From: Perkinsus chesapeaki ATCC PRA-425
Lineage: Eukaryota; Protista; Perkinsozoa
Direction of reading: 5' to 3'
NCBI GenBank assembly: GCA_013115145.1
Contig: JAAPAO010000101.1
Location: 13,817-77,816 of the forward strand
Length of the DNA: 64,000 nucleotides
A model generated the notes under the pieces. It did no database searches. It was given only the letters and a program-made list of their open reading frames with translations, and was not told the origin of the DNA. The position numbers and the translations under genes are program-made. Positions 1 through 64,000 of the stretch are shown here, piece after piece (within the stretch, counting starts at the first letter, position 1; each line of letters starts with the position of its first letter).

Positions 1-3000
1 CGAACCCGCGTACCCCAATTACTCTGCCTTATATGGATTAACTACCGCTAAGGAGCTCCATACTGTCCGATATGAAGGCAGGTGGCTCCTATTCAACGGG
101 GTCTTCGCCTCGAGAGCTAAGGTCAACTAAAGATTCCTAGGCTTCAGCTTCCCACTGTGAGATTCCATGAAGGTCGGTTGGATGCCTTCCCCTCGAAGGT
201 CAGTTCGACTCTTCTTGTGAACTGCTAATGCCGAGACACCTGTTGCCGCCAAGGCCTAGGATCAAACAAAGGAGCGGTAAGCTCGCGGCCAGGATAGACG
301 AATTCAACACTTTCCTTCCATTAGTAACATAGTTGCCATCATTCTTTCTACTACATGAATTATTAATTCGTGATGAGCATCCATTCACAGATCAATCTCT
401 GCCTACACTTATTTATTATAATAGGCCAGAAATATATTACCAGTAAACTGATAACGGTAATATTTAATACGTATATTGCTAGTATTATTAAATACATTCA
501 AGTACTAAATTAGTAATAGTAAATTAGTATTAATTTTACTAGTGTGAGTGTTATTAAACCTATAACATTACTAATACTTATTCTTATTACCACAACTGCC
601 ACTCCTGCTATCTTGACTCTAGTCTGCCAAGTTAGCAGATCCTTTTTGGTCATCTTTAACTTACCATGGCTGAAGTTGATAACCTTGAAAGGATTCTTCA
701 GCTCCATTTTAGAAACTGGTCAGACGCTTATTAATTAAACTTGAATAACACAATACCATCAGCAATTGCAGCAGTAATAAAGGTAATTATCATCACCAAC
801 ATGCAAAAGCATGACCGCGCGCCACTAAATACTAACCTGGCAGAATTGTTCTTCCTTCAACAAGGTGCCGAGTATCGGCCTCCAACATCTCCTATCCTCC
901 CTTTCCAAAGTACCTCCTCAATATCTAGCCCTTGCGCTGCTGCATAATACCTGTGTGAGTAGACACGTAGATGCAACAATTATATGTAGAAATGATATAT
1001 CCGATACTACCCGCTCAATCGAAGATACAACCATTCCGCCATTGATAAGGTTAATAGAGGGAAAGATACTAATAAGGTCAGAATGACCGCAAGTGCTGTT
1101 GGTACTGATATATGATTCAGAATCTGACGGACAAATATAGGGTTCCGTCAACCTGACCGTACAGTCTCGCGAGAGTCCATCGACTTCGTCAAATCGAAAG
1201 CGCATGATACAACCAAAGCAATAAGGATTAGATCACCGGCAATAACCAGGGAAGATCTAAAAGCAAATCGTCACGCGCCACATAATTCAGCCTTGCCTCA
1301 AAATGACTTTCTTCTGACTTGGAGAGAGCTCCAGCGGCGGCGCATTATCGTCGTTTGTAATCATCGCCGGATCTAGCCGCCCGGAAATGCAGTAGGAATT
1401 TAACCCGTGAGCAGCTCTCACTTTGCAAGTGTATTTTATACGATGCCTCTACAGTGTTGAATGTCAAAAGGCAAATAATAGGGGAAGATGCCAGCAACCT
1501 GAAGAAACTATTGCGACCAGAGCAACACTTTAACACTGTCGTTTCTTATTAATCTTGCTTTAAAATCACGTATAGATATAAGTTGCCGATTCAGCAACTT
1601 ATATTATTTATTATACTCAGCAATGCTGAATTTCAAGATCGGTTCTAGGTAATATACACTAGAAACACTCTTGGGTCGAGATTGAGATTGGGCTCACCAT
1701 TGTAAAGTAGACGACGATGATGACGGGTTATGGGCAGCATCCAACTGAATAGTAATGGTTATTGCAGATAATAAGAATAGCATCTGAGCCTTTATGAGAG
1801 GAGAGTTAACGGAAATACGGTATGACCTTTTTAGTGATGTTTTTAAGCTTGCAGCATATATGAGTGTCGGTGTGGGTATGCGTATGGCCCTCTATTAACA
1901 GGATATCTTTAAGGATGAGTAAGCTCAATAAAATAAACCTGACAGCGAGCATAAACAATACTCATTACTAAGGAAAACACTCCATGGAAGACAAACACTA
2001 TGTAGGTAATCAGCATGCATGGTCAAGCAGGTGATTTCTAAAGTATCTTTCGAGGGTGAAGCTAAGATACTTTCATTACCGACACGAAACTACAACTAAC
2101 TCAAGCGCCAAAAGGCTCAGAGCCCTGGTTCGCGGTTTAATTCTCCACCATTTGGCGATATACCTCCCTTTCCCTATTACATTGGCGCATTGGTTTGCTT
2201 CCATCTGATACTGTGGTCTGCTGGTAGCTGGATGATAATTAGCATTACCCATATAAGTAATAGAATCGATGATATTAGAAACTGAGCAAGCAATACTCTT
2301 CAGTATTCTACACCAACTTTTACACCGATATTATGTATAACCATACGGGCCAAGTTGAGGCATCCTAATGTGAGCCACCAGTATCTGAAATGTTATACAC
2401 ATCCTCGTATCATTATACTGTTGACTAGTCCGCACCGTATAGGCATAAATACCAGTGGCGACTATATCCAAAATATACAGCACAAATGGCAATATGCATT
2501 TAGTCGCCGTGAAGCAGCAATAATAAACATCTTTGGTGACTAGAATCCTTGACTGTGAAATAGTTCGATATTATTAAAATTATATCTATGATTATATTCA
2601 GATTCATTAACTTATCTACTTCTTAAACGCCTCATTGAGTTGAATGTTGATTTAGTGCTTTGTGCGTCGTCGTCTCCCTCGACACTTACATTCCTATACT
2701 AACTATTACCAAGGCTGATGCTAGAGTCTCAGCTGGGATGGTTATAATGAGGGATAATGGCACACCTTACAAATGATAGGTAATCTACAAAGATACTTTC
2801 AAGTCTCACCATGAATTGCACGGGTTAAGCTAAGATACCCAATCAAGACTAATGATACTCCTTGTACCTAAAGTCAACTTCAAGAACAGCGTGGGTGCCT
2901 TACCTACATAAATGAAAGCTGCTATAAGCCAAACCCAGAGACGATGATTAGCTGTTCGCCAGAGACTTCCAAGTTGACTAAGCTTATCCTAATGAAGGCT

Positions 3001-3300
3001 TATGCTAAATAAACGAGGGGTATCTTACAGTTGGGTCAGAAGGGAAATCTGGTATGTATATTCGACGAGCAGGAGGGTTGGATTTTAGGTACTTTGAGGA
3101 AGGCACTATTGATAAGTAGAAAGAGGCCTATAGAGCGACGCAATATGAAGCTCATTCTGAGTGTAGATACTGTAAACGGCCGCAACGGCAAATGCTGACT
3201 GACTGCTACATTGTCGCGTTGAGGAATTGTAAGAGTAGTCAAGAATGCAAGATTCGAAACTAAAATCATCAAGGTAGTTTAGTTATCTCTGTGAGTGTAG
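1..3300 (-). CDS. Multi-exon polytopic membrane protein, boundaries uncertain (may run off the window start); family not identified
   Basis: Minus-strand segments bounded by AG/GT read as hydrophobic peptides, e.g. DKLSQLGSLWRTANHRLWVWLIAAFIYV (~2990-2903) and VTKDVYYCCFTATKCILPFVLYILDIVATGIYAY (~2545-2440). Confidence 0.35.
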
Positions 3301-3365
3301 GACTGTAAGAGAATTAGAGGATCACTGATTTCTTCTCAACTCTGTAACTAATAGGTCCGCGTAGG

Positions 3366-3626
3366 TTGGCGGCCATTCTAGTGAGCTACNNNNNNNNNNN
3401 NNNNNNNNNNNNNNNNNNNNNNNNNNNNNNNNNNNNNNNNNNNNNNNNNNNNNNNNNNNNNNNNNNNNNNNNNNNNNNNNNNNNNNNNCCTGTTAAGGGC
3501 TGCGTTGGCGGCCATTCTAGTGAGCTACCTGTTAAGGGCTGCGTTGGCGGCCATTCTAGTGAGCTACCTGTTAAGGGCTGCGTTGGCGGCCATTCTAGTG
3601 AGCTACCTGTTAAGGGCTGCGTTGGC
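3366..3626. repeat. 39-bp tandem repeat array interrupted by an assembly gap (N 3390-3488)
   Basis: Unit GGCGGCCATTCTAGTGAGCTACCTGTTAAGGGCTGCGTT; identical head-to-tail copies after the gap, and the same unit begins just before it. Confidence 0.95.
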
Positions 3627-3928
3627 CACCATTCGACATGGCATATATCTTGGGGCTAGACGGGCTGCTTACTGTAGGCAAAGGCTTAGCAATCTGGTGA
3701 TGTTGGGAAGTTATATGACATTATGAAAGATCTGTAAAGTATACTCACTGAATTGGTTCGGCTAACAAACTGCTTTATGATGAATTAGCTATGCAACTGA
3801 TAATTAGGCTTGAAGAAATTGTTAAAGGTTGAGTTTTAGTGTTGGATTAATTGGAGGATATTTTTAGGTTGAAGCTCGAAAGATTCTATCTAGGTTGGTA
3901 GTACGTCATCCGAAGTATTTTGTAAAAT

Positions 3929-6900
3929 ATGTCTGTATCATCCAATAACGATGAGCTTCGGGCAGCCTTAAATCGTCGCTTAGCAAAGCGAGCTCATAAA
4001 GTAGTACCACTCAGTCCAGCAGGAACTTATTATCGATTCAGGATGCTACTAAACCACCACAGCAGCATAGGTCCATATTTGGGAATGATGATGGTAAGGG
4101 AGCGGTATGAATACTACTATTATTAGTCATATTGTTATTAGGGATGAGCTCAGTCAACAGCACTAAATCTGAGGTAAGTTATTTATAATAGTTAACATTT
4201 AAAATGTTGGAAGATCAACACTGGGGTCGATCAATGAACCTATGTGCAAATTCAGAATCGATTCCACAATTACTCTTCGCACGTTGCTGCAATCGATTGT
4301 GAATCTATCCTCAATGGATCTAATGAACAGGGGGACTGCTCGATTAGGCTATGGGGGTTAGGACGGCGGGATTAAGCGAACTAATGGACCATATATCTTC
4401 CTTTTTATGAACTAGTCGCATCATTGTTTTTTCAGAGTCGACCATCATCGCAGCCCCCTAATAGATCTATTGATAAGAGTAAGTATCTCGTTGAATTCAT
4501 GAGGCTATATTATTTATCTAGGAGCTTCAAGCCCGCCAACAGCTGGCATGTTTAATACTTCGGAAAGGAAAGGCAGCAGCACTTTGGCGCCTGCTAATGG
4601 TAGGGAGCTAGTCAACTCTGAGGTTCTCATTGTGAAATGATGCCGAAGTATTGGTCGGTCGAAGAGAAGTAAAGGAATGGTAACGCTTAGCAACATGCTC
4701 GCCGCGTAATAGTCCAGTATTAGAAGATACCCAAGCTAGGTTGATAAATGGAGAGTGGACAACTCGTTGACTAAATAGAGAAATATATATATTATTGTTG
4801 AAGTCATATGCATAAATAGTGCGTCAATAGGCGGTGTTAGTGTGCCGATTTGAGAACCAGTCAAACCGGGCTTGGATATATCATCGGGACTGTTGGTGTT
4901 GTGCGTCAGAGGCAAAGCGTTCCTCTACTCCAGCTGGTCTACGATGGTTTAGTAAAGGATCACATGACCAAGCTCAAGAGGAGGAGCAAGGGGAGCTCAG
5001 CAAGCCTAGGACCAGTAGTGTAACGGAACAGGTAGTAAAAGTGGGGACTGGGGGGAGGGGGAAGGGGGAAATGGATAATACAGACCTAGGCGAAAAGGGG
5101 TGTATAAGGGGCATTATTGGGAAATAATTGTGGAAAGCTATAATGGGGGATTTGGAGTTTGTGAAGTGATTGAGAGAAATGAAGTATGGTTGTGTATGTG
5201 TTATAGTAGTGCTAGGGGTCTAGTGAGCCATTGTGTAGAGTAAGGCTGTCGGGGATAGTCCGGAGTCTGTTGTTAGGACGGCTCCTATCCTAGCATGTTA
5301 ATAAATCGTTATCATCCCTTGCAATCTCTTCAGGGCAGCGTTCTTTCTGTATTACCTAAGAGTGGTTCCCATAGGCAATCAGCTGACTCTTCTGATTCCA
5401 CTCAACCTCCTCCAGCGGAGGAGGCACGTCCCAGGCAGTTGCCGCGCACTTCATCCGTACTAGTCGCGAGTCTCGAGGCCTTCGATTGGGCAGGTTAATT
5501 GATAGTTGTTGAATTTCAGACCAAAACTCGGAGTGCAGTTGATGCAGTAGTTGGCGGAAATGTGGTAGGAATTAGTGCATAGTAGAAATGGGAAGTGGAT
5601 TGATTAGGCTGGTGCGGCGAACGGTGATGAGGATGGGGATGCTAGGACGGCTAAGGCATCGATTGCCGGGGTTCATATGGAAGGGTATCTTTCAAAGCTT
5701 AGCTCCGGAACAGTAAAGAGATGGCAGAAAAGGTGGGAGGTTCAAGCGAGGTTTTCATGTCGAAAAAGATACGCAGGTATTTCATACTGGAAGGCGGATA
5801 TTTGGGGTATTTGAAAGCACCTGGCCCAGCGGACTTAGCGAAGAAAACGTTCGATCTGTCCAAGGCGAGGTTGGTGAAATATATGCTACTCACACACTAT
5901 TAACCGGTTTTAGTAATGTCGAGAAGGCGGAATCTGACGACCCTAATAGCGCCGATTTTAACCTTATTTATAGTAAGCTTTAGTACAGGGACGGACAAAA
6001 AGGGAATGGTTACGTTCCAGATGAGAATGTTTACAATATGAGGGCACCGTCGGTGGGGGAGATGAGGAAATGGATGAACTCTATACAAATAGTTATTGCT
6101 GCCACGTAATAATGTGGCGCGCGGTCATGGCAGGTGATAAGTGGATGGCAGATATAATGGAGGACGAGGAGGGATGGAAGGGGCATCGGAGGTTGATAGG
6201 ATGTCTGATTCGGCGCCGAGTAGTAGGGTGGGGAGGAGGGGGCTGGTATAGGAAGGAAGTGAGCTGATTAGGAAGGTATCTTGATAGAGAATAATAACAA
6301 AGGCGTCAGATGTTACCGAAGATATTATTCACGTAGCTTGGAGATTCATCGTATTGCCGATGACGAGATGTGGCTAGATGCGTGTTCTAGGTCGTAGTAG
6401 TGCTTGTTAGCCAGTTTGGAAGCGTAAATACAGAAATGCTCACAGAGGAGGAACTCTCACGGCTTGTGCGGTTCTTCGATGTTGAGGTGGACTTCCTTTT
6501 GGGTGGCTAGTAGTTAGTTAATGCTTTATAATGTCCTGTATTAGGTCTTGGGGGATCATCAGCATCTGTCGGGCGTATGAATTCAGTTAGCTCTCCGAAG
6601 CCTGTGACCAGTAGTAATATGCCATCTACTATATGGGAGGTAATAGGGAGGGAGGAAGTGGGCGCTTATTATTGGTTGTTATTAGTTTGATACGGAGAGA
6701 TTGGATAGGATGTTTGAAGAGGAATGGTTTGATGTTGTTGAGGAGCTGAAGGATGGTAAATGCGATAAGGATGAAATGGGTAAGTTATGCGGGGAGACGG
6801 TATTGATGAATTCGGGTTTTGAAAACCCGAAACCCGGATAAGACTTGGTGTGAGGATATTATCATAGCTGAGAGTGATCATCATGAACCAATATAATTGT

Positions 6901-9900
6901 ATGGCCCTCAATAGTTGATACAAAGTGCCTCGATGCAGTAGTATATTAATAAGTATTAATAATATTAAATATCATTCACTTCATCATTTATTACAATCAA
7001 TTCATATTATTAATGATTATATCGACTATTATTAATAGTTAGCAGCATGGTCATATCTTCCTCCTCCTACTACTGTGTGCGCGTCTTCCTTACCTATACA
7101 TAACTAATTGATATGACAAAAGGATTTAAGATATTAGTTTTCCTTTTATTAACTTAATAGCCCTTCATAAGTCTCTAAATTGGCTTATTTATTGTAGCGG
7201 TATCAACAAGTAAGATGATAGATGGTGTGACAAGATGTGGTGGTGATCTATATGCTACCCTGGCCAAGATGGATACCAATGCTTATGTAGTAGTGGAGGG
7301 GGGATGGGTTAATAGTACGCTGCCGTTCTACCGTTTATATCTCCTTTTATTGGGTGTCTAGGGAAAGGGTGGTGTGTGGGGAAGTTGATATAAGGATGCT
7401 TCGATGTCTCGTTTTACCGTCTTCCTGCTGGGGCTTGGGATTTATACTTTGCCGTCTTGAGAGTAATAAATGATAGTAAATATGTTTGACTTGTATATCA
7501 CCATATACTCTTCGATTGGTAAAGGGGGTGAGTAGTTGCCGAATCGAGCCGGAGGGTGGATTTTACGGACGTTTAAGAATAGTCGGCGAAAGATCATTGA
7601 TGATAGTGAATTCGGGAATGGTGTTGTAGTTGAGCTGTATCGGAAGTAAGATGTATTATTATCGGTGATGTTCAGACTACCATAAATTATGACGATGCTC
7701 ATATTGCCATAGAGAATAGGATAAAGAGCTCATCAGAGGCCAAAGATCAATGCTTATCAATAGTACAGGAATATATGCAAAGATTGGCTGGATATATTAA
7801 TAAGTAATGAGAGGCAGGAGAGGGGAGGGGGGGGGGTCGGTTGAAAATCCGGGTTTCGAAAACCCAAAACCCGAGTTAGAGAGAGGATATTGACATGGTG
7901 AATGGTAATCATTGATTGATATAGTTGTAGGAGCCTTTAGAGGGTGCAGCAATAACTCATACCAATCCTTATATCTTGTTACTTTTTGTTGCTATCATTA
8001 GTATTGTTTTCTATGCAGTAGATGGAAAATATAAAAGTAATAATAATAATAATAGATACTGATAATTCAGTTTAGTGGTTTACCATTATGTACATAGTAG
8101 TTTAAAATGTATAGTGCTGCTGCTGCTTATGACGATAAATGATATGTTATAAGATCCCAGAGCTTGGTCCAGTCGTACGGATAAGTGATAGGAAAAATGT
8201 TCTAATTGACGATAGACAATAGACCGTCCGATAGGAGATATAATTGTAGAGCGAAACATGAACTGGATTTCTTATGTTTACAACGCTTGATTCTCTGGCT
8301 GTGACTCCATGGTGGGGGCACGAGGTTAATCTTTGGCAGGTGGTTGGATATCCGAGCTCAATGGAAGATGCATGAGAGCCATGGGGAGTCATCAGGTCTA
8401 TTCAGTAGTAAAAGCAAAGGTCCTATAAAGGTAATATGCAGTACTATTATTATCGTAGTTGGCAACCTTGTGCTTTAGCCCATGGCTGCTCCGGTGTTAT
8501 CGTCGGACTTCCCGGCCCTGCTGGAGGCGGTTGCACGGTTACGGTCTGAAATTGACAAGTTGTTTTCGATGGACGAGGCAAATTCCAAGGTAAGTTTCAC
8601 GGCTGGAAAAATTGTTTTTTTCCGAGATTTTTCGTCGGAAATCTAACAGGTTAAATGTACTTGTGCGATTGTTCCTGATCCTAAGGTCACACCACCTGAC
8701 GGCAAACGGGACAGCGTATCTTTGCGCACTCGGAAGAAAGCAGAATGTCCTGTCCATAACGGGTAAGTGTCCACTGCGTTGGTGGTGTTGAATTGATATG
8801 CATCATATCAGGCCATATCAGGAATGGCGGCGGCAGTTGGAGGCAGTTCTACAAAGGCTAGGATCGGAGCTTGAGGTAACCGGGGAACGGGTTGGAGAAG
8901 GAGGTTGCATTGGCTGTAGTGATAATAATACGGGTATTATTAAATACTAGTTATGAGCAACTTTAATGTTATATGCGTTGGTTAGTAGAATAGAATATGC
9001 CTGAAAAATAAAAACCGATAAAATTGCATAGAGGTGAATTTCGAAGTTTGTTCAGTGATCCTGTGCCATATGGTGCATCTGCGTTAGTGATATAAGCAAA
9101 GATAATATAATTTATATTCGGTATCATTTTAAAAATATAATGTTAATTGGGCATGCTGCATCAGTGGGCGGCAGCGGCGGTTTAGTATAAAGAGCAGTGT
9201 AGGCGAGAGGATTCATGTCTATGCGCCTTATAGCTGAAATGCCTCCTCCTCCTACGATTCGCTAATGCTTGATTGTGATTTAGACAGCGGTGATTGAAGA
9301 GCTGGATAAGCAACTGCAAACAACTAATGTATGGGAGCCTAAATGTCAGGGGTCCTTGGGAGAAGGAGTGCATGGCCCTAAATTGGTAAGGAGTTTGCGG
9401 AGGGAGCGGTATGAGACAGTTGTTGTTGTAGATATTGGACAGAGGACAGTACTATCTTACAACGTCATGGACGCCACATTTGTTGAAGATAATAAGAGGT
9501 GTGTCATAGAAGAGCATGAGATTAGCTTATTACGTGGCAACTAGGCGAGCTCGTCGTTTGTTTAACCGAGGAACTCAGTTCGCTTGGAACTTGTATTAGA
9601 TATAAAACTAAAGGAGATTCAACTCTCCGAGGTACATTCGCTTTCAGACCATCTGAAAGCGTCTGGGTAGGAATCGTTCATGCTTATAGGGGAACATAAA
9701 ACGTCTCAAGAGGGCATGGAGTTGACATTTGCTCTAGGAGAGAATCAACTATCGGAACTGCCACCTCTGTTAAAGAAGACATTTCTGCAAGGGTAGATTG
9801 GTGTACCTACTCACCAAGCCTGCCGAGCTAGCATTCAATAAGCCGCGGTTTCCTTCATACATACTCACTATGGGCGATGGTGCACTCGGGAGTGTGCGAA

Positions 9901-12641
9901 GGCTTCTTCTCGTAGTTCAATTACTTTTATCATCTCTCAGCAACTTTCGATGTCCAAGCTACCACAGTTCGTTCACATCCTTGCAGTGCCACCATCATAA
10001 CGGAACACACCATCAGTGGTGTTGTGGCGGTTATCAACTGCGCATGGTGAGCCATGGAGGTGGGATGGGAAAAGGGTTTCACGGCGGTGGATTGGTCAGG
10101 CGACTGATGAAAAATCGAGTTGCCCGGACAACTTCGGCGATCAATCACAAGAAGGGTATAAAGGGCAAGGCCTCTGGTAAGATTTGAATTTCGTGGCGCG
10201 CGGTAATCTGGCTCGCTTAGCTGCCCTTGGGAAGGCAAAACGGACCAGTCAGAAGTACACGTACTCTGGCAGTTCGAGCGCGGCGCAGCAGGCGGCGAGC
10301 AGCCCGGTTGATGATGATGAGTCGCCGGATCCACAGAAGAGTGGCGGCAGCTCCTCGAAGGGATCGATACCGCCGCTTGACTTTATGGTGGCATTTTCGA
10401 ATGAGGCTGGTGTAGGCTAGTTAGTGGGGAGGGGAGGAATAGATTTGTGAGTTATCAGATGATATCTAGTTATTGTGGTACGACTGCTGATGATTTGAAC
10501 TCGAGAAGGACACCGGAGACTCAAGGTGAGAGTTCGCTAAGGTCTTCGAGTTGGCACTACAGCGTAAAGCGAACCGGTATGGAAATTAGTTTTTTATGGC
10601 TTGTAAGAGCGAGTACGGGAAAGGTAGTTAATGGACCAGAACTTCTGTAATTCTGAGCTGGAATCAGGAGGGTTCTCGGTACGTTCATTTGCATGTAGCG
10701 AAATTGCCGCAGAAGAAGGGTGTTGTCTAACACCCGAGACTATTCATCTCACTTCACTTTCTGGCCATTTTTGCGCAGTACCGTGAGAATCCCAGTGTCT
10801 TGCAGTGCCGTGAGAATCCCAGTGTCTTGCAGTGCCGTCCCAAGCACGCCCTAGATTTCCCTCGTAGTCGCTGAAACATCACAACTCTACAATAGTATTG
10901 TGATTCTCCTTGTTCCTTTTAGTGTATGGAGCGTGCATGGCTGGTCTATCCAAGGCTTTTGGTAATCTTGCCCAGGAGACCGGCCATCACATAGCAGAGG
11001 TGTATTTCAAACCTAAATATAAGTAAGGGAGGCGAGAGGGCCGGATGGTTTTGGGAAAGTGGATGGGGAACGCCTTGAGCTCAAGCGGATATCACAACGC
11101 TTGGCGAGAGGGCTAGAGGGCGATGATAATACTTTGTGGAGTGGTGATGCTGCTGTTTTTAGAAAGATTTTGCTGCTCCGATTGGTAATAGGATGGTAAT
11201 ATTATTATCCTCTGAAATACGGAGAGTGCTAGGAAAATTATGAAACGTGGAGTATAGTGTACTTGGAAACTATAGTAGTAGTATAGTAAGTTATAATGAA
11301 TAGTCAAAGGAATATTACCGTAGTAGCGAGATATAGTATCATATATAGATATACATGAAGTCTTATATATATTACTACGACTATCATTAAGAGAGGTTAC
11401 TCAAATGTGTTATAGTCTACCTCCATCCTGTTTCAGGTCGGTGATTTCTAAAGCTTTTAATAAAGATAGATTGATGGTGAGGGTTGAGACGCCTATGACG
11501 GAATCTGTTAGGAATGCTGGGGTAAGGTGGTCAAGGGGGAGAAGGCGTTGAATGTAGAGGGTGTTATTATTAGGCATTTGCTCAACAGTTGAAGGAGCAA
11601 GGTGCTACGGAGGCTACTAATTCATATGCAGTAAGTGGTTAAATGGGGACAGCGACACAATTGGAGACATTTGGGAAAACTCGTCGCATTTTTTATGAAG
11701 AGAGCTTTGTATAAAGTCCAGTTGCATTTTCATACTGGGAACAGCAGTAACTGTCAGAAAGAGCATGATGTTGCTGACAATGGATAATATTGAGCGGCAA
11801 ATATCTAAGCTTCAAGCTCGCTCAATGGGATTCCTGTTTCATGTCAGATTCGTGGTGTGCTCGATGTTATCGTTTCTGGGTATATAAAATCATTGTGCGA
11901 GAATAAGCCGAAGTTGGATAGATTTCCTAAACTGCCGGATGTGATGGCTGCTGATGAGGCATTGGTGGTGGACTATTTTACCAACCACAAAGTCGGAGCT
12001 CTGGACAGGACAGAGTGAGTTTCAAATGGTTCATGTGGGGCTCTGCTGGCCTACAGGACAAGAAATTATTGAGGAATTTGATAAGGTTCTGGTAGATCTT
12101 TTGCAGCGATAAGCTTTAACTTTCTATTGCCATTCGTGGGGAATGAGAAAGGTCGCCGGGCGGGGTGATTGATTGGTGTATCTCTCTTTTCAGTGTAAAC
12201 AAGTGCATTGAAATAAATGCTACTATACGATCCTTTCTTACCGATAATGATATTAATTTGCTGATGGTTCACTACTTGGAGGCAACTCGGTTAGTTGGAG
12301 CGTCGAAGGCTAAGAAGATAGCAAAAGCGGTAAGCGGTAGCTTCATGACTTGGACTAGTTTGGGTTGTTGGTGACGTGATGTATCACGGGATGGAATTGA
12401 ATGGGGAAGATATGATACCTTCTGATGCGCAAATGAGTTACTTGATGAGGGGGCATCGATGCAGTGATTCAGGTTGTATCTATGAGATCAGCACAATGGA
12501 ATAAGAAACAGCGTAGTGATATACTTAAGCAGTTAACGAGAAGTCAAGGTAGGTCTTCGGGGTGGTTGCGTCATACCGTATTTTCGTATAATCACATTTG
12601 TAGGTGGCGCAACTACAATGTCCAGTGATGAGAGTCCTTAA
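3929..12641 (+). CDS. Large multi-exon gene (possibly two genes) encoding a PH domain followed by a long helical region
   Basis: Removing the 44-nt intron 5733-5776 (GT..CAG) gives MEGYLSKLSSGTVKRWQK/RYFILEGGYLGYLKAP..KKTFDLSKAR, a typical PH-domain start. Many further AG/GT-bounded exons follow (e.g. 7675-7802, 11436-11520, 12192-12267); a likely last exon GGATTMSSDESP* ends near 12641. Confidence 0.6.
10775..10838. repeat. 27-bp direct tandem duplication (about 2.4 copies)
   Basis: GCAGT(A/G)CCGTGAGAATCCCAGTGTCTT at 10775-10801 and 10802-10828, plus a partial copy at 10829-10838. Confidence 0.9.
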
Positions 12642-12799
12642 TAATGGAGCTTTGTGTACTGATAAAATAGTGCTTGTTGTATAAAATTTAAATCAGTGTT
12701 TCATTAAATGTTCAGTTAGTTGATGATGAGTTAAGTAAATTAATTATCTGGTGGTGGTGTTCGATATAATGGGTACGTGTAGTGTCGTCTTTAGTGATG

Positions 12800-15600
12800 A
12801 AATGTACCAGTAGGGTGACTCACAAACCTGATGACAGTGATCCACTGGGATCATCCCAAGCTTTGATAGCATTCACTCTGTACTATTACTAACAGATTAA
12901 GGTATCACTGTTATCATGCTTTACTGGGCTTGTTAACAAACTTACTCAGTTGAAGACTTGAACATACTTACTCATTGCGAGCCCTCGCTGGGTCAGATGC
13001 ACTTTCTAGGGCCATTTTTATTAAAAGAAGGTCAAGAATAGCAGATAGAAACAATAAGCAGTAGATGAGCGTTCCCCTGTTTGGTACTGGTGCATGTACG
13101 TGGAATATATTAAGTATATCTTATTAATTCGATTTATAGCAGAGCGTGCGGAGGGTGCATTACATTCAATTGAGCCTACTAAAATAATCAAATTTATTCT
13201 TCTTCAATCGAACTGGAAAAGCCTAGGGGTGTTTGCCCCCGATCTTCCTTCGGCGACTTGTCGAAGAACGCTCGTCCTAGTTTATTTGCTTATTTGCCAC
13301 ACTTTCCACAATGCGATGGAAAGTCTACGGGCGATGATGCTTTAAATGAAATCAAATAAAACATATACTCTTTCCTTAGACTTCAAGCCTTGAAGCTATG
13401 GAGCCAAGATACCTTGACGTGAAGATGAGGTCTTTCAAGAGGCAAGTGTCGTCTCGTAACAACATTGTTGGGTACATACGGTATTGAGTCGATATAAGAT
13501 CTAATTCAATGGCTCCCACTTTTGCCTTGCTAATCTTACTAGGTTTGTTACAAATCATTTGTATCACTTCACTAAAATGTCACATAGCGGTTCGATGTCT
13601 ACTATTCCCGCAGCACCGCCCCCAACAGTGAGCGATGCTGTCCTCTCTGGTCATCCTGATGTCAATCAAACGTGTATTGAGAATACAATGGAAGATGAGA
13701 TGTTAATGTGAGAAACGGTATGCTTGTCTGCTGATGAGATATATCAATCGCTTTACGAAAATAATTTGTTGTAAGCTATGATGAATCAAATTTAATTCAG
13801 GACGTCCAAGTTTGCTCCTCGATTTCGAAGAGACTTTACGGAGACGGTGGATTCGGCGATGCCCACTCGTGCTCCTCCCGATGATGGCACTGTTGAGGAG
13901 TTCGATGAAGAGGTAAGCCAATACTTGGCTTGAAGGAATAGAGAATCTTGCACACAATAGTTTCACAGAGTCATTCCACCACAACGCATATTGAATCGAC
14001 ATCGAATCCACCGCCTTGGAAATCGCTGGCCTTATAATGGGAGTCTTATTATTCCTACATTTCTTTAGTATTATCTCAAGATATCTATATACTAGTGGCT
14101 TTTTCAATGTTTTTTCATCAACCTTAAGCGATAAGTTGGGACTATCCTCGGCCGTTCATAGCGGTAGATTTGAAAACGTAGGTAGTAATTAAAAACCTGA
14201 TATCCTTAGTATGAGTTTTGGCATATTATTATATTACCGTAATCAGGGCCCATGTACGGGAAATCGAGTTAGTTGCGGCCCTGGGCCGCGTAATATTATT
14301 ACGTATCGGCCTGGGTTACACAGAACCTTCTTGTAACGGAGTTGGTATTATACGTCAACTTTGCCAAGTATAGAGCGGCACTCGGTATCTCTAGTCTTTC
14401 GATTTCTCCTCGTGTTTCTTCAGTGTGAGAAGTATCTGGCCAGTCACCCTGACTTCATGCGAACTCTATGGCACGATAGGCTTGTACAGAGACAGACGGG
14501 TCTGTTGGAGAAGCATATGCAGATGACACAACGTCAGCATCAGGACCTTACAATGGCTATCAAACAGGTAGGGGAACTGCGTACCGGCTGTGCCTCTGGC
14601 GGCTCTCGTTCAATGTACTCTTGTGTGATAACTTTTGGACCAGCATGCTTCTGGATTTGACAGCTCTCCTGGCCCAAGCTTTTACCCATTTAGTTTTAAT
14701 GATTTCCTCGCGCAATCCAACTTGATGTTGCGGTCGCTCTGAACGTTTCCGACATCACTTAATTCCGGACGGGATTGTTTCCGGATTGTTTCCATCCTAG
14801 GTGTAATAACCCTAGAATGCATCGTGCACTGATGCTCATCTCACGGCTTCTTGCCACCTGCTCAGAGCAGGCTGGTCTTACAACTTGCGGTGCCGGAGGC
14901 GCTACGTCAAGACCACCCTCAGTGGTATCCGTCTGTCGGACGGCTTAGGCGAAGCCATTCAGCGTGCAAAAAGCATACTGATACAATGACTGATTTACAC
15001 CTGATTGGTGTAAATACAGGAGCATTGTAGGCATCACGCGTGACATACGTTGTCCGACGCGACATAGCATCTATTTACCATGATAAAAGTGTGGATTCAC
15101 GGAATAGCTCCGTGGACCCAACGAGATGCTCCACTGGAGCTGCTGTCTTTTTGCATGGTAGTCTAATTGCTTGGGTCTCTCTTGAAGCTGTGGAACCGGT
15201 AGTTTTGACGACGGCACCAAACTGATCAGTGTACAGGATCGCTTCATTCCGGTGGAGACTGTACTACCAGTTACCGAGTCGGTAATACCGACTCGCTACC
15301 AGTGAGGTGGAAATTAACAACCAGTGAACAATATTGACTACATTAATATCAAGTGATGTGACCATGGTGCGCTGCGGCATGAGAGACAACAGGTGCACCG
15401 GCGCTCTCTGCGACGGCCAATATGTGAAGACAGCGGTTGCTCTTGTGTCACAGCCGCACGCGATAACGTTTGGGCAGTAGAATGGTAACTTCGAAAGACG
15501 TACCATTGAATCAATGACATTGGCGTGACATCTATAACTGCCGCTAAGATCGCCAAGCTGAGGCGAGAGCTGCGGCTTGGGCTCTATACCACTAGTCATA
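12800..15600 (+). CDS. One or more multi-exon hypothetical genes
   Basis: Splice-bounded open segments such as RTSKFAPRFRRDFTETVDSAMPTRAPPDDGTVEEFDEE (~13800-13913) and CEKYLASHPDFMRTLWHDRLVQRQTGLLEKHMQMTQRQHQDLTMAIKQ (14424-14567); no family recognised. Confidence 0.35.
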
Positions 15601-15999
15601 TGTATGGCTATCAAAGTACGAATACATTATATACTATGGTCGCTCGAAGGAATTTCAGTTGCAGTTCAATAGTCAACGGCTTTTGTTTGTATGAGATGAT
15701 TTAACCATCGCATAATGGTTTGTATATGAGATTGATCTAACAAACTAAACAAAATAATCAACTGTATAAGATTTCGTTGGCATTCTTGTAAAAATGGAAA
15801 ATGCGAATTATATTATGAAAATAAGAATATTATTAAAAAATATCAAAAGACTGTTGATACTTTCGATATTGTGAGGAAGACACTGCTATGATCTTCAACT
15901 CTGTTCCTTCTCTTTGTTTGATCAGAAACATTCCTTCTAGCATGAGTATAGTGTAATACTATTGAATTTAAGCAATGTCGTACTAGGAAAGACTCGCTA

Positions 16000-18900
16000 C
16001 TACTCCTGTCGAGGAGAGATAAGACAGAGTAGACTACTGCCAGCACTGTAGGTGCTATCTATGCAAGTTGATGGTATGAGGAGGAAAGTAGAGGAAAGCG
16101 ATCAGCAGCTGGACAATGCACGAGATAGAGCGCAGAAGGAAGCACAGGACAAGCTGGAAGTAAGAATGCATCGAGGGGCTTCGAAGGTTACAGTAGAAGC
16201 ATGAAGTGTGCACCCATCGATTCTGGCTCGGTGCTGCTGTTGGAACCCATCGCTCTCAATATCGGCATTATATTTGCTGCTCAGCTCCACTGTGTGATTT
16301 AGGGGTTGTTCATGTTTGTGTACAGTTGGCTCTAACACTGCTTAATGAGAGAAGTGAGAGGATAGTGGAGCAGCTTAAGAATGGAGCTAACTTCGATGCG
16401 GCTTTGAAAGCTACTGTGAAAGAGATATCGAAGGCACGGACAGCAGAGGAAGAAACTAAAGAAAATTGTTGTAGACGTCATAATTGTGCAGGAGCGGCTT
16501 CAAGTGAGTTTATGCTAGTGGGATCGGGGGATCTTCGCTAGCTGAGAATGTCATAAAATGTCGCTTCTAGTAAAAGAGTCATGGCCCTTGGAAAAACGTC
16601 CCTAGGCCGACAGGAAACATCGAAAGGCTTTCTCTTCTGAGATGGTGACTCTGAGTAGGCTTAGCGAGAATCACAAAGAGCACGTGGCACGGCAGTGTGC
16701 AGTACCTATTACAGTTTATAGTGAATCATCACATTAGAAGTTCCAGCCTAGATCCATACATGTGACGTACTATAGGATAGAGATTATAGTGAGATTTGAA
16801 TACATATGCGCCAAGCGGTATTCCTGTCAGGTCCAACAGGCTCCCCATCAGTTATGGCCGGATTAAAGAGTGAGCTGAAACTAGTTCAAAGGCAGCTGGA
16901 TGAGGTAAGCTCAGGCTCTCATCGCCCTCAGTTTCTAGTCTATATGGTGGTTGTAGTTGTTCCAATAGCTCTTTCTCCCATTGCACCTTATTGCGACCTT
17001 ATTGCAAACATAGAAAGTTGGTAATACAGTATACCCCTCCGGCTCGCGACGTATTCCGTTGAGCTTGCTTTTTGTGGAATTAAGTTTGTGTCTCGAATCT
17101 CCGCAGGTCCTAACCCGAGCGGTAACCATGCGTACCGATGCTGTCCTAGAGGCAGATAAAGCTAAGCAAGTGGGTAGCCTTCCGACAAGAGGCGGAGGCG
17201 ACAGCACCCAAAGCCGGCTCCCTGCTGGCAGTCGAGTGCAGGTAGGGCAGCTCGACTGAGACTAGCGTTGCTTGTGTGGCTCCAGATTGGCGGCTATTAC
17301 GATGGGGTTCGGTCTGAAGTTGATGATATCATGGCTGAAGTGAGAAGTATAAAGTGGACATTTGACGGCGATAAAAGCCTCGTCGATTGGGAGAAGAAAA
17401 AACTGAAGGAAGTCGACAAAAGCACGCCAATGCGGCGCCCAAGAATGCGGAAGGTTCGAACTTGCGTCTGTACTGAGTCGCCGAACGCCGTTCCTTCCCG
17501 CAGCCACCGCCTGTACACTACTCTGACACTCGTGTCCCAATGGGTGACGGTGAGGCTCCTGCGGGTGGGCTTGGGGTGGAAGGTGAGTTAAGTCCTGCTC
17601 CGCTCCGCTTGATTTTATATATTTTAGTTGCTGGTCATGGACCTCTATCCAAGAAGCCTGCAGCGGTCAGTAAGGCTAAGGTGACTGAGAAAGTCGCGAA
17701 AGTGCCTAAGGCAAGTGAATAGGTGAAGGCACCTGTGACATTTTTTAGAGCTTTCTGTTAGGCTAGTCCAGCAGTGGTATCGCAGACAATCAGGGCGAGG
17801 CTTGGCCGTCCGATGCCGAAAGGCAGAGCCAAGGCGGCGAGCAGCGGCGGTGTTCCCGTGGTGAAGGCGGACAAGGCCGTCTCTACTAGCTCCGCACTGG
17901 AGCAGCCTGAATGGGACAACACAGTCCTAGACTGTGAGATACCACGAGAGCCGCCGCCGCTCAGAAAGAAACAACCGAAGCAACGACCGGCGTCTAAGCC
18001 ACGGCCGAAGCACGGAGCCAAGGCGAGTGGGGTGGGAGGGAAGGGCAGCAGGAGGGTCGAGGCGAAACGGTCGGTGCAGGGGAGAGATGGTGCGAAGTGG
18101 AATGCAGTGAATGATTTAGTGATGCTAATACCACCGGCAGTGGCGCCAAATCCTAAGATGATGGGCCTTACGGGCAGCACAATGTGGAGCACGAAGGCTG
18201 CAAGTGGTGGGATACCTGTGCCGCAATTGAGGGGAGGGGAGGATTCTCTTGTGGAACGATTAACAAGAAAATACGGAACTGGAGTCGAGTCGGAGAGCTC
18301 GTTAATGACGGAGTCTTTTATAAGGGAAGGATTGAGTCTGATGGAGCATCACATGCTGCATAGGCCCGACAGTGGGCAGCGAGGAGCTGGAGATGGCGGC
18401 AGGGGAGTGGGGCAGGGGGAAGGCAAGGGGATAGATGGCGTTACGCTGAAGGAGGTTAAGGAATGCTTGCGGGAGGTATTGGAGCAAGGCAAGACGAGAC
18501 CGATAATGAGGAATACTGGAACGGCATCGGAGACAGTGGGAGTGAAGGGAGTGGACGCTGGGGTGGGGGCTGAAGTGCGTATGAGGACATCGGCCTTGCA
18601 AACAGAAACGGTAGGGCAGGAGGAGGTGCTCCAAGGTGGTCGGTGGCCTGCTGGCGAGTGCTTAGTCAATCTGAGAAATACAAATGAAAGTAGTGGCATT
18701 GAAGTTGCTTGCACAGGAGCTATTGCGAAGAACACAGCAGTGGAACTATAGTGCCCGTCCTCTCGCCAACATCTCATATCTCCCTCTCCAGATTGTGGGA
18801 TCTATTTCATTGTCAATAATCTGGCTGTGTGATACCAGCGTCCGATGCACCCCTGTCTCAGGCTGCACACGAGGATTCTGGGGTGGACCCGATGCCTGTG

Positions 18901-21700
18901 CTGGAGGAAGCTCCTTTAAGGGCTGCAAAGAGCGAGAGAAGGGAGCAAGAAGGGGGGAGCAAAGAGTGCCAGCCACGATATCAAATTCCACCGGGAGCGG
19001 CCACTGTTCCCGTGAATGATGATCATGTAGGTGATGTATTATTATAATAACTCTACATTAATAGCTATGAGTAATTTAATAACTATTATTATCAATTTGC
19101 CTTAGTATGTAGTTTATTACAAGTTGTCGAAACCAATGTAGTTCCTTCATCTTTTACCTTTAGGTTGTCCCCATTAACGAGCACCACGTTCAAGGTACAC
19201 AGACGGAAGCTCAGACAGTAGAGAACATCTTGCCAACTTCAAGAGATGGTGAGATCTCAGTCGATAGCGCTTGGATTTCGAAGTCCTTCAGATGCAGCAG
19301 TGTCGGCTCACCTCAATTCGAGCAGCGGAACCGCTTCGTCTTTAAAAGTATCAGCCACGCAAAGTGTCGACAGGTGTGCCTTATCTACACTTATTTCCGG
19401 AATTCTGGTCTCAGCGTCGCGACGAACTCTTTGTTGGGTTCAAGCCGAAGCTCTTTGCCTGATAACGAAGGACCTAGGTCACCTGGTGAGTCATAATTTT
19501 GTGGCGCAGTGAAGTTGATTTGGTCAGGCGAAATACGGCGGCGGCAAGAACCGGAAGGACTCACTGCTTCTGTGTCTGAAGGGGAAATTAGAGAGATTCA
19601 TGATGCACCGACAACATGAGGATTTTCTCAATATTCAAGTGTCTAGTTGGTCCCGAAGTGGGCAAGTAACAGTGGACAGTAATTAATGGCATCAAATACA
19701 AGCAATACCACGGCCTTCGCATACGTCCCGTCAGTGGCGTCACACCAGCAGTGTGCGACAGCTGTAGGTCAGCTGGAGGCTGGTGGGTATTAGACTAAAC
19801 ATGGGCGGATGGAGCTACCTGAGAATCAGGCTCACTACCATCGGCTCCTAACGAATCACTTCATCCATACGACCCAAAAGCTCATTCAGCAGAACAGAAC
19901 GAGTTGGATGCTTTAGAGGCTCAAGAATCGGCATACTCAAGGTCACATTCAGATAACGCTGTAGAACTCCCTCATGATGGAAGATGTGGACGCAGCCTGG
20001 TGAGGAGGCCAGGCATGAGGGCATGATGTTGTCCATAAGGGCCTTGGAGCTACCGGGATATTGACAGCTGCCAGCTCCATTTCTGTCGCAAAAGGGCCCG
20101 AGTATGGTGGAGGAGGACTGGATCTTGGTGGGGAAGATGATCACTTCACGACAGAGCGAGACGAACTGAAAGGAAGTGAGCCGCCTGCGCTTGAGAGTTC
20201 CTGATGAAGGATGTAGCGAGCGCCACTTCTACGAGAGGACCGCTTAGAGCTGGTGGTTTGAAGACCACTATAACACAGCCTGAGGCGTTGGTGAATGAAC
20301 AAAGTTATCCATCTATGGTAACCTTGACCGTTGCTGTGGAAGATACGGTATGGCTCAGGCGGGGTGCTGTTGTCCGAGCTGCCAGTCTAAGAGGCAGCAA
20401 CTCAGGGGCAATGGCGATGATAAGGGCGGAGCTGCCACATCGATCGATCCGGATCTGGTTAGTTTACTCTTATATGACGGACATTCTTTGTTGTTTCTCC
20501 CACGGTGCGCACCGAATCTTAATACTCTTATCATGCCCTCAATAACATACTTCATGGACACCTCACTTTTTATAACTCAACCCACTTACTAAAGATACAG
20601 TAATTGAAGTTATATAGAATGGCTTTCAGGAAATGGAGATGTACCGTCAGACTCAACAACTCGTGTACGTTACACAGCTGAGCAACATCCTAGCTCAACG
20701 TGTAAGTGACTTCAAGAGAGAGTGCCGGGAGAAGCGGAAGGCAGCACGAGAGACAGCCGATACCCTGGCTAAAGGGGCTTTGGCACCGGAGGAGAGCACC
20801 ACTTCACAGAGGTGAGTGAATCATCGCCGCACTGTGCAGGGTTACCCTTATAGAGAGCTTAACGATTTGGATATCTGGACCTGTGTTCCGAAGCGTCGCG
20901 GAGGAAATGGCAACTCTGATTCACCCACATGGCAGTGCCCGGTTATGTGAACATCACGGACGATTGGGCATTGTGTTGAAAGATATGATGATTGCAGTCT
21001 TATTTGAGATCACTATGGTCACAAATCCAGCCTCTGACACGGTACCTACAGAGCACAATGGAGATGTCGAGAAGAGTGAACAGGTAGCCTGGTGACACCA
21101 TTACGAGTGAAGTTGGTGGTGCGCAGGGGATGTGCACTTGCGCGCGGTGCATAGCATTGGCCTTGCAACATGCGAACGGTCAAGTTATGACGGCCCAGCA
21201 ACAGCTTGAAATCGCCCTTAGAGCAGGGCCTCGGCGAGAAGGAGATAAGGGTGCTGGAGAGCACCGAATGACGAGCTCGGACGACTTGACAGATGTAACG
21301 GATTCTAGGAGTGGTTGATACTACAGTTGGACAGGCATTAGAGCTGAGGAGGAGGCAACTGCAACTGGAGAGAGCTAGAGAGTTGCAACAGCATATACAA
21401 AATCAAATGGGTCTCTTCCAGTTTTGGATACAACAATTATATACTGCCCACCGATCACAGGAGGGGAATTCGGAGGGAGAGGAGAATGCACCGAAGAGTG
21501 CCCCATTCATGATAACCCCGTATACGTGAGCAGCTGCATGCTCATGTTATCGTCAATATTGATGATAGGCACCAATGGCTGATAAGTGGAACTCATCGAG
21601 CAAGCGAGGAAGGTATAACAGCTGATAGTGATGATGACGAGCATGAAGATGAGGACCCTGCGACACTCTATAGGTGGTTCCCTTAATGCAGAGTTATTAT
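16000..21700 (+). CDS. Multi-exon hypothetical coiled-coil / low-complexity protein(s)
   Basis: E/K/Q/R-rich exons (ELKSELKLVQRQLDE; ALELRRRQLQLERARELQQHIQNQ) and a long open exon at 17774-18751 bounded by splice-like sites. Confidence 0.4.
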
Positions 21701-21799
21701 CAGTGGATACTCCGATCTACAACTAACGAGACCACTATAGGCCATATATATTCCGAATATGATATTGGCTAATCAATCTGGGTGTACGGTATTCCACCT

Positions 21800-22700
21800 C
21801 CTGGTCTGTTGTTGAATATGCCATATGCTCGTTGCGGGAGGGAAATATTTTGCTAGCATGCTCCCGCACGTCTGGAGGGGAACCTCCGACAGAAAGTTTG
21901 TTATTAATTCTTGTCAGATATATCTCGCATGCTGTCGCTGCCTTGAGAGAATGGCGGAGGGATTTCAGTTGTATGATCGCTAAGCATGGAAGCTAGCATG
22001 ATTGCCATATTACATGTCTCGGTAAAAAGATTTCATGTCTGAAGACGAGTTCGATGTTCCCGTGTTTTGTTGGGAACTTGCAAGGATAGTAGTTCAACTC
22101 CAAAGGTGCACGGAATGGCAACATGTGCTGCAGTTCGAGCGAGGCTGTATTAGCGGTATCCGGTTTCCCAGGTCTATCGGTTACGTTGGTAACTATGCGA
22201 AAGTTAAGCTGGACAATGACGGAAATTTGGAAATTTCCGCGGAAACATCCTTGGTGGAAAGTGAGAAAGGATGAGCCACCATACAAAGAGACAAACGCTC
22301 GATATGGGCCCAGTTGCTGCAGCTCAGAGTCTTGCCCGTGATAGTAGACTTTTCCAAGGGGTACTGCCGGACATACATTCAAAATGCTGTATGATGCAGA
22401 ATTGGTGAGGTGCCACTTTCGGATCCAAACTGTAGGGCAACAGCAGAGCCGCCATTCTTCAATTGGGAAATGAAAAACGTAGCGACCGATGCAGACAAAG
22501 ATATCAAACAGCTCATACAAATACGTGAGCTATGTATACTTATAGAGTATTACTATACGGCCCACTGCATGCCGGCGATGACTCATGGTTTCGGCAAGGC
22601 AGCAGCAGCCCACTTAAGCACCCCTATACTAATCAACTGGTGCGTAACTCGCCGCGAGAAGCAGGATGGAGTGTTAAACACTGTGCATTTACACTAATGT
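21800..22700 (+). CDS. Multi-exon hypothetical protein
   Basis: Open segment MSEDEFDVPVFCWELAR..GNYAKVKLDNDGNLEISAETSLVE ending at a GTGAG donor (~22260), followed by further AG/GT-bounded segments. Confidence 0.3.
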
Positions 22701-23150
22701 GATCATGAAGCGCCGACTGTTCTACTGCCTAAATTCGAGATCTTGGAGTTCCCAAGTAGGCACAGTGCGCCAGGAGCACACGCACGCGTACAGCTGCACG
22801 CAGACCCATACAAGAAAAGTTTACTTAGTAAACTGCCGACGCAAAAGTGTTAATATCACTGCCAGTATTATCTGATCTCTCCGATATAGACTTCTGGTGT
22901 AGCCACCATAGCATGTACCTCTTTTCATAACTTCACGCGGTCGATAGGTTGCGGTTCGTCCGATAGCACAGGTACAAATCCCAGCGACGGCACTTTCTCC
23001 TTTTTTGGCCGACGTCACCAAAAGGAATGAAGGCTAGCGCTCCCTCGGATGAGCTTCGGGTTGAAGCACCGACGTCTTTAGCGTTGCATTAGTTATTATT
23101 TATATCCACTATTCAGTTGTTGTTTAACTCTATCAAGCCCCATACTATAT

Positions 23151-24512
23151 ATGGTGTCGTCCCAGACAAAAGTATCTCTTCCAGGCAGCGGTGACCGTGG
23201 CCGCCTGCTAGGCCCAAAAACCCACCTTATATTCTTCACTATATGCGAGATCTTGGTGTATTTTGATAGAGGTCTCATTGCTGGTTTGAACCTCTATTTA
23301 AAGAACTCACTCAATCTCACTGACTTTGAAGTCGGCCTCCTTGGCGGTATGTTCATCCTTGGTTACGTCGTTGCCTCCCCGATATTCGCTATTCTCGGTC
23401 AAATATCTGGTGTATGGACAATCCGTTCTATCTGCATTGGTCTTGTGGTTTGGGTCATAGCTAATATCCTTACTGGGGTTGTACCCACGTCTTTCGGTCT
23501 CATTGTAGCTTGTCGTACCTTAACTGGTGTTGGCGAGGCCGCCTTCTGTTCTCTAGCTCCTCCTATAATTGATGATTCCGCTCCAGCGGGTAAGGGTTCT
23601 ACTTTCCTCGGTATATTTTTCATGGCACTATATGTTGGCCAAGCACTCGGTTACGTTGGTTCAGGATTTTTCCCCACGTGGGAGTCTGGCCAATATGGTT
23701 TCCTCGGTGAGGCATTACTTATGATAATCGTCATCGTTCTTGCCTTAGTGTGGCAAAAGCGCTTCAAGGTCCCAGACAGGAACCCTTCCGATTACAGCGG
23801 AGGTCTCCTTAGGCAGTTTGTTGTATTGGTGAGTAGTCCGACTTATATGACTTTGATCATCGGTTACTCTGCCTTTATGTTTGCCGTTGGTGGCTTCGCC
23901 TACTGGGGCCCTGCTGCAATTCAAGTTATATGGGGAGCTTCTCAAACAGTGGGCAGCATGGGTTTCGGTGCTCTTACCGTTATCTGTGGTGTTATTGGCA
24001 CCTTGCTTGGCGGTTATATTCTTGACGTTATGAGCAGGAAGTTCGCTGGTAGAAAGTCACGTCTTCATGTATCATGTGTTATATCTTTTGTCTTACTTGC
24101 TATCGCTATTCCTTTCGCCATTGCTGGTGGTTGGAGCAACTCTGTATATCTATTTTTTGCTCTAATGTTTATAGTAGAATTCTTCCTCTTCGCCACAACT
24201 GCCCCGTCAAATGTAGCAATCATGGAATCCGTGCCATCCCACCTTCGTGGCCAAGCTATAGCCATATCAGTCGGTGTCAGTCATATCCTCGGCGACTTTC
24301 CTAGCCCTATCTTGATGGGTATCTGGAACGATAATATTGGCTACAGATGGTCGTTGTGTATCTGCGGCTGTTGGTTAATGTTTGGTGTGGTATTGTGGTT
24401 TGCAGCAAGCTTCTTGAGTCGACGTACCAGTGATCCTCCGGCGTCCACTGAAGCCTCGGTTGACTCGGTTGAGGCAAAGTCTTCTTCTTCTTCCAAAGTT
24501 GTTGAGCCATAG
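23151..24512 (+). CDS. SPNS: Spinster-family (SPNS-like) MFS transporter, intronless, copy 1
   Basis: 453-aa ORF with about 12 hydrophobic segments and Spinster-like motifs: YFDRGLIAG, CRTLTGVGEAAFCSLAPPIIDD, FAVGGFAYWGP, ESVPSHLRGQAIA..SHILGDFPSP. Confidence 0.88.
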   Translation: MVSSQTKVSLPGSGDRGRLLGPKTHLIFFTICEILVYFDRGLIAGLNLYLKNSLNLTDFEVGLLGGMFILGYVVASPIFAILGQISGVWTIRSICIGLVVWVIANILTGVVPTSFGLIVACRTLTGVGEAAFCSLAPPIIDDSAPAGKGSTFLGIFFMALYVGQALGYVGSGFFPTWESGQYGFLGEALLMIIVIVLALVWQKRFKVPDRNPSDYSGGLLRQFVVLVSSPTYMTLIIGYSAFMFAVGGFAYWGPAAIQVIWGASQTVGSMGFGALTVICGVIGTLLGGYILDVMSRKFAGRKSRLHVSCVISFVLLAIAIPFAIAGGWSNSVYLFFALMFIVEFFLFATTAPSNVAIMESVPSHLRGQAIAISVGVSHILGDFPSPILMGIWNDNIGYRWSLCICGCWLMFGVVLWFAASFLSRRTSDPPASTEASVDSVEAKSSSSSKVVEP

Positions 24513-24758
24513 TTGTATTTATGTCCGTTATGTTGTCAATCATCACCGTGTCTGTAAAGGTACGTAGTCCTCGTGGCATACCAGCATTTACAGTCCATGA
24601 GTATATACGGTGGTGCCCTTTAACGAGATGATGATCGTTCTTACAGTGTACCATATACGCTATCCTTTCCATCGAACATTGTTTCTTTTCATCGTAATTA
24701 TACAGTTGTTGAGTTCTACAGTATCGAGCCTTTCGGTAGCAGCATCATCCACGGTTAA

Positions 24759-26093
24759 ATGACATTAAAGCTGTTTAATCGTGACAGTGAAGTCCACGGT
24801 GTGCTTGGTCCTAAAACCCACCTTACGTACTTTACTTTAGCATATGTTTTGGTGTATTGTGATCAAGGCTTATTTGCTGGTATGAACATCTATTTGGGCA
24901 AAGATGGTTTACAGTTTAGTGATGTTCAAATTGGTATGTTGGGTGGTTTGTTCATCCTCGGCTTCGTGCTAATGTCTCCTATATTCGCCAGGATCGGCCA
25001 AATTTCGCCCGTATGGACTATAAGGGCAATCTATATAGGTATGATATTGTGGATCGTCACCAACGGTATAATGGCGTTAACACCAAGCTCATTTGGCCTT
25101 ATCTTAGCCTGCCGTATGATAAACGGTGGTGGGGGATCGGCATTGGTATCTTTAGCACCTCCTATTCTCGATGATGCCGCACCACCTGGAAAGAGCTCCC
25201 TTTATCTTGGTATCTTCTTCGTGGCTCTTTTTGTGGGTCAAGCTTTGGGCTTTCTTATTGCTGGATTTTTTGATTCGTGGACGAGCGGACAGTACGCATT
25301 TGGCGTTGAAGCCATCATTATGATTATATTTGCTTTTATGGCGTATTGGTGGGAGAGGCGTTTCGATATCAAACCAGTCGAAGAGGGAGATGAGCGTCTC
25401 AGTCTGTGGCAGCAGTTGCTGAAGCTCGCGGCGAATCCAACTTTCATTTGCCTATCGTTTGGATTCTCAGCCTTTATGTTCACAGTAGGCGGCTTCGGGT
25501 TCTGGGGCCCAGCTTTAATACAGTATATATTCAAGACTACTCAAACTATTTCTACTGTAGCATTTGGAGCTGTCACTGTCGTATGCGGGGTAGTAGGGAC
25601 TTTAATAGGAGGATTTGTCTTGGACTATTTAACTGATAAGTGGTCCAGGAAAAAGTCCCGTCTCTTTGTAGCTTCGTTGCTTTCAGCAATTTCCATTATT
25701 ATTGCATGGTTGGTAAGTATTGGTGCACCTTGGGTAAGCAGTATGGTATCGTTCCTGATCATGTTGACTTTAATTGAACTATTTCTCTTTATGTCCACAG
25801 CTCCCTGTAACGTTGCTGTCATGGAGTCGGTCCCACTTTGTTTGAGAGGCCAGGCGGTTGCGGTACTTTGGGCGATTACGCATACATTTGGTGACCTTCC
25901 GAGCCCACTGTTGATGGGTTGGTGGAACGAATCTATAGGTTACAGATGGTCCTTGGAGATATGCGTCGCATGGCTTGTCTTTGGTGGCATACTCTGGGCC
26001 TGTGCTACACTAATATGTCGTAATATTCCCGAAAGTAATGTCAATGAGTTTGAAGAGGCGGTTCATTCAGCCGAGAGTAAAGGTGTTCTGTAG
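24759..26093 (+). CDS. SPNS: Spinster-family (SPNS-like) MFS transporter, intronless, copy 2
   Basis: 444-aa ORF collinear with copy 1 (LGPKTHL, LAPPILDDAAPPGK, GGFGFWGP, ESVPLCLRGQA, HTFGDLPSPLLMG). Confidence 0.88.
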   Translation: MTLKLFNRDSEVHGVLGPKTHLTYFTLAYVLVYCDQGLFAGMNIYLGKDGLQFSDVQIGMLGGLFILGFVLMSPIFARIGQISPVWTIRAIYIGMILWIVTNGIMALTPSSFGLILACRMINGGGGSALVSLAPPILDDAAPPGKSSLYLGIFFVALFVGQALGFLIAGFFDSWTSGQYAFGVEAIIMIIFAFMAYWWERRFDIKPVEEGDERLSLWQQLLKLAANPTFICLSFGFSAFMFTVGGFGFWGPALIQYIFKTTQTISTVAFGAVTVVCGVVGTLIGGFVLDYLTDKWSRKKSRLFVASLLSAISIIIAWLVSIGAPWVSSMVSFLIMLTLIELFLFMSTAPCNVAVMESVPLCLRGQAVAVLWAITHTFGDLPSPLLMGWWNESIGYRWSLEICVAWLVFGGILWACATLICRNIPESNVNEFEEAVHSAESKGVL

Positions 26094-26275
26094 CGCTTGG
26101 CGTCACTGTTGTTGTACAGCCGCATAGGTCAGGCTTTATAAAGTGGTACGAACGTTTAGTGTTCTCGTCAGCAACAAGCTGCTCACTAGTCTGTTTTTCC
26201 TGTCCCTGGGAGTCATTGGTTGAGTTGTTGCAGTAACCGAGGTGGTGGTATCTTTTGTTTTTAAACTCTACCTTC

Positions 26276-27907
26276 ATGCCAGCAGCAGCCGTCAGAGACC
26301 ACACGTGGAGGCTTTCTAGTGTGTTGTCTGCAGTTGAGTCGATGCTGAAGGCAGGAAGCTATCTGATGCCAGTGGCACCGGACGGGGCATCAGAGGAGGA
26401 AACGTTGGTCTTCGAATCGAGGCTGCAATTGATGTAATATACAGTGGTTGGTTGATCTGGGCAGAGGGACCCTAGAAGAGCAGAGCGTTGAAGTAGAAAG
26501 GGAAGGTCATTGCCGGATAGCATGGCGGATTCGGATAGTAGGTTAGTAGGCAATCGGGGGGGCAGATATCATAATAGTAAGCATAGATGTAGGAGTGTAA
26601 TGAGTATATGGCTAGGTGGAAATTGATATGAGCCATGCATCGACGCATTGTGTCTTGTGACGGCGACTTGATGATGAGTTGACCTTCTGGGAATCTTGCT
26701 TCGTTGAACTTCATTGCTGATTTCTCACAAATGATATTCTTCTTCGATCAGGTACACCTTAGCCGACATTGCGGGAATTCTTCGGTCTCACCTGGAGGAG
26801 CCCAAACCTCCTACATTTAAGTCGCGCCTTCTCACGGCCCTCAGATTGGTGCGAGCGAGCCAGCTTTCCGTGGAGATGGACCTGGGCGGGCTCAAGGCAG
26901 CGGTGGTCGTCGAAACGTTAAAGTTGGGCATACGCCTACTGCTGCTTGTCCTGCAGCAAGATCGATCGTTGCTTATCGATCCAGCGGCTACCGAAGGCTC
27001 CACAGCAGCAGACGAGTTTATTGGCGCGCGGACCGGTCTGAGGCTACCACCGATGCGAACTATGCAATTGGCGGCCGCGGTTCCGAGCGACAGTAAATTG
27101 AACTTGAGCTTGCCTTATCCCGAAGACTGTTTGATGATGTTGCGACCTTTGGTGTACCTCGGGGCATGCTCGTTAGTTTCCAGTGGCGGCAATAAGAGAG
27201 CTGATCCTCGACAAGTTAGGGATTGGGGTCCATGGATGGTTGCAAGTGGAATGGATCTTCTCGGTGTTGTGATACTTCGCGAACGATTGAGGCGAGATAG
27301 CGTTAAGCCGGACGACCCGAGGGAGAGGGAGTATCGACGACGAGTCCGATTGATGGTGATGGGAATGGTAAGTGTGGGGTGTTGGGGGCGGCATCATCCA
27401 GTAGTAGTATATACAGACTATAACGGTCGTGAAATTCTGTGACAGCGAATGTAATAAAGCTAAGCATGACATAATCTGATTCCATGGTGGCTTAATTCGG
27501 GCTAGCTATCGTGTATGGGCATTTTAAGGTCCTATTCGGAAGGAAGTTGGAGTACTGTATTACTATGATAATAATTAGTCATACTATTACTAATTTGCTT
27601 TACTTGTGCAGCGTTCTTAGTGTCGAGACAAAACTGACAATATTATCTGAAGCGTGGTAAAAATGAAAAAGTGTAAGATACCTTGCTTCGACCTTTGATG
27701 GCTCGTAAAGGCAGGGGCTTTCGATGAATGACGTTATTGCTTTATTAGGTACTTCGATCGCCTATGTTCGATACGGTATTACGGCGTCCATTGGATGGTC
27801 TGAGCAGATTCTGGGAGAAGATTCCTGTTTTAAATCGTTTGAACTATGTTGGTTATTATTTGTTCCTTCAGCGCTTTTATTATGGCCTGGGAGCGGGGGA
27901 CAGCTAA
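26276..27907 (+). CDS. PEX16: Peroxisomal biogenesis factor 16 (multi-exon)
   Basis: N-terminal SVLSAVESMLKAGSYLMP; AVVVETLKLGIRLLLL; MMLRPLVYL..WGPWMVASGMDLL..EREYRRRVRLMVM. After intron ~27368-27750 comes VLRSPMFDTVLRRPLDGLSRFWEKIPVL..QRFYYG*. These match the Pex16 blocks in the correct order. Confidence 0.82.
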
Positions 27908-28099
27908 AGACAATAGAGCCGTAAAAAGGAGCATTAATTTATTATTTTCAAATAAGCTGCTGCTGATGTCGAGTGTTCCAGTTTAATGCAGTAACGACGT
28001 GAAGCGTTCAAGTCGCTACCTCCACCGCTTTTGCCGTGAGTGCAGATTGCTGATGACTTAATCTGTAGCCGCATTGTTATCGATGATCGTATGACAATT

Positions 28100-31000
28100 C
28101 CCAAACCTAGGAATGTGAAGTCCTTGTCGATTGACAGTGATCCCGGTGGACGCTAAGCAATGCTTGCCTGAAGCAAGCAAGTTGCTTCATCGGCATGATT
28201 CGGGTCACAGCTTTGATTTGTTCATTCACCAAATTATATGTCACGACGTAGGCGGTGGGCCACGTTTTGTCATCTCCCGCTTCTCTGTCTCATTTCTGGT
28301 GCAACTTCATCATCAGAGTAGGGACTTTTAGTGGGACCACAAACTCGACACTAACTATTTAGATACGCGTCTACGGTGTGCCCTTATACCACACTTCCCA
28401 CAACTCTTGCATCGTCATCGTACGAATCAGCACTTGGTGAAGTCGATCTCCAAGGCATCTTCACGACACCTCCTGCTCATCGATTGTCGCTTCCATACTC
28501 CGACCTTGAACGCCTGCTCTACGTGTCGATCGACGTTGATCGGAAACATGCAGGCCAAATTGTTGGCGTGTCGCTGTATGACTCGCAGCAGAGCCAAGCG
28601 CCGCTGGGTGACTCCACTGCAGTCGTTGGTCTGGGCGGTAATGTTCCGCCAAGTAGAGCGGTTCTGCAAACGTCTCTGGAAGCCGGTAGAAGTTTTCATT
28701 TGTTATTCGATTCGAGCCTTGAGGATGACAGTATAACCTGCACCCCGGTGAATGTGGTTATTCACATAGTGCCAAGCACTCTACTTCCGGATTTGCTGCC
28801 TCGGTCCTGTGGACAAGCGAGAGACCTGAAAGACACGTTCGTAAAGCACGACTTGGGCAACGCTCATCTGGAGTTGGCACCGACGACCTTCGTGGTGTCG
28901 GTGCCAAGCGATGGCAAGATGCGCCAAGCGTCGGCTTACCGTCTGGCGACGGTTTCGGCTCCGATTCGGGTACACAGATTCGTTAGGATCTGGGCACGCA
29001 TTTCAGCACGGATCAGCGTTGCCCCCTTTCGACTGGTATTGGATATCGCTGGCGAAGGGTCGGACAGTACGGGGGAGAGCCCCGGGTGCGAGTATGGTTG
29101 CCTGGGTGGGGCGACAGTTTATAACGGCGAAGTTCTGGACGTAGCGATGCCGCCCGGATTCACGTCAGTTTCGAAATACGGCACATCTAGCTGAGGTGTT
29201 CCTCCTCAGCTACTCTATCTGGCTCGAGGGCGATGGTCTGGAGCGAGCTTGGCGGATGCTGAATGAAACTGGCGAAGAGTGGTGTGCTCAATTCATGCTG
29301 GAATATGAGGTGTCAATCGGGCTACTGAGGCTGTGAATGCTTCCACAGCGGGGGGATAAGACTCCTTATTATTTTACTTGATGGCTTTGTAGACAAGTTG
29401 TCTAGGCCGACCAATGAACGCTGTACAGTTTTTCGCTCATCATTGGTGGAAGAACTATCCGGTTGGTGTTCTTGAAACTTGCTATCTTCACCGACTGCTT
29501 TTGTCCTTCAAGGCGATACCACCTTAATCTCTGAAGAGGCGTTGGTCATTACACCGTTCGTCCGAGACGTGCCCTAAGCCCTTACAGAAACTTCCTGGAT
29601 GCTGTTTCAGGTCACTTACGAAGCTCGAGCTACTCTATTCGAAGTCGGCCCTGAACACAATCTCTGTCCCGGATCTGAGGCTTTGCCAGATAGATTGATT
29701 CAACTTACGGAGAATCAAAATGCACTTGAACATGAAGTTGACTCTCCTACCATTTTGGAGATACCCAACAATCTGGAAAGTGAGGGGAGGAGCTTTTCGC
29801 TTGTTCGGTTACACCTAGCTGCCACCCGCGCTGTGGCCGGTTCAGAGGCTCTGGACCAAAGCGAGTTAGGAAAGTGATGAAACCCGCAGAAATGGTCGGC
29901 ATGCCCAATTGCCTATGGCTGTTATCCCTTCGCTAAGTCGCTGGCTGCCTCAATTTCCGTGTAGCATCTGCGCGAACGGTTCTCCCTCATTTCGCCACCT
30001 GGGCTTTTCTGCAGGAGTTTTTCGCGCCCGAGCGTTCGACCTGTCGGATCATTACTCGCTGGCGGGGCACTCGTTCCATTCGGGAAGTATTGACCAACCT
30101 GCGAAGTCCGAAATCGGATTGGTGGTACAGGAGAGAAGTCGCTTACAAGTGGAAATCGAGACACTAGAATCAGTGGTAGGCAACAGTCATCTGCTACCAA
30201 TAAACGACGCGTTCATGCCAACTTGGCACGATCTAGTTGTTTTAGATCGTTGGCCTGCGTCTTGTGCACGCGCTGAAAGTGACCGTATGCCAGAGGAAGA
30301 GGCCTAACACTCCACTTCTTTGTATACTCAAGCCCGGAAACTACGCGCTACAGATAATGCTGGGCGTACCGCTTGAAGGGGTCCATCCCTGCGACACTTT
30401 CCAAATGCGTCTGTTCCTAGAGCCCATACCGGAACCCAATCAAACTTGCTCGCGTTACGCACAGGCACCCTCTGAAAGGATTCCTATCACTTCGGAGCAG
30501 CTAGTAGTTCCTTGGTCACCCGATGGTCCACGAGAGATCTTATTATGGACGCGAGAGATCCTCGTCGAAGAATCTGACGTGGCAAGTGGAGCAAGACTGC
30601 ACATTCTGCTGTCGTCTCTAGACCGTGGCATCGGACTCAAGTGTCAAGTGTCGAACTCGAAGGGACGAGAAATCTTGAATTTGGCATCTGCCGGTGTACC
30701 AGAGACGCTATCGGGGAGCACGCAACGTTTGCGTGCTGGCCGTTATACCGTTATCGTTCGTGGCACGGCCTGGCAGGCTCCTGGATGTGGGAGGTACACG
30801 GCAACGTTGCACCTTATAGGGGACGGGTTAGTCCAACACGGGGAGGTGGCCCGTGAAGGTGGGATGCAAATATTGACAAAGTCAGCAATTGATATCTTAC
30901 GTTACGCGTCTCCGCCGACGCAAGTTGACGTACCTCCGTCGGGGATCGCACTCTCCGGTGAATATTTGATCGGTGCGGAGTCCGTGATACGCATAGAGAG

Positions 31001-34000
31001 ACCCAGAGGCGTTGTTGCTGTGGAGTTCCAAGATTATGTCTCACGGGAGCAGCATGTTCAAGTCTACCAAAATGGTCGGATGGGAAATCCGAAGCCCATA
31101 TCGGTGATTCGCTGTCGGTCTGGAAGCTTGACGCTTGCCGTATTGCCCTCCCCTACACCATCAACCGTTATAGTGAGGCTGCTGCCACCTCAAGAATCTG
31201 CCGTGCTGGGGATCAGGATACTATCTAGCGAACCTCCGCCATGCTCGCCTGGCATTGCAATTAGTGGGGTCGACGCCCTGGATCTAAGTCCAACGAAGGC
31301 GCGGGATCGCCTCCCCAATGTACACCGTGCCGCAAGAATACCAGTTAGGTTGAATCTAGGTTACCCAGGCACCGTGCATGTAGTTGGTCCCACCCCTATC
31401 CATGCAGACGGCCCGTACCCGCTGGCTATCAGGATCGAGGTCCACTGTGAGCCGATTTGGCTTCCATTGGAGGTTGTCATCACGTCTAACAATCGTACAA
31501 TACATCGTGCGAGTCGAGAAGGGAACTCGAGATTCTTACTCGCAGTGGAGGAGCTCCCGGCCGGGGAGTATTCCTTTGCTGTTTTAAGCAGCCACCAGCG
31601 GTTAGATTCCGATCTTTGGATTTGCGGAGAACTCCTGTTTGTCTATGAACTCGGAGTGTCAAGCCTATACGAGCAGAATTCGATGCGATCAGAGCTGCTT
31701 GACATACCAGGTGTGTTGGCTGCCCAACCGCTGCCGAGCTCGTTGAACTGGCCTGGATGGTATGGGGAGCCTGGCAGCCACCCTGACGTGGTTGTTGGCA
31801 CAATTCTGGCACGTTTCGATGGGAGGACAGCTGTCACGAGTGTAACGGTGTCGGAGGACTCGCTTCTGCGTATGACACATCAGCCAACGGAGCTTGCTAA
31901 TCACTTGGTAAATGTTAAGCTTAGTCGCATTGCGGGTAAAACTTCACAACCTCTGCGAAGAGTGGAATCTGGTACGCTCAGTCGCGCTGGCGAGAATTAC
32001 GTCTCGAACCAGAGGGGTGAGATGCTGGCTCTGTTACTGAAGGGAGGTACATACCAGATCGAGGTGGAAGCGCACGAAGAATTTATGGTAACAATAGCAA
32101 TTGGGAAATGGAAGCTTGCTGAGGATAGAACCCACCAGACCCCCTGTGGATCTGAAATGCCTCAACTCATCGGCTCGAATCCTCACGAAACTCACATATG
32201 GGAAGGCCTAATCGATCTTGAGCATCTGACTAGCTCGGTTGTCGGCCGCGAGAGCGTGAAAGTAGACACGCTAAGTATTGGTCAATTCGAGGTCGGCGGT
32301 GATTTCTTGTTGGATAATGTGGAGCTCGGCCTTCATACCCCGGAGGGCCTTTGGGTTGGCGAGAGACGACAGCGTCGATCGGTCCTGGTCACTGATCTAG
32401 CTCCTGGGACTTACTCGCTGGAGATGAAGGTTAGTGCTTTACGTATACCCTCCCAGTTTGGTATGTGCAGGAGGTTGTCTACTTTTTCACATATTGAGGC
32501 ATCTCCTCATATCCATGAGATCAATGGAAAAGATGAGAACTGTGAATTATTAGGCGCCCTGCCACTACCGCTGGGATGGTCGGAATCTGACGATGGAGCA
32601 AGTGGTTTCTTAGCCAATGGGCAGATCCCAATGCTCGTTAGACAGAAGATAGTCATGTCGAGCATACATGGCGGTCGCAAGAAAACGTATATACCCAACA
32701 ACTCACATGGTAAGCTCTACGCCAAGGTGGGCATTTTTGGCGGCGATCAACTATCTTCGCATCTTACGCTGCACGGCTCGGATATGCCTGATGGACGCCC
32801 ATTCCCGGGGATGACTTCGTGGGAAGACGAATGGTCCCGCACGGCTGCGTGTACATTGGAAGCAGGGAAAGGTCTATGGATCAGCATTCGAGATGAAACA
32901 CCAGCTGAGATCACATCGACCCACTGCCATTCTATCTATTTTATGATGCAAGTCATGGGCTTACAGCACCTCACTGGCCTAGGGTCTTGTAAGCCATCCT
33001 GCTTGGCACTTGCTGACTGGAATGTTTGCAAGTCCGGCGGTAGGTACTGCGGCCAAAGTTACGCCAACCAGTCTGATCCCTAGGCAGCTACCTGATGAAG
33101 TTTCGACAGAGGTGAGCATTCATAGAAATTTTGCACTTTATGACGATCTAAGCTTTGTAGAAGAGATTCAAGCTCTTTGCAACTGGGTCTCGAATATGGA
33201 ATACTTCGCCACGATCTCAAATTGAGCATACTTCCCCAAGCTTGGATTTAGGTAAAAGCTGTCGAGCAGCCGCCAGGGGGGCTCCTCGTTGAACGAACTT
33301 TCATGGTTTCCGACAAGTCCTTCCTTGAAACGGGTGTCGGGTACAATTATATCCTCGGGAATGTAGAGACTGAGGTGGTGGATAGCGCTGGCGAGGTTGT
33401 GGCGACTGGTGCAGTGCATGGCGCCTTTGGCCGGGCATCACCGGTGAATACGCGGAGCCACATTAGTGTCGTCCTTGAACCTGGAACATATACGCTGCGA
33501 GTAGCAGATGAGCACGATCGAACCATCTTCAAGGGGAAGGGCTTGTGCTTCCCAATGGACTTCATGTTTCACATACAACGTATTGCAGGGCCAGCGCGTG
33601 TATTGGAGGTCTTACCGAGCCCGCTATGGGGCTCGCCGGTAAACCCCAACACGGATTTGCTTATTTCAATCCTATTCTCAACGCCGGTCACTATCAGAGC
33701 AGAGGATGTGCGGTTTAACGGTGTATTAGCCGCTGGAGTCTCATCAGAGCCCAGTCCGCAGGGTCAACCTTCATCAAGGTGGAGGGTTTGGTTGGATCGC
33801 TCCCAATGGCAGCGTAATTGGGATAAAGTACAAATGTCTATTAGCTCAAGAACCATTGACCTGGCGATGCCTGAAGGCCTAAGCTGGATCGTAGGTTCTC
33901 GGGAGAGAGTTTCCCATCTGATATCGCTTATGATCTTCCGTTTCAACCTTCTCAATTATCACTGTGCCTGCCATGCTGTTGTGCGAGGTCGATCGTCCTG

Positions 34001-34575
34001 CCGGCACAAATCCTCACCCAACATCCGCGATTACAGCTCAGCCTCCACACGTCGCTCACGCCACAAAGATTCCAGAACAGGTAGCTGCAAGGCTTTCATG
34101 GCTGCAGAAGCATGTCCAATCTTCTTAGCAAGGGGCCACTGGTGAGAAGGCGTCCATGGAATGGTCACAGTCGCATCGAGCTTCCGTTGCCATGGACGAA
34201 GACTTACAACCCGGAATGGAGTTTTCCGCCTATGCTGGAAGCTCGGGGCAACTAAGAAACTCTTATGAGCAAGACGGACACTTCGCTCTGTGGCTTCTCT
34301 CTTGGTAGGCCTTGGGTATCTTGACGGCTTTGGGCAACTTTATACTTATCTTTGCGGGACTGATCTTGTGGTGTCCCAATCTCAGGGCCACCTTCAGTAT
34401 CGGAGGAACAGCCCTGTTATTTGTTCTTCGGAGACTAACTACTGCGAGAGGACGGTATCTCACTGTGGATGGTAGCATCGACCAGGAAAGGGAAGTGCTT
34501 TTGGTAAGTGACGTCACGTCAGAGGCGACATCCTCACGAAGGCGTCAGCACGAGTTGGCCTCCCATGACATGTAA
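28100..34575 (+). CDS. Very large predicted type-I membrane / surface protein with few introns
   Basis: Successive long open exons (28376-29194, 29599-29877, 29909-30307, 30264-33083, 33303-~33920) with beta-rich composition. One hydrophobic stretch near the C-terminus (ATFSIGGTALLFVL) is followed by basic RRLTTAR and a short tail. The start was not located precisely. Confidence 0.55.
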
Positions 34576-34774
34576 AACCAACTTGCCCATGAATACTGTC
34601 TGTGTTTCTATTATGTCACCACTCTGTTGTATTTTCGATAAAGATGAGCGCTTATCGCAATATGTTAGCGAAGCCGTAGGTTAGCTTATCCGCGGCTCGT
34701 TACCGCCAAACTCGCGCAACGTACGCGATACTGAAGGCACCCCCCCCGCACAAGAGGGGGACAGTCTCTGTATT

Positions 34775-35733
34775 GTGCAGCAGGTGTACGCTACCCCACT
34801 GTTGACAAGGCGCTTCATACAGTCTTTTCTGAGCTCTCCGATGTCCCCGCTATTCCCTTCTTCAGTGCTACGTAAACTGGAAGAAGTGTGTCAAGTAGAC
34901 GTTGGTCATCGAGGCATCGGGCCGCTCATCCGTCCTGGTGTCCTCAATGAGGCGGTCGAGGCTCTCAGCTCTCCACCCGAAGGTGGCCGAGCTATCATAA
35001 TCACCGGCATGCCTTGCTGCATCTCCAAGCCTCCACCACAGTTCGAATCAGATGGCCTTATTGGCTCCGTGTGTGTGGCGCGCGCGCTGGAGTCCGTTGG
35101 TTGGAGGGTAGCTCTCGGCTCGGAGCCTGACATTGCTGAAGTTCTGAAGCGCCTGGCCAAGGACGAGATCGACGTTGTCGGTTTTGAACCGCAATCATCA
35201 CCCGATGAAATCACGGCTAAGGCTGGAAAGATAGACTTGGTCGTTTGCATCGAGCGAGCCTCTCCACCGTACAAAACGATGCGTAATTTACAAATGGATC
35301 CAGCGAAGATCGCGCCACTGGAATGTCTATCAGAGATCGACGGAGTGAGAACAGTGGCCATCGGAGATGGTGGCAATGAGATGGGCTTGGGGCCTCTCCA
35401 AGACCTTGTCGCCAAGTAGGTTCTCGCCCACCCGCGAATGCTGCTACGTGCTTCAGGTACATTCCCTTAGGTGACCAAATCAAGACTGCAACGAAGTCCG
35501 ATTTCTGTCTAGTTGCTGGTACCAGCGATTGGGGTTCACTTGCTCTAGCAATGGCATTGGGCATGCGCTGGTCGCGTGAGCAGCACCAAGAGCTATGTTT
35601 AGCCCTGGAAGCCATGGGCGTGCGTGACGGGGTCACTGGAGAGCCGGGCCAGACTTTGGATGGCATCCCGATAGGCGTAACGTATGATTTGATAGACAAA
35701 ATGAGGAATATCCTCCATCCTCACAACAGCTAG
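34775..35733 (+). CDS. D-glutamate cyclase-like protein (DUF4392 domain only)
   Basis: HRGIGPL, IITGMPC, ESDGLIGSVCVARAL, VVCIERAS..YKTMRN, TVAIGDGGNEMGLG and, after a short intron, LVAGTSDWGSLALAMAL: the DUF4392 motif series. Confidence 0.85.
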
Positions 35734-35842
35734 TTTTTATTTTATTCGCAGTCACCACTACAGAATGGAGATCAGTTTTTTCTGCCAGATTATTGTGTGT
35801 TGAGTCCCCAAGGATCACAACGTATTCAAGTCACCTTCCCCG

Positions 35843-36948
35843 ATGCCCCGATCCCGTTTAATCGGGTCCGCAGCTGCCCACCTGGACCGGGGGGAGCAGG
35901 GTTCAGCGTTCAACGATTTGCAAGCTGAAGTCCGACGATGGTCGCTTCAAGCGGAAAGGATGGCTGATGAGAAGGTCCTCCCGTGGGCACGCCGCCGAAC
36001 GTTCGAGCTTGAGGAGTTTCGAAGCAGACTACCTCCAGAAGATGCCGAAAAGCTGCGTACGCTCTAATGATCGGTGCTGCTGCATCGTCGCCATCAGTGA
36101 AACTCTTCATAGAGCATCTGTGGTTCACTGTTCCTCCTCTGGTAGCTGCGCTGGCGGAGACGCCTGCAAACGAAAACGTTGACCTCAAGATGATAGCCAT
36201 TGATTTGGTCACGAAAGCAAACCAGCGGTGAGGAGGCTGCGCTCGATGATTTGGCGTCACTTTTCCTCAGGCCCGATGTTGCTTTATTTGTTCTCGGCTT
36301 GGCAAAGGACAACCTATCCGAGGAAGCTGTGCAACAGATTGGGTCCGAGCTTGGAACTCATTTCATGTCATCGCCCGGGTGCCTTCGACAATGTGAAACA
36401 TTGTTCGTCTCTGGTTCTGTTATGACCTCCGACAAGCTCTGCGACGTCACCATGTCACGAATGTCGACGGTGTACCCTAATGAACATGATCTCCTTGTTT
36501 TGAGGACTGTGGTTAAATGCCTAGTAGAGCGAAATTCTGACCTTGCAGAATCTTACTTTTATAAGTGTCTCGATAAACTGAATATCAACCTTGATAGCTC
36601 CGACCAAGTAAGCAGTACTGTTTTCAAGCCTATTGTCTGACAATCTTTCCTCAGCCCCTCGGCGTGCAGGCCGCCTATCTCTTAATAGAAGCGACAAAGG
36701 GTGAAGCGCCACCGAGAAGTTTCTTCGAAGATGTCGTTCTACGATATTGGCTTGTATTTTGCCGAGATCGATTTATACGCAATACGGTTGAGCGGAAACT
36801 GAGTAGCTTTGCTAATCCTGACTTCGCTGTTTTATGGCCTATTCAGGGTCTCTCTACTTTCCAAGAAGAAGCTCGACAGTCGACGAGAGTTGTTCTGACA
36901 TGGAAAGCTTTCTGGACGCATTATGAGTTCAACACGCCTCATAACTGA
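35843..36948 (+). CDS. GET4: GET4-like (Golgi-to-ER traffic protein 4) protein, multi-exon
   Basis: EHDLLVLRTVVKCLVERNSDLAESYF, then AAYLLIEAT..FFEDVVLRY..RDRFIRN, resembling the Get4 C-terminal half (ExDLFxxRAVLQxL..FxxLxxxY..RD). The N-terminal match is weak. Confidence 0.55.
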
Positions 36949-37925
36949 GCAGTAGTTTCTGAGTGCTAGTCATGGTTGCGTCACTGAATCAATAATCGAA
37001 TTCTCAGTAATACGATCGCTGTGGTCCACGTTTCCAATCCCAATATCTACCACAGTCTCAACAGAAATAAGTATATTAGAATCTTCAGGATGTGCGAGCA
37101 GCACGCATGACACCAGAAAATCGGAATGATGCCGTGTGTCTCGGCCGGAGCGGCCGGGCCGGTTTAGAAACACTTGCATCAACCACAGATCGCATTAACC
37201 TGATAGTTAAGGCGGTTAATAGGGTCGTGTCGGTAGGTCCCGATAATGGACGAGATGTTGGATCTTCTCAATCCTGTCGGCTTGCTAACAACAATGGTAA
37301 TAGTAGTCTTATAAGAACAAACTAGTGTATGCAACATTGCACGGAGTGAAGTATATCATCAAAGCAAGAGTCGAATGTTTCTCCCAAGCAGCAGGAGATG
37401 GTTCCGTCGAGTTAACTAAAATACGTAAACTGATCGTATTGCTATACAAAGATACACTCACTCAGCAACTACAAGGGTAGCACCTGCGGGGCAGATTACC
37501 CACAAAGTTACATTAGAAAATGGAGGAGCAGAAAGAATGGTAGCACAGAGAGCATCCGATATAGAACACTAAGAATTTTCTCAATGAATGCTGGAACTGC
37601 AGTCTTCATCGGAGGTTAGACAGCCGCGTCTATCGTGACCTGGCTCTTTGGGCCAAGATACCCGGAATGCAACGCCTTGGGGTTATTGATCGGTTGTTAT
37701 TTAGCTATTGACAACGACGCAAAGAAAACGGTAACCTTGAAAGATTCTCAGAAAGAATGACAGATAATAAATGATCGGAAAATGCCCATGGGGTACATCA
37801 CCGTTAGATAGCCTACATACTGCATGTTGCCATATAATCCTATCACAAAGCGCATGAGGAGTTGCGAAACACATGCGTAGGACTAACTTCGACGAGGGTA
37901 TTGAATGGCAGTCTCTGCCACTAAA

Positions 37926-38523
37926 TTACACATCGTAGAAGCAGTCGAAGCCCCAGTCGAACCTGCAGTGCATATCTGTGGGGCATTTCTTGAACCACTG
38001 AGATAAACAAACTCTGTTAAAAGACACAAAGAAGTAGGCTTACAAGGCAGCGTAGACTGCAGAGTCCGGAGTAGCAGTATTTTTGAGCGGTTGATTCTCC
38101 TGGGGGGTTTGGACAGTCGGAATCGTTGGAGCACTTGGGAGTGCAAAAGCAGCTGAGAGGAAGGTCGCCTTTGTTGATCTGAGGCCAGCAAGTCAGGTGT
38201 GGCTCTATTGGCATCTTCTACAGGACAGGAAAGTTCTTTATCGTCGGGGCACTTGCATCCCGCTATTGTCCCGTTACTTAGGTGTCGCGAACAGCGGCCG
38301 ATTGGTCGGGAATACGGATCTGACATACTCATCGATAGCTCACAGAATCTCAGAACCTCGCACTTTCTGAATCGAGCTGTTCTGAACTTCCTGCCTCCTG
38401 TGGCCTGAGCGAGAACCTACGGGAAGAAGATCATATGACCGATTCGGCACAAGGTCCCTCTGCTAACCTTTCGCCACTGACCAATGCAAGGACGATGGTT
38501 GTCAATAACGTGGTCTTGCGCAT
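37926..38523 (-). CDS. Small secreted cysteine-rich protein (multi-exon)
   Basis: ATG 38523 with signal-peptide-like MRKTTLLTTIVLALVSG; exon CFCTPKCSNDSDCPNPPGESTAQKYCYSGLCSLRC; last exon WFKKCPTDMHCRFDWGFDCFYDV* (stop 37926-37928). Confidence 0.6.
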
Positions 38524-38639
38524 TGTTTCCTCTGGATACCAGTTATAAACTTGCCGAGGAACGTAGTAGCCGATCTTCACGAGTAGTCCTCGGTGGAGTA
38601 CAGCGGCCCAGGCCAACGCTAAGAAGAATTGCGTTGAAG

Positions 38640-39552
38640 GCTAATGTGGCTCAGTGTAACCCATGTAATCATTTCGCCGTAATGTGCTGTAGAGCCGGTG
38701 ATAGCCTATGGCGCACACCACCCCTATCATAAGCCATGAACTTCGGCCGTCACGTTGGATGCGAAATGGTTTCGTTCTGCGGTCTAGGTCGGCAGTAATC
38801 CTCCTCTTAGCTTTGGAGGCCGCTCTGAGCGATCCAGCGGGAACCCCTGCACGCTATTCGAAGGAAATTAAGTCTCATTTGAAAAGCTCTGGACTCCAGA
38901 GTCTGGAGATTCGATGACAGCGCGAAGTTAATGGCTCGCCGTTGTTGACTCAACATCCAGCTGACATCGGCTCGACATCGAAACGCATCGTTTTCGCTCG
39001 TAGATTTTGTGGGATACTTCGTTTGACGTGCTGAATTTCAGCAGCTGAAATTCTTAGCACGGAAAAAGGAGCAATGTTTTTCACCATCAAGCGATGCTCG
39101 TCATTCGGTAAATGAGATTGGCGGCGTGGATCACTGTCCGCACTATTGCCCGCTCCTTCGAAGAGCGACACAAATCCTCGCAGTTCTGACCAATAGTCCA
39201 TCACCGCTTCTGAATCAAAGTTGTTCATTGGGCATAGCTCCGAAGTCTATCGAGGTGGGGCCTGAGCAGCAGTAACCAGGCCCTGGATTCCAGATCTTCG
39301 TTACATCATTTGTGTCCCGAAAGTTTCAAGACCCTTCTGTCGCCTCTCTAATGGTAAACGTGCCTCGACAGTAACGACCTCTACGAGTGTTACTGAGACC
39401 CTCACAATACAACAGTACGACCTAACGGACGTGGGCTCAGCGCGAGATGAAGGCGCAGAGGGTACACAATGTTTTATCTTCTTTAATATGGGGTGTCCCG
39501 TATGCATCGGGTAGTATAATACTTCTCGCGTCATAGGCACGCGTCGTACCAT
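38640..39552 (-). CDS. Multi-exon hypothetical protein
   Basis: ATG-start segment MVRRVPMTREVLYYPMHTGHPILKK, plus internal open segments NFDSEAVMDYWSELRGFVSLFEG and RITADLDRRTKPFRIQRDGRSSWLMIGVVCAIGYHRL. Confidence 0.35.
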
Positions 39553-39651
39553 TCCGCACGCATGCGCACCGCCGCCAGCGCGGAATGGTTTTCGCGCTCG
39601 CCCAGATTTAAACTGGTAATTTTCTGGTTGGTCGCAGACCTCTTTGATTTA

Positions 39652-40046
39652 ATGCCGAAGTCGGAGGTTTCCACCGACGATGACCCGGTGGTTGATGAGC
39701 AGCTGGTGGTGGTGCACTTTAGGGAACTAGCTCATAGTCACTTTGGTAAGGCGGTTAACCCGGACACAGTAAGGCTTGTGGGAATGGGTAATAATGGGAG
39801 GTGCTGGTCAAGTGTGATTTATGGGCGCCCTCAGACAAGCCCGGCGACGGCAAGTTAATACTAGAGGCGAACGGCGAGGAAGTGGCGTTCGACGCTGTGA
39901 TGGCTGAGCCGCCTGGCAGCTTTTTAATTTTGGAAAAGGGTCCAGAAACGGAAAAATCTGAAGGCGATAGAGCTGCTGGTGAAGAGGAGCCTCGTCATGG
40001 TGGTAGTATAAGTGGGTCTGTGGTTGGGCTAGGTCTCCTTGGATAG
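39652..40046 (+). CDS. Possible TFIIIC subunit 6 (tau55/GTF3C6-like) small protein
   Basis: Acidic N-terminus, then EQLVVVHF..., and after a short intron KLILEANGEEVAFDAVMAEPPGSFLILEK. This resembles, from memory, the GTF3C6 core EQLVLVEL...GTCVIFEE. Confidence 0.42.
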
Positions 40047-40295
40047 GGTATAAAGTTTACGGCACTACGCGAGGCATGATTGATGTGTCGGTCCCTCGCC
40101 TTTCGGCAGCACCTGTATCACATAACACATCGGATCCATTAGCATCGGCACCTAGAGCACCTCGAGGAGGTGGGGCCCAGAAGGGGGCTGATGAGAGCGG
40201 GCGCTCCTCTACTATAGGGGGTGCGATGTAACGTTATTTTCTACAGTGCAATGCTGTATCGTGTTGGTGGTGAATCATTATAGGGCCAGTCTCAC

Positions 40296-41567
40296 ATGAC
40301 CGACTTACTCCTATCCTCACTTTACCCGACCGTTGCTGGGCATGCGTCTCGCCCGTCGTATATGGAGTTAGCTGGGGCTACGGATCTTTCAGCTGGTGAG
40401 CTTGCTGTCTTTCCGGACCATTATCATGGAGCTTCAGGAGCATGGCCTTCGGTACGGTTCGTGATGACAGTACTGATGGACCGACATCCCCAACTTGCAC
40501 GATGGTTGAAGCACTGGCCTACTGCTTTCACAGCTTTATTAGCCATATTAGAATATGTGTCGATAGCAGAGCACCACGCTAGTACTACTGCTACTACTAT
40601 CGTGGCCAAGTAGCTGTTGATGGATATCAGGTATGAGCGAGCATTTCTTTGGCCTCTGCCGAGAGTCGGTGGCCCTGGCTAAACAGGAGCGGTCATCACC
40701 ATTGGAGAAGCTGAAGGTTGACAGGCTACGGCAGGAAGGGGACGTCCTCACGCGGAAACAAAAGTAGTATGTTGCAAGAGGCGGCCGGGTGAGATGTGGA
40801 TATCAGGGCGTTGTCGGTTTTATTGCTTTCGATGCTCCCACGATTTATAGAAGGCTCGCAGCAGAGGGGCTCCTCCAGCCAAAGTCGGCTGGCGACGGTT
40901 ATAAGACAGGCTTATGTTGCTGTGGACGCTGCGTATAGGATTGCATATCTTCTAGGTAGAGTGGATGAAGGGAGGAGGAGGAGGAGCCTCCATTGAGTTA
41001 AGTTTGAGCAGGCATAAGCCCGTACTGGTCACCGTTCATGCATGTGGCTGGCATTAGGGTTGTCCGGCGGCAAGGGGACACTCAGGACGGTGGCGGCGGA
41101 GGCTTCGGTTTGAAATATCTTCTCTGGAGCCTAGTGTACGCGGTGCAATTCGGGCAATGGTAGATGATAGCTAACCGTTGAGTGTTGGAAGGTCTGGCGC
41201 ATTATAGGTATATGGCGGTTCGCCCATCACTTACCTCAAAAGCCTTGCGGGGGCGTTCGCGTGCTATCCCTCCGCCGCCTTCTAGGCCCAAGCCGGCACC
41301 GGCTGATCAGGGCGGCGTAGGGCTGCCTGTGGACAAGCGCGTGTGTCCGGCTTGTCGGCAGAGACGGAGCAACCCTGCAGTGGCGGCAGTGAGCGGGTGA
41401 GCTGGGATGGTGGTGGAGTGGGATTGGTGTAGGAGTGTTCATTGTTGAGGTACGTTTATTGTTATGTGTGTTTGGTGAAGGCGGTGAGGGGGACAGGAAA
41501 GGATCCTGTGACACAATTGGAGATGAAAGAAGAACAGATTTTAAGATTGCACGAACCTGATTCATAG
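40296..41567 (+). CDS. PEX12: Peroxisomal biogenesis factor 12 (RING peroxin), multi-exon
   Basis: RPSYMELA; PSVRFVMTVLMDRHPQL..LLAILEYVSI; SEHFFGLCR; VQFGQW; PPPP; CPACRQRRSNPAVAAVSG/YVYCYVCL..DPVT: Pex12 N-terminal blocks plus the degenerate RING. Stop TAG 41565-41567. Confidence 0.88.
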
Positions 41568-41619
41568 CGTTTCATATCTACGAGTTTCTTTGTGACACAG
41601 TGTTTTGCCGTTAATATCT

Positions 41620-42337
41620 GTCGAACTGGTCTATAGGGCTGATAGACCGTGCAGCGGCCGACTAAGTGCTCTCCTGGTAGGCCCCTTTTAATAATGACGT
41701 TTTCTAAATGGGAGTTTATAACCAGTCTGGTGGAGAAGGCAACGGATAAGCTCTGTAGTGGTGCTGAGAGGGAGGCTGTGAGGTGATGGGCTTCGGGCAG
41801 GTATACCGTGTTTGGGGGAAGACCCCAATGACGGCAGTGGTAGGACATGTATAGTCCCGCGAGATGATGATAAAACAGACGAGTTGAGACTGCCTTACAA
41901 ATGGAAGGTCTTCTATTGGATCGGGTAGGAGGCTTCTTCGGACCTGCCCTACTCAGTGGTCTGGGATCTCCGTGTGGTGGTGGCAGCATCCACTCGCTCG
42001 TTCAGTGGCATATTCTTGGATGAGGATGATGATGTTGAATGTTCTCTGATAGATATACTTCAACAGTGGCTTTGGCGTTTTCATTGACATTGACAGCGGT
42101 GCTGGTGGATGACATGCATCACATTAAGGAGGATAGTATAACATTTAGAGGTCTACCTGGACAAGTCAATGAAACAATTATCAACATACCGGTGAGGATA
42201 ATGATAAGCTCCTTATTGTTTAGATCGACTTATTAGGCAACAGCTGGAGGCTGGAGCTCGTTCCGTCATGACCCGGTGGGTAATGAAATATGCTCTAAGA
42301 CTCCGGATGGGGAATCGGCGATTGCTAATGCGCCGTA
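41620..42337 (+). CDS. Unknown gene X, copy 1 (multi-exon)
   Basis: Peptides IMTFSKWEFITSLVEKATDKLCS, GIPCLG, LRLPYKWKVFYWIG, LVDDMHHIKEDSITFRGLPGQ and GGWSSFRHDPVGNEICSK..AIANAP* align with the copy at 44981-45832. The start is uncertain. Confidence 0.6.
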
Positions 42338-42409
42338 AGTGGGGATGTGTTGAGCCGAATGGAGCGGAGTAGTTGATGTGATTGAAATTATCTGTGAGAA
42401 AAGTTTAAA

Positions 42410-42491
42410 CGACAGCGGCAGGATTCGAACCTGCGCAGGCAGAGCCTAGTGGATTTCGAGTCCACCTCCTTAACCACTCGGACACGCTGTC
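42410..42491 (-). tRNA. trnS-CGA: tRNA-Ser (anticodon CGA)
   Basis: Reverse complement GACAGCGTGTCCGAGTGGTTAAGGAGGTGGACTCGAAATCCACTAGGCTCTGCCTGCGCAGGTTCGAATCCTGCCGCTGTCG: acceptor stem, D loop, GTGGA/TCCAC anticodon stem with CGA, long variable arm, GTTCGAA T loop, and TTTT downstream. Confidence 0.97.
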
Positions 42492-42544
42492 TGTTGATTT
42501 ATTGTGATGTTCGAAAAAGTGGTGGTGTATACTATACACTGTAT

Positions 42545-44971
42545 ATGTCTTTGAACAGATACGCGACCTTGGCGAAATGCGAGGCTGACAGCCCAAATTG
42601 TGGATCGTTGCGGAAGCACGACTCATTGAGCCGTTTGGCACTGGGCCTCTCTGAGCTCGGTCTCGCCCAAACCGAAACAAACAGTGGCTTGGGCAGTGAG
42701 ACATTCATGCAGGTGAAGCAACTTATATGCCTCTCTGCGTCGTTATGCCTTGCCGATTCAGCTGGCTATCATCTCATTCGTGAGCCGAGTGCTAGACATA
42801 ATCGGCCTCGTCGCTCATGGGCTTGCATTCATCATGCTGGTGAGACCAGAGAGCACACAGAGCAACCGCTCATGACAGCATGCAGGTATTGGTTCGACGT
42901 AGCCCACGCACCCTGCTGCTTCACAAGAACTCTGGTGGAAGTCTTAAGAGCTATATCACAGACTACTCTCCGAACTGGCAAGATTAATGGCGCCATCAAC
43001 TCTCGATATGCGCGGTTCAGGCTCGTTCTGCTCGGAGGAGTTTGCTTGCTGGTCTCCAATGGTCTTCGTGCGTCATTTCGCCACAGTCTGACATCTCATG
43101 TGGCGGCCTATGCCATACACTGCCGAACCTCTCCCGGCGATTTCCTGAGCAAAGCCTTCCTACCTCAGGGGTAAGACCATCTGATTATCACCCGGTCATT
43201 GCTCGAATTCAGGGGAAAGCCTGCCAACCTCGAAGCGATGGTTGCTTTCGCAAAATACGTTCACCACTCGAGCACAAGCGGTCTGAGCATGAAGCTCATT
43301 TATTTCGTTATTCTCATCGACGTGCTGGCGGTCGTTTTAGTGATCTGGTAATCTCCAACGTCTATTTTGCTCGTCCCTGTCATTTCTACCCTGGAGTTTC
43401 GTTATCACCGCCGCGCTACCACAATTACGTTCCCTCAAAGTGTGGTGTTCTTATCCTGTGGATGATGTTGTTACCTGTTCAGGGCTGGCACGCGTAATGC
43501 CTACAGTGCAAGCCGGACACACTTGACGGACTCTCAGCTCAGTCGTCTGCCTTTGTATTCAAAGATCTGGAACGTCTGGCTGAGCCTCGGTTTCCTCATA
43601 TTTGCGATGGCTTGTACAACAGCCGCGGGGTGAGTGACTTTCGCTCCAAGTAGCTCCGCGCTGCCCGCTGTGGACTGCCAACTGAAATCTAGCACACTGT
43701 TTGCTGCAGACAAGTTGACTGTGTCGATATGAAAATACTGGAACCGAGAATCGAACTCGGGACCTACTGCGTGTTAGGCAGTCGTCATAACCAACTAGAC
43801 CATTCCAGCTGTAATATAATTGGTTATATCACACGCATGTAGATACTCTGTGCGTCGACGAGGGTATCATTTGAACGTGCAGTTCTGGAATATCGACCGG
43901 CCTACTGGAAGGTCAGATCTTGATGATATACTGCTCAACCACCTTGAATACACTTATGCGTCTTTTGATGTAAGTCTAATACACGCCAACATTATTAATA
44001 ATATTATTCGCTGCATTTGCCTTGTATCATATCGGATGTGTTACTTTTTATTGGGAGCATCCTCCCAATCCAAGACATCCTGTTTTAGGTAGCCGACTTT
44101 GCCACCGCTATTGCGCTGCTGATAGCGTACTTGGTCTGGCTTGTAACACCAGACAAAACCCGATTCTTGTCGAAGTACTTCCAGCTGGTTGGCCTCGGAT
44201 ATATGCTAAGGGCTATCATCATGGTGGGCGCCGCAAGCTGCGATAATGATAATCTACACTATCGTCTCAGCCATGGACTGTTCTACCAGCGCCATTCAGC
44301 GTATTGCAGTTCCCGGAGTGCTTCGAGCCACCTGGAAATAAGCTCTTTGGTGACATCATCACAGTCATTTTCTGCAATGATATGATGTAACATTTCCGAT
44401 AGTATTAATCCCTTGCCTACGTAGTCGTCCAGGTACTCGGGCCATGCAGCCTTCATCTGCATCCCAATATTCATAGCTCTGGCTTTCGTCGAGTACGGTC
44501 CGGTTAAGCGCAAGGCTCTGGCCTGGTTGATGCTAGCGACACTCGCCGTACCGTGTGTATTCCTAATTGTCATAGCACGCGGCCACTATTCGATAGATGT
44601 AGCTCCCGAGGTGCCCGACGATGTCCGATGATTTCTGTGGTTCTTTCAGATCCTCGTCAGCATGACATTGTGTTCGTGCTTCGTACTTCTTAATGTACCT
44701 GCCTGGAAGTTGCTTTTCGACTACGGCAGAGGTGGCTATTATCAGTTCGGAAAAGTGAGAGGCATTCCGAGGTGGTCCGAGCTTGTTGAGGCGATCGCGG
44801 CAGGTATCCGACCTCCTCGAGGAGTGCGCGGACTGCTTCCCGGATGATGAATCCGAGAGCACTGCGGCGCTGCTGGAGGATGGTGATGAGGAAGAGAAGC
44901 CCGATTGGGTGACAATTGAAAAGAAGATTTCTAATCTGAGCGATAAAGTTAGAGTAAAACGTGGACCATAG
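42545..44971 (+). CDS. Sphingomyelin synthase / IPC synthase family (PAP2-like phosphotransferase), copy 1, multi-exon
   Basis: Spliced motif CNDMM/YSGHA (~44373-44445) and IARGHYSIDV (~44570-44600) match the SMS D3 (CxD..SGH) and D4 (HY.xDV) catalytic motifs. Several TM segments; stop at 44971. Confidence 0.85.
43736..43809 (-). tRNA. trnV-AAC: tRNA-Val (anticodon AAC), antisense inside an intron of the synthase copy 1
   Basis: Reverse complement GCTGGAATGGTCTAGTTGGTTATGACGACTGCCTAACACGCAGTAGGTCCCGAGTTCGATTCTCGGTTCCAGTA: full cloverleaf, ACTGC/GCAGT stem with AAC, and TTTT immediately downstream. Confidence 0.97.
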
Positions 44972-44980
44972 TCCGCTGAC

Positions 44981-45832
44981 ATGTTTACTGTGTATTCAAA
45001 TATCCTGTTCAAGAAGTGTGCATTGCGTTCGATCACATCGAGTTCGCCGCAAGCAACAGCGGAGCAAGAACACGCGACAGAAAGCCGTTGTTTCGACAGG
45101 CCCCTTGTGGAGCAAGTGCTCCCACTCATCATGTCATCTTCCAAATGGGAAGCTTTCGCGAACTGGACGGACAAGATCACTGACAGGCTTTGTAGCAACT
45201 GACATCAAGCTGCACGAATGTAACGTTGCAGGCCTCCCATGTTTGGGACCCGATATTCATACCAATCCACGAACTTTCGTCTTCCAACGGGAGAGTGAAG
45301 GAGACAATGTCGTCATCGGGAAGATGGGGTTGTCGTATAAGTGGGCAGTTATCTACGGTTTAGGGTAAGCTGCAGGCACTTGCTCGATTATACTTGTGCT
45401 GGCTGATCTGGTCGAGATGGTGCGCTGCATTGCGGGATGCTTCTGTTGATAAGATACATAGCAGCCGCAGCGATATCTTTGGTACTTCTTACAACATCTG
45501 TTATCCTCGATGATGTCCATGCCATTAAGCCAGGATCGATGGTCTTCACCGGCCTGCCGGGGCAACTTAAACCTGTGCAGGTCGACATCCCGGTGAGTGG
45601 TGTTATCGCAGAGTAGAGCGACTGGGGTGTCATTACTTCGATGAGACTCGTCGAGAATGTCGTTGTTACGGTCAAAACTAATGATAGAATTAACCCGAGT
45701 AGCAGCCAGCGAATCCACTACCATCTGCAGGCATCTCGTGGTGGATGGCGCACGCTCCGATACAACTACCCGAACGAAGGCGAAATATGTCCTCTTAAAG
45801 AGAAGGAGAAGCGGCCGGCAATTGCGAGGTGA
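44981..45832 (+). CDS. Unknown gene X, copy 2 (multi-exon)
   Basis: IMSSSKWEAFANWTDKITDRLCS, GLPCLG, MGLSYKWAVIYGLG, ILDDVHAIKPGSMVFTGLPGQ, GGWRTLRYNYPNEGEICPLK..AIAR*; collinear with copy 1. Confidence 0.6.
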
Positions 45833-45863
45833 TTCTGCTGTGCATAGGTCACGTCGGCCATGG

Positions 45864-48030
45864 ATGGATCTCAGGTATTCGACTCTAGCTCAATGTGAGA
45901 TAGAGGGTCAGAGGTGCGCAGCAGATCGGAAGAACGACTCGCTGAGTGGAATCGCGCTGAGCTTGACCGATATTGGTCTGGCTCAGATCGAAACTAATAG
46001 TGGACTCGGAGCAGAGACTCTTGAAGATGTGAGGAATGAAACAGTGGCAGACGACACTCACCTCGTTGTCAGTTCTCCAATATTTCCTTCTTGAACCGCG
46101 TGCTGGATATTTCAGCGCTGACGTGTCATGCTCTGGCATTCCTGCTGCTGGTAAGTAGTGCTCTACGGCCTGCTCACATAGAGACCGTGTGGATCCTTCA
46201 GAGGTCCTATTTGTTAGCCTTAGAATTGTTCGCCTTAGGTTGGCATGCGCAGGCTTCCTCGCTCGGTGCTCCTACACAGAAGTGAGAAGTCGGACTTTAT
46301 CTCCTTCGCCATGGACTATGCTCCACACTGGTCAGACCGACTCCCATACGTTCTCAAAAGTTGGTGGTGATTCAGGTTGGTTATGCTAGGAGGAGTGCTG
46401 TTATTTCTCTCCACTGCCCTGGCAACATCTTTCCGCCACGATCTGACCTCCCATATAGCAGCTTATGGCATTGCCTGTCACACTAGTCCCGGTGATCCTG
46501 TGAGACTTGCATTTAATCCCGGGAAGTAATAGCTGTGTCTATTGGGCTTGAAACACGTACTCTATCCAGTAAAGACCCGTCGAATCTGGACGCCATGCTG
46601 GTATTCGCCGAGTACGTCTACAGATCTGGCAGGGCCGGCATTAGCGTAGCTCTCTCGACAGCCGTGGTCTACATTGACCTATTCGCATCTATATTAGTTA
46701 TCTGGTAAGTTCCTATTGTAAGGTACCTAAAAGGTGTACTTGCTTGTCTTTCAGGGCCGGCACTCGCGGGGCTTACCATAAAGATCGCGCCAAGTTAACG
46801 GACTCTCAGCTCAGCAGACTCCCTTTTTACTCCAAGATCTGGCCTTTACTCGTCAGTGTGGCATTCTTGGCTTTCTCGCTGGCCTCTACTTGGTTTGCTG
46901 GGTGAGTTTGTCGGTTATTACTGCCTCCTCGATGGCACTCGCTACTTTGCGTTTTATAGGTATTGGACCAGAGTTAGGGGCTTCCCATTGAACGAGCGTT
47001 TCTGGAATATAGACCGCCCACTTGGGCGCGCTGACCTGGATGACATCATCCTCAACAATCTAGCAATTACGTATGCATCGTATGAAGTAGTCTGCCCCTA
47101 GCAGTCATAGCGCATGAGACTTATTCCTTCCAGGTCGCGGATTTTGCCACTGGTATTTGGGCACTCATCGGTTTCCTTCTCTGGCTTGTAACCCCCGACA
47201 AGAGCCAGTTCCTCTCCAAATATGCGCAGCTTCTGGGGTTAGCGTATTTCCTCCGAGCTATCATCGTGGTAAGTGCAGTTAAAACAACAGTCGTGGACTG
47301 TACGACTCTACTTAGCCATGGACCGTGTTACCTGCTCCCACCAGTATAGTGCAAGTGCCGATGTGCTACAGAAAGCCTGAAGGCGCCATATTTGGGGATA
47401 TCATAACAGCTGTCTATTGCAATGATATGATGTAAGATATTTCCGTCTGCTTTCCAAATACCATTCCTCTCAAGGTACTCTGGTCATGCAGCCTTCATAT
47501 CGCTGCCCTGCCTCATCGCTATAGCATTTGTCGTGTACGGTCCTGTTCAGAGGAAGGTTCTTGCCATATGTGTTTTATTAATTGCGGTGGTGCCTTCCGT
47601 AGCAGTTGTTGTGATATCCCGAGCTCACTACACGATGGATGTAGGGCAGTTCGGTAGTGGGTGTTACTGAATTTCCCGTTCTGTTAGATTCTGGTCAGCT
47701 TATTGGTGACCAGCTCCCTCACCTTACTGAACGTTCCAGCTTGGAAAGCTCTCTTCAATTACGGAAACGATCCTGGGATGCGTGCCAAAGACGTAGAGCA
47801 TTATCAATGAGTTGGACCGTTGCAGACGCCTTTGCTTTCGTTTCCAGGTTAGCGCGCTGTTGGATGAGTGCAACGACTACCTTGAAAGACAGGTCGACCT
47901 GGAAACCTCGGGTCTGCTGGGCGACACATTGCCACCTGATTGGGCTGCCGTTGAACGAAAGATTTCGGCTCTTAGCGAGAAGCTCTCGCAACAAAGAGGA
48001 GCCCAACCCAAGCTTGATAATTACGCTTAA
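45864..48030 (+). CDS. Sphingomyelin synthase / IPC synthase family, copy 2, multi-exon
   Basis: MDLRYSTLAQCE..DSLSGIALSLTDIGLAQIETNSGLG parallels the copy 1 N-terminus; FWNIDRPLGRADLDDI; CNDMM/YSGHA; ISRAHYTMDV; C-terminal PDWAAVERKISAL. Confidence 0.85.
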
Positions 48031-49598
48031 GATTTGGGCTGCTCCTGTAACCAAGACTTCGCGTATTTTTCGTCCCTTGCCTTTTGGTGAGTTCGCAGGA
48101 GATCTTGGAGCACTTTTCCCTTCTATCATGAAGCCTCTAACACGGCACCACATAAGATACTCAATCTTGTAGCCAATTGGGTACCACGCGTTGTACTGTT
48201 CACGAATGTTGTGCTGAGTCTATAAATATCTCAAATCTCAAATGTCACGCTTTACACTGTTACTCTTCATTGCACGCACCCATTTTTACCATTACTTGCT
48301 AATAAACCAAGAAGGATAATACGAGGGCAGATATGGCGTTAATGGGGTGTCCGAGTACTAAGGACCTTGGTTACCACAGGAGGCAACTTCGGTAAGCATA
48401 CACGGTTTAATATGGCACAGTTGGGAAATGCGCAAGTATCCAATGTACGATACCACGCGAGCGTTAAAGTGCCTTAAGATTATTAGTCTCAGCAATCAAA
48501 ACAAATAGAAAGCGGTCACAAGCGAGAGTAAATCTCACTACTACCAAAAGGAAGTGTCATCACGGTACTCGACAGCAACAATATAGCTGTAGCAACCCAA
48601 ATCATAGCTCAGACTCTACATGAGAGAAACAGCAACAAGATAACAGCCACCGAAGTGACTCGAGATCTCAGAGCTGGAGGCCTAGATGGTTTCCCAAGGT
48701 GTCTGGACCGTTAGGCTGACAAGAGCAGCCACGGCAATTAGCCTTGGAGAGGCACAGAGGAATATTGCGCAAGTATGACTCGATCACCACCAACAACGAC
48801 AGCGTCTAACCGGCGTTGTGAATCGAATAACCTATTAAAAATAGGAAGAGACACATGGTGGTGGACTTAAGGCTCACGCAAGCGCAAGAGCGTCGACAAG
48901 ACGTCGATGATGCCCAAAGCGCAATCACTCTACCGGTAGAGCCGACCGCAAAGCCACCAAAGCACCTTTAAAAAGGACGCAATGCGGCAAAGCAGGCTCA
49001 ACCGAAGATCAATATAGATGGTGCATCAGACTGACGTGCAAAAGTCTCATCAAGAATCAGGGACTTGGGTATAGCGATATTTTTAATCATCACATGCAGC
49101 TGCAATAAGAATCAAACGTCAGAGAGATACGCAGTTCAACCCCACATAGAAGTCGGAAGACATGGGTTAGCAATAAGCGTTAAATCATCATTCATCTGGC
49201 ATTTTGATGCCTCAGCGAAATCCGCTAATATTTCTCTCCACGGAAGCTCACGAGGAGCCCGGTTTCAGAGTGTGTAACAAAGATGGCTCATCAAAGACAT
49301 TGCACTTCTTACTGGGTCAGATCTGTTGAGCTTGACATAATAGATTAAGGTATCCCCACGGCTGAGTAAGATCAGCGGGAAAATCTAATCATCATTCCCA
49401 GAAGGCATTAACATTCAGTGGAAGTTGACGTTCTTTAAGTGTCAACAGCGGGAAATGTGAATCGATTAGGCAATCGATTTAGACGTTTTTAGCTAATAGG
49501 CGGAGCGTTGCGTTGCACGGGCTACGATTTCGTCGTGCAAGGAGCGCTCGCCTACAAAGCAGAATCGTCGTCACTCTTTGAACTGTCTTTGCTTGATT

Positions 49599-50630
49599 AT
49601 GGCGCTCCTCATTGTGGCTCAAGACACAGCCCATAGTACCGCCTACATCGATGATGTATTCTCAGAGCTCGCCGGTCACATGGACCTCGACGGTCTGAAG
49701 TATTTAGTGTGGGAGTTTGTCGGTCTGCGTAAGCCCTGTGGGCTGAAAGTCGCCGGTAGGGAGCCCAGCGGTATTTACTCAATTGTTGGCAGTTGTGGGG
49801 ATGACATTATCGGACTGAGGCAGTGCCGAACCTCGGGGAAGTCCCAGATAGTGGCGCTCAGGGAAGGCGACTTGGCTGGAGCAGGAAAGCTCATATTGGA
49901 GTCGGAATCCTGGCTTACCGATGCCTGGCAGTCATCCCTGTGTACGGATGGTGATGAGAAGATATATCATGTCGATAACACGGATAAAGTGTATGAGATC
50001 AACAACACCGATGTCAGCGGGGAAATGCGCGTGCTGAAGACAGACGTCCCCGAGTCGGCACTGCTCTACAGGACTCGTTTGATCGATTCAACTCTCTATG
50101 TTGGGTGCGCTGGTGCCAGTCGTATAAGTAGAGTACTTTGCACGGTTGATCTCGCATCTGGGAAATTCGATACTGTAAAATGCAACGGTGAAGACGTGGA
50201 GTTCTTGTATGCATTCGATGTTCAAAAAACTGCAACTGAGGGCATGACCAGGATTGCCTATCTCAGACCTACGAGAGGTCGCCCACGGCTGGAGCTTGTA
50301 ATCGTCACTGTTGATAAGGATGGCATGGCGAAGTCAACTTTGACTTTACCGAGCTCTGGTGGAATGCATTTCCGTTTCCTGGCCGCCTCTGATGGGATAT
50401 TGTGCATGGCCGAGGGATCGGAGCTAAGGCTAATCGACACAGAGTCGACAGAGGTGCTTTGTAAATGCGATATAGGTCTATCTTGGGGATCATCGATCGA
50501 GTCGATGAGTATGGATTCCATCAGGCTAATAGCGTTGAATTCCCATCGCGGCTTGGAGATTATCAATGTGTATGTACAGTATCGCTACACAGCCGAGGAT
50601 TCATGTACTAATGAGCCGGATTGTCAGTAG
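49599..50630 (+). CDS. Intronless hypothetical protein, beta-rich (possibly propeller-like), probable lineage-specific family
   Basis: Open 1-kb frame (first ATG 49599). A short helical N-terminal block (IDDVFSELAGHMDLDGLKYLVWEFVG) precedes alternating beta-strand-like segments. Confidence 0.7.
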   Translation: MALLIVAQDTAHSTAYIDDVFSELAGHMDLDGLKYLVWEFVGLRKPCGLKVAGREPSGIYSIVGSCGDDIIGLRQCRTSGKSQIVALREGDLAGAGKLILESESWLTDAWQSSLCTDGDEKIYHVDNTDKVYEINNTDVSGEMRVLKTDVPESALLYRTRLIDSTLYVGCAGASRISRVLCTVDLASGKFDTVKCNGEDVEFLYAFDVQKTATEGMTRIAYLRPTRGRPRLELVIVTVDKDGMAKSTLTLPSSGGMHFRFLAASDGILCMAEGSELRLIDTESTEVLCKCDIGLSWGSSIESMSMDSIRLIALNSHRGLEIINVYVQYRYTAEDSCTNEPDCQ

Positions 50631-51290
50631 TGCTTGGAGAATCATAATTTCACAATAGTAGCTATTTCCTCCTCTTCGATAGTAGTTTTTAATAATGGCG
50701 CCTAGGGCTGCCTGGTCATCAGCCGATGTAAGCGGCGCTCGCATGCATCTAGAATTTCTGTCGGAATGCCAATTCTGCCCGTATATAAGTTCAAAGCCTT
50801 TTACACTGCCTCTCATCATCCTTTACTGATTCCACAAGTAACACACCATCTCTGTGTTGTTGTTTATACGGATAGAGCTGGGGAAATCGGTCCGGTATTT
50901 TTGGTGGATAAGGTGCATGGTGTTCTCAAAAGCTTCTTGAAGAGAGATTTCACACTGGCGAGCATTTAGCAACCCTTATGGTGTTTGAAAGGCTCTGAAA
51001 CAACAGCTTCGGCATGAGTGTATAATTGAAAGTTATACTGAATATCCCTTAGCACATTTTTCGGCTGGGAAACCCTGTATTTGCCGAATGAATCCAAGTG
51101 TTGCCTTACGCGTTATACGAATCCAATCTTCGTTCATTTCCTCCTCTAGGGTAGCAATGGATCGTCTACGTGCGAATCTTGGACTTAAGTGTGTACCAGT
51201 TATTGGTGAATATGGGATAGATGCATTGCACCGTCACACCGATCCGCATTTTAGCAAGTTTTGCCTTCACTAAGGCTGGCTAGTTTTCCC

Positions 51291-52607
51291 ATGTCTTCGT
51301 CTCTTCGTCCCGACCGTCCATCTTCATCGGTAATCTTACGCGGTGTTACATTATATGATATTATGAAGTATTGGCCATGGAGAACATCAGTTAACTTGAA
51401 ACATAAAGTTTGGGATAGGTTAAGTTGTAAAGCCGAAGATGTTACTGATTATGATATATTCCTAAGTCATGCCTGGGAGAGTAATTGTCTGCTGAAGGCG
51501 GCGGCTCTTGCTGTCCGTCACAACTCAATGAAGGCAGTGTTAATATCACTTTTGGTATGCTGGCTTTTATGTAACATCGATGTACCTGGTTATGTTAGAC
51601 TTTCCGTTCCATGTCTCTGTGCAATAATATGTGTTCGATGGGGTTTCTTATTGACACTCGGAAATAGCCCACGGGTCTTCTTTGACCGATGTTGCATTCC
51701 GCAAGATGCTCCTCACACGAAGCTTGAGTGTATACGGTCTATCCCTCATTATTTACAACATTCCAAATCATTTGTGTTAATGTGGGATAAACCGTTCACG
51801 ACTCGTCTTTGGTGTATGTTCGAGTTCGCTCTGTTCACCAAGACCCATGGCTCTCATAAACTGGAGGTATGGAATCTAATGACAATGAGGTTTGCATTAT
51901 TTGTATTTGTAACTTCATTTACTTTTTGGCTTTGTCATGAAATATTTGACAATTTTATTCCAGTTGGTATCATTGATATCATATTTGCCGTCTCGAGTGG
52001 TTGGTATGCAATAGTTTACTTTCTTCCGAAGGGGGAAGAATGTGTCGCTCTCGGGCTCAACCTTAGAACGGAGAAGCTTAAATGCTCACTAAAGATTGAT
52101 AAAGATGCTCTGCTCTCCCAGATTCGTGATCTTTATGGGAATTACACCAACTTCAACGTGGAAATGTCGCGGATATCGGCACGGGAGTCGCGGAATTTCA
52201 CGAGTATGCCGTTCGCGTCTGCAGTGATTATGTTGTGTATTTTTCCATCAACTTTGGGTGCTTTGATAAGCGGTCAGTTGTCCGTATCCGCGGTTGTGGC
52301 CATGTTCCCTAATATCGTAGATTTCGTGTATACCATCTTAAAGAAGAGTTCATTCGGCAATTGGTTGTCGTATATTAAAGTGGCTCGGCTTCGTCGGCTT
52401 TTGATATCAACTGCTACTTTGTGCATGTCGTTTGGTGTACTATGGCTTGCTCGTCATCTGGACGCTGTATACGGTCCACAATCGTCGTCGTCATCGTCTG
52501 AGTGCTCGGTGTCCATGAGTTCATTTTTAGTGGTCACCCTCACCCATGTTATGTTGTGTGCTACACTTGCCACCCTTCTTACTCGGCTCACGTTCACTTC
52601 ATCGTGA
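51291..52607 (+). CDS. TIR-domain multi-pass membrane protein, intronless, copy A
   Basis: DYDIFLSHAW (betaA), RVFFDRCCIPQ (betaB), CIRSIPHYLQHSKSFVLMWD (alphaB/betaC), FTTRLWCMFEF (alphaC with Glu, codon 51822-51824). Two hydrophobic segments lie between betaA and betaB, and about six more follow C-terminally. Confidence 0.8.
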   Translation: MSSSLRPDRPSSSVILRGVTLYDIMKYWPWRTSVNLKHKVWDRLSCKAEDVTDYDIFLSHAWESNCLLKAAALAVRHNSMKAVLISLLVCWLLCNIDVPGYVRLSVPCLCAIICVRWGFLLTLGNSPRVFFDRCCIPQDAPHTKLECIRSIPHYLQHSKSFVLMWDKPFTTRLWCMFEFALFTKTHGSHKLEVWNLMTMRFALFVFVTSFTFWLCHEIFDNFIPVGIIDIIFAVSSGWYAIVYFLPKGEECVALGLNLRTEKLKCSLKIDKDALLSQIRDLYGNYTNFNVEMSRISARESRNFTSMPFASAVIMLCIFPSTLGALISGQLSVSAVVAMFPNIVDFVYTILKKSSFGNWLSYIKVARLRRLLISTATLCMSFGVLWLARHLDAVYGPQSSSSSSECSVSMSSFLVVTLTHVMLCATLATLLTRLTFTSS

Positions 52608-52849
52608 ATACGAACTGCCGCTGCCAAACTTCATACGGGCATCACCCTTGTGTAGATTGTCATCATCAGAAACCAGGAAATAGCGGATTGACGTTTTCAA
52701 TGGTTTTCAGACACATTTGGGCGTTCTACGTTTCGGAATTACGAGGATACTTTAAACAAGGTTAAACTGTTGTGTTATCTTTGTCCTACTTCGTCGGTTG
52801 GCATTAGTTGGTGAGAATATTCAACAGTAGCAGCAGCAATGGTAAAGGA

Positions 52850-54600
52850 TACGTCTTTGTCAAAGCGTCAGTTGGTAGAAGTCCTCCACACTGCGAAGAC
52901 TAATAGAGAGAAGAATCGTGCGGCTAAGCTACTAAAGAAGTATGAAGCTGCTGCTGCTGCTTTTTGTTGTTGTTCCTGGCGCCGTCCCGGTATAAGTACT
53001 TGTTTCTAGGTTTGATCCCCAGCCACACTTTGAGTACGATGAGGAAGCTACCAAGCAGAATTTGAGGTTGAAGAAGTCGGATAGAATATTCTTGTAAGGG
53101 TTATTTACATAGGGGCAATTTTGAAGATAAAGCTGGTAGGGCTTTATCCATCGGATAGTTATCGGCTTTATCCATCCGGCTCCACCAAAGCGGATAGTCT
53201 GGTTGGGGCGCGTAGGGCATTCGAATACTAAAGGATTGGTGTTCTAACTAACGATGTTACGCTAATCGTTACATTATTTCTTACTTCACTGGCGTAGGGG
53301 ACTTTGCGACGATTTCCAACACCGGCTAAAGATGCGATTTCCAAAATCTCGGAAGAATACTGTACAAGCGCTGCTGCCTCTAGTCGGTTGGTCTGGCGGC
53401 ATCTATATTGCTTTTACCATCGTTCCATGAATGATATAGTGCATAATGGTAACGCAGTTCTTAACATACTCTTTTAGTTACATGTGCTTTCGATGCGATA
53501 GAGTGAGACAATGTCAAGCTAAGGTACTACCGATACAAAGCTGTTGTTATTCAATGTCTTCCTCACTCATTTAGGGTTCCTTCACTACCAGTAAAGGCGT
53601 TAAGACTATCTGCCCAGGTTGCTATAATAATTTATTGTCACAGGCGGAGGTAAGTCTGCGGCAAAGTTAGGGTGGGATGCTGCTGCTGTTCATTCAGGTG
53701 TCTCAACTGCGTGCACATCACCAGAAGCTTGGGCTCACCCCAAAGGTTTTGTAATTAGTCGGGAACCGACCACAGTTTGATGATGCTGCTCGATTGTGAG
53801 GATGATGATAAGCTAAACACCGGATGACTATCTGTATAAAAGCAACGGTTACAGTACACTCATCATTATCCCTGTTGTGTTCGCCAAGTGGGTGATGATT
53901 GCCTTCTTTTGTGTTGTTCGAAGTCTAATATAATGTCTCAAGTCTACGAAGGCTTCAATATCCATGCGCAGTTAGATCACTTGCACGTAGGAATATATCG
54001 ACTGTATTATACTCTTTTGCAGAATGGTTTGGCTCTCAGATGCGTTACCCTGGCACTGGTCATGCCGACATGGGTCGCTATGAATGGGCCACGATAATCC
54101 ACAGGTAGTAGTAGAGAAGAGGTGAGCGGCAGAAATGTTGTGTTCTTTAGAGATACGATGGCATCCCATGTGGGACATCAATCGAGGCTTGCGTACATTG
54201 CTATCTGCGAGAACGAGCCGATCGCAAGAGTGAGGTATAACTGTCTCATGGTAATACGGGGGTATCTTCACTCCTCCCACCTTTCGACTGCGTAATAGAG
54301 CTTGTAGCGGCATCATGCCACTTAGTCAGCTGTACTGTACTGACACTTGGTATAACATAATAACCATTTATGGGAAGGTTCAGTGTGAGCTAATGGGAAA
54401 CTTACGCGGTTGCACGTGACAATGTGCAAAACTGTTCTGATCTCCAAGAGGGTTTGAAATAGAACCGATGAAGCATCTTTGATGACCGCGTACTGTCTTT
54501 TGGATTGATGGGACTCTATGTCCGACTCTACGTCCGCGGGACGTCCGTCCCGCGCCGGAGTCTCGGCTGAATCCAAGTTTGTGCCCAGTATGGACTCCAT
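52850..54600 (-). CDS. Multi-exon hypothetical protein
   Basis: ATG 54600 MESILGTNLDSAETPARDGRPADVESD..LHIVTCNR followed by a GTAAG donor; further splice-bounded segments run down to a hydrophobic C-terminal QILLGSFLIVLKVWLGI. Confidence 0.35.
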
Positions 54601-55738
54601 TTCATGGAGGAGCCACGGTCAGTGAGGCTAGTCTGGCTCAGATCCCAGCGAAAATAGAGCTATAAGGCTGGCACGAGCACTGTAGTATACTTGAAGGGCA
54701 AGTGGATTAATCGGTAGTGGATCATCCCAGAGCTATTTGTAGCTCGGATCCACAACAGGGGTAGATAGGAACTGCAAAACAGGGGCACACTGCAGCCCTG
54801 TTGAAGCCGTTCGTTTTACACGTTTTACGCCGATATCACGAGATATGTAAGCCCGCGGCCGCATACCAAGGAATAGTGCAGCTTATCACGGCGTTATTGT
54901 CTCCCAAGAACACCGCGCATGTCTTCCACTAAGACAGCGAGACTCGCGCGGCGCGGCGTGGTTTGTCTTGGTGTCTGCCACCAAAACGAAAAACGCTAGT
55001 GTCGAACATGACCCATACCGCAACGCGATGAGGAGGCATCACTCAGCAAACATTACACGAAGTACACGGTTATGCGTGACGCTTCCATGTTGTAAATCGT
55101 GTTGTGATAAAACCAACACTGGTTACAGGCGGCTGGTATGCCAAGGACAACCGAAGCCGCTCACGTTCCTTCACTCGGACACAGACCCAACAACCCCAGC
55201 TGCTGCCAATAGCAATAATCAGGACCGTACTGCTAGGAATGGCAGCTTACAATGGGATGGCAGCTTTCAGCGCAGCATTGAGAGAAGAGTTCAATCGAGG
55301 ATCTGGGCTACGCCAGAGTGCAAAGGCGAAGCTCAAGACGAGGGCCATGCCCGAACCCAAAGCAATTGCGTGGTCGCAATGGGGGCGCTTTTGCGCATAA
55401 AGGGCAGGAAAAAGTGAGAAGCTCTTCAAAGGGCAAGTCCGTATCTTGTGGGTATCTGTGGTTTGAGTGTCTGGTGAGTCGGTGAAGAAGACACACACTT
55501 AACACATGGGAGGGTCTCTCTCAGAAAGGTGGACTTCTTGCCGCCGGTGCCCCATTGCGCCCGAGGACTTCCAGTCGCGACGTTGAAGCGTTGGGGATTT
55601 GAGCTGGCGCCGTGCACGTGGCACCATTGAGCGGGCCGCGCACAAGGAATAACTGCGTTGTCGCCCCCCTCCAATCCTTCGTGAGAGCCACCGCCAGTTT
55701 ATAGTATATATCTGGCGGGAAGCTGGGAATGACTAGTT

Positions 55739-55779
55739 GCCAAGCTTAGTTCAAGCCAAGCTTAGTTCAAGCCAAGCTT
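55739..55779. repeat. 16-bp tandem repeat (about 2.5 copies)
   Basis: GCCAAGCTTAGTTCAA x2 followed by GCCAAGCTT. Confidence 0.9.
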
Positions 55780-56716
55780 GAAACATCCTAATGCGCACGA
55801 AATACTGTATTATTTTTGAAGGCACGAGTTCGTGGGGGGAGTCGTTATCGATACGTCCGTTGATACTATCGGTAAACTATGGCCGACTCTGATAGCACAC
55901 TCTCGAAAGCTTATACAAAGCAGTGCTTAGCACACTGTGTTGAATGTGCGCATTCAGCCCGTATCCACTGGGATAACGCAAGACACATATTTCGAATCAG
56001 AGGGGAAACCTTCAACCCGCACGCCGGAGTGCGGAGATACTGAAACACAGTCGGACATGTGAACTCCCGAGAGGAGAGTTTAGAGATGGGACGGGCGATG
56101 GGGCATATGTTGGATAGTGATAGTAGAGAGCCACATAGAGAGACTTCCTCGACTCGGACGCGGCGAGTGGACAGCAGAAACTGCGGCGCGGGGCGAGCAA
56201 GCACCCTTGTGCCGGACTATTCGCACAGTGTGCAAACACACTAGCTAAATTGCACAAAAACCTTAACGTTTACAACAACAAGGGAATGTAAGTACTCGCA
56301 GCTACATGTGGCCGAACAGAATCGATCTTCATCCAATATAACAGGCTTACAGCTGCTACATTACTAGCCGAAGCAGGGATACAGGAAACTTCTACTAGTA
56401 CCACGGGTTGGTTATGAGCATGCGTGGTCGAAGTATGCATGCGCATTGTCGCTGGAAATGGTTATTTTGAATATTTGTATTCTCGGTTGGTTCGCTAGAG
56501 AGTTCGTTGATCATCGTTTTTTTCAGAGTATGCTGCATCCTATCACACGACCCGCGACAAAAGAAGAGCGTGAGAAAATGGAAACCAACAATTAATGTTG
56601 GTTGCTAAAACGATGAATTAGTGGAAGGGATCGTGATGATGATGATGAGACGATATTATTAATCACAACCTTTCCTCGCCTTTCCGATGTGGTCTAGTTT
56701 CCTCCTCGTTTTGTAG

Positions 56717-56727
56717 TTTTTTTTCAG
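56717..56727 (+). promoter_or_regulatory. Polypyrimidine tract plus CAG, 19 nt upstream of the ATG of TIR copy B: candidate trans-splice (spliced-leader) or 5'-UTR intron acceptor
   Basis: TTTTTTTTCAG at 56717-56727; ATG at 56747. Confidence 0.45.
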
Positions 56728-56746
56728 GTTGGCATCTCCCTTACCT

Positions 56747-58039
56747 ATGACCACTCCTTCTATCACACCTTCTGGCCGTGATGGCACATCTTCATCAGTA
56801 ATCATACGCGGTATTACATTATATGATATTATGAAGTATTGGCCATGGGGAACATCAGTTAACTTGAAACATAAAGTTTGGGATAGGTTAAGTTGTAAAG
56901 CCGAAGATGTTACTGATTATGATATATTCCTAAGTCATGCTTGGGAGAGTAATAGTCTGCTGAAGGCGGCGGCTCTTGCTGTCCGTCACAACTCAATGAA
57001 GGCAGTGTTAATATCGCTGTTGGTATGCTGGCTTTTATGTAACATCGATGTACCTGGTTATGTTAGACTTTCCGTTCCGTGTCTCTGTGCGATAATATGT
57101 GTTCGATGGGGTTTCGTATTGACACTCGGAAATAGCCCACGGGTCTTCTTTGACCGTTGTTGCATTCCGCAAGATGCTCCTCACACGAAGCTTGAGTGTA
57201 TACGGTCAATCCCTCAGTATTTACAACATTCCAAATCATTAGTGTTAATGTGGGATAAACCGTTCACGACTCGTCTTTGGTGTATGTTCGAGTTTGCTCT
57301 GTTCACCAAGACCCATGGCTCTCATAAACTGGAGGTTTTGCCATTGATGACAGTAAAGTTCGCAGTGGTTTTCTTTTTAACTTCTTTCTCTTTCTGGTTA
57401 TGTTCTGAATTATTTAGTACTACTATTCCAGGCGTTATTATTGATATCATATTTGTCGCTTCAACTGGTTGGTACGCGATAGGGTATTTCTACCCGCAAG
57501 CCGAAGAGAGTGTTAATATCGGGTTCAAGCTCAAAGTGGAGGAGCTTGAATGTTCGTTGAAGACTGATAAAGATATCCTTCTATCATATGTTCGCAGCGT
57601 TCATGGTAGCTATCGTAACTTCGATCGAATGGCCGACCGTATTTGCCGAGATGTCGTTCGCAATTGGGGTCAGCAACCGTTCCTAATTGCACTTACATGC
57701 TTATCGATTCTCCCTTCAACTTTAGCTGCCCACATTACAGGTGGTTTTATCACGTCCGTTATCATTGCTACTCTTCCAAATCTAGTTTGCTATATTTACC
57801 GTGGACTACTCAGCAGCCGTATTTTCTACCCGCAGCCTCCGCCTGCCTATATAGTGAGTGTCGCTGCTTGTTCAATATCTTTCGGAATTCTGCGTCTAGG
57901 TCGGTGCGTCGATGCATTCTGCTTCGGCATTAACGGTGTTGGTAGCTGTAGCTTTTATATTTACATAGTAGTTATTGTAGTCCACGTTGTGTGTTGTATG
58001 CTTATCGCTTTTGGTTTCACACGCTCAACATTTTCCTAG
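56747..58039 (+). CDS. TIR-domain multi-pass membrane protein, intronless, copy B
   Basis: Same TIR motifs as copy A (DIFLSHAW, VFFDRCCIPQ, RLWCMFEF with Glu codon 57290-57292); diverged hydrophobic C-terminal half. Confidence 0.8.
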   Translation: MTTPSITPSGRDGTSSSVIIRGITLYDIMKYWPWGTSVNLKHKVWDRLSCKAEDVTDYDIFLSHAWESNSLLKAAALAVRHNSMKAVLISLLVCWLLCNIDVPGYVRLSVPCLCAIICVRWGFVLTLGNSPRVFFDRCCIPQDAPHTKLECIRSIPQYLQHSKSLVLMWDKPFTTRLWCMFEFALFTKTHGSHKLEVLPLMTVKFAVVFFLTSFSFWLCSELFSTTIPGVIIDIIFVASTGWYAIGYFYPQAEESVNIGFKLKVEELECSLKTDKDILLSYVRSVHGSYRNFDRMADRICRDVVRNWGQQPFLIALTCLSILPSTLAAHITGGFITSVIIATLPNLVCYIYRGLLSSRIFYPQPPPAYIVSVAACSISFGILRLGRCVDAFCFGINGVGSCSFYIYIVVIVVHVVCCMLIAFGFTRSTFS

Positions 58040-58093
58040 CCTATACGTCGCTAACTTGAACTACTTACTGGAACGCCTACAATGTGTTAGTGC

Positions 58094-59152
58094 CTAATTC
58101 TGAGGCACCAGGAACAACCTACTAGTGGCTATGTGGCTTGAAGTACTATTGTTCTTTCTTACTACGAGAAAAAGCTGTGCTCGCAAACGGGAGTATCTGG
58201 GTAGCAAGTGTACAGGAAAAGCTCTGTTGACATCATTGTAGTCCATCCTCGGTAGTGTCGACAGGATTAAAACAATCAAGGTAGATCACGGTCACCGGGC
58301 TTCTATCTTACTTTAATTAATATTAATATTCAGGTCCTTCCAAAGCGAGAAGAAGTGTTCGTTTGACAGGCTGCGTTTCTTCGTCTTGTGTGTGATTACC
58401 TTACCACGATTAGCAGTATTTTAATATTGTTCCCTTTTGTAAGACGCCACCCTCGTGAGTATGCATCAGCATAACCACTAGATGGGTTTCCCAGGCTTTG
58501 TTGGTCTGTGCTGTGGCTGTAAAGTGTATGGGGCAACTATAATAAAACAAGAAACGACTTATTTGATCTATTCGTTCTAAATCCTTTCGGATATGTTGCA
58601 AATCTTTACTACCAGTTTCCATATAGACCAAAATCCCTAGTTGTAAATGAATTAAGCGGGTAACTTCTTCTACGTTTCCTTCTGCTGCAAGTCATCAGAG
58701 GTGCTACCTATTCTTACGATGTTGTGCTCATGAGGCCTACCCCTCAACTGCCACCTTCTGTCAATAGGGGCCGGCGTCGCCGCCCATCCAACTTCAGACG
58801 AACGAGGCGTAACAGCTTAGAGCGGGGGGCCACCTGTCACGCAATAGAGGCCGAGTTGGGGTAGAGTTCACAATGTATCGGTGGTAGCAATCGGATATTA
58901 TTAGGCGTATAATTTCCACACCCCGGAGTCCGAGCACGCCGTCAACAAGGCCTGTAACTGCTGTGACACGTTTGTGTTCATCGAGAGCTGGAGAGCTCGC
59001 AGGGAAGGTGAGCCTGGTTACCACTGTATCGATTGCATTCCGTAGCTCAGAGCGAAGCAGAGATCGTGACTTGGAACCGTACAGGGCTTCACAGTAGAGT
59101 TCATCCTGGCAGGATTTGGACACCTACCAATAGCCAAAGTAAATGGAGACAT
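58094..59152 (-). CDS. Multi-exon hypothetical protein
   Basis: Open minus-strand segments LRSELRNAIDTVVTRLTF..IIRLIISDCYHRY, VYMETGSKDLQHIRKDLERIDQ and ILSTLPRMDYNDVNRAFPVHLLPRYSRLRAQLFL. The start codon is uncertain. Confidence 0.4.
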
Positions 59153-59265
59153 GGTGATGACAAGGAGGAGAAAGAAGAAGAAGCCAACACGATCACGCTT
59201 CAAGAGTAAGCAGCTTCCATCGCTCTACGGGCATACCTGTTATTTCGGGAGTCTTTAGATTATAT

Positions 59266-62200
59266 GTGCGAGAGTGTTTGAACAACGCTGAGTCTCGAAA
59301 GCAGCGACTCACGAAAGCATTGAGAGTTGCTGGGGTGTGTGATGACCTTCGATCTCGCGATGCAACGGGGATGCCTTGGGAGCCTTTTGAAGAGGATATG
59401 ATTGGGAACCGAACTCCAGCGGAATGGATGAGCCTCTGTATGGGAGCTGACGGCATATACAAACCTCTCAAAGGTAGCTTCTAGATATTAGTGCTGTGGG
59501 CGAAAGACATTGCACATTTTGGTGACGTGAAGGCCGAAACGAATAATTGAACAATTTATATGCAGTGACGATCTGTTACTCCTAGTATTACTCAGTCAAT
59601 AGCATCATCCCACAGCTACCGGGCCATTGCATGAATTCTATCTCGTATATTCCCTCAATGATTGCATATCATCGGCTGAGTTCTGAAACCACAAAATCTA
59701 ATCTGTGAAATGAGGATCTTGCTATTAATTTCTTGAAACTTCCTTCCTCCCCAATCCATGCTGCTCAAGGCAGCAGTTGCGCATATTCGAGTGGCTACTG
59801 TTTTTTAAACTGTGTAGGTATAGCTTTGCTTCATGACAGCTGGGAAGAATGCCTTATATATGGATACGATCCCGACCTGCGCAAGTTTTCCGTGAAACCG
59901 TTGAGGTCGCATAGTGCGGTCGATGAGCTTTTATTGCCGGCTTTTGACCTAACCATCGATGGCGAGACGCCGGAGGAGTTTGCTGAGCGAAGGAAGTCAC
60001 TTCGTCGACGACACATACAAGCTGAAACGCTCCAATTGTAAGCATTGGAGGTTGCATTACTTTTAGTAAACCCCAACCTCGGGCGGCGTGAACTGTTCAG
60101 TTTTCGGCTTCAGGATTTTACAGGTCGTGCGTTAGACGACCATATTATTAGCACTGACAAACCATGATGGTCTTTAAGCGAAAACACACTGAAAACTGAT
60201 AAAACTCTTTGCCATCACCTGTAATACGTTTCTTGAGAAGATAGAATCTTCCCTCGCCAAAAGTGACGAGCTATCTATCTCGTGCGTAAATAACTATTTG
60301 TGGGCAGTTTTTAATAAAAACTTAATAAAACAAGTATAAAAACTTTTTATACTTGTACTTGCCGAAGAGGCAATACAAGTCAGCAATAAGTCTTGAGCTT
60401 GAGCTTGCACTAAGGTTGAAAGAGTGTACACAGTCACTGCTTAAAATGTTGTTAACTGCGAAGGTTTCAAGCACTGGTTTAATGACGCATGATTAATGCT
60501 TATGATTTAGTAAATTGTTTTATAGCACTCCATTGGATCTCACTAATAGTGTCTGTTCACTGGCGTAATAGATACCATATGCTCATCAACAACATGCCCA
60601 CATTTGAGACCCATCCACATTTCTGGAAGGCATCCACTGCTGTCTCCGGGGACATGCCTCGGCAGTTATTGCAAAACATCATTAAGAGAGTCGACGTGGC
60701 TGGGTCTACTCGAAGTAGAGCTCGCGTTGCCCCCTGGCGTGTCCGTCCGAATCGTTGCTCTTCAGTGGCATCGGGCCTTCAGTCACGGTCTGCCAAAGAT
60801 ACTTGGGCAGTTCTTGAGGGCATACTGTACGAGGCGAGGTTGTCGTTCGCAAGGGCGCATAACAGTATTCTGCTGGATGATCAACTGGCATGTCTAAAAC
60901 GGTGAGCGATTAAGCGAGCGTCAGCAGTGAACGATAATTCCACTTTTTAGGAAAACCACATTGATGCGATACGATGGAGGCTCGTCTTTGCCGCGGTACA
61001 TAAGAGGAGTTCTCGTCGCCTTAAGCAGTCTTTCTAAGAGTTCCCTCTCACCCTGGACTTCACCACGCGATCGACCTTTCTTGTAAGCAGTGGGCTGTTA
61101 TAGGTCTATGACAACCGTGTTCCCATTAGATCCTCCTCTGCCTCCTTTCAATACTTTATAGAGAAGTTGTCTCACAGCGCGCCCCGGGCATGGACTGGAG
61201 TTAGTGAGCTTCTCAGCAAAGTGGCCGCGTTGAACTACGAGGTAAGCCCAGCCATGTGGTGCATCTCGGAGCAGCATGCCAGGTCGAGGGCAGCTTGGCA
61301 GTTTTCTCGTATCCGAGCGTATCGGAGAACTGTGGCCAGCCCCCGGGTGTCCAGGAATACAGACGACGCGCGGTAAAGCATGCCGGTGATGCGACTATCA
61401 GAATTCACCAAAGGCTACCACAGGCAATACAAAGAGTTCTGCTGAATGCTGTCGACTCCGAGGAAAAGGGGAAGCTATCGCTGACCGCTGGCAATGTGAA
61501 CAGAGCTGTGAGGCTGCGAAAGGTGTTGAAGCTTGTGAGGTTCATCACCGAAGCCACACTGGAGAGATGTCTCTTACGAACTGTTGGCGATTTCGTGGAG
61601 ACGGTGACGATTCATCGACCCTCTCCATTGTTCACTGTCAACCTTGCAATGGTTGATGATGGACGCTGCCCGAGGGTCGGCTTGGCCGAGGGTGTTGCCT
61701 TAGGAGCTGCAAAAGCTATCATGGATACTTTTGATGAGTCACTGAGTGTTTTTCATGAGATAATGGGACCAGAGAGACTTATCATGCTCGGCTTGGAAGC
61801 GGCCGAGCTGGCCTCGTGTAGTGGGCGACTTCGTGATTTTTCCGATGACAATCGAATAGACGTGGTGTCGCGCAACTGGGGTAAGATTGGCGAGTGGCGT
61901 GGAACTGTCGAGGAGGTTGTCAATGAAACGGTGAAGAAATTGGAAGAACATTGCCAATCTATGGCTTGGCTCGATAGCCTTTGGGTATCCGACCCTCTTG
62001 ACACTCCAGTCCTTCCGAAACAACTCACTGAGCCCAACTGTCATACCAGACGATTGGCCGATTTAGTCCCGGAGTCGATAGCAGTTGCTGTCGAATACGA
62101 TTCGACAGCATCATCTGCGTTGGAGTTCTTCGATTGTGATGCTCTCAACGAACTGCTCAGCATCTCTCCCAAAAAAGTTGCTCGTGGTTTCGATAGCTGG

Positions 62201-64000
62201 ACTGTGGTTACCCGGGGCCTTCGAGATCTCATTATGGCTACCGAACCTACCAATCTCGGATTGATATCTGTCAACAGTGAGGAAGTATTCGAAGCCTTAC
62301 TTTCACACTGGTCGCATTTGCGGAACATTCTAGCTCGAAAGGTGATCGGTAGAGTATCCACTTTCGTGCATTCGTTCGAGCACAGTTGTTCCATGCTCCA
62401 AAAGGCCCTGCTCTGCGTGTCAGCGACAGAGGAGGAGCTCCTCGCCAGGGAAAGTATCATACGGGGCATGCCCCAGGCCTTCGACTATCTCCAGAACGCT
62501 CGAGCCGTGCTGGTCTCTTACTTTGACATCTTAGATGCGGCTAGTGTCAAACTGCCTTTCGACGACCTGCTTTCTCGCGTGTGGGTAACGCAGGTGTATC
62601 CGGGTACGTTGAAAACTGCGTGGCGGCGGGCGGAGACAGAGTTGTGTCCAAGAGATCGGCGACAACTTCTTATGGCGTTGAAACGGGACCGAGCTCTCCT
62701 GCTCGAGAATTTGTATGATACAAAGAAGATATTCACAGAAGCGTTCTTTGACGATGAAAGTGTGCTTCTGAGAGAAGACTTGGGAAGCATCATCTTAGCG
62801 GACTGGGTGGTGGAGAAGGCCGACCTCTGTGGTGAGCTGAGGAGACGAATCCAGCAGATGGAAAAGAAGGTCGAGGATGTTACGAGGCGCCACTCACTTT
62901 TGCTGGCCACTGAGGTAGGTTGCTTGCATATTGGTTTTTGCTCTTTGCTATTTCGGCAATTATGTCATCTTGTTTTCTCAGATCGAACGGGAGGAATTTG
63001 CGGGGATCTTGCAACTTGCTAGCGAGTTTGGATGCTATGAGACTGTGTGGATGTTATTGCTGGATTGGACCAAGTATAAATCCACATGGGAGGGGAGAGG
63101 GCTTGGGGTCTACTGCAATAAGGAGGAGGTGAAGCGCGTGGTGATTGAAGGACCAGGAAAGATACGCTGCGCACTCGAAAGAATCTCGGGATACACTTCT
63201 GATCTGGGTGTCTTGTTAATTGCCAACTTGGAAGCTTGGAAGGGCGAGGCGGAGCTCGTCATTGCCCTTTTAAGTGATGATTTGGTCGGCCGACACTGGC
63301 GCGAGATATCTTGCTATTTCTGTGGAGCGCCCGAAGGAGGGCTCGATCCTGAGGTATGGATTCATCCGATAAAAAATGGCAGCATATTCGACCTAGCTTC
63401 ACTGCGTAAATTCGCAAGTGTAGAACATTTGCAGACAGAAGTTTCCAAAATAGCATCGCGGGCGCGGATGGAGGCGGAAAGCCTCCGCAAAGTAGGCGAT
63501 TTCATGGCACAGCAGTGCCACTGGACGCTGAGTCTCAACGAGCACATAAGTGAAGCTGGGTACAGAACCTTCGAGACGAGGGAGCTACATGTTGTCAGGG
63601 AAGGGGCAATGGCGGCTAAGGAAGGATTGGCCAAACTGATAGAGGATGCGGAGGCCCAGTTGCCTGTGGTGGCTGAGACACTATGGTCGGCCCAGGGGCA
63701 ACTGGACAGAGTTTTGATGATGGTCGATCGGCTTGAGCTCCTACATCGGGTGTGGGAGGAGTATGTTGTGCCACGTTGTGGGGAGATCGAGCTGGATATC
63801 CGAGAGGATGAGGAAGATTGTGATGAACTAGTGGAGATTGTTAAAAGGATAAACCAGTGTTGGTTGGAGCTAAGACGAGTGCTTCTTCCACGCACCAGGC
63901 GCAGTATATTAGCGGGAGCCTCAGATAGCGGAGCGCCCAGGCTTATCGAGATTGTTCAAAGCGATGGTCAAGGCAGCAGATACTATGTTATGTGGAAGTT
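59266..64000 (+). CDS. Axonemal dynein heavy chain (inner-arm, DNAH1-like N-terminal region), partial, continues beyond the window
   Basis: NRTPAEWM; WEECLIYGYD..PAFDLTIDGETPEEFAERRK..AETLQ/LYHMLINNMP (intron 60038-60571); RLRKVLKLVRFI..PSPLFTVNL; LGLISVNSEEV..SATEEELL; DHC_N2-like LLSDDLVGRHWREIS..VSKIASRARME in a frame open to the window end. Confidence 0.75.

Follow-up and report, generated by a model that had tools for sequence, protein, structure and literature searches.

A putative TIR/HET-superfamily domain predicted to be threaded twice through the membrane in tandem paralogues of a Perkinsus-type alveolate

The closest described counterparts of the proteins analyzed here are the enzymatic TIR domains (RPP1, RUN1, RPV1, L7, AbTir, SARM1), the fungal HET domain (PF06985), a heterokaryon-incompatibility cell-death domain that is a remote relative of TIR (PMC10890737, PMC4986451), and TIR domains that are tethered to a membrane. 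Among the latter, the Toll-like and IL-1 receptors, TirC of Dictyostelium, whose membrane anchor restrains a toxic NADase (PMC13142454), and the multi-transmembrane TIR proteins of Gephyrocapsa huxleyi (PMC12489294) carry the TIR domain at the cytoplasmic membrane face, a location that is also predicted for the Perkinsus proteins. In these tethered proteins, however, the domain is contiguous and follows a single helix or an N-terminal helix bundle, whereas the Perkinsus helices are inserted within the fold. With enzymatic TIRs, the Perkinsus proteins share a predicted α/β fold and the motifs D-[IV]-F-[LI]-S in βA, V-F-x-D in βB and W-C-x-x-E, with its plant-type Cys, in αC. They differ from them in that the chain exits the domain twice across the membrane, αA and the αD position being continuous with transmembrane (TM) helices, and in that they possess neither an NB-ARC/LRR, ARM/SAM or coiled-coil partner nor a Pfam TIR match. 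The likeness to HET lies in the ordered motifs S-[YH]-x-W, D-x-x-C-I-x-Q and R-x-W-x-x-x-E and in a large, fast-evolving family. Yet HET domains are contiguous, soluble and usually N-terminal in NLR-like or lectin-fold proteins, while the Perkinsus domain is embedded in a predicted 8-TM protein and its W-C-x-x-E form is nearer to that of plant TIRs.

Two neighboring genes on the forward strand of the window (the whole 64,000-nucleotide stretch of DNA that was analyzed) encode such proteins. Gene 1 (CDS 51291-52607; ORF 51261-52607, first ATG 51291) is intronless and specifies 438 amino acids plus stop; gene 2 (CDS 56747-58039; ORF 56729-58039, first ATG 56747) is its paralogue of identical architecture and specifies 430 amino acids plus stop. 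In-frame stop codons are located upstream of both starts (at 51252 and 56714), both ORFs of the tandem are intact, and the deduced proteins are 68% identical across 400 residues, with a dN/dS of about 0.2 for the pair. RNA contigs were found over gene 1-specific sequence at 51867-52023 and 52381-52546, and the intergenic DNA is mostly at zero; this transcript support is thin, as the contigs are of low depth and one of them carries paralogue-type variants. Gene 1 is bounded by a spliced-leader acceptor at 52806, which belongs to the following gene, and a Perkinsus-type spliced leader is present in the genome. Considered together with the topology described below, these data make us highly confident that the pair represents real tandem intronless paralogues of a Perkinsus-type alveolate that code for eight-helix membrane proteins.

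A prior reading of the sequence alone (referred to below as the sequence-only reading) had reported two hydrophobic helices within the domain and about six further TM segments. Both hydrophobic stretches were recovered in gene 1 and gene 2, and hydropathy and the AlphaFold model give the same two plus six helices. The order along the chain is βA-αA, TM1-2, βB to βD, TM3-4, βE-αE and TM5-8 (coordinates of gene 1, forward strand). The first TIR piece (amino acids 51-79; 51441-51527) comprises βA (DIFLSHAW; model strand 56-59) and αA, which continues into TM1 (model helix 66-95); the βA stretch of gene 2 gives a weak ThsB TIR-like match (E 0.009). Between αA and βB lies the TM1-TM2 hairpin (amino acids 80-123; 51528-51659), apparent from hydropathy peaks and from model helices 66-95 and 99-123, whose far-side turn consists of three residues and contains no Lys or Arg. 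The second piece (amino acids 124-195; 51660-51875), delineated from the model, holds βB (VFFDRCCIPQ), αB, βC (FVLMW), αC (RLWCMFEF) and βD and is the most highly conserved region in the family alignment. Directly after βD and in place of αD, TM3 opens the TM3-TM4 hairpin (amino acids 196-256; 51876-52058; model helices 196-219 and 225-256) with a far-side turn of five residues, again free of Lys and Arg. Structural alignments define the third piece (amino acids 257-305; 52059-52205), which contains a short βE-like bridge, αE (268-282) and one more helix; its residues C265, D270 and F288 occupy columns that are conserved in at least 90% of the members. Most family members carry a Cys/His-rich insert in this piece, and the window proteins are without it. 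The variable membrane tail, TM5-TM8 (amino acids 306-438; 52206-52604; model helices 308-327, 330-352, 365-394 and 409-435), and the TM3-TM4 hairpin are the two most variable regions.

The split of the TIR domain proposed by the sequence-only reading is thus real with respect to the TM1-TM2 hairpin, but a single split understates it: since TM3-TM4 is also placed within the fold, where it separates βD from βE/αE, the fold appears to have two interruptions and to consist of three pieces. With hairpins at amino acids 80-123 and 196-256 inside it, the domain departs from the one contiguous unit that is characteristic of the TIR superfamily. All TIR pieces share one membrane side, which is rich in Lys/Arg, and are not distributed over opposite sides; the loops on this side contain 30 Lys/Arg residues versus none on the far side, where the loops are 3, 5, 2 and 18 residues long. 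With every loop Lys/Arg on the TIR side and such short loops on the other, the proteins have no ectodomain, unlike TLRs, whose ectodomains are large. The term receptor in the TLR sense is therefore unsupported. Nor do the proteins have the remaining hallmarks of Toll-like or IL-1 receptors, a single helix and a C-terminal contiguous TIR; they have eight helices, and their TIR pieces are N-terminal and interleaved.

An AlphaFold model was computed from a 117-sequence alignment (pLDDT 86.5, pTM 0.87; scores of 82.7-86.5 across five models). It contains the parallel βA-βE sheet flanked by helices of a flavodoxin-like α/β fold, although βE is a weak strand represented by a one-residue bridge only. 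Foldseek returned nothing at E<=1e-3 for the full-length model. In a wide structural search without Foldseek, the best match was the RPP1 TIR (Z 8.5) and the top 50 were mostly TIRs or the related deoxyribosyltransferase fold. A second-look search yielded exclusively TIRs at ranks 1-22, with Z 8-9 and 121-142 residues aligned (AbTir, Z 9.1 with 121/134 residues; RPP1, 9.0; RUN1, 8.4 with 141/163 residues; SARM1, 8.0). Values of 8-9 are middling by the tool's own scale; the argument draws its weight from how consistent the hits are and from their coverage, which amounts to 85-90% of the target chains. The alignments reach model residues 310-318, and their length exceeds the content of the first two pieces. 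With TIRs leading both structural searches, the model predicts, with a high degree of probability, that one TIR fold is rebuilt out of the split pieces, as had been anticipated.

Direct Pfam searches placed the window proteins in no family: hmmscan reported zero matches even at E<=1, TIR, TIR_2 and HET included, and the proteins accordingly stand outside curated-threshold membership in TIR (PF01582) and TIR_2 (PF13676) of the STIR clan and in HET (PF06985). The TIR_2 assignment suggested at the outset holds for the homologues and not for the window proteins themselves, so the link is transitive plus structural. Weak matches to TIR_2 and TIR were detected in 99 and 87 of the 113 aligned members (best E 5.8e-6 and 8.6e-7) and to HET in 30 (best E 0.003). 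Where bit scores were shown, they were 13-18 for TIR/TIR_2 versus curated cut-offs of 21.3 and 28, and 12.2 versus 22.5 in one example for HET. The homologues match Pfam TIR/TIR_2 and solved TIR chains in the second piece; in a profile search of solved chains, 16 of 18 matches were to TIR domains, with alignments that span βC/αC and take in WC..E. Judged by its SH.W and D..CI.Q motifs, the domain is equally HET-like and TIR-like. The missing direct Pfam match, the lack of a significant Foldseek match and the middling Z values would fit an unrelated hydrophobic protein with chance motifs and an artefactual model. We consider this the least probable of all explanations, since the member-wise Pfam, profile-to-solved-chain and structural searches are three independent lines that converge only on TIR, and automatic UniProt annotation already labels some family members TIR and one HET-E1.

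The four motifs named in the sequence-only reading (DIFLSHAW, VFFDRCCI, SKS[FL]VLMWD and RLWCMFEF) are all present in both copies. They are not the product of chance, because 13 positions (F57, S59, H60, W62 and K69 in the first piece; F130, D132, C135, Q138, R172, W174, C175 and E178) are invariant in 117 of 117 aligned members. Profile alignment puts one of these invariant residues, Glu178 of W174-C175-x-x-E178 (codon 51822-51824, forward strand), at the catalytic-Glu position of NADase TIRs; the same motif position of gene 2 is encoded at 57290-57292 (forward strand), and both codon positions agree with the arithmetic from each ATG. The stretch aligned with WC..E of the family is WCLDEL in 7xoz, a plant ADP-ribosyl cyclase TIR. 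By alignment, the proteins thus possess the conserved αC Glu that marks NADase-type TIRs, in line with the original proposal. Whether the proteins are Glu-dependent enzymes is, in our estimate, evenly balanced, and we refer to the activity as putative.

Many animal TIRs are scaffolds. The split TIR-like fold might likewise be real but non-enzymatic: it would offer a surface for homotypic assembly or adaptor function, like the TIRs of TLR, MyD88 and IL-1R, or form a structural cap, with the function residing in a helix bundle for transport or channel activity. The best sequence matches to solved chains include TIRs of the IL-1 receptor accessory type and TLR2, the TIRs of MyD88, MAL and TRAM align structurally as well, and the membrane bundle weakly matches pyrophosphatase, MraY and aquaporin/formate-channel bundles. 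These bundle matches (Z 5-6.5) are nevertheless under the level that is meaningful for helical bundles on the tool's scale, and conservation within the family is lowest in the bundle, whereas the invariant residues gather at catalytic-pocket sites of NADase TIRs, W-C-x-x-E is the plant enzyme form, and the best structural matches are the active NADases AbTir, RPP1, RUN1 and SARM1. We therefore consider a non-enzymatic role rather improbable.

A similarly low probability is assigned to an active TIR/HET enzyme with another chemistry: a 2',3'-cAMP/cGMP synthetase or an RNA/DNA nuclease, both of which have been reported in plant TIRs, or some unknown activity of the HET type. The invariant Cys stands three residues ahead of the Glu, a C-x-x-E spacing that matches Cys132/Glu135 of the plant L7 TIR, in which Cys132 is required for 2',3'-cNMP synthetase activity and dispensable for NADase activity. 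The SH.W and D..CI.Q motifs are nearer to HET, whose mechanism of action is unknown (PMC10890737), than to canonical TIR, and to this come the HET-matching members described above. A membrane-apposed active site would, however, be awkward for the binding of nucleic-acid filaments, and NAD+ cleavage is what enzymatic TIRs bearing this Glu have in common.

The explanation that we favor, and to which we attach a moderate degree of confidence as a whole, is a split TIR/HET-superfamily domain in an 8-TM protein that acts as a putative membrane-controlled NAD+-type enzyme with a cell-death or non-self output. On the cytoplasmic side, three chain stretches (βA-αA, βB-αB-βC-αC-βD and βE-αE), separated by the TM hairpins, would form a single domain in which αA is continuous with TM1 and βD with TM3. 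Through its invariant W-C-x-x-E Glu, this TIR-type enzyme would cleave NAD+ or a related nucleotide. The membrane part may gate the activity: a change in the helix bundle could reach the active-site region through the two continuous helix/strand junctions, or lateral clustering within the membrane could unite the TIR heads. Active TIRs need their heads to be brought together. A product signal or the loss of NAD+ would then lead to cell death, dormancy or a reaction to non-self; a role in immunity or cell death is a tentative proposal that we hold with less confidence than enzymatic activity. More doubtful still is that these proteins constitute a new class of membrane-integrated TIR enzymes, in which membrane change is mechanically coupled to NAD+ cleavage and which would be the principal TIR-type system for cell death or non-self in perkinsids and dinoflagellates. 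Since two elements of the catalytic fold would themselves be TM helices, an intramembrane change (lipid state, damage, an inserted foreign protein or voltage) could be coupled to NAD+ cleavage without an ectodomain or adaptor. A bolder variant sees the variable helix bundle as a channel that is gated by what its own TIR head produces.

To our knowledge, almost nothing is known about infection sensing and the triggering of cell death in alveolate protists, which include oyster parasites, coral symbionts and bloom dinoflagellates. A globular enzyme fold that is threaded twice through the membrane is an unusual protein architecture, and it suggests a direct path from a membrane event to NAD+ signaling. 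If active, the proteins would open regulated cell death of dinoflagellates and perkinsids to experiment and provide an intermediate form linking fungal HET and plant-type TIR domains; if they form a class of their own as outlined above, its scope would include coral symbionts and bloom formers.

The census proposed for Perkinsus and dinoflagellates revealed a very large family that spans perkinsids and dinoflagellates, with thousands of members. Counted as cluster representatives at 50% identity, the profile search returned 3144 at E<=1e-3 and 1808 at E<=1e-10, with members from Perkinsus olseni, P. chesapeaki, Gymnodinium smaydae, Durusdinium trenchii and Symbiodinium; Pfam has no model dedicated to the family, and we found no paper on it in the literature. 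The family is biggest in dinoflagellates (Symbiodinium, Durusdinium, Gymnodinium). This distribution bears on the idea that the proteins are parasite factors directed against the mollusc host, which mimic or deplete host TIR/NAD+ signaling like some bacterial TIR proteins. The Perkinsus-type spliced leader and the life of Perkinsus species within mollusc haemocytes (PMC2868825) would suit such a function, but these dinoflagellates are not haemocyte parasites, and the Perkinsus proteins, with their eight membrane helices, have neither long loops on the far side nor a visible export signal, which makes it very improbable.

Nucleotide comparison of gene 1 and gene 2 revealed a near-identical head block of about 540 bp (51327-51866, partner 56795-57334, forward strand) with approximately 97% identity versus 50-70% beyond it; the upstream DNA is unalignable. 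The dS is 0.08 in the block and saturated outside it, and in the TM5-TM8 tail, where dS is likewise saturated, dN is 0.8. The combination of a head dS of 0.08 with saturated tails indicates, at the sequence level, that the block is a gene-conversion tract. In two DNA samples, the head contig depth was 4-6x that of the flanks. Across the family alignment, the TIR pieces are the most conserved and TM3-TM8 the most variable parts. In its behavior the family resembles a recognition family: its head is conserved and homogenized by gene conversion, its membrane tails diverge fast, each genome carries many copies, and the members number in the thousands. On a related contig (L001), identity to the positional counterpart is only 36%, compared with about 78% for the small gene beside it.

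Genes 1 and 2, the tandem TIR paralogues of Perkinsus chesapeaki, are real genes. The open reading frame of gene 1 (51261-52607, + strand) has its first ATG at 51291, is preceded by an in-frame stop at 51252, and encodes a protein of 438 residues; that of gene 2 (56729-58039, + strand) has its first ATG at 56747 behind an in-frame stop at 56714, and encodes 430 residues. The two proteins are 68% identical, and no third copy of the TIR gene was found in the 64-kb window. All motifs quoted in the sequence-only reading were recovered in both proteins, the codons of the putative catalytic Glu sit where it had placed them (51822 and 57290), and hydropathy analysis bore out the hydrophobic stretches that it described, two between motifs 1 and 2 and about six more past motif 4. 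RNA contigs cover gene 1 over 51424-52023 (of which about 150 nt are gene 1-specific) and 52381-52546, whereas RNA contig cover of the intergenic DNA around the TIR genes is mostly zero; this speaks, if modestly, for transcription of gene 1.

A word-indexed homologue search with the window proteins performed poorly and yielded just one relative, because hydrophobic words swamp the index. With a profile of three head sequences, searched exhaustively, we obtained 3144 cluster representatives at E ≤ 1e-3, of which 1808 reach E ≤ 1e-10. Named family members belong to Perkinsus olseni, P. chesapeaki, Gymnodinium smaydae, Durusdinium trenchii, and Symbiodinium. The matches among AlphaFold DB clusters are uncharacterised proteins, a few of them automatically named 'TIR domain-containing' or 'HET-E1', with an accession series that we take to be that of Symbiodinium and Perkinsus. 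At least 100 protein atlas clusters were matched as well; they share no common Pfam family, and their taxon labels hint that haptophytes may also possess members.

Conservation across the family is highest in the TIR pieces, and membrane helices TM3-TM8 are the most variable parts. Residues F57, S59, H60, W62, K69, F130, D132, C135, Q138, R172, W174, C175, and E178 (gene 1 numbering) are invariant in all 117 aligned sequences, so that the alignment shows an unvarying residue set around Glu178, the putative catalytic residue by its position in NADase TIRs. In the columns of TIR piece 3 that follow TM4, a Cys/His-rich insert (consensus C-F-C-C...H..P.T-G....C-D-R) is conserved in most members. 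The proteins of genes 1 and 2 and their Perkinsus relatives lack part of this insert, which could be a metal-binding knuckle.

Checked against Pfam, the TIR assignment drew weak matches across the family and none for the two proteins themselves: neither matches any Pfam model, even at E ≤ 1, but among 113 head segments scanned singly, TIR_2 was matched by 99 (best 5.8e-6), TIR by 87 (best 8.6e-7), and HET by 30 (best 0.003). No other Pfam family recurred among these segments. The bit scores of the homologues, where listed, lie under the Pfam curated cut-offs. When the family profile was compared to all solved chains, 16 of the 18 matches at E ≤ 10 were TIR domains, and the family stretch S.RLVVLWSPRYFTRLWCtYEL aligned to βC/αC of IL1RAPL2 and of a plant ADP-ribosyl cyclase TIR, with Glu on Glu. 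PADLOC gave one weak match only, ThsB TIR-like, from the βA stretch of gene 2 alone. The C-x-x-E spacing of the family equals that of Cys132/Glu135 in the plant L7 TIR, and motifs 1-2 (SH.W, D..CI.Q) are nearer to the fungal HET domain, a remote TIR relative of unknown mechanism (PMC10890737), than to canonical TIRs.

Single-sequence AlphaFold prediction of gene 2 reached a pLDDT of 40, and the model used in its place was built with the 117-sequence alignment (pLDDT 86.5, pTM 0.87; the five models span 82.7-86.5). In gene 1 numbering, it places β0 at residues 17-20 and βA at 56-59, followed by αA, which continues into TM1 as one helix (66-95), and by TM2 (99-123). Next come βB (128-130), αB (141-156), βC (161-165), αC with W174, C175, and E178 (173-186), and βD (191-195), which runs straight into TM3 (196-219). 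Beyond TM4 (225-256) lie a one-residue β bridge near 264, αE (268-282), and an extra helix (285-304), and then TM5 to TM8. Foldseek gave no significant match of the full-length model to solved structures, because its alignment, being sequential, is disrupted by the inserted helices; its highest probabilities went to plant TIRs. A gap-tolerant aligner recovers the TIR fold in the full-length model. In a Foldseek-independent comparison with 48,161 chains, the RPP1 TIR ranked first (Z 8.5, 133 residues), and about 30 of the top 50 were TIRs or the related deoxyribosyltransferase fold, the remainder being generic helical bundles. In a second-look search, ranks 1-22 were TIR domains, among them AbTir (Z 9.1, 121/134 residues), RPP1 (9.0), RPPT (9.0, 139/165), RUN1 (8.4, 141/163), and SARM1 (8.0); for the membrane bundle, this search found no convincing structural relative (Z 5-6.5). 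Every alignment to a TIR spanned roughly residues 50 to 315, over a length greater than the 102 residues of pieces 1 and 2; the loop after TM4 therefore appears to supply the last part of the fold. As to the rival explanation that the TIR likeness is due to chance, Z values of 8-9 are middling by the aligner's own scale, and the argument for a TIR is therefore based on how exclusive the TIR matches are and how much they cover, plus the sequence evidence.

The model is of an eight-helix protein with a predicted TIR-like fold built from three pieces at the cytoplasmic face, in keeping with the sequence-only reading of a split TIR in a multi-pass membrane protein. Loops on the TIR side of the modelled helices hold 30 Lys/Arg and those on the opposite side none, which by the positive-inside rule makes the TIR side, with all three pieces, the predicted cytoplasmic one. 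The far-side loops comprise 3, 5, 2, and 18 residues; judged from the model, an ectodomain is absent, so that sensing would take place in or at the membrane, or via clustering.

The split domain is probably homologous to the enzymatic TIRs of plants, bacteria, and SARM1 and to fungal HET, and by analogy it may function like them. It falls under the formal Pfam thresholds and is not contiguous. In all known membrane-tethered TIR proteins, among them TLRs, TirC of Dictyostelium (PMC13142454), and the multi-TM proteins of Gephyrocapsa (PMC12489294), the TIR is undivided, whereas in the proteins of genes 1 and 2 it is split by membrane helices. A literature search turned up neither a membrane-split TIR nor any TIR of Perkinsus/perkinsids or Symbiodiniaceae/dinoflagellates. 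We propose that the TIR head is an active enzyme that would cleave NAD+ or a nucleotide, with its activity controlled by the membrane bundle, either via αA-TM1 and βD-TM3, where the junctions are continuous, or by in-membrane clustering; its output would be a cell-death, dormancy, or non-self response. Two rival explanations concern the activity itself. The domain may be a non-enzymatic assembly domain, or it may perform chemistry other than NAD+ cleavage, for which the invariant Cys, of plant type, suggests 2',3'-cNMP synthesis. A further rival takes the proteins of genes 1 and 2 to be a host-directed parasite factor.

Products of the ADP-ribose type are substrates of NUDIX enzymes, which makes the adjacency of such an enzyme to a TIR suggestive. 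Of the Durusdinium trenchii gene models P0155 and P0154, one has a NUDIX hydrolase domain (aa 86-208) fused to a TIR family member, and the other, NUDIX-only, has the same N-terminus. The fusion may equally be a merged gene model from a tandem array.

The TIR genes combine a homogenised head with fast-diverging tails. Genes 1 and 2 are about 97% identical at the DNA level over 51327-51866 (partner 56795-57334), past which identity drops first to 65-75% and further on to about 50%; the DNA 5' of this head block is unalignable. Since dS is as low as 0.08 (dN 0.017) within the block and saturated (dN 0.27-0.8) beyond it, the head similarity reflects recent gene conversion, not constraint alone. 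Contig depth over the block is 4-6x that of its flanks in two DNA samples, and several further gene copies therefore probably carry the same head. On L001, a related contig from another sample, P0011, the positional counterpart of the TIR genes, is followed by clear counterparts of the small gene downstream of gene 1; the small-gene counterpart is about 78% identical at the protein level, but P0011 only 35-36% to genes 1 and 2.

This small spliced gene (52806-53839, + strand; exons from RNA contigs) lies directly 3' of gene 1 and, with its spliced leader (acceptor at 52806), bounds gene 1 on the downstream side. Loose letters at its 5' end in the RNA contigs match PmaSL1, the spliced leader of Perkinsus marinus (PMC3101222), which marks the window as DNA of a Perkinsus-type alveolate. 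Its introns lie at about 52940-53009, 53094-53477, 53522-53572, and 53648-53695, the first holding a short CTG/GTT simple repeat (52935-52978), and its basic 120-aa product, which belongs to no Pfam family, has two CxxC pairs. Upstream of gene 1, an ORF of 350 aa (49578-50630, + strand) has neither a Pfam family nor a paralogue in the window; with no second copy found there, we rejected it as part of the TIR gene duplication. A low-depth RNA contig joins 54174-54249 to 56526-56658 (+ strand) by a GT..AG joint across 2276 skipped bases. The contig stops some 90 nt short of the gene 2 ATG. Stops in every frame before this ATG exclude an upstream coding exon of gene 2; the joint may represent a 5' UTR exon of this gene, read-through of an upstream transcript, or a non-coding RNA. 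Two short stretches upstream of gene 2 (55875-56073 and 56662-56850) show a 3-7 fold increase in DNA contig depth, with loose contig ends at 56009 and 56038; they look like a short dispersed repeat distinct from the shared head block.
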